Source: Myxococcales bacterium
GTDB taxonomy: Bacteria; Myxococcota_A; Polyangia; Fen-1088
Direction of reading: 5' to 3'
Assembly (NCBI GenBank): GCA_003157775.1
Contig: PMKP01000223.1
Coordinates: 1 to 47,956, forward strand
Length of the DNA stretch: 47,956 bases
A program made the translations under genes and the position numbers. Of this stretch, positions 1-47,956 are shown piece by piece (the first letter of the stretch is position 1; each line of letters starts with the position of its first letter). Under the pieces are notes generated by a model that worked only from the letters and a program-made list of their open reading frames with translations, made no database searches and was not told the DNA's origin.

Positions 1-249
1 GAACTCCACAATGCGCGCACCGTGCTTCGCATCCACGCCAAAGACGTATGAGCCCCAGGAAAAGGTGCAAATCTGCGTGCTGTCGCACGCGGGAACGACT
101 CCGTTGGGAGAGACCTCATACCTGACATTGCTGAGCACGTCGCCCGATTCGGGTTTGTTCTGCGAATCGCTCGCATCCGCGGGTTCAGGCGCCGTGGAAG
201 CACAGGCCCCAAGCGAGCCCACGAAGGTGATCAAGACAACGCGCTTCAT
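1..249 (-). CDS. Lipoprotein, hypothetical (N-terminal part; runs off window start)
   Basis: Manual translation from ATG at 249: MKRVVLITFVGSLGACASTAPEPADASDS...GVDAKHGARIVEF; lipobox LGAC; frame open to position 1; TGnTAGGGT 6 nt before ATG. Confidence 0.75.
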   Translation of the reverse strand, partial: MKRVVLITFVGSLGACASTAPEPADASDSQNKPESGDVLSNVRYEVSPNGVVPACDSTQICTFSWGSYVFGVDAKHGARIVEF

Positions 250-586
250 GTGCGGACCCTACCATTAACGGACTTCGTCGAGAAGGTCATCCGCCTCAAC
301 CGGCGACGGCATAGGCTGGTGAAAGCCAAGGACAACAACCATCTGGCTTGAGACAGCATGCACCGGGTTCTGACCGCGAACGCAGAGAACCGGCCTGGTC
401 GAGGGAGTCCTCCAGTCCGAGCCCCAAGACCCGGTCAGTGCCGGCTTTTGCAGCACCTTTCAACCTGCATCATCTGTTTCCGCGTAGCACTGAGGCCAAC
501 TCACCAATCGTTGTCATCGGCGTGGCGTCGGTCGGACGAGTGGCGCGGGTGCGTGTAGCGGGGGCTGACTGCGTGGTCGCGCAACA

Positions 587-1018
587 TCAACGACGTGGCG
601 CCACAATCACGACGTCGAGCTTGGCGGGTTTCCCTTGAACCATACCGAATCCGACGCGGAAGCTTCCCGGCTGGCTTGGCCTAATGTCGAAGTGATCGGG
701 ATCGGGGCTTGTGCGGATACCGTTGGCACCAATGCGCACGTAGCCGTGTCGCTTGGCGACGAGTTCGAGCGGTGGGTGCTGCGGTTGCAGCTCGAAGTCC
801 TCGCCGGTGAACTCAAAATTTACGGGCAACCGGTCGCTGGGCTGGAATTCGATGATGAGTGGCTCGGCTCCTGTGTACCCCTGCAAGGCGCCGTTGTTGA
901 TGTCGACATAGCGCACGTGTCTCGGTGCCACGGCATGCGCGCAGCCGAATGTCGTCAGACCCGCCAACGCGCCCCAGAGCACGAGCGAGAATCGCGTCAC
1001 GTGTAGTTTGTTCGGCAT
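587..1018 (-). CDS. Hypothetical lipoprotein, small beta-rich domain
   Basis: ORF 587-1039; likely start MPNKLHVTRF at 1018; hydrophobic stretch ending TFGC lipobox. Confidence 0.7.
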   Translation of the reverse strand: MPNKLHVTRFSLVLWGALAGLTTFGCAHAVAPRHVRYVDINNGALQGYTGAEPLIIEFQPSDRLPVNFEFTGEDFELQPQHPPLELVAKRHGYVRIGANGIRTSPDPDHFDIRPSQPGSFRVGFGMVQGKPAKLDVVIVAPRR

Positions 1019-1186
1019 GTCTGTTCCGTCCAAGTTCAAGAGCTGCGTGCGCAGCTGCGCACCAGAGGATTGTGGATAGTCATTTTGAGCGCCATTTTGC
1101 CTTCACCGAATCGCATCTGCAAAATGGCTGATAGCCGATCTTACATTCACCTGCACGCCCGAACTATCCCTATACCGAACTTTGGC

Positions 1187-1867
1187 TTAGTGCCCACAGT
1201 ACCACACTGACGTGGCGGGGGCCGGCGCGGATGCATCAATGGGGAGCGCGTGGCTGGTCGTACCGCCGTCTAGGTCGATGGGCCCGCAGTGGGGGTCGAT
1301 GAGCGCCAGTGGGTAGTCGAAGATGATCCTGTCGCCCACGCATTGTGATTGCACGCATCGAACCTGAATGGCGGGCGGGATGCACGCCGTGCATACGCCC
1401 GCAGGGCTGGTCGAGAACGTGGGCGCCGGAGCAGCCCCCGGGGCACGGCTGTACAGGTACGCCACATTCATGCAGCCGTCGATTTCGATGCAGCAGTCTG
1501 AATCGTTGCTACAAGGGAAGCCTTGGGCGTCGGGGCTCACCAGGACGTCCACACCTCCCCCGTCGGCACCGCTGCCACCGCCGTTGCCGCTGGTTCCGCC
1601 GGTTCCCCCAGCACCTCCAGTGCCTACCGCGCCGCCCGTGCCTTGCACGCCACCGGTCTCGCTGTCGCCAGAGCCTGAAGTCGTAGTCCCTCCGTTCGCA
1701 CCACCTCTTCCACCAGTACTAGCTGTCATGCCACCGTTCGCGTTGCCTGCCGAGCCACCGCTCGCGTTGCCACCCGAGCCCCCCTGCGGCGACGTGCTTG
1801 AGCTGCAAGCCGCAAGGAGAACCGCGAGTCCAACGCTTGGGATCGATACACGTGCTTTATTGAGCAT
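1187..1867 (-). CDS. Lipoprotein with Gly/Thr/Ser linker and C-terminal Cys-rich domain
   Basis: Lipobox LAAC; GG-rich linker; CSNDSDCC...CTACIPP...C...C domain. Confidence 0.8.
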   Translation of the reverse strand: MLNKARVSIPSVGLAVLLAACSSSTSPQGGSGGNASGGSAGNANGGMTASTGGRGGANGGTTTSGSGDSETGGVQGTGGAVGTGGAGGTGGTSGNGGGSGADGGGVDVLVSPDAQGFPCSNDSDCCIEIDGCMNVAYLYSRAPGAAPAPTFSTSPAGVCTACIPPAIQVRCVQSQCVGDRIIFDYPLALIDPHCGPIDLDGGTTSHALPIDASAPAPATSVWYCGH

Positions 1868-2304
1868 AGGAATCTTGGAAGTATGGTGTTCACGAGCAAG
1901 TCACGGCTTCCGAGAATAGCATCTGTCGGCAGTCAGGGTGAGTTTCACGCGGCAGGGGGTTGGTCTAGCATGGACCAAATCTGAGGTTGATGGGCCGCTG
2001 ATCTTGGGGCATTCCACGCTGGTGCCCCCATCAAGGGATCCAAATGCATATCTGAATTAGGGCTCTTCGGGTCATAGCCAAGTCCATGCGGTTCTGGAGG
2101 GTCCGGGGGCGTCCGGGACCGGCCCCCGGCCCACACCTATTTCGCTAACCCCGATCCATCCTGCGATTCGGCGGAAGGGCTTCCGTTCCCGCAGTCGCCC
2201 GACAAGATCAGGCTCGTTCTCCCTCGCAAAGGAGGGGCTGGTGAATGCGATGCGCCCAATCGGCCTGGTGGATGTATGATGGATCGTCTCGAAAGCTGGC
2301 CCAG

Positions 2305-3975
2305 ATGCATCCCAGCAAACCGACAGGCAAGCCTGACAAAGCGGTGGATACGATCATGCACGCTGGCCAGATCGTTGATGGGAAATACCGAGTGGATCAC
2401 TTGCTTGGGCAGGGTGGGATGGCGGCGGTGTGGGCCGGTACGAATGAACGTACGGGCAAGCAAGTTGCCTTGAAAGTGATTCTGCGGTCCTTGGCGATCA
2501 CGCGCGAAGCGGAGCGTCTCGTTTACAGCGAGGCACTGGCCGCCAGCCGCGTGAATCATCCCAATGTCGTGACGGTCTTCGATGTCATCGAACACGAAGG
2601 CCTGGCGTGCATCGTGATGGAGCGGCTTGACGGAGAGCCGTTGGGCACGTACATCGCTCGCAAGGGATGCCTCAGCGTGAGCGAAGCGACGTCGCTACTC
2701 TTGCCCGCCATGCGTGGAGTGGCCGCCGCCAACGCACAGGGTGTAGTCCACCGCGATCTCAAGCCGCAGAACATCTTCATCTGCATCGGGCCCGACGGGC
2801 ACATCCTGACGACCAAGGTATTGGATTTTGGTATCTCGGTTATGATGGAACGAGTCGTGGATCCCTCGGCCGGGCCCGCCCTTGCCTTGGCCATGGGCAC
2901 CCCAGCCTATATGGCTCCCGAGCATATTTCGGGTGAGAGACGCATCGATGAACGTGCCGATGTGTACGGCTTCGGTGTGTTGTTCTACGAAGCGTTGAGC
3001 GGAAAGGTGCCGTTCCCGGGCGAGCCAGGGCCTGATCTCTTCGAATGCGTCTTGAATGAACCCGCTCCGCCCTTGGCGCGGTTCCGTCCCGATTTGCCCC
3101 CGGGTTTGGTGCGCATCATCGAAGTCGCCATGGCCAAGAAGCCGGACCATCGCTACTCCGATCTGAATCTGATGGTGAGCGCTCTGGAAAACGAACTGCT
3201 GCCGTCCACCCCAGTCTCGCGTTTGATCACGCCGCTGGTTGGCGTGGCCTCGTTTGCCTTGGGTGATGTCCCGCACGGACAGTCCGTGGCGCAACCCACT
3301 CCTAGCAGGGAGGCGTCCAGTCCGCATCAGGAGACGAAGATGCTCTTCGCCCTTCCCCTGGACAAGGATAACGAGCACAGCGCCACCAACGGTGGACCGG
3401 ATCGCGCATGGAATAATTACTCCGAAATGTCAAGGCCGACCACAGCCACATGTCGCGAGACGATTCTGGTGCGTCTGAAACCCCGGTTCTGGAAGGCACT
3501 ATGGCGCATTCGGTCGCTCTCTGCCATTCGTGCCAGGTTGTTCTCCGCCCTTCGCGCTTGGTCGCTCGCTGCCCTCCGTGGTCGGCGAGGATTGGTGGGC
3601 GCAGGTGTCGCGGTCGCTCTCGTTTTCGCGGTTTTGATAGCCACGCGAGGCGCCGGTCACGTACATCGAGCTGTGCGAGCACCCGTCGCGAACACCACGC
3701 CCGCAGCGATCTCGCCCGCTGTTCCAACCGTGGAGCCAACTGTGATCGCTGTCCCGGTAGCGCTTCCGGCCGCTTTCGCAGCTTCGCTATCCCCACCTGC
3801 GCCGGCCACGCTCGCAACGGACGGACACAGCGAGCACATGAGCCACGTGGGCGGGCGTGGCATTTTGAGAGCGTCTGGACCGGCGCGTGCGCGGTCACGA
3901 GCCCCAAGGGCGCGCGCTTCGATCAAATCCCCGTCGACACGTGCCGGGAGGCTGACCGCGGATGATTTTTTCTAG
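2305..3975 (+). CDS. Serine/threonine protein kinase (Hanks type) with C-terminal TM segment
   Basis: LGQGGMAAV, VALK, HRDLKPQN, DFG, GTPAYMAPE, DVYGFG motifs; TM LVGAGVAVALVFAVLIA; start codon uncertain (2305 or ~2356). Confidence 0.95.
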   Translation: MHPSKPTGKPDKAVDTIMHAGQIVDGKYRVDHLLGQGGMAAVWAGTNERTGKQVALKVILRSLAITREAERLVYSEALAASRVNHPNVVTVFDVIEHEGLACIVMERLDGEPLGTYIARKGCLSVSEATSLLLPAMRGVAAANAQGVVHRDLKPQNIFICIGPDGHILTTKVLDFGISVMMERVVDPSAGPALALAMGTPAYMAPEHISGERRIDERADVYGFGVLFYEALSGKVPFPGEPGPDLFECVLNEPAPPLARFRPDLPPGLVRIIEVAMAKKPDHRYSDLNLMVSALENELLPSTPVSRLITPLVGVASFALGDVPHGQSVAQPTPSREASSPHQETKMLFALPLDKDNEHSATNGGPDRAWNNYSEMSRPTTATCRETILVRLKPRFWKALWRIRSLSAIRARLFSALRAWSLAALRGRRGLVGAGVAVALVFAVLIATRGAGHVHRAVRAPVANTTPAAISPAVPTVEPTVIAVPVALPAAFAASLSPPAPATLATDGHSEHMSHVGGRGILRASGPARARSRAPRARASIKSPSTRAGRLTADDFF

Positions 3976-4249
3976 AAGACCGTCTTTGTCCGCCAGCGTC
4001 AGGCGCCGACGCTGATCCGGGGTGAAAGGAATCCACTCTTGGCCCGTGGCGGCCCGGACGGCCTCCTTCAGGACGCGAACCTCCTCCAGCGTCCGCTCGT
4101 TGATCGCAGAGACGATCGTGGCGATGACAAACTGGAGCGTCAACGGAAGCATTGGGCGCCAACCTGCCCGTTCAGGCATGCCGATTCAAGCTGCGCATCT
4201 TCGCGAATTCATGCCACAATTCCCGCGACGACTCCTTGTACACCACGGG
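3976..4249 (-). pseudogene. 5' remnant of an integrase-core (rve) transposase / IS element
   Basis: ATG at 4152: MLPLTLQFVIATIVSAINERTLEEVRVLKEAVRAATGQEWIPFTPDQRRRL resembles N-termini of rve transposases (LQF..INE..EE.RVL.E..RF T.DQRRRL); truncated against the kinase stop; element end position is a guess. Confidence 0.6.
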
Positions 4250-4376
4250 TTCGGATTTGCGCCAGATTCGGGTATATAGAGGTCGCCGGAGCCCCCAGCG
4301 CACCCTTTCCAAGAAAACCACCAAGAAGGACCTCAAGCGAGGCCGGCCCAACCCATCCTGCGTTTCGGTCAAGACC

Positions 4377-5267
4377 ATGAAGCACGCGCGCGTTTCTCCT
4401 TTTCTGGCTTCTTCACTTCCTTTTCTGGCGTGCGTCCTGACCCTGCTCAGCGCCTCGGCTGTCAGCGCAGCTGAGTGCCCAGCCAGTCCGCCAGATCGGA
4501 CCAACGAGCGGCGGGTGCTGGCCAAGGAATGGTGCGCGCGGGCTGAGGCGGCCGAGAGCGCTGGCAACGACGTCGAGGCCGTGCGTGCCTATGCCTGTTC
4601 CATGAGGATGATGGCCCAGGCGTCCACTGTGTACAGCCTCGCGCGGGTCGCCCAGCGTTCAGGCGACGTCGAGCTGGCACTGCAGTCGTACCGGGCCTAT
4701 CTGACTTTGAAGCCTGACGCCTCAGAAAGAAACGAGGTGCAGGCCAAGATCCGGGACCTGGAAGCGAAGATCAAGGGAGTCCAAGAGATCGGCGTCGGAA
4801 AAGAGCCACCAACCAAACAACCTCCCGCGGTAGAGGCAAAGCCGGAGGTCCCGGTCGCGCCACGCAATCCGGTCAAGGTGGTCGTTCCCGAGCTGACGCC
4901 TCAATTGACCAGGCAGGGAGGAAAAGGGCGCTTTCCCTGGCAGAAAGATCCGGGACCCATTGCTGGCCGCTGGTTTGCGATGTGCGAGGAAAAGGCGGGG
5001 ATGGCTATTGAGTTCAGCGTGGATGGGAAGAGAGCGACGGGACAAGTTTCTAGCCTGGGCACGGCGGGCATTTTCGGCTACTCGATCGGCGAGCAAGTTT
5101 TTCGGCTCGAAGCCGCCGACAACGGTGATTGGGTGGGGCAGCTTCACTGGCGGGGTGTGGGCAACCGTGAACGCTGGGATCCGATTCGATTCGTGGCGAC
5201 TTACTGGCAACTGGATGCCACCATGACCACGGACAACTGCTACAAGAAGATGCCCCGGGCTAGATGA
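4377..5267 (+). CDS. Exported TPR-repeat protein with Pro-rich linker and C-terminal beta domain
   Basis: Start MKHARVSPFL; signal peptide ending AVSA; TPR-like YSLARVAQRSGDVELALQSYRAYLTLKP; C-terminal IAGRWF...GQLHW domain. Confidence 0.8.
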   Translation: MKHARVSPFLASSLPFLACVLTLLSASAVSAAECPASPPDRTNERRVLAKEWCARAEAAESAGNDVEAVRAYACSMRMMAQASTVYSLARVAQRSGDVELALQSYRAYLTLKPDASERNEVQAKIRDLEAKIKGVQEIGVGKEPPTKQPPAVEAKPEVPVAPRNPVKVVVPELTPQLTRQGGKGRFPWQKDPGPIAGRWFAMCEEKAGMAIEFSVDGKRATGQVSSLGTAGIFGYSIGEQVFRLEAADNGDWVGQLHWRGVGNRERWDPIRFVATYWQLDATMTTDNCYKKMPRAR

Positions 5268-5937
5268 CCGGTCGTGCCACCGCGGCGCTGTCCTGACGAC
5301 ATCCCAGTGGGGCGTATGGCCGATATGGCTGTCTTTGGCATAGCTATCCCGCCGCAAGATCCGGGATGGCGGCAGCTCGATCGGAGCGCTGGACGCCAGC
5401 CCCAGCGCGGGCACTGTGCCCTCCACAGCGCAGCACTCGACACGCCCTCGTGCCTGCGCTGCCACCGATCGCGGCCGGCCTGGAGCGGGGCATGGGCGAG
5501 CCGGCTGGGTGTGACCTGCGGCCAGAGGGGTGAGCATGGGTGTGGCGGAACCCATCCGCTGGCGTGGGTGAGCATCAAGCAACACGTCGGCTCTGGCGAG
5601 ACGCTGCGGAAGGGCCGGAAAGCTGGCCTTGAGCAGCACGGCGGGACAGTGGCGCCCAGCTCGGCGCACTTCACGCCGGCCAAGCGATGCAACCACCAGG
5701 TGCCAGCCGGAAAAACCCGCCTTGACAGCGCTCCCAGACATCGGCGCCGACGTGTCTATACTGTAGCAAACGGTGCCGCTCCGCCCGACCGTCACGCTCC
5801 CGACTGAGTTTGTGCCGCTGCAGGTAGCCAAGAAAGAGGGACACAGTGCGGAACGCCGGCGGACGGCCGTGATAGCCGTTGATAGCGGTGGCTCTGAATA
5901 TGTGTCAGGCACCTTCCCCGGTGGCGCCCGCCCACGA

Positions 5938-7299
5938 CTACTTCTTCGCTGGAGCCGCGGCGTAGACTTGGCCAAGGTCGGTCAAGGTGTCGTCGGTGTT
6001 GTAAACTTCACAGTTCGGGGACCACTGGTACCAGGCATAGCGCGCAAGTCGCGGGTGTTTGGCAAAGACCGCGAGCGCTCCGTTGAAAAAGGCGATCACT
6101 CCCGCTGCGGTCGGGGCGCTCTGGTTCAAGCAGCCCCACTCAGTCAGCCAAATGGGGCGATTGCCAGGAAAGCTTTCCGCGTAGTTGATGTAGCTCTCAA
6201 GCTGTGAGGCCGCGGCGTCGCACGAGCCTGCGTTCCAGCCGTACCAGTGAATGGCGATGAAGTCGGCTCGCAGCGCGGTGTTGGCCGCAACGTCCGCCAT
6301 GTACTCTTTGAACCACGCTTGCCCGGTGGTGTTGGCCTGAGTCCCGGGCGTTCCCACCGCGATGTTTGCCACACTATCGAATGCCGGCAAGAGCGCAATC
6401 GCCGACGCCACTGTGATGTTGGACCCACCCCCCGCCGCCGTGTTGTCCGGCTCATTGAAGCCAAGCACGTACTTGGAGCCCTTGCTCGCGAAGCCCGCGA
6501 CAGCGGTCTGGATGTTGGCCGCGGTATCCGCGCCCCAAATCATGGGCACATACTCGACGCCGTTCACGACAGCGCACGCCTCGTTCTCGGTCCCGGACCA
6601 GTTGTAATACCAGGACACGTTCATGGCAGTGCGCACCTTGCACGCCCCGCCGGCGATGCCCTTGAACGGCTGCCCACCGCCCGTGCCGCTTGCTCCACCG
6701 CCACCGGCGCCGCCCGTGACAATTGCGCCGCCGGCTAGCTTGCCGCCTGTACCTGTGCTGCCGCCTTTGCCACCTGTCGTGCCGCCGGTGCCCGCACCGC
6801 CGCCACTTCCTGCGCTGCCGCCGCTTCCTATGCCACCACCAGTACCTGGAACGCCACCGGTGCCGACGCTGCCGCCCCTGGATACGCTGCCACCGGTACT
6901 GCCGCCGCTGGCGACACTCCCGCCGTTGCCGACACTCCCACCGGTGCCTACGCTGCCGCCGCTAGCTGGACTCCCGCCGCTGGACACGCTCCCGCCGGTG
7001 CCTACAGTGCCACCGCTGGCTGCACTTCCGCCGGTGCCCACAGTGCCACCGCTGGCTGGACTCCCGCCGCTGCCTACAGTGCCACCGCTGGCTGCACTCC
7101 CGCCACTTCCTACACCGCCGCCGCTGCCGGTGCTTCCACCGCTGCTCTTGACTCCGCTCTGACCTCCTGAGCCCAACGTCCCACCTGTGCCAGTGTCAGA
7201 TGCGCTGCCGGGGCTAGAGCAACCGGCTCCAAGTAGCGCGATGAGTGTGCCGCAACAGAATGCGAAACCCGTAAACGACGGTAGCAGATCAGTTTTCAT
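5938..7299 (-). CDS. GH128-family (Glyco_hydro_cc) beta-1,3-glucanase-like lipoprotein with Gly-rich stalk
   Basis: Lipobox GAGC; motifs SWYYNW, YVPMIWG, LGFNEPD (acid/base Glu), DFIAIHWY, PIWLTEW (nucleophile Glu), RYAWY. Confidence 0.88.
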   Translation of the reverse strand: MKTDLLPSFTGFAFCCGTLIALLGAGCSSPGSASDTGTGGTLGSGGQSGVKSSGGSTGSGGGVGSGGSAASGGTVGSGGSPASGGTVGTGGSAASGGTVGTGGSVSSGGSPASGGSVGTGGSVGNGGSVASGGSTGGSVSRGGSVGTGGVPGTGGGIGSGGSAGSGGGAGTGGTTGGKGGSTGTGGKLAGGAIVTGGAGGGGASGTGGGQPFKGIAGGACKVRTAMNVSWYYNWSGTENEACAVVNGVEYVPMIWGADTAANIQTAVAGFASKGSKYVLGFNEPDNTAAGGGSNITVASAIALLPAFDSVANIAVGTPGTQANTTGQAWFKEYMADVAANTALRADFIAIHWYGWNAGSCDAAASQLESYINYAESFPGNRPIWLTEWGCLNQSAPTAAGVIAFFNGALAVFAKHPRLARYAWYQWSPNCEVYNTDDTLTDLGQVYAAAPAKK

Positions 7300-7374
7300 A
7301 TTCTCACTCATGAGAACGGCAATTCCACCTCTTCGTCCGCCTGGTGCAGACCGCGGATAACTACTCACGACGTA

Positions 7375-7420
7375 GGTGGATAGTATCATATCCACCACTC
7401 TATAGGCTTGACTCAAGTCT
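7375..7420. promoter_or_regulatory. Two adjacent inverted repeats upstream of GH128 gene (candidate operators)
   Basis: GGTGGATA-N6-TATCCACC (7375-7396, perfect) and AGGCTTGA-C-TCAAGTCT (7404-7420, one mismatch). Confidence 0.35.
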
Positions 7421-7583
7421 GACGCGGTAGCTGTCTCGCTGCGAAACGTCCGCACGGCGGAGGCGCTGGAGGAGCAGGCCAGCGCGACCTTCAGCCTCCT
7501 CACTTTTTTGCCGTCAAGCGAAAAGTGCAGCTTCGGTGTGCTCTTCGGCGGTGTGGGCTTGCGTGCGAAGACGTTCGGAACCT

Positions 7584-8609
7584 CTAGTAGATTTCCACTT
7601 CAGCCAAGTGGAAGAAGTTGGGCGGGGTGTTCAGGAGACGAACGTAGCGGCCTTCGGCGTGGAGGCCGCCTGCGGTCCATTGATCGAAGGTTTCTTTCCG
7701 TTCTCTCAGTAGCGTGAAGTTGATATTGTCCTTGCTCACTTCCAATTTGATGGGAACGGCCCGATCTTGGTAGCCGTCGGATCGGTTGTATGCGACCAGC
7801 TTGTTGAACTTGCGGACTGACCCGAGGTCGATGACTACCCATTGCTGGCCACCAGACTGCGTGTGGAAACCCATGTTGTTGCGGTCACCATCGACCAGCA
7901 GGCTGTGATCCGTTCCTTGCCAGGGATACTGGCTGCTGACGGTGACCGGGCAATGGAGCGCGATGTTGGGCTTTTCTAGTTTCCTGTCCAGCCAGTTCCC
8001 GCCGGTGGCAAGAAATGCGGCCAACACCAAAGCCGCGACTATCACGCGTAACCATCGCGCGACAAGCGCGCGGCCAAGGCGATTCGCCTCGAACTCAAGC
8101 GGCTCGGATAGCCTCGTGGCCAAGCCGCGCACGGCGCCAGCGAGGGACTCTCGATCTGCCCCGGTCAGTTTCGCGAGGGTGGCGTCCCGGTCCGGGGCAA
8201 GTATCGCTGTCAGCATCGAGCGTTGGGGAATCGTGAGCTTCGCGAATGCTTCCGCCAGCAGCGGCAGCTTGCGGGTGTTCGCCCAGTCGGTATCGCCAAG
8301 TGGCCCAACGCCGGAACGCAGACCTTCGCGCTCCAAGTAGGCGCGAACCAGCAAACCGACCCGATCGCAGTCAAGCAAAAGAGCCGCCAAGTTGCTCTCG
8401 CCAGTTTCTCCAATCTCGGCGACGTCGTCGGAAAGCTGGCGTGCGATGTCGAACCAGGCAAACCCGGGCTTGCCTGGGCCGAATGTGGCCTCGCGTGCCT
8501 CGGCCACGCGCGGCCCCATCCATAGGAGCCTGCTCAGCCAATTGGGCGTGGCTTGCTCTGACGCCACCGTTCTCTGGGCATTGACTTTTTCAGCTCGGTC
8601 ATCGCTCAT
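7584..8609 (-). CDS. Membrane-anchored protein with C-terminal F-type lectin / discoidin (F5/8 type C) domain
   Basis: Single TM (VIVAALVLAAFLATGG); NIAL...LLVDGD...FHT...WVVIDLG...NRSDGYQDR...GRYVRL...LAEVEIY. Confidence 0.85.
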   Translation of the reverse strand: MSDDRAEKVNAQRTVASEQATPNWLSRLLWMGPRVAEAREATFGPGKPGFAWFDIARQLSDDVAEIGETGESNLAALLLDCDRVGLLVRAYLEREGLRSGVGPLGDTDWANTRKLPLLAEAFAKLTIPQRSMLTAILAPDRDATLAKLTGADRESLAGAVRGLATRLSEPLEFEANRLGRALVARWLRVIVAALVLAAFLATGGNWLDRKLEKPNIALHCPVTVSSQYPWQGTDHSLLVDGDRNNMGFHTQSGGQQWVVIDLGSVRKFNKLVAYNRSDGYQDRAVPIKLEVSKDNINFTLLRERKETFDQWTAGGLHAEGRYVRLLNTPPNFFHLAEVEIY

Positions 8610-8641
8610 GGCAAGGCCAACAGTCTGCTGGTGTTCGTGCC

Positions 8642-10357
8642 TCAGAGGTGCGCTGGCAGCATTCCATCGGCGAGCGTGGTCTCAAAGGGGTACTCGATAA
8701 TGAGCCCACGTCCCGTCGTTCTTCGTGCCGCGGAGAATCGCTCATCCCGCCTTTGCAGGAAGTAGAGCGCTTCTCCCGTCTCTGGCGATAGCGCACGTCC
8801 TACCGCAAATACTCCCTTGAAATCGATATAGCGCCCAATCGTGTCGTTCTGCCAAACATTGGCGATCACTTCATTTGGCGAAGAGAAGGCGGGCTCCTTC
8901 CGCACCATCGGGGCTATCACATGAAAATACTCTGGCTGCAGTTCGGGATAGCACGCAGGACAGGTCCTGCCGAAGATGGGCTGAACCCCCTCGGTGCTTC
9001 CTCGTGTGGCAATCGTGGCGTTTGCCAAGCCCCACATTTCGATGACAGATCCCTCGGTGTAGTAACCAAAGACACCACCGTAGTCGGTCACCAAGCGTCC
9101 GCCGGGTGGCACGACCTGGCTCAAGAACTCCGCCGCCCGCAGGTAGTTTTTGACGTTTGAGGTTTCCCGGGCGACGCCAGCCAGTTTGTTCTTTTCGAAA
9201 TCGTCGTTGAGAAAACGATGGTCCGTTCGCACAGCCATCATTGCGGCGAGCAGAACAAACGGGACCGGAATAGACCACCGAAGGCGGCTTCTAGAGCGAA
9301 AGAAGGCGATCGTGGCGTTCGCTCCTGACACAACCAAGAAAACCACTAAGAAAGGCACGGTTGGCAAGAGAAACCGCCCGTAGGGCATCCAATCCCCTCC
9401 CACAGCGACGACGTACAGCCAATGAATTACGACAAAAGCGCCCACCAAGGCAGCTCCAAGCCTTCTGCGCCAAAGCAGCCAAAGCCATGCGACTAGTCCA
9501 CACCAGAGCCAGGCCCCTGTCGCTTCACCGAGCAGGTATTCGATGCCTTGGCGCGGCAAAAGCTTGGGTAGAAGCGCCTTCGCATAGTAGGTGCTCGGCA
9601 GGAACAGGCCGTAGTAGTGCCAGCGCCACATAAACCACAAAATGTAGACCGCAACCGGCGGCGCAAAAGTGCGAATGAATCGCCGGATCGATCGAGCATC
9701 ACCCCTGGAAAACACGCGCAGAAATGACCAGCCCAGCATGGTCCCCCAGGGAACGAATCCGTCGATCCGCATGAGTGCAACACAGAGCCCACCCCAGGCC
9801 GCCCACTTTTGCCATCGCGGCTCCGCGAAAGATTGTACCGTCGCCGCGAATGCGAAGACAACCAGCGCAACATAGGGAAGAGTCTCCATCCCCATGAGGT
9901 AGGAAACCGCAAGGTCGGTATTGAATGAAAGTAAAAGCACGCAGACCGAAGCGACCAGGCTCGATGCTCCGAACGAGCGTGCAAGTCGGTAGACAGCCCA
10001 TCCCAACAACACCACGAAGGGCACCCCCATGACCCTGGCCATGGTAAGGGGCGCCGCGCCTCGAGTAACAATCAGAGGCAGCGCTACGAGCACCATCCAT
10101 AGGAAGGTCGAGTAGCCTTCCACCCGGACGCCATGGCTGTAGACTGGTCCATGACCCAGCGCCAGGTTCTTCGAGGACGAAAAGGTAATGAATGCGTCGT
10201 CGATTCTTGCGTCACCGAGCGACACACACTGCAAGACAAACATCACGATCGCAAAGAACGTTACCAACCACAGAGGCCACTGCCGCACGCCCGTCCCAAT
10301 CCAATGCACCGCTGTGGCGCGCCATAGCTGTCGATGTATTGCGGAAGTGCGGTCCAA
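8642..10357 (-). CDS. Polytopic GT-C-fold glycosyltransferase (AftB-like membrane protein)
   Basis: DDAFITF...NLALGHGPVY...RVEGYSTFLW first-loop motif, GMET, RIDG, GGDWMPYGRFLLP; about 10 or more TM segments; TTG start uncertain. Confidence 0.75.
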   Translation of the reverse strand: MDRTSAIHRQLWRATAVHWIGTGVRQWPLWLVTFFAIVMFVLQCVSLGDARIDDAFITFSSSKNLALGHGPVYSHGVRVEGYSTFLWMVLVALPLIVTRGAAPLTMARVMGVPFVVLLGWAVYRLARSFGASSLVASVCVLLLSFNTDLAVSYLMGMETLPYVALVVFAFAATVQSFAEPRWQKWAAWGGLCVALMRIDGFVPWGTMLGWSFLRVFSRGDARSIRRFIRTFAPPVAVYILWFMWRWHYYGLFLPSTYYAKALLPKLLPRQGIEYLLGEATGAWLWCGLVAWLWLLWRRRLGAALVGAFVVIHWLYVVAVGGDWMPYGRFLLPTVPFLVVFLVVSGANATIAFFRSRSRLRWSIPVPFVLLAAMMAVRTDHRFLNDDFEKNKLAGVARETSNVKNYLRAAEFLSQVVPPGGRLVTDYGGVFGYYTEGSVIEMWGLANATIATRGSTEGVQPIFGRTCPACYPELQPEYFHVIAPMVRKEPAFSSPNEVIANVWQNDTIGRYIDFKGVFAVGRALSPETGEALYFLQRRDERFSAARRTTGRGLIIEYPFETTLADGMLPAHL

Positions 10358-10697
10358 TTGGGCACCATCGGCCGTTCTAGAACCACGGATGGAGGGTTGT
10401 GTTCATGCCCTTGCGGTGGGCTGTATGGGCAAGAGGCATGCCAGCGGAAGATGGCCTTTTACCTACGGTTGACGGTGATTTGCAGGCCAGCGACGCGAGA
10501 TTCGCGACTTTGGTGTCAGAGTTTGGTCGTGATCTCTTGAGCCCCACTAGGCAGGCCATCTCCAGATGACAAATGACGGCATCTGCGATGGCAAAGATCT
10601 CCAACTTGCGCGGATTCTTCAGGTCGAATCCGCGCCCAAGAGATCAACTCCACCCCTCTGCCCCAAGGGGAAGTAGGCCGAAACTGTCCGCTGCTGT

Positions 10698-11750
10698 ATG
10701 CTGCAGCAGATTCCTGACACACTGGACTTCGGCAAGGTTACCCTCAACACCACCGCCAGAGGCGCCATCACCCTGACCAACAACGGCAGTGATGTTTGCC
10801 AGGTTTCTGGCCTCGACTTCGGCCCAAGCACCGACCCGGGCTTTGGGTTTGACCCGGACCAGGCACGCGCCTTCACGGTTGCGCCAGGGTTGAGCCAGGC
10901 TATCTCCGTCACTTTCGGCGCGTTCGACAGTGCGCCGCCGCACCTTCGGACCGGGACAGTGGTTCTGCAAACTGGCAACTCGCGTTCGCCGACGGCGTCG
11001 ATCGAATTGTCAGCCACCGTCAGCACGGCCTGCGTCGAGGCCAGCCAGTGGATTTACATCGTGGACGGAACCAGCAGCATGTTCTCGCGCTTTGATCCAG
11101 CTACGTTGACCTTCACCGACATCGGTGTGCTCGACTGTCCGGGAGATTCCACGCCCTATTCGATGGCGGTCGATCAGGACGCGGTTGCTTGGGTGGTATA
11201 CGGCGACGGCCAGCTCTATAAGGTGGATACCAGAACTGCACGGTGCGAGGCGACCAGCTTCCAGGTGGGACAGCATGGGATTATCACATTTGGAATGGGT
11301 TTCGTGTTCGCGCCGGCAAAGGACGTGGATACTCTCTACATCGCCGGTAGCGACGAGACTGGCTACACCAAGCTGGCCACCGTGGCGTTTCCTTCGCTGG
11401 TGGTAACGCCGATTGGGACCGTGACGGCCGGTGATGTGGAGCTGACCGGAACGGGTGACGGCAGCTTGTGGGGCTTCGTCCCGTCCGGGGCCAACCCAGA
11501 CGACCAGTCGGTGCTGGTGCGGCTCGATCCGGCCAGCGGCGCGACGCTGGAGAGCTACTCCTACCCGACTGTCGTGGGAGACACGTCTTGGGCCATGAAA
11601 TTCTGGGGCGGATCGTTCTGGATCTTCCTCGACGGGGCGGTGTATGAGGCGCCACGCGCCACGCCGCAAACCATCCGCACCGTCATCGCCGATACTGCTG
11701 GCCGCGACATCGTGGGCGCGGGGGTATCGACCTGCGCACCGCTATTCTAG
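10698..11750 (+). CDS. Ig-like (ASH/choice-of-anchor D type) domain plus beta-propeller protein; no signal peptide, possibly 5'-truncated
   Basis: PDTLDFGKV...ITLTNNGS...FTVAPG...VTF Ig motif; propeller-like repeats ending IVGAGVSTCAP; in-frame TAG at 10674. Confidence 0.7.
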   Translation: MLQQIPDTLDFGKVTLNTTARGAITLTNNGSDVCQVSGLDFGPSTDPGFGFDPDQARAFTVAPGLSQAISVTFGAFDSAPPHLRTGTVVLQTGNSRSPTASIELSATVSTACVEASQWIYIVDGTSSMFSRFDPATLTFTDIGVLDCPGDSTPYSMAVDQDAVAWVVYGDGQLYKVDTRTARCEATSFQVGQHGIITFGMGFVFAPAKDVDTLYIAGSDETGYTKLATVAFPSLVVTPIGTVTAGDVELTGTGDGSLWGFVPSGANPDDQSVLVRLDPASGATLESYSYPTVVGDTSWAMKFWGGSFWIFLDGAVYEAPRATPQTIRTVIADTAGRDIVGAGVSTCAPLF

Positions 11751-12020
11751 CCCCTTGATGGCCAATGCCAGGCTTCAAGTCGGAAGCGAACATAGATGGT
11801 TCAGTGCGATGGTGACGGCGTGCTCGGACACTCTGCCACCGTCGGCCAGAGCGGGGACACCGATGGAGGTTTGGCTAGGCGCAAATGCTACGACTAGCTC
11901 GCGCGCAAAGGATGGTGAGCCGCCGGCGCGCGCAGCGGCGGGGCAGGCCAGCGACGCCAATCCTAGCCCATAGCGTCAGAGCTGAACTAGCCGCGCCGAT
12001 GGCCAAGACATCGGAGCCAT

Positions 12021-12049
12021 TTGACAGCGAGGGCACTCCTGCGTAGAAG
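12021..12049 (+). promoter_or_regulatory. Sigma70-like promoter for small lipoprotein gene
   Basis: TTGACA-17 bp-TAGAAG; AAGGAG RBS upstream of ATG 12110. Confidence 0.45.
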
Positions 12050-12109
12050 GACGCCAGGTTGACGCTAGGACCCCAGAGGTCCCGTCCCCTTTACCCAAGG
12101 AGAAACAAC

Positions 12110-12412
12110 ATGACCCGCACGATCAAGGCTCTTTCGACGCTGGCTCTCGGTGGAATGCTATTTGGTGTCACGGGCTGCGAGGACACTGTCTGCAAAGAGG
12201 CGCTGGCCAAGGCGACCGCCGCCACCGCCGATGTGCAGAAGACGGTGAGTGCGCAGGCCGCGGAGATCAGCGGCTTGCGAGCCAGGCTGGCCGCAGCGGA
12301 TCAGGCCACGGCAGCGGCGAAGAAGGCGCTTGAGGAAGCCAAGGCGGCGGCTGCCAAGCCTGCCGAGCCCGCAGCTCCGGCCGCGAAGGCCGTCAAGGGC
12401 AAGAAGAAGTAA
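12110..12412 (+). CDS. Small coiled-coil lipoprotein with Ala/Lys-rich C-terminus
   Basis: RBS AAGGAG; MTRTIKALSTLALGGMLFGVTGC lipobox; heptad Ala-rich helix; ends KGKKK. Confidence 0.85.
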   Translation: MTRTIKALSTLALGGMLFGVTGCEDTVCKEALAKATAATADVQKTVSAQAAEISGLRARLAAADQATAAAKKALEEAKAAAAKPAEPAAPAAKAVKGKKK

Positions 12413-12430
12413 GCTTCTGTGTCTAGCGCG

Positions 12431-12466
12431 GGAGGGGGGCTCGCAGGACTGCGTGCACCCCCTCTT
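12431..12466 (+). terminator. Hairpin downstream of small lipoprotein gene
   Basis: GAGGGGG...CGCAG GAC TGCG...CCCCCTC stem; weak U tract. Confidence 0.4.
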
Positions 12467-12525
12467 GATGTCGCGGGCCTGCCTCCCGACCGCGAGAAGT
12501 AGCGCGCAGCCGAGGGGCAGGTGGA

Positions 12526-12708
12526 GCCGACGAGGCTGACCCTCGCTTTCGGCATGTGGGCATGGTCATATGCATGGCCTGCCATGCGTGTGTCGAGGAC
12601 GCGGCTCGCAAGGTGGGCGAGCGCTTCGCCAGCCGCAAGTCGGCCTTTGGCGAGCAGGGCGACATCACCGCCGAAGCCGCGGTTCAGATCGTGCGCGCAA
12701 GAGCGTAA
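12526..12708 (+). pseudogene. Probable 3' remnant of an iron-containing alcohol dehydrogenase (YqhD/Bdh-like)
   Basis: Frame reads FRHVGM...EDAARKVGERFASRKSAFGEQGDITAEAAVQIVRARA*, matching the Fe-ADH C-terminal pattern (F..GM....LGE..DIT.E....I); coding-like GC3; no 5' part. Confidence 0.45.
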
Positions 12709-12724
12709 AGTGCGCGCAGGCGCC

Positions 12725-14410
12725 CTACTGTGGCTGCGTGTAGGGCACGCCGTTGGCATTGCAAAGGTAGAAGGCCTGGTACTGGGGGTCCGTCACTAGC
12801 CCCTTTTGGGTGGTCCAACTGATCGAGGCGCAGGAGGGACGGCAGCAGTCCTCCATGGTGGTGGTTTCGTACATATTGTTGGAACTGCCGGTCTTGGAGC
12901 GAAAGTCCGGATCCTTGGCTGCCTGCGCTGCAGTCGTCACGTTCTTTTTCACTGCGGGCAATCCCTGGGGTGCCAGCTTGCAGCCGGTGACTCGGGTGAG
13001 ATTCTCGGGGCACTCGACCTTCGCCACGTAGACCGACCAGTTGAGGTGATAGAAGGTATCGATCGTGTTCGCCTTGATGCAGCCACTTTGAGACTGCTGG
13101 GTCAGACCTGGGATATTCGAAGCGATCTCATCGCAGGCGTTTGCGGTCTTCTGTACGCAAGCCGGAGAGGTCAGGGTCGCCTCGGTAACCCAACTAACCG
13201 CGGTCTTGCACTCCTGATAGAGGCTTGCAGGCTTTACCCCACCTTGGCTTGGCTGACCGTCGGCTGGGTAACTGGTGTACATGTAGAGGCCCGATCCCGA
13301 CTTGGCTATGACATTGCCGCTGCTATCAACCACTCGCGCGCAGGCGTTGTTGGCCCCCAACCCACCGGCGGGCATGTACACGTCGAAAGTCGTCGGTGTG
13401 GCCCCCGTGTTGAATGCCTGCGCGATGAGCGGAGGCGGAACCGGGATGGCCGAGGCTGGAGGATTGGGATTGTCGGGATTGAGCTGCACTTGCCGGTCGT
13501 TGCTGGGGCTCGGATAGGCATAGACCAGTTGGTAGCATTGACAGCAGGCACTCTGAGCGTTGCCGTCGATCCCTCCTGGATCCCCAACGTCGTGTCCGAC
13601 AACCGCGTAGTGAAAGCCAATGTTTCCGTCGTCCGCCGCGGCTTGTTCCATCTCGGGGCTGAACAACTGGTTCCGCTGGCACATGAAGGTCATGTCGGGC
13701 TGAGCCTTGGTGCCGGTGGGGGGGGCCGCACAAGCGTTGGCGACCGTGCATTTCCCGCCACAGTCAGTGGTCGTGTCCCCGTCCAGACACCCCGTCTTGG
13801 CGTTGTAGTCGTAGGGGATGAAGTCTTGATCGTGGCACTGATCGGGCGGCGGAAGCTTGTAGCTAACTGCGCTGCCACCCGCTCCCCCCGCGTCACCGGT
13901 CGTACCGGCTGTGCCACCGGCTCCCGCATTGCCCCCGCCGGCAGCCATGCCGCCGGCTCCGGCGTTTCCCCCGCTGACAGTCGAGCCGCCGGCTCCGGCA
14001 TTTCCCCCGCTGACAGTCGAGCCGCCGGTTCGGGTATTTCCCCCACTGGCAGTCGACCCGCCCGCTGGTTGCGTGCCGCCGACTGGTTGCGTGCCGCCGC
14101 TACTCGGGGCGCCGCCCATCGCCGTCGAGCCTGCCGTGGCGGTGGAGCCGCCCGTGCTCGTGCCGCCCGTGGTTGATCCGCCGTTTCCACCGGCAGCCGA
14201 CGAGCTTGAGGAGCCTGCGGAGCCGCCGTTCCCCGAGGCACCTCCGCTGCTCGTGCTTCCTCCTGCCGGCTTCGTGGAAGGCCCCGTCGATCCGCCATTG
14301 CCAGACCCAGTTGCCGTCACCTTGGCGCACGCCCCGACTCCTGCCATCAATGCGCACACGGCCCCTGTCGTTATGAGTCGTGGGAGTCGTATAGTCGCGA
14401 TGAAAGCCAT
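12725..14410 (-). CDS. GH45-like endoglucanase lipoprotein, circularly permuted catalytic domain, Gly-rich stalk
   Basis: Start MAFIATIRL (14410), lipobox VGAC; FMCQRNQ, CCQCYQLVY, FDVYMPAGGLG, VECPENLTRVTGC, then C-terminal TTTMEDCCRPSC...FYLCNAN. Confidence 0.8.
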   Translation of the reverse strand: MAFIATIRLPRLITTGAVCALMAGVGACAKVTATGSGNGGSTGPSTKPAGGSTSSGGASGNGGSAGSSSSSAAGGNGGSTTGGTSTGGSTATAGSTAMGGAPSSGGTQPVGGTQPAGGSTASGGNTRTGGSTVSGGNAGAGGSTVSGGNAGAGGMAAGGGNAGAGGTAGTTGDAGGAGGSAVSYKLPPPDQCHDQDFIPYDYNAKTGCLDGDTTTDCGGKCTVANACAAPPTGTKAQPDMTFMCQRNQLFSPEMEQAAADDGNIGFHYAVVGHDVGDPGGIDGNAQSACCQCYQLVYAYPSPSNDRQVQLNPDNPNPPASAIPVPPPLIAQAFNTGATPTTFDVYMPAGGLGANNACARVVDSSGNVIAKSGSGLYMYTSYPADGQPSQGGVKPASLYQECKTAVSWVTEATLTSPACVQKTANACDEIASNIPGLTQQSQSGCIKANTIDTFYHLNWSVYVAKVECPENLTRVTGCKLAPQGLPAVKKNVTTAAQAAKDPDFRSKTGSSNNMYETTTMEDCCRPSCASISWTTQKGLVTDPQYQAFYLCNANGVPYTQPQ

Positions 14411-14519
14411 ATGAGTAGAGTAGCTATGTCCCGCGGATTTGGAAAGGGACCCGCGCGCAGTAACAGTTCGCGCGGCGGGCTGTGGAGATCTACGCACGTC
14501 TTGGCGGTAGCTGGCACGG

Positions 14520-16592
14520 TCAACGCACTGGCCGTGAAACTCGGTGGCTCGCAGCGGTTGAGCGACGGTGCGTGCTTGGTGGCTTGTTCGCAGGGGGACG
14601 GGCTCGGCGGGCCTGCTGGTGGTCAGGCGGGACCAGGCAGTCCCGGCCGTTGCCGATGAGATCTCTCCGGCCCAGGTGGACGAGGGCAGCGCGAAGTAGC
14701 GGCCAGTTTTCCGGATCGTGGTAGCGCAGAAATGCCTTGTGCAGCCGGCGCTCTTTCTCGCCGCGGGCCACGTAGACTTCTTCGCCGCCGCGCCGGCGCA
14801 GGGGACGCAGGGGGTTCTTGCCTGTGTGGTACATGGCTGTGGCAGTGGCCATGGGTGTGGGCAGAAAGGCTTGCACCTGGTCGGGCCGGAAAGCGTTGCG
14901 CTTGCACCAGAGGGCGAGCGCCACCATGTCTCGCAGGGTGGTGCCCGGGTGCGCGGCGATGAAATAGGGAATGAGATACTGTTGCTTGCCCGCCTGGCGC
15001 GAGAAGCGTTCAAACAGCACGCGGAACTCCTCGAACGCGGCGATGCCGGGCTTGCCCATCTTGGCCAGCGGCCCGGGCTCACTGTGCTCAGGCGCGACCT
15101 TGAGGTAGCCACCCACGTGGTGCCTGACCAGCTCTTCGATATAGGCGGGCGAGGCCAGGGCCAAGTCGTGGCGCACGCCTGAGCCGATGGTGATCTTCTT
15201 CACCCCTTCTGCCTGGCGCGCCCGCTGGTAGAGATCAATGAGCGGGCCGTGGTCGGTATCGAGGTTGGGACAGATGCCTGGGAAAAGGCACGAGGGCCGG
15301 CGGCACGCTGCCTCGATCAAAGGGTTCTTGCATGCCAGCCGATACATGTTGGCGGTGGGCCCGCCCAGATCGGAAATCACTCCCGTGAAGCCGGGCGTTC
15401 TCTCGCGTACCGACGCGATCTCGCGCAAGACCGACTCGGGCGATCGGCTTTGGATGATGCGACCTTCGTGTTCAGTGAGCGAGCAGAAGGTGCAGCCGCC
15501 AAAGCATCCGCGCATGATGGCGATCGAGCACTTGATCATCTCATACGCGGGAATGCGCGCGCCGCCATAGCTCGGGTGGGGCCGGCGCGAAAAGGGAAGA
15601 TCGTAGACGGCGTCCAGCTCTGCTGTGGTGAGCGGCAGAGCCGGCGGATTGACCCACAGGTCCCGGCTGCCGTGCCGCTGCAGCAAGGCGCGCGCGTTAC
15701 CCGGATTGGATTCGAGATGGACGATGCGCGAGGCGTGGGCGTAAAGAACCGGATCTTTGGCCACCGCTTCGAAACTGGGCAGGCGGATGACCTGTCCGTT
15801 GGACCCACGCCTACGGCCGATGGTGGTGCAATCGATCTGATATGGCTTTGGCGCCTTGGCTGACAGGGCGAAGGCCGTGCCGCGCACGTCGGTGATCGCT
15901 GCGACTGGCTCGCCCGCGGCCAGACGACGGGCGATCTCGACCACCTGGCGCTCGCCGTTGCCGTAGACGAGCAGGTCCGCCTTGGAATCGAAAAGCACGG
16001 ATCGCCGCACCTTGTCCGACCAGTAGTCATAATGAGCGACCCGGCGCAGGCTGGCTTCGATGCCGCCGATGACCACGGGCACGTCGGGAAAGGCTTCGCG
16101 GCAACGTTGGGCGTAGACTGTGACCGCGCGTTCCGGCCGCAGGCCAGGCTTTGCGTCCGGCGAATACGCGTCATCGCTGCGCACCCGCTTCTCCGCGGTG
16201 AAAAGATTCACCATCGAGTCCATGTTCCCGGCGGTCACGCCGAACATGAGGGCAGGGCGGCCGAGGCAGGCGAATGCGGTTGCCGAACGCCAGTCGGGTT
16301 GGGCGATGATTCCGACGCGAAAGCCCTGTTCCTCCAGCACCCGGCCGATCAGCGCTGCGCCGAAGCTCGGGTGATCGACGTAGGCGTCGCCGGTCACCAG
16401 GATGACGTCGCAGCATTCCCAGCCGAGCTGCTCCATCTCGGCGCGCGACATGGGCAGGACCGGCGCCACGCCGAAACGATGCGCCCAGTACTTTCGCCGC
16501 GCGAACAGGGTTGGGCGCAATCGATTGGGCGAGACGATCTGCCAGCGGGAGGAGGTAGGCATCGAAGCTTCTTTGCCATCGGGTGTAGGCAT
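14520..16592 (-). CDS. ygiQ: YgiQ-family radical SAM protein (UPF0313)
   Basis: [60 protein letters not shown]. Confidence 0.95.
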
Positions 16593-16783
16593 GAGACGGC
16601 TACCCTGCCCATGAATCTGTCAGATCCGCAGGCCAAGTGCGGCTCGAACCCCCCTTTACCCTTCGCTTTTCCGCGTTGACACTGACTGCTCGCAGTGATA
16701 GGCGAGCAAGCGGCGATTGATACGTCGCTGACCGACGGCAAAGCGATCCATTCTCACATCTTTCGTATCACAGGAGGCGTCCC

Positions 16784-18181
16784 ATGATTGCATCTCGGTG
16801 TTCAGGTTTGGCATCTTTGTTGTCGCTGGGGTTGGCTGCCAGCCTGGCTGGCTGTTTGTCAGACGACCAGGGTTTGGCCGATCCATCGCCGCCAGTGTCC
16901 GGCGTCCAGTTCGCGTTGTCTACCAGCGGCCTCCCGACCTGCAGCAAGTCCGTAGACGGTGAAATCTGGTACGTGTGGAGTTCTAGCAATTTCTATGTCT
17001 GCAAGGGTTCTACCGCGACATGGACCGTGACCAACATCAGTGGCCTTAGTGCGGCAGTACGCGTGACTCCACTGAGCGCGGGCACAGCGTGCCCCGCTGG
17101 TGGAATGACCGTCCAATTCGGGCTGGACACGAACCGGAACGGGAAGCTGGACGATTCCGAGGTGGCGACCAGCACGAATGTCTGCAACGGCACCAATGGG
17201 GCGACAGGCGCCACCGGGGCGACAGGCGCTACCGGGGCCACGGGCGCCACCGGCCCGCAGGGTGCCAACGGGACTCCAGGAGCCACGGGAGCGACAGGCG
17301 CCACCGGGGCCACGGGCGCTACCGGCCCGCAGGGTGCCAACGGGCTCAACGGAAACAATGGGCTCAACGGAAACAACGGGCTCAACGGCGCTCCAGGTGC
17401 CACCGGGGCTACCGGGCCGAACTCCCTGGTCACGCTTACGCCTGAACCGGCAGGGACCAACTGTGCAAACGGCGGCGTCAAAATTGAGACGGGGCTCGAC
17501 AAGAACGGGGACAACATCCTGAGTGCCGACGAAGTGACGGACACGCAGTACGTATGCGATGGGGCCACTGGAGCAACCGGGGCGACGGGCGCGACAGGCG
17601 CAACGGGCGCGACGGGCCCCACTGGCGCAACGGGCGCTACCGGGGCAGCCGGGCCCAAAGGTGCGACAGGCGCAACGGGCGCCACAGGCGCGACGGGCGC
17701 GACAGGCGCAACGGGCGCGACAGGGGCGACGGGCGCAACGGGCGCGGCCGCCTACGCCCCGATCGTCACCTCTTGCAATAGTTATTACGCATCGGCCAAT
17801 CTCACCTCCGACAGCTACTACGACTACTTTGGCTGCTACATCTACGCGCCCGTCGCGGGCGGCACCGCCGTTGTGTCCGGAAACGCTCACTACTGGGTAT
17901 ACCGCGACGACGACACCTTCGACCTTATTTACATCTATGTCGGTAGCGCGTCCCTCTGCGCGGCCGGTTGCGATCTCGCAAACGCGCACAGGCAAGAGTA
18001 CAACTCCAACGCGGCGACGTACTGGAACCAGGAATCCGCCTCTGCGAGCGACACCTACTACTACGTCCCGGCGGGTTCCAATGCGTACTACTTGACCTCA
18101 TATTTTTCCACCAACGGATCGACCACGGTCTATTGGGATTCGGGCGCGATGTCCATAACCTGGTATCCGCCGGCGCCTTAG
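16784..18181 (+). CDS. Collagen-like lipoprotein with two Cys-bounded DxNxNG modules and a Tyr-rich C-terminal head
   Basis: GGAGG RBS; lipobox LAGC; two GXY tracts; modules CPAGG...[15 protein letters not shown]...VC and CANGG...[15 protein letters not shown]...VC. Confidence 0.85.
17189..17746 (+). repeat. Collagen-like Gly-Ala-Thr triplet tracts (17189-17419 and 17561-17746)
   Basis: 9-bp periodic GGNGCNACN repeats. Confidence 0.9.
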
Positions 18182-18254
18182 CTGCAGCGGGCCGCCATGC
18201 CCGGCGGCGGGTTCCTATGCTGATCGAGAAAATCGGCTCAAGGGCGGATGGTCG

Positions 18255-20222
18255 TTATTTCGCCCCGTCCTTGAGCCGTTTCGCTTCGGCAAACGATTGA
18301 TCGGCGAGTTCCTTCTGGCCTAGCTTCGCTGCCAGCTCGCCGATGTTCTGCTGCACCCACCAACGAGCTGGGTAAAGCCTGTCGATCTCCTGGAAGTAAC
18401 TGATGCCGGCCGGATACAACTCGGCCCGGTCCCAGAACGGGGTGGAGATGGCAACGATCTGGCCTTCAGTCTGCTGCGGGTCCAGGCCCCGGCACCGGGT
18501 GGTATATTCCACGCTCGCGCGCCAGTCGCCGAGCCCGGCCGAGGCGGTCGCGATCCCCTTGTAGATGGCGAACATCTCCCGGCTCAAGGCAATGCTCGCC
18601 TTGAAGTCCTGCAGCGCAGCCGCATATTCCTTTCGCTTGAGGAAATACTCGCCGCGGTAGACCAGCGCTTGGGCCGAATACTGTTCGGTCTGCACTGCCC
18701 GGTCGAAGTGGTACCTGGCCTGGTCCCATTTGCCGAGTTGCTGATACGCGATGCCCAGGTTGATGTGGATGATGTGCCAATTGGGCGCCAGTTCCAGAGC
18801 CAGGCGATAGTACCTGAGCGCCTCGTCGTACTGCCCTCGGCGCATGAAGATCAGCCCGTAATTGACGTACGCGCGCGAGGAAGGCGCCTTCTTGATGATG
18901 TCGCGGTAGTAGGATTCCTCGTTGACAAACACCCGGTTGCGCTGCAACGTCAGGGAAAAGAACGCCGCCAACAGGATGGTCAGGCCGGCTGCAGCGAAAG
19001 CACGGGCAACCGCACTTGAGCGGCCGATGCGGAATGCGAAGAGCGACGCGGGGATGATCCAGGTCAGCGACAGGATGGCAAGCGGCAGGTAGGGCCGGTG
19101 CTCGTTCACCATCTCGGCCAGCGGCATGATCGACGAGGTTGGCGAGATGAGAGCGAGCGCCGAAAGCGCGGCGAACGCGAGATACGCGTGGCGCGGGAAG
19201 AACCACCGGATGAGGCCGGCCGCCAGCACCCAGCCCGCAATGGCCAGCAACACTTCGGGCGCCAGCAGGGAACGGAACACCGGATAGGTCAGGTCGTCGG
19301 CCACGAGCTGCACCGGCGCGAACCAGGTCAGCACGTAGTGCCACCAGGCTGTGGTCTGGGTGAAAAGATACGCCGACGACGTCATATCGGCCGCATGCCG
19401 TGCCGCCTGGTGGTAGCCGGCCATGGCGTGCAGGTAGCACACAAGATACAAGCCGGTGATCGCGACGAAGACCGAAATGCGCTTTAGGGTTGCCCGGTTG
19501 CAGGTGGCCGCGATGTCGCGCAGCAGGCCGCCGTGCATGACCTGCGCAGGGTTCCCCGCCCGTTGTCGGGCCGTGTGCGTGACGTCGTAGAAGAAGTACA
19601 CGGCCAGGCCGCCGATGGCCTCGATTTTCGTGAACAGCGCGAGCGCATAGAGGATCGCCGCAGCGACGGGAAAGATTGAAGACGAATCGTGGTGCCGGGG
19701 TCGCATGTACAGCACGATCGATGGAAGGAGGAATGCGGCGGCAAGCAGTGACGACCGGGCCGAAAGGTAGTTGATCACGCCCGACGTCGTGGGGTGCACG
19801 GCGAACAGCAGTGCTGCGACAAGGGGAATGGTGGCGTGCTGCAAGAGCGGCAGGTCGGGATGGAACTCTTGCAGGATGCGACGGCAGAGAAAGTACAAGC
19901 CCAACACGCACACGAGGTGCAGGAGGATCTGTGCCAGATGCCACGACCAGGTGTCGTATCCGCTGATGGCGTAGTTGATCGCATGGGTAACCTGCAGCAC
20001 CGGCCGGTAATCGGCATTGGCGGGCAGGCTGGTGAGCGTGCGGCCGTCGAGAAAGTACTGCGGAATGAATTTCAGACTCCTGACATAGGAGTTCTCCAGC
20101 AGGAGATGACTGCAATCGAGCGGATAGTCATGCCGGTAGTTGTTCGAAAATACGGCAAAGACAGCCACCGTCAGCACGGCGGTGTGCAAAGGCACATGGT
20201 ATCGGAGAAAGAAGCTTCTCAT
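18255..20222 (-). CDS. TMTC-like GT-C membrane protein with C-terminal TPR repeats (putative protein O-glycosyltransferase)
   Basis: Start MRSFFLRY; N...YRP, H...ILLH, LLFAVHP...V.YLSARS, LALFTK.EA, EHRPYLP, RN; several TPRs. Confidence 0.8.
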   Translation of the reverse strand: MRSFFLRYHVPLHTAVLTVAVFAVFSNNYRHDYPLDCSHLLLENSYVRSLKFIPQYFLDGRTLTSLPANADYRPVLQVTHAINYAISGYDTWSWHLAQILLHLVCVLGLYFLCRRILQEFHPDLPLLQHATIPLVAALLFAVHPTTSGVINYLSARSSLLAAAFLLPSIVLYMRPRHHDSSSIFPVAAAILYALALFTKIEAIGGLAVYFFYDVTHTARQRAGNPAQVMHGGLLRDIAATCNRATLKRISVFVAITGLYLVCYLHAMAGYHQAARHAADMTSSAYLFTQTTAWWHYVLTWFAPVQLVADDLTYPVFRSLLAPEVLLAIAGWVLAAGLIRWFFPRHAYLAFAALSALALISPTSSIMPLAEMVNEHRPYLPLAILSLTWIIPASLFAFRIGRSSAVARAFAAAGLTILLAAFFSLTLQRNRVFVNEESYYRDIIKKAPSSRAYVNYGLIFMRRGQYDEALRYYRLALELAPNWHIIHINLGIAYQQLGKWDQARYHFDRAVQTEQYSAQALVYRGEYFLKRKEYAAALQDFKASIALSREMFAIYKGIATASAGLGDWRASVEYTTRCRGLDPQQTEGQIVAISTPFWDRAELYPAGISYFQEIDRLYPARWWVQQNIGELAAKLGQKELADQSFAEAKRLKDGAK

Positions 20223-20322
20223 TGGCTGCGGTGATGTGACGATCTCACGAAATTTGGTAGGTCGTCCAGCGGGTGCGAAAATGAGTCGCCCTAGCCGGGG
20301 TCGAAACGCAGCGCAGAGGGAA

Positions 20323-21267
20323 CTACCTTTGTTCTCCATACACTCGACGGTAGATGGCTTCAGCGGCTTCCAGCATGGCAGGGCCGGGCTCGTCGAGCAG
20401 CTCGGCGGGAAGCTCGATGATTCGGTCGGGCTCGTGGCAGGCGGCCAGGTGGTCGGCGCCAGGAAAGGCACAGACCGCCGCGGACATTCCCTGCTTGGTC
20501 ACAATCAGGTCGGGTTCCATGGCCAGAAGCTGCTCGGCTGAATAGGCGGGCCAGTCGCGATAAAGGGCGGCAGCGATGTCGACCAAACCAGCCGCGGTCA
20601 GGACGTCGTGCAGCGCCGTGCCGGTGGTGCCGCCTTGCACCTGGTTGCCAATGATCGACAGAAACAGGGCGGTCTTGCGCGGCCGCCCAGTGAGCGCCGC
20701 AGCCACGCTATTCATCCGTTGCACAAAGCTGCGCGCAAAGTTCTGGCCGCGTTCGGGCTGCCCCAAGAGTTCGGCCAGAGTCTTGGCTGCGCTGACCAGG
20801 CTACCGACACCGCGCAACTCGCCCAAGTCAAACACCTCGATGCCAGCGGAACGCAGCTTGGCTGTGCGTCCGGGTGTGCCGAAGCTGTTGCTGAGCACGA
20901 GGTCCGGCCGCAACGCAATCAGCGCCTCAACCGGGCCGAAGCCGTCGACAATCGGCTTGCCGGAATAGCGATAGCCGTCTTGCGGCCGCTCGGCAGCGGC
21001 GCGACTGAACGCCAGGATGCGGTCAGGCTCGGCGAGATCCAGGAGCAAACGATCGGTGACCAGATTGGTGGACACGATGCGGGTGTAGCGCCGCAACGGC
21101 ACGGGGTGGGAGGTTGCATCGGGAAGGCTTTCACGGGCAGTCGAACCCGGCGAAGTCGATGGGCCTCCGTGGACGGGCATGGCTCGGCCCGGGCCGCGGC
21201 CAAGCTGAACGGTCAGCCCGACAGCCGCTGCCAGGGCGCAAGCATTGGCCAGGGTCGCGCGGTTCAT
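20323..21267 (-). CDS. btuF: ABC transporter substrate-binding protein, cobalamin (BtuF-like)
   Basis: RIVSTNL...D.LL, EALIALRPDLVL, SAEQLLAMEPDLIV, PGPAM; lies in B12-riboswitch operon. Confidence 0.8.
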   Translation of the reverse strand: MNRATLANACALAAAVGLTVQLGRGPGRAMPVHGGPSTSPGSTARESLPDATSHPVPLRRYTRIVSTNLVTDRLLLDLAEPDRILAFSRAAAERPQDGYRYSGKPIVDGFGPVEALIALRPDLVLSNSFGTPGRTAKLRSAGIEVFDLGELRGVGSLVSAAKTLAELLGQPERGQNFARSFVQRMNSVAAALTGRPRKTALFLSIIGNQVQGGTTGTALHDVLTAAGLVDIAAALYRDWPAYSAEQLLAMEPDLIVTKQGMSAAVCAFPGADHLAACHEPDRIIELPAELLDEPGPAMLEAAEAIYRRVYGEQR

Positions 21268-22046
21268 GGCGAGCTGTCTTTCCCAGCCGGTATGCGAAAG
21301 CCAAACTGGGCGGCAGGCACGATCTCGACGCCGTAGACCCGGCGCACCGGCTCGGCAGAGATAACCTCGGCCGCAGGGCCCGCGCTAACCAAATGGCCAC
21401 TGGCGAGCAGCAGCGCCTGATCGCTCGCCTGCGCGGCTTCGTTGAGCTGATGGAGCGCCACCATGACCAGAGCACCGCGGCTCGCCAGGTCGCGCAGCAG
21501 GTGCAGCAAGCCAAGCGCGTGGGTCACATCCAGCGCTGCCGTGGGCTCATCGAGCAGGAGCACGCGTGCCTCCGTGGCCAGGGCGCGCGCCAACAGCACC
21601 AGCCGTCGCTCGCCGTAGGACAGGCGACTGAAGGATCGGCCGGCCAACCGGCGCGTGTCGGTCAGCTCCATGGCCCGCTCGATGGCCGCATCGTCGCGCT
21701 GGTCAGGCCGACCCCAGACATCCCGATAGGCGAAGCGGCCATGCGCCACCACATCGCGCACAGGCAAAGCCGCGTCTAGCGCCGAATGCTGGGGCACGTA
21801 GGCGACCAGGCGCGCGCGTTCTTGCCGGTCAAGCTGGGATGCCTCGCGTCCGTCGAGCCGCAGTTCACCCGAAAACGGCAACAAGCCGGCCAGGGTTTTG
21901 AGCAGGGTGCTCTTGCCCGCGCCGTTCGGCCCGAGCAGCGCCACGACCTGTCCTGCCCCCAGAGAAAAGGAAATCTCGTTGAGCAGCACGTGATTCCCCC
22001 GCTGTACTGTGAGCCCCTGCGCCTCGATGCAGGCCCGGTCAGCCAT
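21264..22046 (-). CDS. btuD: ABC transporter ATP-binding protein (BtuD/FepC-like)
   Basis: GPNGAGKST, YVPQ, LSYGE, LLLDEPT, H-loop. Confidence 0.85.
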   Translation of the reverse strand: MADRACIEAQGLTVQRGNHVLLNEISFSLGAGQVVALLGPNGAGKSTLLKTLAGLLPFSGELRLDGREASQLDRQERARLVAYVPQHSALDAALPVRDVVAHGRFAYRDVWGRPDQRDDAAIERAMELTDTRRLAGRSFSRLSYGERRLVLLARALATEARVLLLDEPTAALDVTHALGLLHLLRDLASRGALVMVALHQLNEAAQASDQALLLASGHLVSAGPAAEVISAEPVRRVYGVEIVPAAQFGFRIPAGKDSSP

Positions 22047-23025
22047 GGCTCACCTCGCGCTGAGAGCGCGCCAGCAGGACCAGAAACACGGGCGCTCCGA
22101 TGATGCCGGTAATCACGCCCAGGGGCAGCTCGGACCGGCTGGGGAAGACGCGCGCGATGATGTCGCAGGCGACGAGGAATGCGCCGCCCAGAAGGGCACA
22201 GGCAGGAATCAGGCGCCGGTGGCGCACGCCCACCAAGGGCCGCAGGGTGTGCGGAACGATGAGACCCACAAACCCCACGTTGCCGCCCACCGCGATGGCG
22301 GCAGCGGCCAGCACCGCCACCCAGGTCACGGCCCAGCGCCGGGCTCGGCCCACTTCTACGCCCAAGCTGGTGGCTTCCTCTTCGCCGGAGAGCAGCAGAT
22401 CGAGGGTGCCGCTCCACAGCCAGGATGCGACGATGCCGATGCCGACCAGGGGCAGGACCGCCAGGAGCTGGCGCGTGCTGACGCCACCCACGCCGCCCAG
22501 GGTGAAGGAAACCACGGCTCGGCTCATGTCCCAGGAGTCCTGCGCCAAGCTGGTGATGAAGCTGGACAGGGCCAAAAAGAGCGACGACAGGATGAAGCCG
22601 GTGAGGATGAGAGTCAGCGTGCCGGTGCGCTCGCGACAGAAGGTGAGCACGATGGTAAGAGAAAGGCCGGCCCCGAGAAGACAACCGAGGGGCAAAACCA
22701 TTTCGGCGCTGACCGCCACGCTGGCCAAAGGTGAGCCAGAAACCAAGGCCAGCATGGCCAACTGTCCGCCCAAGCTGGCGCCCGCGGTGGTGCCCAGAAT
22801 AGACGGGCTGACCAGCGGATCGCGAAACACGCCCTGGACCACGGCCCCGCCCGTGGCCAGGGCCGCGCCCGCGAGCAAGGCTGCCCCCACGCGGGTGGCC
22901 CGCAGGCCAAGCAGTGTTGAACGCAAAACCGGGTCGGCCAGACTGCCGTGCCCGACCAGCAGAGCCAACCCCACCGCTCCAATCAGGAGCGCCAGCAGGA
23001 CAACGTATGTGAGCGCGATCTTCAT
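22039..23025 (-). CDS. btuC: FecCD-family ABC permease (BtuC-like)
   Basis: GAALA.GGA.VQGVFRDPL.SP..LG, GEEEA.SLGV, GFVGLIVPH, ELPLGVIT. Confidence 0.85.
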   Translation of the reverse strand: MKIALTYVVLLALLIGAVGLALLVGHGSLADPVLRSTLLGLRATRVGAALLAGAALATGGAVVQGVFRDPLVSPSILGTTAGASLGGQLAMLALVSGSPLASVAVSAEMVLPLGCLLGAGLSLTIVLTFCRERTGTLTLILTGFILSSLFLALSSFITSLAQDSWDMSRAVVSFTLGGVGGVSTRQLLAVLPLVGIGIVASWLWSGTLDLLLSGEEEATSLGVEVGRARRWAVTWVAVLAAAAIAVGGNVGFVGLIVPHTLRPLVGVRHRRLIPACALLGGAFLVACDIIARVFPSRSELPLGVITGIIGAPVFLVLLARSQREVSHG

Positions 23026-23027
23026 GG

Positions 23028-24263
23028 TCAGTACAGTCCCAAATTGCGCGGTAGCAGGCCTGCGGCTGGGTCGCTTGAGAATGAAGGCAGCTCGGCGGGC
23101 GGCCAGACACTCACGTCAAACACATGCAGCTTGGGTGACTGTGGATCGGCATCGCCAAGAAGCACGCGCTGCGCATCCGGGTCAAAGACCAGACCTCCCA
23201 GCACCCAGGAGGTACTGGCGTCGAGAAGCTTCTGCGGCACGCCGCGGGTAAAATCGAACTGCCACAGTTGATCAGGTGGCGAGCCTGAAAAGTCGCCGGG
23301 CACGACAGCAAAGGCGAGGGTGGGGCTCACCACGGCGAGATCAGCGAATGAGAGCGGCCGGCCAAAGGCCGCGGCCATGAGAGGCTGCACCGTGGCAGGC
23401 GACGCCGACGTGTCAATCAGTGCCACGCCCGAGCCTTTGATCTGGTCCGCACCATCGGCAGGGGCCCCGAAGCATGCCACAGCCAGCGCTCCGTCTTGCC
23501 CGGGTACCGGCACGATGGCCCCGCAGTCTTTGAAGGCGGGCAGGTCGATGACCGAGCTGACGGTGTCGGTCGTCGGATCCACAACCACCACTCGGCCTGG
23601 CCCGGCCTGGCTGAAATCCGCGCTGAAGTTGTTGAGGGTGATGTAGATCTTGCCGCCCAGAACACGGGCGCGGTCGGGATTGGGATTGATGCCTGCTCCT
23701 CCCGTGGCGTAGGGGGAAAGGTCGATGCGGGCCACCGGCTTGCCGAGATCTAGATCCAAGATCAAGAGATCCGCGCCCTCGTCGAGGTCAGACGGGTCAG
23801 CGGTTGGCTTGGGGTTGGTCGAATTGCGGGTCACGTAGAACTTGTTGGCGGCAACCGCCACCACGTCATGCGGGTCAGCAGCAAACCCCGTGCTGACGCC
23901 GATTTCGCTGGTCACGGTGCAATCCGCGGGATTCACCCACACCAAGGCATTGTTGCCACGATCGATAAGCACCAGTGGATGGCCAGGCAGGGGCGCGCTG
24001 GGCAGCACTACGTCTCCGGACAGCCCCTGCGAAAGTTGTGGCGGCACAGTGCCCGAATTGAGGCAGTTGTCATACACCAGTGTGGCTGTTGCAGGATCAA
24101 CCAGGGAAAGCAGCGACGAAGTGTAGTCGACGCTGGTGTGGATGACGGCCAATCCGCTTGGGCCGCCGCTACCCGACGCCGGCGTAGCACCGCTGCCGCA
24201 AGCCAGACCAAGCAGTGCAGGGAGCACAAGAGCGAAAGCAGAATTGAAGCGTCGGTGGGTCAT
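23028..24263 (-). CDS. Beta-propeller lipoprotein in B12 uptake operon (BtuG/YncE-like)
   Basis: Start MTHRRFNS overlapping btuB stop; lipobox GLAC; propeller-like repeats (DPHDV...KFYVT; NPD...KIYIT; VVVVDPTTDTV). Confidence 0.8.
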   Translation of the reverse strand: MTHRRFNSAFALVLPALLGLACGSGATPASGSGGPSGLAVIHTSVDYTSSLLSLVDPATATLVYDNCLNSGTVPPQLSQGLSGDVVLPSAPLPGHPLVLIDRGNNALVWVNPADCTVTSEIGVSTGFAADPHDVVAVAANKFYVTRNSTNPKPTADPSDLDEGADLLILDLDLGKPVARIDLSPYATGGAGINPNPDRARVLGGKIYITLNNFSADFSQAGPGRVVVVDPTTDTVSSVIDLPAFKDCGAIVPVPGQDGALAVACFGAPADGADQIKGSGVALIDTSASPATVQPLMAAAFGRPLSFADLAVVSPTLAFAVVPGDFSGSPPDQLWQFDFTRGVPQKLLDASTSWVLGGLVFDPDAQRVLLGDADPQSPKLHVFDVSVWPPAELPSFSSDPAAGLLPRNLGLY

Positions 24264-26350
24264 TCCAGAGTCTCCTTGTTTGGGTCGGGCGTGGACCATT
24301 GCAGGGTGAGAAAAACCGAGCGGCCGGGCATGGGATAGCCGACCAGATCGACGACAGGGGTGTTGGCCAGGTTGTGCGCGCTGGCCACCAGGCGCAGCCC
24401 CCAATGGGGCGCGTCGATCTGGCCGCCGGCACCGAAAAGCACGCGCGGGTTGACCTCGACCAGGTTGGCAGAGTCGAGATAGTTGCCGCTGGTCGCGTCC
24501 AGGTCGGCGTACAGCCCCCAGCGCCAGCGCCCCGCCAACCTAAGATTGCGCAGCTCGGGCCGCGCGTAGGCGCGCAGGCGCGGTCGGTGGGGAAGCTGCT
24601 TGTCGTAGCTTCCGCTCACGTCCTCCAGGTCGCGGGCATCCGTGAAGGTGGTCTGTCCGAAGAAGCGAAAGCGGTGTCGCCAGTCCATGGTGGCCGAAAC
24701 TTCCGCGCCCAGGATGCGCGCACTACCGAGGTTGGCAGGGCGCAGGTACGTCCCGACTTGGCGGAAGTAGATCAGGTTGCGCGCCCAGGCGGCAAACAGG
24801 GAACCGTCGAGAGAAAGCCGCAGCCGCTCGCCCTTGCGGGTCCAGTTCGCGCCAAGGTCTGCATTGGTACCGGTTTCGGGCACAAGATCGGGATTGCCCA
24901 GTAGCTGGCCAGTGTTGCCATAGCGCTCGATCAGCGAGGGCAGACGACCGTAGTGCCCCAGATTTGCGCGCAGAGTGACCTGCTCGCTAGTCCATTGCAC
25001 AAGGGCCAGGCGCGCGTTGGGCAGCCAATAGGTGGCGGGTTGGGTGTCCGCGCCCAAGAGACGATAGCGCTCTGGGCGCGTGATGGTGTCTTTGGCTGCT
25101 TCCAGACGCAGCGACGGGATTATGGCCAGACGCAGGGAATGGATCAGCGTGCGCCCCTCAAAGCCGCCCGCACCAAAGACGCGCGATCCGGGTGGAATGG
25201 AAGCCGCGCCGGGAAGAACGCTTGAAGGATCGAATCGTTCGTAGCGACCCTCGGCAACGGCGGAAAACTTCAGCCATCCAGCAAGCGGCTTCGAGCCGGC
25301 GAGCGTGCCACCAGAGCTGGTCGAAAGGTCCCGCGTCTGGGTAGGCTGGCCCCCCGACAGATCGCCGCAGGGATCGTCGAGGCGCTGCCAGGTGGCCACG
25401 GTGTAGAGCTGGGCGCGCAGGTGGCTGCCCAGTTCGTCCCGTGACTCGTAGGCCGCAGTGGCGATGAGTCGGTCAGTGCCGAGCGAAGCCCCATTAGCTG
25501 TCACCGAGCCTGCCGGTGGTACGCCCTGGTCGCGATGAAGGAAGCTGGCCGTGCCCCAGATCTGTTGCCGCCCTGGCAAGAACCCGACGACATGGGCCAG
25601 GCCGTCGACTTGGCCGAGGGCATTGTTCTGGCGGCGGCTGATAGTATCGTCGCTGGTGGTGAAGCCTGTGGCGTTGTCGTTGGCATAGGTGAAGTCACCG
25701 GCTGAGCCAAGCCCATTCACGCTGCCGAGCAGGTGCAGATTCTTGCCGGCCCAGCGCGCTTGCACACCGCCGAACTCGGTGCCGAAAGAGCCGCCGCCGG
25801 CGTAGGCGCGCATGCCCGAGACTTCGGCTGTGGCACTGGACAGCGACACGATGCCGCCCATGGCCGAGGTGCCGAACCCGATGGGGCTCATGCCCCGGTA
25901 GACCTCGACCGAATCGAGATCTACGACCGGGATGAGCCCGATGTCCACTCCGCCACCAGAAGCTGCCGAGAGTGGCACGCCGTCGAAGTACACCTCGACC
26001 TGGTTGGCCGATGATCCGCGCAGCGACAGGGTGGCCAGCGAGCCGAGTCCGCCCAAGCGCGTGACCGAAACGCCGGGCAGCTCCGCAAGAAGCTGGGGCA
26101 GATCCTCGGCGCTGCGGGGAGTGCGTCCGGACGTGATCAGCGAAGACGACGCCGCGTCATCCTGGCGAGCCCGGTCCTCGGCCCCTGCCTCGGCCACCAC
26201 CACGGTCTCGTAGAGTGGTTCGGCCGCTTTCGCGGCGCCCGCCGCCATGCACAGAAGCGCCGCCGCGGAAGCGGCGCCTGGAAACAAAAGATTGTGCTTG
26301 CAGTCCCGATCGGCGATCTCCGCGCCAGTCGGCACCCTTTTCGACCACAT
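24260..26350 (-). CDS. btuB: TonB-dependent outer-membrane receptor, cobalamin (BtuB-like)
   Basis: TonB box ETVVV; plug LPGVSV...LSLRGS...V.V.FDGVP...SVEVYRG...GGIV; L.PE; C-terminal NL.N...GYPMPGRSVFLTLQW; riboswitch upstream. Confidence 0.9.
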   Translation of the reverse strand: MWSKRVPTGAEIADRDCKHNLLFPGAASAAALLCMAAGAAKAAEPLYETVVVAEAGAEDRARQDDAASSSLITSGRTPRSAEDLPQLLAELPGVSVTRLGGLGSLATLSLRGSSANQVEVYFDGVPLSAASGGGVDIGLIPVVDLDSVEVYRGMSPIGFGTSAMGGIVSLSSATAEVSGMRAYAGGGSFGTEFGGVQARWAGKNLHLLGSVNGLGSAGDFTYANDNATGFTTSDDTISRRQNNALGQVDGLAHVVGFLPGRQQIWGTASFLHRDQGVPPAGSVTANGASLGTDRLIATAAYESRDELGSHLRAQLYTVATWQRLDDPCGDLSGGQPTQTRDLSTSSGGTLAGSKPLAGWLKFSAVAEGRYERFDPSSVLPGAASIPPGSRVFGAGGFEGRTLIHSLRLAIIPSLRLEAAKDTITRPERYRLLGADTQPATYWLPNARLALVQWTSEQVTLRANLGHYGRLPSLIERYGNTGQLLGNPDLVPETGTNADLGANWTRKGERLRLSLDGSLFAAWARNLIYFRQVGTYLRPANLGSARILGAEVSATMDWRHRFRFFGQTTFTDARDLEDVSGSYDKQLPHRPRLRAYARPELRNLRLAGRWRWGLYADLDATSGNYLDSANLVEVNPRVLFGAGGQIDAPHWGLRLVASAHNLANTPVVDLVGYPMPGRSVFLTLQWSTPDPNKETLE

Positions 26351-26351
26351 G

Positions 26352-26386
26352 AAAAAACCCCCGTTCCGTCGGCGGAAGCGGGGGTC
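26352..26386 (-). terminator. Intrinsic terminator / expression platform of cobalamin riboswitch
   Basis: GACCCCCGCTTCCG-CCGA-CGGAACGGGGGTTTTTT directly before ATG. Confidence 0.7.
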
Positions 26387-26437
26387 GCAAGCTGCAAGCT
26401 CGGCGCCCGGTTCCTCCTCGGGAAAGGCATCGTGGCT

Positions 26438-26635
26438 GACGCGGGCAGGTTTCCTGGCTCGTGGGTCTTGCGGCAAAGCCGCGTCGCCTGTTCCAGCCTT
26501 CCCAGAGTGTGTTCTCCAGTGGCGAGATCGAAATAGGCTTCCCACATACAGTGGCGGGACCGCGCCGGAATGGCACCCTTGGGTGCGCACCGGCTTCCCT
26601 TATCAGCGGGGCCGTCGAGGCCCCACGCCCGCGTC
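26438..26635 (-). ncRNA. Cobalamin (AdoCbl) riboswitch
   Basis: Minus strand: AAGGGAAGCCGGTG...ATTCCGGCGCGGTCCCGCCACTGT...GCCACTGG...GGGAAGG...GAGCCAGGAAACCTGCC; closing stem GACGCGGGC/GCCCGCGTC. Confidence 0.95.
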
Positions 26636-26660
26636 GCTATTCAGTTGTCAGTGAGGCGGC

Positions 26661-26689
26661 AAGCTAGTCTGCGCCCTGGGGTCTGTCAA
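26661..26689 (-). promoter_or_regulatory. Sigma70-like promoter of btu operon
   Basis: TTGACA-17 bp-TAGCTT on minus strand just upstream of riboswitch. Confidence 0.55.
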
Positions 26690-26771
26690 GCGTGTGGTAG
26701 GCGCGACCTGCGGTCGCCCCGCGGCGCGCGTTTTTTTTGGCGCTTTGATCGTTTCTGCTAGTCTCCCAACC

Positions 26772-29237
<2,466 letters not shown>

Positions 29238-29265
29238 GAACTCGCCTCGCGGCCGCGTCCGGCCG

Positions 29266-30468
29266 CTACGGCAGAGGAACGGGCCCAACAGACGTGAGGG
29301 CTACGTCGTCGATCCAGACCCCGAACTTGGCGTCGACCGGAATCTGGAACTGCATTTCGTAGATGGTCGACGGGTCGAAGGCCGCTCCTAGGCGCCCCCA
29401 TCCATCCTGGGTAAGTGAACTGAAGGCGATGGTGTACTTGGTCCACTGAGTCGTGAGGCCGGGGGCGGGTATGCGATAGCCGTAGTGGTCCCAGCACTGT
29501 GTCGGACCCGAGACGCCCGCCTGGCAGAGCCCGCCATCAGGCTGGGTGTCCTTGTCTGGGAACGCGACCCGCAAGCCCGACGATGTGCCGCCGTCGATCT
29601 TTGCCCAGAAACTGATGCCTGTGTACGCGGATGCGTTGTACGGGCTGCCGATGCCGAACCCAAAGGTAGCGCCTGTGTCTACAAATGGCCCACCGTACAC
29701 GTACGCGGAGTATCCGGTACAGCCGTCGCCCGTGGCTGTCATGGTGAATAATCCCGCTGGATTGGGGAACATGGTTGCGCCCGGTGTGCCGTCGTCGCTG
29801 TCTTTCCAGGCCCCGGCACGCCCGTTGACCTGCGGGATGAAGCGATCACCATCGTTCATGTCGTCGATCAGTTCCTCGTTGCTAGCCAAGCCTGGGCAAG
29901 ACGTGGTCCCGGCCGTCCCGCCACTGCCCGCGGCACCAGTTCCACCTGCGGTGCTCGACACAGCGGAGCCGCCGCGTCCGCCGACCGCAGTGCCGCCGAA
30001 TGGCTGGGTTCCGCCGGAGCCGCCGCGTCCGCCGACCGCGGTGCCGCCGAATGGCTGGGTTCCGCCGGAGCCGCCGCGTCCGCCGACCACAGTGCCGCCG
30101 GGCGGCTGGGTTCCGCCGGAGCCGCCGCGTCCGCCGACCACGGTGCCACCGGGCGGCTGGGTTCCGCCGGAGCCGCCGCGTCCGCCGACCACGGTGCCGC
30201 CGGGCGGCTGGGTTCCGCCGGAGCTGACGCGTCCGCCGGTCGCGACCTGCCCCCCGCGGGAGTCGCCGTCGCCCTGGCCTCCAGTTGCGAAACTGCCCCC
30301 AAGGCTCGCGGAAGTTCCGCTTGTACCGCCGCCCTGGGAAGTGGCTCCACCGGCCAAGGGGCTAGGCGATTGGCCCGGCTGCAAGTCGTCGAGCGGTGTT
30401 CGTGCTCCGCATCCCATCGCGAGCAGTAGTGAAAGAGTCAGCCAGGACGTCGAGTGATTTGCTTTCAT
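29266..30468 (-). CDS. Lipoprotein with Gly-rich repeats and C-terminal CBM11-like carbohydrate-binding domain
   Basis: Lipobox AMGC(GARTPL); LIDD...YNASAYTGISFWAK...WTKYTIAFSSL.Q.GWG...FDP...WIDDV. Confidence 0.75.
   Translation of the reverse strand: MKANHSTSWLTLSLLLAMGCGARTPLDDLQPGQSPSPLAGGATSQGGGTSGTSASLGGSFATGGQGDGDSRGGQVATGGRVSSGGTQPPGGTVVGGRGGSGGTQPPGGTVVGGRGGSGGTQPPGGTVVGGRGGSGGTQPFGGTAVGGRGGSGGTQPFGGTAVGGRGGSAVSSTAGGTGAAGSGGTAGTTSCPGLASNEELIDDMNDGDRFIPQVNGRAGAWKDSDDGTPGATMFPNPAGLFTMTATGDGCTGYSAYVYGGPFVDTGATFGFGIGSPYNASAYTGISFWAKIDGGTSSGLRVAFPDKDTQPDGGLCQAGVSGPTQCWDHYGYRIPAPGLTTQWTKYTIAFSSLTQDGWGRLGAAFDPSTIYEMQFQIPVDAKFGVWIDDVALTSVGPVPLP
29966..30222 (-). repeat. Five tandem 51-bp repeats (SGGTQP[PF]GGT[VA]VGGRGG)
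   Basis: Near-identical CCGCCGCGTCCGCCGACC...GGCTGGGTTCCGCCGGAG units. Confidence 0.9.
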
Positions 30469-30693
30469 GATCGTACCCCTGCGTGCGCACGTGACGCAGC
30501 TACTAGGATCATAACGGATCTCAACGTTAGAGAGGGAAACACTGAAGGCGCGTCGGTCTTTTGCTCGGCGCGGATCTGCTGTCGCCAATTGATAAAGAAT
30601 AGCTCATAACTACGCATAGATAGATGCCAATCTCAAATGTGTCAGTTGAATTCTCTTAGCCGCCCCCCAGTTCCGACTCCGTGTCCCACTTTT

Positions 30694-31530
30694 TCATTTC
30701 TGCGTTCTCGGCGGCGGGCCGCTATCGAGGTGAATGACCTCGCCCGCTTTGCGATCCAGCAGATGAGACAGATTCACATTGCCCAGCGCCGCCAGCATGG
30801 TCTGGCGCAGGTTGGGGTGCTCGGCTTCTAGGCGCGACAGCAGGGCCTTCATCTGCTTGCGCTGGGCATCGGGCTGCGAGCCGCACAGGTGGCAAGGCAG
30901 GATGGGGAAGCGCTGGCTCTTGGCGAAGCGGGCCAAGGTTTCTTCGGCACAATAGATGAGAGGCCGAATCACGATGGACGCGCCATCGTCGCTGAGCAAG
31001 CGCGCAGGGATGGCGGCCAGCTTGCCCGCGAAGAAGACGTTGAGCAGCAGAGTCTCCACCGCGTCGTCTCGGTGATGACCGAGCGCAATCTTCGTGCACT
31101 GGAGTTGGCGGGCCACGCGGTAGAGAATTCCCCGGCGCAGACGTGCGCACATCGAGCAGTAGCTGCGGCCTTCAGGGATCTTGTCGACCACGATCGAATA
31201 GGTGTCCTCGCGCACGATGCGGTGATCGAAGCCCTGGGTGCGCAGCCAGTCGGCAAGCGGGGCGGGATCGTGGCCAGGCTGGCCCTGGTCAAGGTGCACA
31301 GCCACAAGGTCGAAGTGAACCGGGGCCCGCCGCCGCAACGTCTCCAGTAGAACGAGCAGGGAATAGCTGTCCTTTCCGCCTGAAACCGCCACCAAGATCC
31401 GGTCGCCCTCTGAGATGAGGTCGAAGTCCGCCACAGCGCGACCCACCCCATGCAAGAGGTCGCGTTCGACAAGCTGCGCCGGCCGGTTAGGAGGCTGCTC
31501 GGGCTTTCCGGTTTGCACGGGGCGGCTCAT
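30694..31530 (-). CDS. ttcA: tRNA 2-thiocytidine(32) synthetase
   Basis: SGGKDS PP-loop, CSMCARLRRG, ALGHHRDD, IRPL, CHLCGSQ. Confidence 0.97.
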   Translation of the reverse strand: MSRPVQTGKPEQPPNRPAQLVERDLLHGVGRAVADFDLISEGDRILVAVSGGKDSYSLLVLLETLRRRAPVHFDLVAVHLDQGQPGHDPAPLADWLRTQGFDHRIVREDTYSIVVDKIPEGRSYCSMCARLRRGILYRVARQLQCTKIALGHHRDDAVETLLLNVFFAGKLAAIPARLLSDDGASIVIRPLIYCAEETLARFAKSQRFPILPCHLCGSQPDAQRKQMKALLSRLEAEHPNLRQTMLAALGNVNLSHLLDRKAGEVIHLDSGPPPRTQK

Positions 31531-31606
31531 GCTGTGGACGTGCTACCATAGAGTGATTGTTGAGGAAAAGTGGCTACACTAGTGGGTGTAGGGCGGGTCT
31601 TACGCC

Positions 31607-32803
31607 ATGGCGATTTTCGATTCATCCCGGCGACGGAAGGGCTCCTCGCTCGGCCGATGGGCCGCGCTGGCCGTGCTCATCCACCTGCAGCTCCTGCTGG
31701 TCGCTGGGGTGGTGCTGCACATCTGGGCCCCGCGCGACGCCGACATCTTGGCGGCGCGGCAGCGGGCTGCGGCCCAGGGCTCGGCCGAACCCATCGCGGT
31801 GAGCACGGTTGACGACGATACGGCGCGCAAGCTCATCGCCGATATGGAGCGCCTGGAGGAAAAGGCGAAACAGGAGCAGTTGAAGAAGGAGGAAGAGTCG
31901 ACCAAGGCTCCTGGGCAGGTGGTGGATTTGGCCCGGCCGCGTGAGGAGAAGCGGCCTGAGAATGCGCGATTTGCCGCCGAGTACGATTCCGCGGTCGAGC
32001 ACGAAACCCGCAAGTACGGCAGGTTCGATCCCAACGAACTGCAGCGCTCACGTGGCGACAGCGATCGCAACCGGGCAGCGGTACCTGACCAGGCGAGCTC
32101 GCCCAAGCCCCCGGGATCGGCGGGTGCCTTGGCCATGCGCACCCCCCTGCATAGGAGGCCGAGTGCCTTGTCAACCCCGGGCGATCCCGACAAGGTTCCT
32201 GGTGAGACGGGCGAACAGGTCACGGGACCCTCGGATCCCGAGGGACTATTCGCCCCGTCGGGCGGCGGTGGGCCGCGCCGACTTCAGTCGCTGGAACGCG
32301 AAGGCGAGTCCCTGCTCTCGCCCGGCCCCGGCGTGGCCCCGCTCATGCCCTCCGAACAGGAGGTCGCGCATGCGGTGGGCAGCGGAACCCAGGACTACCT
32401 GCGCGACGTCGACGAGGGCGAGGAGACGGCTCTCAATGCCAAGCGTTGGAAGTTTGCGACCTTCTTCAATCGGGTCAAGGAGCAGGTGCGCGACCACTGG
32501 AAGCCGGTCGAGGAGTACCGGCGCCGCGACCCAACCGGCGCCATCTACGGTGCGCAGGACCGTCTGACCCAGGTCCACGTCCAGCTCCGGCCCGATGGCT
32601 CGCTGGCCAGGATCTCGCTGGCCCAGACCTGCGGGGTGGACTTTCTCGACGACACGGCCATGGAGGCGTTCAAGCAGGCGCAGCCGTTCCCTAATCCGCC
32701 CCGTCAGTTGGTGCAAGCTTCTGGCCTCATCGACTTCGACTTCGGATTCTATCTCGAGATCTCCGGCTCACCGCGGGTGAGGTTCTTGCGCTACAAGATG
32801 TAG
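31607..32803 (+). CDS. TonB-family energy transducer-like protein (N-terminal TM, TonB C-terminal domain)
   Basis: TM with His (VLIHLQLL); TALNA...FFNRVKEQV...W; DGSL...G..FLD..A.EAF..AQPFPNPP. Confidence 0.85.
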   Translation: MAIFDSSRRRKGSSLGRWAALAVLIHLQLLLVAGVVLHIWAPRDADILAARQRAAAQGSAEPIAVSTVDDDTARKLIADMERLEEKAKQEQLKKEEESTKAPGQVVDLARPREEKRPENARFAAEYDSAVEHETRKYGRFDPNELQRSRGDSDRNRAAVPDQASSPKPPGSAGALAMRTPLHRRPSALSTPGDPDKVPGETGEQVTGPSDPEGLFAPSGGGGPRRLQSLEREGESLLSPGPGVAPLMPSEQEVAHAVGSGTQDYLRDVDEGEETALNAKRWKFATFFNRVKEQVRDHWKPVEEYRRRDPTGAIYGAQDRLTQVHVQLRPDGSLARISLAQTCGVDFLDDTAMEAFKQAQPFPNPPRQLVQASGLIDFDFGFYLEISGSPRVRFLRYKM

Positions 32804-32891
32804 CTGGTGCTGCCAAGTGGAGAATCTGTCCTATAATCCCACCTCGGATGGGTCGCCAGGATGGGCCCCCAAAAGTGAGAAGGAGAAGCAG

Positions 32892-34034
32892 ATGAAGAAA
32901 CTAAGCGCCTTGGTCATCGTTGGCCTTTTCGCGGTTGTGCAGGGCTGCGCACAAAGCCCCAACAACACGACGGCCACGGGTGGTAGCAGCGGCGGGACTA
33001 ACACGTCGGCCAAGGGAGGCAGCGGCGGCGGCAGTGGCGGGACCAGCACGGCCGCCAGCGGCGGGTCTCTGGGCTCGGGTGGAACTTCTGCCCGCGGAGG
33101 CAGTAGCAGCGGTGGAACCAGCACGGCCGCCAGCGGCGGCAGCAGTGGCGGGACTAGCACGGCCGCCAGCGGCGGGGTATCGGGCTCCGGCGGATCTCTT
33201 GCCTCAGGCGGCAGCAGTGGCGGGACTAGCACGGCCTCCAGCGGAGGAAGCAATGGTGGCACGACCGCCAGCGGCGGCGGAACCACGACATCCTCGGGAG
33301 GTTGCGTGTGCGTTGGAGGTACCAGCATGAGTGCGACCGGCGGCAGCGGCAGCGGAGGCAGCACGACAGACGCGGGAGGCAGCGCTGGCGGGGCCGGCGG
33401 GACAGCCAAGGGCGGCAGCGGCGGTGGAACAACCAAGGGAGGCAGTGGCGGTGGGGCGGGCACAGATGCCAATGGGGGCAGCGGCGGTGGAACCGGGGGG
33501 ACAGTCAAGGGGGGCAGCGGCGGTGGGGCTGGGGGGACAGCCGCGGGAGGCAGCGGCGGCGACAGCGGCACTGCATCCACTGGAGCTTGCGTCTGCAGTG
33601 GCCCCGTGTGCGTGCTGCCGGACTGTCTGAAGAACCTCGGCACCGACTGCGCCGAAAGTGGAACTTGTGCCATGCAGACGGATTTGGACACGGGAAGCTC
33701 GAACACCTGCTACGCCAACGGGGTCAAGGAGATCGTTGTCCACGACGTGAATACTGATGACAGAACCCTGACCGTGACAAAGGGCGGCGCAACCTGCTTT
33801 TCTACGGAGTACAACGGGAACGACGTATACAGCAACACGGGCGCTATCACGGTGATGGACGCATCCGGCGTAACCGTGGCGAGCGTGATGTATGACGACA
33901 CGCTCACCTTCTACTTGGTCACTTGCACGGGCGGTCAGGAGGTGGCGCTCGATCCGTCTTGCGGGAACGTCTGGCCGGCATCCGTGCTGATGGGCTCAGG
34001 CTGCCAGAACGAGGGAGGCTGCGCCACGCCCTAG
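32892..34034 (+). CDS. Lipoprotein with long Gly/Ser/Thr linker and Cys-rich C-terminal domain
   Basis: AAGGAG RBS, TATAAT at 32832; MKKLSALVIVGLFAVVQGC lipobox; GGSSGGTSTAAS repeats. Confidence 0.85.
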   Translation: MKKLSALVIVGLFAVVQGCAQSPNNTTATGGSSGGTNTSAKGGSGGGSGGTSTAASGGSLGSGGTSARGGSSSGGTSTAASGGSSGGTSTAASGGVSGSGGSLASGGSSGGTSTASSGGSNGGTTASGGGTTTSSGGCVCVGGTSMSATGGSGSGGSTTDAGGSAGGAGGTAKGGSGGGTTKGGSGGGAGTDANGGSGGGTGGTVKGGSGGGAGGTAAGGSGGDSGTASTGACVCSGPVCVLPDCLKNLGTDCAESGTCAMQTDLDTGSSNTCYANGVKEIVVHDVNTDDRTLTVTKGGATCFSTEYNGNDVYSNTGAITVMDASGVTVASVMYDDTLTFYLVTCTGGQEVALDPSCGNVWPASVLMGSGCQNEGGCATP

Positions 34035-34082
34035 CTCCACGGCTTGGGCCAGCACCAAGGTTGATCCGCTGATCTTTGGACT

Positions 34083-36359
34083 ATGCATCCGCCCCGTGGC
34101 AACGGTGGCCAATCCATCACCGCCCAGTTGGGGCCCACCAATACCGGGAAAACCTACCGTGCTGTCGAGCGGATGCTGCAGCACGGAAGCGGGATGATCG
34201 GCTTGCCCCTGCGCCTCTTGGCGCGTGAAGTGTACGACCGGGTAACCGCGCGGGTGGGTGAGGGAGCGGTGGCGCTCGTCACCGGGGAAGAGAAGCGTGT
34301 GCCGCCTCGGCCGCGCTACTGGGTTTGCACGGTCGAGGCCATGCCGGCGGAGCGTGAGGTGGATTTCGTGGCGGTCGACGAGATCCAGTTGTGTGGCCAC
34401 TCCGAGCGCGGTCATGTGTTCACCGATCGGCTTCTGCACGGACGCGGTCGGCAAGAAACCTGGTTCTTGGGCGCCGAGACCATACGGCCCATTCTTGAGC
34501 GGTTGGTACCCACCGCGGTTCTCGATAGGAGGCCACGCTTGTCACGCCTGCATGGTGCGGGCTCCCTGCCGTTGCGCGGCCTTCCCCCGCGCACCGCTGT
34601 GGTTGCCTTTTCGGCTGGTGCGGTGTACGGCCTGGCTGAACGGTTGCGCGTGCGCCGGGGCGGGGCTGCGGTGGTGCTGGGCGCGCTGTCGCCGCGCGCA
34701 CGCAATGCCCAGGTGGCCCTCTACCAGGCTGGCGAAGTGGACTACCTTGTGGCCACGGACGCGATCGGCATGGGCCTCAACATGGACGTGGATTGTGTGG
34801 CGTTCGCCGAGTTGAGCAAGTTCGACGGCCGGCAGACGCGAGAGCTAGATGAAGCCGAACTGGCGCAGATCGCGGGCCGCGCCGGACGGCACCACAATGA
34901 CGGTCGTTTTGCCACGCTGGCGCCGCTGCCACCGCTATCGGCCGCGGTCACCCACGCCATCGAAGACCATCGCTTTCCGGTACAAAGACGCATTCTTTGG
35001 CGCAGCCGCGATCTCGACACCAGTTCGGTGGACGCTCTGACGGCGTCCTTGCGCCAGCGGCCTTTCGCTGCCTGCCTCGAACTTCAGGACCGGGCCGAAG
35101 ACGCGCGCGCTTTGGCGCGGCTGCGGCAAGACGGCGAGGTGATGGCCCACGCACGGGACGCCGAGAGCGTCGGCTTGCTGTGGGAGGTCTGCCAGATCCC
35201 TGACTATCGCCAGTTGCAACTCGACGACCATTTCCAACTTCTGCGCGCCGTGTTCCTGCAGCTTCGCGGATCGCGCCAGCGACTGGCAGACGACTGGATC
35301 CGACGCCATGTCGATCCACTCGACGATGCCCAAGGTGACATCGACACCCTGCTGGCGCGCATGGCCTTCATTCGAACCTGGACGTACATCACGCACCACA
35401 CGCGCTGGGTGAACGACGCCCGGGCATGGCAGGAACGGGCACGCGCCATCGAGGATCGCCTAAGCGATGCCCTGCACGATCGGTTGGTAGCGCGCTTCGT
35501 GGATCCCGCATCCCGGCGCACGCGCTCGCGCGGGCCGCGCGACGGGTCGCTGGGCGAGCAACTGCGCGCTGTCGTGCCGCTGGCCGAAACTCGGCGTGAG
35601 GAAGCGGACCTGAGCGACTCGATCCCACGCTGGATCGATGGGTTGGTGGAGGCTGCGCACGAGCGCTTTCGGTTGGACGATGCTGGCCGCATTCTGGACG
35701 GCGATCGGGTGCTGGCGCGGCTGGCAGCGGGCGTGGATCGCTTGCGGCCTGAGGTTACGCTGTTGGTGGATGACCTTCACGCCGGCCAGCGGCTGCGTCT
35801 GCACCGGCGGCTTGTTGCCTGGACTCGCGATTGGGTGGCCCAACTGCTGGCGCCCTTGCGTGATGAAAGGCTGGCCAGCCTGGGGCCGGCAGGGCGCGGC
35901 CTTTGCTATCAGCTTGAACAGGGGCTGGGCACGGTCCTGGTCGCCGACGCGTGCGAGCAGGTGGGCGCACTGGCACCGAGCGATCGCAGCGCGTTCGGCC
36001 GCGCCGGCGTGCGCGTGGGCCAGCACGTGGTGTTTTCGGCCAGTCTGCTGCAGCCCGCGGCGTTGCGCGACCGCACTCTGCTGTGCCAGGCCGAGATGGG
36101 CCGCCGGCTCGAATCAGCGAGATCCCATGCGGTGTCGTTCTTGCCCAGTTCCGAGGTAAGCGACGCAAGCTACGCAGCCATGGGATTCCCGGTGATTGGG
36201 GGGCGCGCCATCCGGGCGGATCTGGTGGAAACCGTCGCCAGCCGCGTGGCCTCGGGCGCGCGCCCGGCGGAGATCGCACGGCGCTTGGGCTGCTACCCCG
36301 ACGAGGTCGAGCCCATCCGGCGGGCGTTTGCGCCGTCACGTGGGTGTTCGCGTTGCTGA
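34083..36359 (+). CDS. SUV3-like (MgpS-type) superfamily 2 helicase
   Basis: GPTNTGKT, PLRLLAREVY, CTVEAM, DEIQ, ATDAIGMGLN, QIAGRAGR. Confidence 0.92.
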   Translation: MHPPRGNGGQSITAQLGPTNTGKTYRAVERMLQHGSGMIGLPLRLLAREVYDRVTARVGEGAVALVTGEEKRVPPRPRYWVCTVEAMPAEREVDFVAVDEIQLCGHSERGHVFTDRLLHGRGRQETWFLGAETIRPILERLVPTAVLDRRPRLSRLHGAGSLPLRGLPPRTAVVAFSAGAVYGLAERLRVRRGGAAVVLGALSPRARNAQVALYQAGEVDYLVATDAIGMGLNMDVDCVAFAELSKFDGRQTRELDEAELAQIAGRAGRHHNDGRFATLAPLPPLSAAVTHAIEDHRFPVQRRILWRSRDLDTSSVDALTASLRQRPFAACLELQDRAEDARALARLRQDGEVMAHARDAESVGLLWEVCQIPDYRQLQLDDHFQLLRAVFLQLRGSRQRLADDWIRRHVDPLDDAQGDIDTLLARMAFIRTWTYITHHTRWVNDARAWQERARAIEDRLSDALHDRLVARFVDPASRRTRSRGPRDGSLGEQLRAVVPLAETRREEADLSDSIPRWIDGLVEAAHERFRLDDAGRILDGDRVLARLAAGVDRLRPEVTLLVDDLHAGQRLRLHRRLVAWTRDWVAQLLAPLRDERLASLGPAGRGLCYQLEQGLGTVLVADACEQVGALAPSDRSAFGRAGVRVGQHVVFSASLLQPAALRDRTLLCQAEMGRRLESARSHAVSFLPSSEVSDASYAAMGFPVIGGRAIRADLVETVASRVASGARPAEIARRLGCYPDEVEPIRRAFAPSRGCSRC

Positions 36360-36366
36360 AACCGCG

Positions 36367-37143
36367 CTACGGCACCGGCGTCGCAACTCCGTTGTCGACG
36401 GGAAGATGGACGCGAAAGGTGCTGCCTTGGCCAAGCTCGCTTTCGACTTCAACGCGGCCCCCATGGGCGCGCACCAACATCGCGGTGATGTAGAGCCCCA
36501 AGCCCAGGGCTTCCCGCCGGCTGTTGTCCTTGGCACGGGAACTGCGCTCGAACAGGTGGGGCAAGTCCTGCCGGGCAATGCCGACGCCGTGGTCGGTGAC
36601 CGCCATGGTAACGAACCCGTCGGCGCAGCTTGCGTGCACGAAGACCTCAGCTGGCGCATCGGAGTACTTGAGCGCGTTGCTGAGCAGGTTCACCAGGATG
36701 CGTTCCAGCCGGTCGGGATCAGCCGGCAGGGAAGCCAAGCGCGCCTCGAAAGACAGCCGGACGCGCTCGGTGGACAGGGTTCCCGCCAGCTTTTCAACTA
36801 GTTCGGTGATGAAGGTCTGCACATTGATGGGTTTCCGGGCAAGCTGGATCCGGCCGCTTTCGAGACGAGCCGAGTCCACCAGGTCCCGGATCATGGTGGC
36901 CAGACGCTGGCCGTTGGCGATGATGGTGGCGACGCGTTTGGCATGGCGATCCCCTGGCGCAAGCGATCGTTGCAGCATCTGTGCCTGCAGGAGCAGGGCG
37001 GACAGGGGCGTGCCCAGATCGTGCGACACCGCGCGGAGTAGAGCATCGCGCTGCTCCTGCAACTCCTGCAGACGCGTAACGTCGACCAAGGTGGCGACCA
37101 CCGCATCCACTTTGTCGTCTGCTTTCTTGTCCACCGGATCCAT
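36367..37143 (-). CDS. Orphan histidine kinase (HisKA + HATPase), no intact sensor domain
   Basis: SHDLGTPL H-box, NLLSNALKYS, VTDHGVGI, GLGL, GQGSTF; start uncertain. Confidence 0.8.
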   Translation of the reverse strand: MDPVDKKADDKVDAVVATLVDVTRLQELQEQRDALLRAVSHDLGTPLSALLLQAQMLQRSLAPGDRHAKRVATIIANGQRLATMIRDLVDSARLESGRIQLARKPINVQTFITELVEKLAGTLSTERVRLSFEARLASLPADPDRLERILVNLLSNALKYSDAPAEVFVHASCADGFVTMAVTDHGVGIARQDLPHLFERSSRAKDNSRREALGLGLYITAMLVRAHGGRVEVESELGQGSTFRVHLPVDNGVATPVP

Positions 37144-37271
37144 TTCTGCGTCCGAAGGTTGCTGCACAAATGCCAAGACAACAACTATAGCCGCGGGCAG
37201 CGGCCATGCAACCGCCAGCGGGTGCAGAGAACCTCTTGGCGATTGCGCCAATGTAGGGCATGACAGGGAGC

Positions 37272-38624
37272 ATGGCGGCCGATACCACCTTTGCAGCGAA
37301 GTCGTACTCCGAACGCGAGGCGCGCCGCATTCTGCTCGAAGCCCTGAAGGGCCAGGGCGGCCAGTTGACCAAGGCTGATGCAGTCGCCAAGTCCGGCCTC
37401 CCGGTGCCGGTCGCCGAGGATGCGCTCGGCAGTCTGCTCAAGGAATTCCGCAGTCATCTCGCAGCCACCGAGAGCGGCGAGTTGATCTATCAGTTCGATC
37501 CGTCATTCACCCGCAGGGACGCGGTGCCTTTGCGCGAGAAACTGGCCAAGCTGGGCAACGGGTTATGGAGGGGGTTCACTTTCCTTTTCAAGATCTCCAT
37601 CGTGACGACGCTGGTCGTGTACTTCGTAGCGTTCGTCGCGATGCTGATCGCGGTCCTGTTCGCGCGGCGTAGCTCAGACGATCGCGACAGCGGCGGTGAC
37701 ATTGACTTCACCTGGCCGCTATTTTGGATGTGGGGCTGGGGTCCAAGCTACGATGGCGGCCGCTACCGCCGCCGCCGCCGGCTCCCGGACAAGCCCCTTT
37801 ACAAGAAGGTCTTCGAGTTCGTCTTCGGGCCGCCCAAGCCGCCCGTGGATCCGTTGGCCGAAGAAAAAGAGGTCCTAGCCTTCATCCGGCAGAAGAATGG
37901 CCGCATCGCCGCGGCGGACTTGGTCATGCTGATGGGATGGGATTTCGCGCGCGCCGAGGAGGAGGCCACCCGCTTGCTGGTCAACTACGGCGGCGAGCCC
38001 GAGGTCACGGATGACGGCGTGGTGGTCTACGCGTTCAAGGAGATCCGCAAGACAGCAGGCGAAGAGCAGCCGGCTCAGACGACGGTGCGCTGGGCCTGGG
38101 AGCGCCTGGAGGCTCGGCCGCCGCTCACGGGAAACCGCACCGGTACCAACGTGGCCATCAGCCTGTTCAACGGGTTCAACCTGCTGGCGCCGCTGTGGAT
38201 CGTACCGGCTTTTGAGGCCGGCCTGCGCGCACCCATCCCGGGCCAAGAGTTCCTACTGCACGACTATCCCCTGGTCTTCTCGTCGTTGCTGTTCGCGGTT
38301 CCACTTGGCCGCTGGCTGGTCGAGCGGGCGCGCGAGCCGGGCCGGCGCAGGCGCAACGCCCGCCGACGCCTGCTGCAAGCGGTGCTGGCCAAGCAGGGCC
38401 AAGCCGCGTCGGTCGAGGAGCTGGCGCCCGAGCCGGTTGCGGCAGAGGCGCTGTCAAGGTCCCTGGTGGACTTGGGCGGCGATGTGGTGACCGACGACAA
38501 CGGCCAGATCCGCTACGCCTTCCCGCGCATCCGTCAGGAGCTTGCGGAAATCGAAAAGGCCCGCGCGGGGGCCTCGGGACGCGAACGAGATCCCGGTGCT
38601 ATCGTGTTTTCGTCGAAAAACTGA
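37272..38624 (+). CDS. Conserved membrane protein with three winged-helix-like repeats (resembles cyanobacterial/plastid At5g03900-type proteins)
   Basis: GGGAG RBS; repeats ending ATESGELIYQF, VTDDGVVVYAF, TDDNGQIRYAF; TM segments; VFEFVFG. Confidence 0.7.
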   Translation: MAADTTFAAKSYSEREARRILLEALKGQGGQLTKADAVAKSGLPVPVAEDALGSLLKEFRSHLAATESGELIYQFDPSFTRRDAVPLREKLAKLGNGLWRGFTFLFKISIVTTLVVYFVAFVAMLIAVLFARRSSDDRDSGGDIDFTWPLFWMWGWGPSYDGGRYRRRRRLPDKPLYKKVFEFVFGPPKPPVDPLAEEKEVLAFIRQKNGRIAAADLVMLMGWDFARAEEEATRLLVNYGGEPEVTDDGVVVYAFKEIRKTAGEEQPAQTTVRWAWERLEARPPLTGNRTGTNVAISLFNGFNLLAPLWIVPAFEAGLRAPIPGQEFLLHDYPLVFSSLLFAVPLGRWLVERAREPGRRRRNARRRLLQAVLAKQGQAASVEELAPEPVAAEALSRSLVDLGGDVVTDDNGQIRYAFPRIRQELAEIEKARAGASGRERDPGAIVFSSKN

Positions 38625-38650
38625 CGGATTCTCTGTGACCGGGGCGCGAC

Positions 38651-39574
38651 GTGACCGACAGCGACGAGATCATTCGTGGCATTCTCGAGAATGGCCGGGC
38701 GCGGGTGGTGGCTGTGACCACGACGCAGACGGTGCGTGAGATCGCGAGACGGCACCGCGCCGGTGCAGTGGCCGCGGTTGCGCTGGGTCGGGCGGTCACC
38801 GCCGGGCTGACCCTGGCCACGCTGACCAAGGACGAGGAACAGGTCACCCTGCAGATTCTCGGAGACGGGCCGCTGGGCAGTATCACAGTGGATGCGCGCT
38901 CATCTGGTCGTGTGCGCGCCTACCTAAAGCATCCCGGCGCAGTTCCCTGGGTCGGCGCATCCGAGCAGGCCCGCCTTTCCCTGGCGCAGGCGGTGGGAAC
39001 CAAAGGCGTGGTGAGTGTGATCCGCGATCTGGGCCTGGCGCAGAACTACGCCGGTCAGAGCGCGCTCGCGACCGGAGAGATCGACAGTGATGTGGAAAAG
39101 TACCTGTCGACCAGCGAGCAGATCGACAGCGTCCTCCGCTGCGATACTTTGGTCGATGGCGAGGGCGAGATCGTCGCTTCGGCGGGTCTGTTGGTGCAGA
39201 CACTGCCGCAGGCGGGGGGTGAGGCGTTGGTCGACTTCATTCGCCAGACGTTGGACGAGCAGCGACTGGGTCAGGTGCTGCACGAAGCGGCGGGTGGGCT
39301 GGACGCCGAGACTCTTGCGCGCCGATTGCTTGGGCCTGTGTCCGAGAGCCTGCAGACACTTGACCGTCGGCCGGTGACATTCGCCTGCACGTGCAGCCGC
39401 GCGCGCGCCGCTGCCACCCTGGAGATGCTTCACCAGGAGGATCTGCAGGCGATGATCCTGCAGGACAACCAGGCTCGGGTCACCTGCAATTTCTGCGGCG
39501 AGCACTACGTGTTCTCCGAAAGCCAACTGGAACTCATCCGCCGCAAGCGCCAGCCCGCACGGCCGGCGAGCTAG
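38651..39574 (+). CDS. hslO: Redox-regulated chaperone Hsp33
   Basis: GDGPLG, Y...SEQI.S, GLLVQTLP, CTCS and CNFCGEHY zinc centre. Confidence 0.95.
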   Translation: MTDSDEIIRGILENGRARVVAVTTTQTVREIARRHRAGAVAAVALGRAVTAGLTLATLTKDEEQVTLQILGDGPLGSITVDARSSGRVRAYLKHPGAVPWVGASEQARLSLAQAVGTKGVVSVIRDLGLAQNYAGQSALATGEIDSDVEKYLSTSEQIDSVLRCDTLVDGEGEIVASAGLLVQTLPQAGGEALVDFIRQTLDEQRLGQVLHEAAGGLDAETLARRLLGPVSESLQTLDRRPVTFACTCSRARAAATLEMLHQEDLQAMILQDNQARVTCNFCGEHYVFSESQLELIRRKRQPARPAS

Positions 39575-41784
39575 CCGCCCGTCGCTTTCACGAATTCCTC
39601 GGTCTGATTGTTGACCGTGCCCCAAGTGGCCTCGTGCCAGCGGGTACGATGGGCCAGATAGAAGCCGGCGCAGTCACGCAGGTAGCGTAGGGCCATGGGG
39701 CGCTGGCCTTTGACATCGGTCTTCTCGATGGGATCGGCAACCGTGTCGTAGAGCATTTCCTTGCCGGAATAGTCCACGATGTAGCGCAGATTGGCGGCTC
39801 GCAGCGAGTAACTGCGACCATACTCCGACGGGATCACGCGCGGTGTCCACGGGCCCTGCCGCAGGGCCAGTGGCAGAAGGCTCTGTCCCTGCATGCGCGC
39901 CTCGGGTGGCAGACCCATCAGATCCAGGATGGTGGGCGCGACGTCCATGTGGCTGACGGTTGTGTCGACGGTAATCTCCTTGTCAGTCAGGCCCGGCACC
40001 CACAGCACCAGCGGCACCTGCGTGACCTCGAACCAGTGGCCGTAGGCATGGCCCAGACTGCCGTGCTCGAAAAAGCCCTCGCCGTGGTCCGCCAGCAGGA
40101 TGACCGCCGTGTCGTCACGCAGGCCGCGCGTCGCCAGGCTATCGACCAACGTGCCGAAACACTGATCGAGATATTCGACCTCGCCGTCATAGAGCCCGCG
40201 CAGTTGCTGCCAGCGCGCTGGGGTCATCGGCAGTTTTCCCTTGACGATGGCGGTCAGGATGACGCCGTCGGGGCTCTTGCCGATGGCCGGGTCGAACTCG
40301 CCCTTCACGTAGTGTTCAGTGATGCCCTGGTGATAGATATACGGCGTGTGCGGCTCGAAGGCGATGGATGACAGAAAAAAGCGCCGTCCTGCCTTGATCT
40401 GCTCGTCGGCGAAGCCCAGCATCATCTTGACAAGGGTAGGGCAGCCGCCACCTTTGCCTTCCTGCGAGGGCTGATGATACGCGGTCCACTTGGACGCGGC
40501 CCGAAGCCGGCCCATGGCAAATGAATTGTCGCCGAAATATCCGGTGGCGATCTTGTCCGCGCCCAGTACGGCGCTGATCATGGGCGTGCCCGGGTTGAGC
40601 TTGGCCTTGTCGCCCAAGATGCCGTTCACGCGCGGCAAGGTGCCGCTCTGGATGCTGGCATGCGAGGGCGGTGATGAAGGCGAGGCGGCCTCGGTGTTAA
40701 GAAAGACCACGCCGCTCTTGTGGCCGGCCTCGGTGATTCGCGGGGTGAGAACTTTGGTCTGGTGGTAGAGCGCGAGACTGTCGGCGCGCATGGCATCGCC
40801 GATCAGGAGCACCAGGTTGCGCACCGGTTTGGGGCGCGGGAGCGACGGCGCCGCAGCCAGCAGGATGCGCGGCGCGGCCCACAACCCATCGCCGCCGTCG
40901 ACCACGACGAATTCAAGCTTCACCAGCTTCCCGGCCAGGGCCGCCAGCGAAAGCGTATGAGGTTGCCAGCGCCCTGGCGGTTGGGTCTCGTCGAACAGGA
41001 TCTGCGCCGGCTGACCTTCGGGCTGCATCGACACGCGCAGGTGCGCGGCTGCCTGCGCTGCTGCGGTTTCGAGCACCAGGAACGACTGGCGCGGGACTTC
41101 CAAGAGCATGGCATAGCGGCGAAATCCGGCGAGAGCGGCCTTCTCTTGTCCGGCGACGTTGGCCGTGACCACAGGCGATGCGGGCCAGGCGTCAGCCGGC
41201 TCGGGCGCTGGGCCGGCCAGCACCTCCAGCGAGTGAAAGAGTGCGCCCCTTCTGGCCACCGCGATGCCGAGATCGTTCTCGCCCGTGCGAAGCACGCCCG
41301 TGGGCACGCTGACGGCCACTGTCTGCCAGCCACTTGCCAGCGCAGCCGTCTTCAAGGGCCTGCCGTTCAGGCGCAACGACAGCCGCTGTCCGGACTCCCC
41401 GCTCATGCGCACGACGATGGTGGCTGCCCCGGTTTCGCCCTCCCAGGGAAAGCGCAAGCTGCTGGTGGTGGAGCCCAAGACGCGACCGGCGCGATCTTGC
41501 AGCTTGCTCACCCCCCGCCACGGGCTGGCGTATTCCTGGGTGTACTTTCTGAATCCTTCGCTGCCAAAAGGAATGGTCAGCCCTCTCTGAAACAGGTGCC
41601 AGAGAGCTCGGTTGGCCAACAGATCCACGCGCGGCCCGGACTCATCCAGTCGCGGCGCGGCCGACGGGGCCGCCTTGGGCGAGCCAGCAGAAGAAGGCGC
41701 CGCCGCGTGCGCAAGCAAAGGTGCGCGCTGACAGCCGAGGCCGGCGACAAGGACTGTGGCAAGACGAATCAGGACACGAGACAT
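39571..41784 (-). CDS. Sulfatase-like (alkaline phosphatase superfamily) lipoprotein with N-terminal beta domains
   Basis: Lipobox GLGC; [34 protein letters not shown]...EHG...H, DVAPTIL, LYD...DP.E. Confidence 0.85.
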
Positions 41785-41856
41785 GCGTCTCTTCTAGCGC
41801 ACTTGCGAGGTCTGCGGGCAATGCCTTCCGCAGTGGCGGGCGCGGGCTGCTCTAGC

Positions 41857-44800
41857 CTACGGAGTCGTCGGCACGGTCATCGGATTCGGGAAGTTGCCTG
41901 ACAGGAAGAGCATGGAATAGACGCCGAGCGATTCCTGGAAGTACCTGTCATTCTCGACGGTGGTTGACACGGCTTCTTCCATGGCTTCCTGCCGGATGTC
42001 CGAGGTGGTGGCCCCGCCATCATTGTACACGCTGACATACGAGCACATGGCCGAGTTGACCGTATAGGAGTTGTGGCCATTGGCCGGATCGCAACCGCTG
42101 ACGGTGCCATCTGGACCCATTGAATCACAAATCGTCGAGAACCGATTGGCATTGGGCTCGGGCGGATTGTTCTTGTAGAAACTATTGAAGTAGTTTTGAA
42201 CGTTGTCGATCTCCGCCTGGACGCGCGTCTTGCCGGGATAGTGATTAGAGGAGTTGGCGGCATTTTCCGGCAGGCTGGTATTGTCGCCGAACCAGGCAGC
42301 GTCGATGCCCACACGCCACAAGAAACGCTCCCATTCGTAGGGTTGGCCACCGCCAACGTTGGAGCAGGGAGCGCTCATTGAGCCTTCGTACCCGACAAAG
42401 CCCGGCTGCAACCCTGCCTGGTCGTAGCATCGCTCAAGCATCTCGTAGACGGTCTGGGCGGTCTTGTACCAGAAAGCTTGGTGGGTCTGCCCGTTGGCCG
42501 CCGTTGCCGCGCTGCCCAGTTTGGCAGCCAAGAAATCCCCGAACACCCGGAAATATCCCGGTGGGTAGTAATCCATGTGCACGTTTACCGACATGTTGCC
42601 GGTCTGGTAGGTGCAAGGCCCGTTGGGATAGTTCTGACAGTCCTTGGGTCCGGTGTCCCCTTCCGTGGGGTAGTTCCAGATTCCGTCGGCCTTGGTGTCG
42701 ATCTCGCATTCCATCTTGGTAAGCCAGTCGATAGCGAATTGGGTGTACTTATCCGGCCATTGCAGGGCTGCGAACACCAACCCAATCGCGATGTCCACGT
42801 CACCATCGAAGGCGCTGTCTTCATTCCCGCCGCAACTTTCCTTGGCCGGATCGCAGGGCGAATCGAGCGTCCGGCACGGAATGCTGCCATCCCACATCCA
42901 GCCCATGAGGCCGCCACAGTACTTGTCCGCGGCTTGCGAGAGAAAATGCCGGACGAAATTCCACAAGGCATCGAAGGTTGGCTGGTCGCCGATGGCAGCG
43001 GCAATGGCCATACCATAGCCCTGGCCCTCGCTTACCGTCTTGGGTGGGTCGGTCTTGATGCGCGCGGTACCCGGGCCGCACACGGTATCGGTGGTCGTGA
43101 CGTAGTTGTCTCTCCAGATCAGGTACCGCTGGTACACAAAGGTATTCAGCAGCTCTTGGACGCTAGCTACCTCGGTATAGATGTAGGCCAACGATCCTCC
43201 GTTGGGATAGAGGTAGTTGGTGCTGGCGTACGGGAACCAACCCCCGAATCCCACGGTGATGGGCGTGGCCGGCGGTTTGGGCGCGCAGGCGCTGTCGTTC
43301 CAGTTGCCCGTGGCGGACCAATCGCCGCCGTCTCCGTCCGGATAGTAGGTGAAGAACTTGAAACGGCTGGTGGCCGGGATGTCGGGTTTGCCGTAGTCCC
43401 AGCGCAGCCAGTATTCGTTAGGCGTGTCGGGGAAGGGACGCGGCTGGACGGTGTTCCACTCGGGGTTGTGGGTCTTGTCCACCGCCCGCCAGGTGGCATT
43501 CGCGACAAAGAATGCATCAGGGACAGGACAATTGAACCACGGGCGATCGGCCTCGCGGAAGCAGATGACCTTGTTGCTGGTCACCTCCATTTCCATCCAT
43601 TTGGGCATGAGCGCGGGCTTGGGGAAGAAAGTGAAGGTCTTCTGTCCGGCCCAGATATAGCGGAAGTGGACGGTGTGGAAGTTGTTTGGAACCGGCGGGC
43701 TGCAGGGATCGACCGGGCCGGTGGACCCACCGCAGTAGGCATATCCAGGACCGGGGTTCTTCGTGTAGAAGTAGTAGGTGAGTGGATCTTGTGACCAGTC
43801 CATGCACATGGGAATGGACGCCGCGGTGTTGTCTGGCGCGCCCGCGTAGCCGATCCAGTATTCGTTGACGCCGGTAGTGAGCACGGGCAGGGGCAGATTC
43901 GGCGTCCACAAACCCACGCTATCATCAGGGTAACGGAATGTGATGTTCACCGGGTTTGCGGCGGTCTTCGTCCAGTCGCTGGTGGGGATGAGCACGAAGT
44001 ACCAGGGGCAATTGCCGTCCTGGTATTCGAGCATGGCCTGCATCTCGCAGCCCACCCCAGTGACTTTCAGGCTGCTGGGGTAGGGGGGCGTGTCGTAGCC
44101 CAGCTTGACCTTTCCACAGGCCGAGCCCGGGAATCCGGTCTCCTGCGGATCGCCCCAGGGCCAGCGGAAGTGAACCTTGATGTAACCGCTCGGGACGGAT
44201 TGATCGGGCTGTCCTTGCGGGCACGCTTCGGAAGCGACCACGGTCTTGTCGTTGGTGAGGCGGAAATGCTGGTTTCCCACAGTGGCGTTGGGATAGGCGC
44301 TGTAGTCAGCAGCCAGGGTGCTGGACGGGCCGGTGTAGTCAAGCCAGATGTCAGGGCTGGTGGGCGCCAGTTTCGAGATATCGAAGTCGCCCGAGGGGTT
44401 GCCGCTGGGGCAGCCATCAGGACCGATCGGCTTGATCTGGATAGTGGTCAAGGTGTTGGGGATACACACCGAATACCAAGAACAGCTCGCCGAGTCCTGG
44501 CGCGCACCGTACTGCACGTAGCTCCCGGTTGGGTTGATGACGAGAACCGACAACGGTGGAGCAGACATCGTGTTCATGGTCGGGTTGACCCCGCTCGACC
44601 AGATGTCTCGTATGTGCATGCGGACCTCCCCGACTGGACAAGAGAAGGTCTCGCCCTGGTCCGGCGATAGATCCGGCGACGGCGGCCGGGTATCGGGAGG
44701 GGGGGGCGGGGCAGCATCGTGAGCAGCTTGGCCCCCGGTTGAACTCGTCGTGGCAATGGTGGTGCCGCCTGTAGAGACGGCTGTGTTGCCGCCCATGCCT

Positions 44801-45129
44801 TCGATGCCGCCCATAGTCACCGTACCGCCAGACGCCGGCACGCCGCCTGTGCTAACAGTTCCCCCGCTCGCGAACGGGTTCCGCCCGGAAGACGAGGAAG
44901 CGGTCGTCGTGGCAATCGTGGTTCCGCCTGAGGCAGTGCTTGCGTCGGGTTCTTCTGACCACACATGGCCGAATGTCCCGCTCGACATGGGATGGGCGTT
45001 GCAGCTCCACAGCACGAGGAGCATGCCTGTGGTCAGCAAGAACCAGCGCGTTACGTTCCAGGTTGCTCGCACGACCTGACGCAGCCTTGCCGGTAGTCGG
45101 CGGCTATTCGAAGATTGAACCATGGTCAT
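41857..45129 (-). CDS. Multidomain GH8 glycoside hydrolase lipoprotein (Gly/Thr linker, three repeated beta modules, C-terminal GH8)
   Basis: Lipobox LWSC; TVSEGQGYGM, FDALW, GLMGW, SAFDGDVDIAIGL, Y..P..F..F, WRVGID; start 45129 or 45123. Confidence 0.88.
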   Translation of the reverse strand: MTMVQSSNSRRLPARLRQVVRATWNVTRWFLLTTGMLLVLWSCNAHPMSSGTFGHVWSEEPDASTASGGTTIATTTASSSSGRNPFASGGTVSTGGVPASGGTVTMGGIEGMGGNTAVSTGGTTIATTSSTGGQAAHDAAPPPPPDTRPPSPDLSPDQGETFSCPVGEVRMHIRDIWSSGVNPTMNTMSAPPLSVLVINPTGSYVQYGARQDSASCSWYSVCIPNTLTTIQIKPIGPDGCPSGNPSGDFDISKLAPTSPDIWLDYTGPSSTLAADYSAYPNATVGNQHFRLTNDKTVVASEACPQGQPDQSVPSGYIKVHFRWPWGDPQETGFPGSACGKVKLGYDTPPYPSSLKVTGVGCEMQAMLEYQDGNCPWYFVLIPTSDWTKTAANPVNITFRYPDDSVGLWTPNLPLPVLTTGVNEYWIGYAGAPDNTAASIPMCMDWSQDPLTYYFYTKNPGPGYAYCGGSTGPVDPCSPPVPNNFHTVHFRYIWAGQKTFTFFPKPALMPKWMEMEVTSNKVICFREADRPWFNCPVPDAFFVANATWRAVDKTHNPEWNTVQPRPFPDTPNEYWLRWDYGKPDIPATSRFKFFTYYPDGDGGDWSATGNWNDSACAPKPPATPITVGFGGWFPYASTNYLYPNGGSLAYIYTEVASVQELLNTFVYQRYLIWRDNYVTTTDTVCGPGTARIKTDPPKTVSEGQGYGMAIAAAIGDQPTFDALWNFVRHFLSQAADKYCGGLMGWMWDGSIPCRTLDSPCDPAKESCGGNEDSAFDGDVDIAIGLVFAALQWPDKYTQFAIDWLTKMECEIDTKADGIWNYPTEGDTGPKDCQNYPNGPCTYQTGNMSVNVHMDYYPPGYFRVFGDFLAAKLGSAATAANGQTHQAFWYKTAQTVYEMLERCYDQAGLQPGFVGYEGSMSAPCSNVGGGQPYEWERFLWRVGIDAAWFGDNTSLPENAANSSNHYPGKTRVQAEIDNVQNYFNSFYKNNPPEPNANRFSTICDSMGPDGTVSGCDPANGHNSYTVNSAMCSYVSVYNDGGATTSDIRQEAMEEAVSTTVENDRYFQESLGVYSMLFLSGNFPNPMTVPTTP

Positions 45130-45549
45130 TCGCCTGTAGCCCAAAGAGCTTCGTGTAACGATAGCACCCTGCTGGGCTAACAGGAAAGGCGAACCGAATG
45201 GGAAGTGTGGGTTTGGTGACGGCCCTGGGCATGGCTGTCTCTGCGCGCCAACCTGTGGTTCCGGGGCCGTGGAGGCCGGGAGGATCATTCGTCGGTGAAT
45301 CGCTGCGCGAGGCGCTGCTTGACGAGCAGTTTGGAGAGGGGTTTCTGCAAGGGCCTCGGCTTCGGTCGTGCCCGAGTGCGCCAGGGAGGCGTCTTCGCGA
45401 CCGGCGCGACCTTGCAGAGGGCGCGGGAAGGGGTAGAAGGCACACTGTGAGCGGTAGCGTAGCTGAGCCAGACGGGGCGATAGCTGCTACTGCACCCGTA
45501 CCGTTGGGTGAGTGACCTGCGGCGGGCCGATCGCCAAGAGTAGCAAGAC

Positions 45550-47547
45550 GTGAAGCCAAAGATCATTTTTTTCACCTTGTTGTCGGCCACCTGGGCCATC
45601 GTGCCTTCGGCGCATGCTGCGATGTATTACTACGGCCCCAGTGGACTCAGCAGTGCGGCTTGCACCCAGGCGGCGCCTTGCGCCCTCGACTACAACCTGA
45701 GCGGCAAGACATTTCAGCCAGGCGACACCATCTATCTTCTCGGCGGAACGTACTCGGGTCAGTACATTCGCAATGGAGCAAGCGGCAATTCAGGGGCGTG
45801 GATTACCTTCAAGGCCGTCGACGGCCAACTGCCGATACTTGACGGCGGAAACGGGGTCGGCTGTGGCGCGGAGCCCAACGCTGTGGTGCAGTACGTGATC
45901 TTCGACGGCATCGCCTCGCGCAACTGGCAGTCCAGCGGCTTCTCCAACGGGTGGAACAATCCTTCGAGCCACATTCAGTTCATAAATTGCATTGCGGACG
46001 GCAATGGCGTCAACGGCATCGCCTTCTACAAGGCGACGGGTGTGCTGATTCAGCAAAGCATCGTTGCCCACAATGGGAATCAGCAGCCGTCGTGGTCTAG
46101 TGGGGTCAACTTGTATACCGCCGGTGGCAGCTACCAAGACAACATCATTCGCAGAAACGTGTCCTTCGAGAACATCGACATATCATCTCACCATTCGGAC
46201 GGCAGCGGCTTCATCCTGGACCAAAGCAGCACCGGCGCCTTGTTTGAAAACAATATCGGTTTTCGCAACGGCGGTTCGTGCATTCGGCTGAATAGTCCTG
46301 GTTCGCACGTGGTGAACAATACTTGCTACCACGATGGTCTCGAGCCGAGCGATGCGCAGGGTCTGCCGGCAAGTCCGGGTGAAATCTACTATTCGGATGC
46401 GACGACGAAAAGCGGAGCGGTGTTTCAGAACAACTTGGCTGCGGCGAGTGGATACAACAACACGCAGACTGCATTTGGCGGACCATTGCCGACGCAAACG
46501 ACGAATTATGCGGTCAATGCCAATGCGGCGACACCATTCTTCGTGAATCCGGCGGGCGCGAATCCAGATTTTCACCTGACCTCGTCCGCGGCGGCGAACA
46601 TTGTGGACAAGGGAACCGCTTCCGGCGCTCCCACGCAGGATATCGGATTTGATCCGAAGTGCATCAAGAGTGGCAGCCCAGGCGGAGCGAGCTGGTGGAG
46701 CTATACGATTGACTATACCTACATCGCGGGCATCGGCGGTGTGGCGAAGTGTTTCAATCCTGCGACCCGGTCCACCACCCCAGACATCGGTGCCTATGAG
46801 TACAACGGGACGACTGGGACCGGCGGGGTGTCCGGGACAGGGGGCGCGACGGGCGCCGGAGGCTCGAATGCGACGGGTGGGACGCCTGCGACAGGCGGGA
46901 CCACGGCTGCTGGGGGCTCGAAAGCGACGGGCGGCACTACGTCCACCGGCGGCACCACCAGTGCCGGCGGTTCGAAAGCGGCGGGCGGCAGCGTACCCGG
47001 CAACGGCGGCACCCAAGCTGCGGGTGGCATGACGGGAACCGGCGGGACCGTGATAGTTGGAAGCGGTGGCCTAGCCAACACCGGCGGTGCCAAGACCACT
47101 GGCGGCACGACCAGCACGGTGCCGGGGACCGGCGGCGCGATCGCCGCAACCGGGGGTTCGTCCAACGCGGGCGGTGCATTGGGCACAGGTGGGCTGGCGG
47201 GAAGCGGCGGCATCAGCCCAACCGGGGGTATCGTTGCCACGGGGGGCAGCACGAATACGAGCGTGGGTGGCTCAGCCAGCGGCGCCGCTGGCGGTGCCTC
47301 GAATGCAGGCGGCGACATGGGCGGGGCAGGCACCCACGGATCCGGCAATTCCGGTGATGTTGGAGGTTGCGGCTGCCGCGTGGCGGGCGGGCCGTCGCGC
47401 TCGACCCTCGCAGGCTTCGGCCTGCTCAGTTTGATTGTCCTGGGTTTCGCCAGAAGGTTATCCGCAAGGTCTGCTTTCCGACGTGCTATTCGGGGAGGCG
47501 CCACCTTGTCGAAGGCGGACAATACTGGTAGGAGGGTGGCCAACTAG
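45550..47547 (+). CDS. Secreted right-handed beta-helix (pectin-lyase-like) protein with Gly-rich stalk and MYXO-CTERM anchor
   Basis: Signal peptide ending AHA; PGDTIYLLGGTY, DGSGFILD, NN..F.NGG, DIGAYEY; GGCGCRV...TM...RR. Confidence 0.85.
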   Translation: MKPKIIFFTLLSATWAIVPSAHAAMYYYGPSGLSSAACTQAAPCALDYNLSGKTFQPGDTIYLLGGTYSGQYIRNGASGNSGAWITFKAVDGQLPILDGGNGVGCGAEPNAVVQYVIFDGIASRNWQSSGFSNGWNNPSSHIQFINCIADGNGVNGIAFYKATGVLIQQSIVAHNGNQQPSWSSGVNLYTAGGSYQDNIIRRNVSFENIDISSHHSDGSGFILDQSSTGALFENNIGFRNGGSCIRLNSPGSHVVNNTCYHDGLEPSDAQGLPASPGEIYYSDATTKSGAVFQNNLAAASGYNNTQTAFGGPLPTQTTNYAVNANAATPFFVNPAGANPDFHLTSSAAANIVDKGTASGAPTQDIGFDPKCIKSGSPGGASWWSYTIDYTYIAGIGGVAKCFNPATRSTTPDIGAYEYNGTTGTGGVSGTGGATGAGGSNATGGTPATGGTTAAGGSKATGGTTSTGGTTSAGGSKAAGGSVPGNGGTQAAGGMTGTGGTVIVGSGGLANTGGAKTTGGTTSTVPGTGGAIAATGGSSNAGGALGTGGLAGSGGISPTGGIVATGGSTNTSVGGSASGAAGGASNAGGDMGGAGTHGSGNSGDVGGCGCRVAGGPSRSTLAGFGLLSLIVLGFARRLSARSAFRRAIRGGATLSKADNTGRRVAN

Positions 47548-47587
47548 ATTTGAGTTGGCGCGATCTCTCACAAAGGGGCTAGAAAAA

Positions 47588-47956
47588 ATGCGAAAGACAG
47601 CAACGACTTGTTCGACGATCACCACATGGATCGGATGTTTGGTCATCGCTGCGGCGGCGGCGAATTGCACTCAGTCGAGCGGCGGCAACCAAGGCTCTGG
47701 CGGAAAACAAGCCACGGGTGGTTCGTCCAGTACGGGCGGAACTTCAGCTACAGGCGGGTCGCAGGGCTCCGGCGGCAACCAAACCACAGGCGGGTCGCAG
47801 GGCTCCGGCGGCACTCAAGCCACGGGCGGGTCGCAGGGCTCTGGCGGCACTCAAGCCACGGGCGGGTCGCAGGGCTCTGGCGGCAACCAAACCACAGGCG
47901 GGTCGCAGGGCTCCGGCGGCAACCAAGGCTCGGGCGGGTCGCAGGGCGATGGCGGC
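47588..47956 (+). CDS. Lipoprotein with Gly/Ser/Gln/Thr repeats (5' part; runs off window end)
   Basis: Manual translation MRKTATTCSTITTWIGCLVIAAAAANCTQSSGGNQGSGG...; lipobox-like AANC. Confidence 0.75.
   Translation, partial: MRKTATTCSTITTWIGCLVIAAAAANCTQSSGGNQGSGGKQATGGSSSTGGTSATGGSQGSGGNQTTGGSQGSGGTQATGGSQGSGGTQATGGSQGSGGNQTTGGSQGSGGNQGSGGSQGDGG
47749..47947 (+). repeat. 36-bp tandem repeats (TGGSQGSGG[NT]Q[AT])
   Basis: Repeated ACNGGCGGGTCGCAGGGCTCYGGCGGCA...CAA units. Confidence 0.85.

Follow-up and report, generated by a model that had tools for sequence, protein, structure and literature searches.

The GH45 family comprises small cellulases of industrial use that are the enzymatic relatives of expansins. 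In an ordinary GH45 enzyme, the first ~40 residues contribute the first barrel strand, the base Asp (in YWDCC) and three disulfide cysteines. Natural circular permutation is exemplified by GH70 glucansucrases, which are permuted with respect to GH13, form a separate CAZy lineage and have retained the catalytic machinery; this serves as an analogy only, as the GH70/GH13 fold is a (beta/alpha)8 barrel with different chemistry. According to PMC5829257, Asp121 of HiEGV (in HFD) is the GH45 proton donor, the catalytic Asp pair of HiEGV lies 11.3 A apart across the groove, GH45 subfamily C is without an Asp10-type base, and expansins share the HFD Asp with the equivalent of Asp10 missing.

We compared the protein studied here, P0001, with the subfamily-A enzymes of Humicola insolens (EGV/Cel45A; 2ENG/3ENG/4ENG/1HD5), Melanocarpus albomyces (1OA7/1L8F), Thielavia terrestris (5GLX/5GLY), Neurospora crassa (6MVI/6MVJ) and a springtail (5H4U). 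P0001 is encoded in a window of 47,956 nucleotides, the whole stretch of DNA that was analysed. It shares with subfamily A the DCCxPSC, CCxCY, FDxxxPGGGxG and VxCPxxLxxxTGC motifs, both catalytic Asp residues, and an accessory part joined to the catalytic domain. Unlike in subfamily A, however, the ~40-residue first segment with the base Asp is C-terminal in P0001, following a 38-aa connector. P0001 also differs in having TME, TFD, no loop Asp, a ~60-residue insertion ahead of VECP and a Cys-rich N-terminal extension, and in giving no match to PF02015.

The same genome encodes a canonical paralogue, P0270 (contig C170), which matched PF02015 over positions 1-212 of 214 (E 3.9e-37). Like P0001, it carries a signal peptide with a Cys, then a Gly/Thr/Ser linker, with the catalytic domain at the C-terminus, but its segments are in the normal order, with TTRYWDCCKPACGW first. 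BLASTP between the two proteins returned a 12-residue match only (TTTMEDCCRPSC to TTRYWDCCKPAC, E 0.023), and their homology is visible at the profile level only.

Gene layout and order of the segments

A preliminary description of this DNA had delimited the interval 12725-13863. This holds the catalytic domain but not the whole gene, for which ATG 14410 is the most likely start codon (Table 1). The coding part without the stop (window 12728-14410, minus strand) translates to 561 aa. The longest open reading frame starts at GTG 15112 and overlaps the upstream radical-SAM gene, whose stop (14520) is separated from the ATG by 109 nt. The precursor consists of a lipoprotein-type signal, a Gly/Ser/Thr linker of ~155 aa and a 377-aa domain. 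A strict lipobox pattern was present in 37 of 85 full-length homologues, and others show, by eye, ...[AS]C[AG].... The lipobox-like VGAC of P0001 makes a lipoprotein anchor through Cys28 plausible.

Table 1. Features of the P0001 gene, in window coordinates
Feature	Position	Strand	Content or basis
Whole gene P0001	12725..14410	(-)	561-aa precursor and TAG stop at 12725-12727
Signal peptide MAFIATIRLPRLITTGAVCALMAGVGAC, lipobox-like VGAC at residues 25-28 (Cys28)	14327..14410	(-)	sequence
Linker, low-complexity, Gly/Ser/Thr-rich, residues 29-184	13859..14326	(-)	translation
Domain core, domain residues 19-293	12980..13804	(-)	colinear with canonical GH45 positions 30-221
Connector, domain residues 294-328	12875..12979	(-)	old C-terminus (TGC) to old N-terminus
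Transposed segment, domain residues 329-377	12728..12874	(-)	homologous to canonical N-terminal positions ~2-46
Asp343 (domain D159) in TFD	13382..13384	(-)	aligned to FD of HFD; proton-donor equivalent (HiEGV Asp121)
Asp521 (domain D337) in MEDCC	12848..12850	(-)	aligned to YWDCC Asp; catalytic-base equivalent (HiEGV Asp10)

In the translation, the motifs run FMCQRNQ, CCQCYQLVY, NTGATPTTFDVYMPAGGLG, VECPENLTRVTGC, connector, TTTMEDCCRPSCASISW...FYLCNANGVPYTQPQ and stop, exactly as had been described, and the codons of the two Asp residues fall where they had been placed (~13383 and ~12849). The connector between VECPENLTRVTGC and TTTMEDCCRPSCASISW is present as well, but measures 38 aa and not ~30. 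The core contains CCQCY, TFDVYMPAGGLG and VECPENLTRVTGC, and the ~60-residue insertion lies between PAGG and VECP. The transposed segment is made up of a strand, MYETTTM, followed by MEDCCRPSC and then FYLCNANG. HMMER alignments against the PDB and hhalign alignments gave no counterpart of the connector in canonical GH45; the structural model has a short helix there (310-315, pLDDT above 90).

Comparison with GH45 profiles and structures

Standard searches with P0001 were blank. No match at E<=10 was found in Pfam (with the whole protein or the domain alone), in NCBIfam, or in the PDB by single-sequence phmmer, and PF02015, run against the six-frame translation of the genome, recovered the canonical paralogue alone. 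The expectation that a linear model would match the protein partly was therefore not borne out for PF02015. Two out-of-order PF02015 matches had also been predicted; P0001 gave neither, and a distant permuted member, P0233, gave a single partial match that exceeded the gathering score of 27 bits (50.7 bits, positions 40-213 only).

We then used family profiles. Profile A2, built from 63 family sequences, matched 10 GH45 crystal-structure sequences in the PDB (HMMER, E 1.5e-19 to 2.5e-16; next match E 1.5), each of them in three out-of-order stretches: profile positions 333-372 aligned to chain residues 4-37, which include the base Asp10, 113-194 to 67-138, and 267-306 to 164-204. With profile A1, which is narrower, there were five matches, all to GH45 and with the segments in the same order. 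Comparison by hhalign with a profile of 121 canonical bacterial GH45 sequences aligned A2 19-293 to template 30-221 (probability 98.9, E 3e-17, 191 columns) and A2 324-377 to template 2-46 (probability 93, E 3.5e-7), and these two alignments jointly span canonical positions 2-221 in permuted order. Family residues 318-377 alone also aligned to template 2-46 (probability 96.7, E 4.1e-10), and comparison with the profile of the same-genome canonical paralogue returned the same permuted order. The canonical order, with strand 1 and the base first and VxCP...TGC last, was reversed in every alignment. Homology of the permuted family to characterised GH45 is clear and significant, and the resemblance is not due to chance. 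In line with this, the clusters nearest to P0001 in language-model features were those of PF02015 (score 0.94).

Permuting the family back in silico, by rotating the A2 alignment at residues 296-320, produced a single colinear alignment (template 7-221, 207 columns). The Viterbi score of hhalign was indifferent to the rotation (60.0 throughout), and the aligned range alone changed. Doubled sequences yielded no single HMMER domain spanning the junction, because long N-terminal parts intervene. When 78,797 six-frame ORFs from the genome were searched with an HMM of canonical GH45, the canonical paralogue came first (2.7e-108), followed by a second permuted paralogue (3.3e-6), P0001 (0.0032) and the next ORF (0.16). 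In a genome-wide search with the canonical N-terminal HMM, the C-terminal TTTMEDCC segment of P0001 alone was not significant (E 2.6); only within the family profile does it become significant, with the E-value given above for residues 318-377.

An AlphaFold model based on the 63-sequence alignment reached a pLDDT of 96.4 and a pTM of 0.94, and superseded an earlier run from 22 close homologues that had been mediocre (pLDDT 69.2). A search of 48,161 PDB representative chains with this model gave a Z of 5 or more for two chains only. Both belong to subfamily-A GH45, with Z 12.3 and 12.2, an rmsd of 3.1-3.2 A and 175-176 of 213-217 residues aligned. The next match had a Z of 3.2, and the remaining low-Z matches, which include expansins, cerato-platanins, barwin and kiwellin, were nearly all double-psi beta-barrel proteins. 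GH45 subfamilies B and C scored 3.2 and 2.9. Together with expansin domain 1, loosenins and cerato-platanins (Z 2-3.2), these subfamilies share the double-psi beta-barrel fold and carry the acid Asp on the (H)FD strand but, unlike the permuted family, keep the canonical strand order. As modelled, the domain is a six-stranded double-psi beta-barrel bearing the loops and helices that elaborate it in subfamily A, the fold that the preliminary description had anticipated. Sequential VIA-align comparison with subfamily-A GH45 (Z 11.3-12.4, rmsd 3.1-3.2 A, 169-177 residues) paired model residues 3 to ~305 with the chain from residue 25/27 to its end and left out model residues 307-377. This range, together with the HMMER stretches, the pair of hhalign alignments and the rotation, supports the circular permutation that had been proposed, and we infer that the transposed strand is the equivalent, in three dimensions, of canonical strand 1.

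Active-site residues and alternative explanations

Both catalytic Asp residues are kept, as had been suggested: D337 (MEDCC) is present in 63/63 family sequences and D159 (TFD) in 62/63, while GG.G is present in all 63. Near-invariant Cys residues occur in DCC..C, CC.C and VECP, and after PAGG. The surroundings of the two Asp residues are altered. Alignments to canonical GH45 confirmed the change of RYW to TME and of HFD to TFD in P0001; Met replaces the conserved Tyr in 62/63 sequences, and the His of HFD is rarely His across the permuted family. The GGDLG Asp has been lost in P0001 and close relatives, whereas the family as a whole is mixed: 20/63 sequences keep an Asp in that loop, and a G[GSF]DV motif is retained in 8/63. 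With Met for Tyr, without the His and, in this clade, without the loop Asp, the active site is reshaped and its specificity may differ.

We consider it likely that P0001 is a secreted, permuted homologue of GH45 subfamily A that would cut beta-1,4-glucan and is probably lipid-anchored. The base-carrying segment stands behind the normal C-terminus (VECP...TGC), joined by the connector, with the new N-terminus near canonical residue 25-40; the permuted chain would rebuild the same double-psi beta-barrel groove. Asp343 would then act as the proton donor and Asp521 as the base, and cellulose-type chains would be cleaved with inversion by an enzyme tethered to the cell surface on its long Gly/Ser/Thr stalk. 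Hints of a cellulose-type substrate are the cellulose-binding modules of some relatives, the presence of the family in Fibrobacterota MAGs in addition to those of Myxococcota, and the canonical GH45 of like architecture in this genome.

The altered residues could also be taken to mean that hydrolysis has been lost, or nearly so, and that a permuted protein of GH45 fold binds and loosens cellulose or another surface fibre in the manner of expansins or loosenins. The low-Z expansin, cerato-platanin, barwin and kiwellin neighbours are in keeping with this, as is the HFD Asp that expansins share. We nevertheless regard it as unlikely: the equivalent of Asp10, which PMC5829257 describes as missing in expansins and subfamily C, is invariant in the permuted family, the acid Asp is almost so, and the strong matches in structure and sequence are to subfamily-A enzymes (Z about 12) and not to expansins (Z 2-3). 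That P0001 is an active glycanase for something other than cellulose is quite improbable; the substrate could then be a beta-glucan, mixed-linkage or not, chitin/chitosan, or prey peptidoglycan or cell wall attacked during predation. The changed active-site surroundings and the insertion would suit such an activity; a PF11790 glycosyl-hydrolase core protein and an F5/8-type-C protein are encoded at most 7 kb from P0001, Chitinispirillaceae MAGs carry the permuted family, and a putative transglycosylase is among the structural matches (Z 2.4). However, the accessory modules of relatives are of the cellulose-binding types CBM1, CBM2 and CBM3, the transglycosylase match is far below that to GH45, and around P0001 neither an operon link to the neighbouring hydrolase genes nor an operon context with other cellulases was found.

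The absence of any Pfam match to P0001, and a source MAG that is fragmented (485 contigs, 87% complete), might instead suggest that the permutation is an artefact, produced by motifs that look alike by chance, by misassembly, or by a frameshift or gene fusion. This explanation is effectively refuted and has hardly any likelihood. The profile was spanned colinearly by 60/150 cluster representatives; among the 206 tblastn relatives, the 80 listed are all colinear with P0001, most of them near full length; the same genome has the second permuted paralogue; and motif order was the same in 10/13 giant-virus loci. In addition, DNA contigs from two runs, one of which may be the source sample, tile P0001 without breaks, and the model is confident throughout. 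What the data show of P0001 is its homology, the segment order, the predicted fold and the conserved Asp pair; its hydrolytic activity, substrate and lipid anchor are predictions.

Relatives, origin and significance

P0001 has 738 homologues among protein clusters at 90% identity (E<=1e-3), named, where the sources give any name, 'hypothetical protein', and 206 stretches in representative genomes of other species encode its relatives (tblastn, E<=1e-3). Relatives are carried by Myxococcota MAGs, Fibrobacterota MAGs and giant-virus contigs, and some have binding modules (CBM2 in P0129, two CBM3 in P0132 and CBM1 in P0255). Thirteen giant-virus contigs encode colinear relatives with 23-30% identity, 10 of which have FDxYMxGGxG followed by TTMxDCC, and the stop comes 36-43 residues after the motif. 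These viral proteins show the same rearrangement as P0001, which differs in its bacterial host, its lipoprotein-type signal and its membership of a clade without the loop Asp. Cluster records for the distant members carry neither names nor taxa. P0225, P0235 and P0255 were initially read as eukaryotic, an assignment that was dropped because giant-virus contigs encode such proteins too.

In the scenario set out below, the probable mechanism of the permutation would be a tandem duplication followed by trimming. Equivalents of canonical positions ~30-46 seem to occur at either end of the domain, perhaps left over from the duplication; such terminal redundancy is speculative, because the N-terminal 62 residues alone were not significant against the canonical profile (hhalign, E 0.021, probability 2.2). 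A single ancient permutation could have founded a deep, catalytically competent GH45 lineage, invisible to PF02015, that moved among Myxococcota, Fibrobacterota and giant viruses, a tentative scenario to which we give somewhat less than an even chance. If it is correct, the permuted lineage would deserve its own GH45 subfamily. If the base-carrying first strand can come from the C-terminus, a natural lineage would demonstrate that the barrel tolerates re-threading, which bears on protein engineering and on ideas about double-psi barrel evolution.

The literature searches turned up no description of a permuted GH45 of this kind, nor was a catalogue entry for one found; CAZyme tables in the supplements to papers on Fibrobacter and peat MAGs may include such genes. 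Standard models miss the permuted lineage, and the 738 clusters and 206 loci are named at most 'hypothetical protein'; CAZyme surveys therefore probably undercount cellulases. This applies to surveys of Myxococcota and Fibrobacterota from peat, soil and wetlands, as well as to those of giant viruses.

The peat metatranscriptome library X16, which may contain DNA, has one exact 221-nt contig of P0001. RNA-library contigs cover the gene in part (5/30 bins for X16 and 15/30 for X17, mostly 90-95% alike), a coverage that does not show transcription of P0001. The source organism itself is a peat-soil MAG of the Polyangiaceae type.

Segment order and predicted fold

The preliminary description had reported a circularly permuted GH45 endoglucanase at 12725-13863. 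This interval falls within a single minus-strand ORF, and the motifs and both catalytic Asp codons (13382-13384 and 12848-12850) lie where they had been placed. The longest reading of the ORF starts at a GTG at 15112 and overlaps the upstream radical-SAM gene; the start is likely the ATG at 14410, giving a protein of 561 aa (P0001). Judged from its sequence, the product is a bacterial, probably lipid-anchored member of the permuted GH45 lineage.

We compared the C-terminal domain with PDB sequences using a profile of 22 close homologues (A1). Five distinct sequences were retrieved at E<=10, all of them GH45, and the top-scoring chain, 1oa7, was matched in four stretches. A broader alignment of 63 sequences, with identity down to 26% (A2), retrieved 10 GH45 chains (E 1.5e-19 to 2.5e-16; next match E 1.5), with three stretches per chain in the same permuted order as with A1. 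We then modelled canonical GH45 with an HMM of 121 bacterial sequences; its positions ~4 to 64 were matched downstream of positions 70-221 in 9/9 permuted proteins tested. In the relative P0233, for example, 72-221 matched at 40 bits, followed downstream by 7-40 at 18 bits. When 78,797 six-frame ORFs from the genome were searched, this HMM ranked the canonical gene best (2.7e-108), followed by a paralogue on contig C144 (3.3e-6, matched out of order) and then by the window gene (0.0032; next match 0.16). A sub-HMM of the N-terminal 45 columns matched the C-terminus of the C144 paralogue (2.1e-4); the match to the C-terminus of the window gene alone was not significant among the genome ORFs (2.6).

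In profile-profile comparison with hhalign, A1 aligned to the canonical family in two parts: query 19-293 covered template 30-221 at E 5e-8, and query 329-373 covered template 7-42 at E 0.004. With A2, the core aligned over 191 columns at E 3e-17 and the tail (query 324-377 to template 2-46) at E 3.5e-7, and the C-terminal 60 residues of A2 alone gave E 4.1e-10 with a probability of 96.7. After rotation of the alignment at residues 296-320, both parts joined in a single colinear alignment (template 7-221, 207 columns).

The A2-based AlphaFold model had a mean pLDDT of 96.4 and a pTM of 0.94, with no segment below 50. All 10 Foldseek matches at E<=1e-3 were GH45, the next being at E 2.5. Alignment to GH45 by VIA-align (Z 11.3-12.4, rmsd 3.1-3.2 A, 169-177 of 205-217 residues) ran from model residue 3 to ~305 and from chain residue 25/27 to the end; this sequential alignment left out model residues 307-377 and the first ~24 residues of the canonical chain, as expected for a permutation. 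A Foldseek-independent scan of 48,161 PDB representatives gave Z>=5 for two chains only, both subfamily-A GH45 (12.3 and 12.2). The other 16 rows (Z 2-3.2) were mostly double-psi barrels: GH45 subfamilies B and C, expansins, cerato-platanins, barwin-like proteins, kiwellin, CDC48 N-domains and an MltA-type protein. The matches to subfamily-A GH45 at Z ~12 agree with the double-psi beta-barrel that had been expected of the predicted model. Taken together, the out-of-order HMM stretches, the hhalign pair, the rotation to a single colinear alignment and the limits of the structural alignment support the circular permutation.

The canonical region ~30-46 (KTCGKDGTST type) aligns to both the C-terminal FYLCNANGVPYT and the N-terminal KTGCLDGDTTT of the domain, the N-terminal match alone not being significant against the canonical profile (E 0.021). 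Such a match at both ends may have been left behind by a duplication that gave rise to the permutation.

Coordinates of the window gene, its matched segments, paralogues and neighbours
Feature	Location	Strand	Basis or remark
Signal peptide	P0001 N-terminus, ends VGAC (Cys28)	-	sequence
Gly/Ser/Thr-rich linker	~155 aa, after signal peptide	-	sequence
C-terminal domain, 377 aa	window 12728-13858	-	sequence
Profile stretch	A1 329-341 to 1oa7 chain 6-18		TRYWDCCKPSC
Profile stretch	A1 104-116 to 1oa7 chain 81-94		CCACY
Profile stretch	A1 144-178 to 1oa7 chain 101-137		HFDLNIPGGGVG
Profile stretch	A1 274-295 to 1oa7 chain 183-204		VQCPEELVARTGC
Doubly aligned segments	window 12728-12790 (domain ~356-377) and 13750-13804 (~19-35)		hhalign
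Second permuted paralogue	G000 contig C144:1737-2786 (L006)		linker X = N in contig
P0270, canonical GH45	G000 contig C170, L001:1498-2706	-	PF02015 match
YgiQ-type radical-SAM protein	window 14523-16592	-	PF08497, PF04055 and PF11842 (DUF3362); directly upstream of window gene
PF11790 glycosyl-hydrolase catalytic-core protein	window 5941-7503	-	Pfam
F5/8 type C (galactose-binding-like) protein	window 7587-8609	-	Pfam
571-aa protein	window 8645-10357	-	no Pfam match
Bacterial protein; collagen triple-helix repeats, two DUF7151 domains	window 16784-18178	+	Pfam search
350-aa protein, N-terminal HYDIN/ASH-type Ig-like domain	window 10698-11747	+	just under Pfam cut-offs; remainder without assigned domain

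Annotation and distribution of the permuted family

A linear PF02015 model had been expected to match in part, but neither the whole of P0001 nor the domain alone matched any Pfam or NCBIfam family at E<=10, and phmmer found no match to the window protein among PDB sequences. A six-frame PF02015 search of the whole genome recovered a single gene, the canonical GH45 P0270 (positions 1-212 of 214, E 3.9e-37). The permuted GH45 lineage is missed by standard annotation models.

In a 90%-identity protein collection, 738 of 3,557 candidates were relatives of the domain at E<=1e-3; where named at all, they are called 'hypothetical protein' or Polyangiaceae MAG protein, and none of the 738 has its own Pfam domain. 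Among 1.84 billion cluster representatives, the profile retrieved 183 proteins at E<=1e-3, of which 126 reached E<=1e-10; the 60 of the best 150 representatives that spanned the profile from <=110 to >=340 were without exception colinear with the window protein. Of 213 pattern matches in species-representative genomes, 206 encoded a relative. The 80 loci listed were all from MAGs, 14 labelled Fibrobacter, Fibrobacteria, Fibrobacterota or Chitinispirillaceae, 65 with Myxococcota-, deltaproteobacterium- or Proteobacteria-type labels and 1 'uncultured bacterium'. The family is sparse in a sample of the phylum (4/401 genomes, including the source genome). Colinear relatives (23-30% identity) also occur in 13 giant-virus MAG contigs; FDxYMxGGxG precedes TTMxDCC in 10 of these, with 36-43 residues from TTMxDCC to the stop, and the search pattern for TTMxDCC was unmatched in two and that for the first motif in one. 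These GH45 homologues, whose domain is circularly permuted, form a real and widespread lineage.

The second permuted copy in the source genome, on contig C144, shares 47% domain identity and has an LAANC lipobox-like signal, NFDVFMAAGGFG and TTTMQDCC. P0233 is an intermediate member, found by the family profile at E 6.6e-13 and by PF02015 above its cut-off; the latter match is confined to positions 40-213, and the protein ends in TTTMDCCKPTCAW. In a genome from another family of the phylum, two adjacent permuted copies lie on opposite strands in divergent orientation (G114 contig C59:14231-16475).

In P0270 (403 aa), a Cys-bearing signal peptide is followed by a Gly/Thr/Ser linker and then by the catalytic domain, which is C-terminal and starts TTRYWDCCKPACGW. 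Its architecture is identical to that of the window protein but its segment order is normal, providing a natural control within one genome.

In the literature on GH45 or family 45, endoglucanases, and double-psi beta-barrels with circular permutation, no account of a permuted GH45 came to light; in the available text of one GH45 paper, 'permuted' refers to a GH3 reference (PMC6165527). The rearrangement itself appears to be undescribed as far as the literature searched goes, CAZy/dbCAN and supplementary files lying beyond it.

Active site and probable function

According to the available text of PMC5829257, Humicola insolens EGV is an inverting enzyme with proton donor Asp121 and base Asp10, 11.3 A apart, and the Asp10 equivalent is absent from subfamily C and expansins. 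We counted residue conservation over the 63-sequence alignment. The retention of both catalytic Asp residues, proposed earlier, extends across the family: the Asp10 equivalent (domain D337, Asp521) is present in 63/63 sequences and that of Asp121 (domain D159, Asp343) in 62/63. GG.G is found in 63/63, and the Cys residues of DCC..C, CC.C, VECP and FYLC and that after PAGG are (nearly) invariant. Disulfides of canonical GH45 link the DCC..C cysteines to the CC.C and PGGG..C segments, and the joint conservation of these cysteines would then speak for packing of the transposed segment in its old place.

Unlike in canonical GH45, the RYW Tyr is Met in 62/63 sequences, and the HFD His is Thr in the window protein and mostly N, T, Q, S or A across the family. 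Loss of the GGDLG loop Asp, also noted earlier, holds for the clade of the window protein (loop TGATPTT) but not for the whole family, in which 20/63 sequences keep a loop Asp and 8 read G[GSF]DV. These changes around the Asp pair make a non-hydrolytic, expansin-like role or a shifted substrate possible. Catalysis by the permuted domain appears likely, and we favour the reading that P0001 would be a surface-tethered inverting beta-1,4-endoglucanase, on several grounds. Relatives carry cellulose-binding modules (CBM2 with three Big_7 in P0129, two CBM3 with fn3 in P0132, CBM1 in P0255). Species-representative genomes of Fibrobacterota, a phylum of fibre degraders, encode the family, and the source genome also retains a canonical GH45. 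In protein-language-model features the domain lies nearest to PF02015 clusters (score 0.94). Near-identical DNA occurs in peat, permafrost, soil and lake-water metagenome runs, one of which may be the source sample, and six runs contain at least half of the sampled words of the gene. An exact 221-nt contig in one peat metatranscriptome library gives a weak hint of expression.

Gene neighbourhood

The gene call of the relative P0018 (753 aa) fuses a window-gene relative with the radical-SAM gene, which suggests conserved adjacency of the two genes and occasional miscalling of start sites. PF11842 on P0018, the sole Pfam entry in the list of relatives, was rejected as read-through from the neighbouring gene. 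The PF11790, F5/8 type C and 571-aa genes are consecutive, 2-7 kb from the window gene, and this row is possibly a glycan-degrading neighbourhood.
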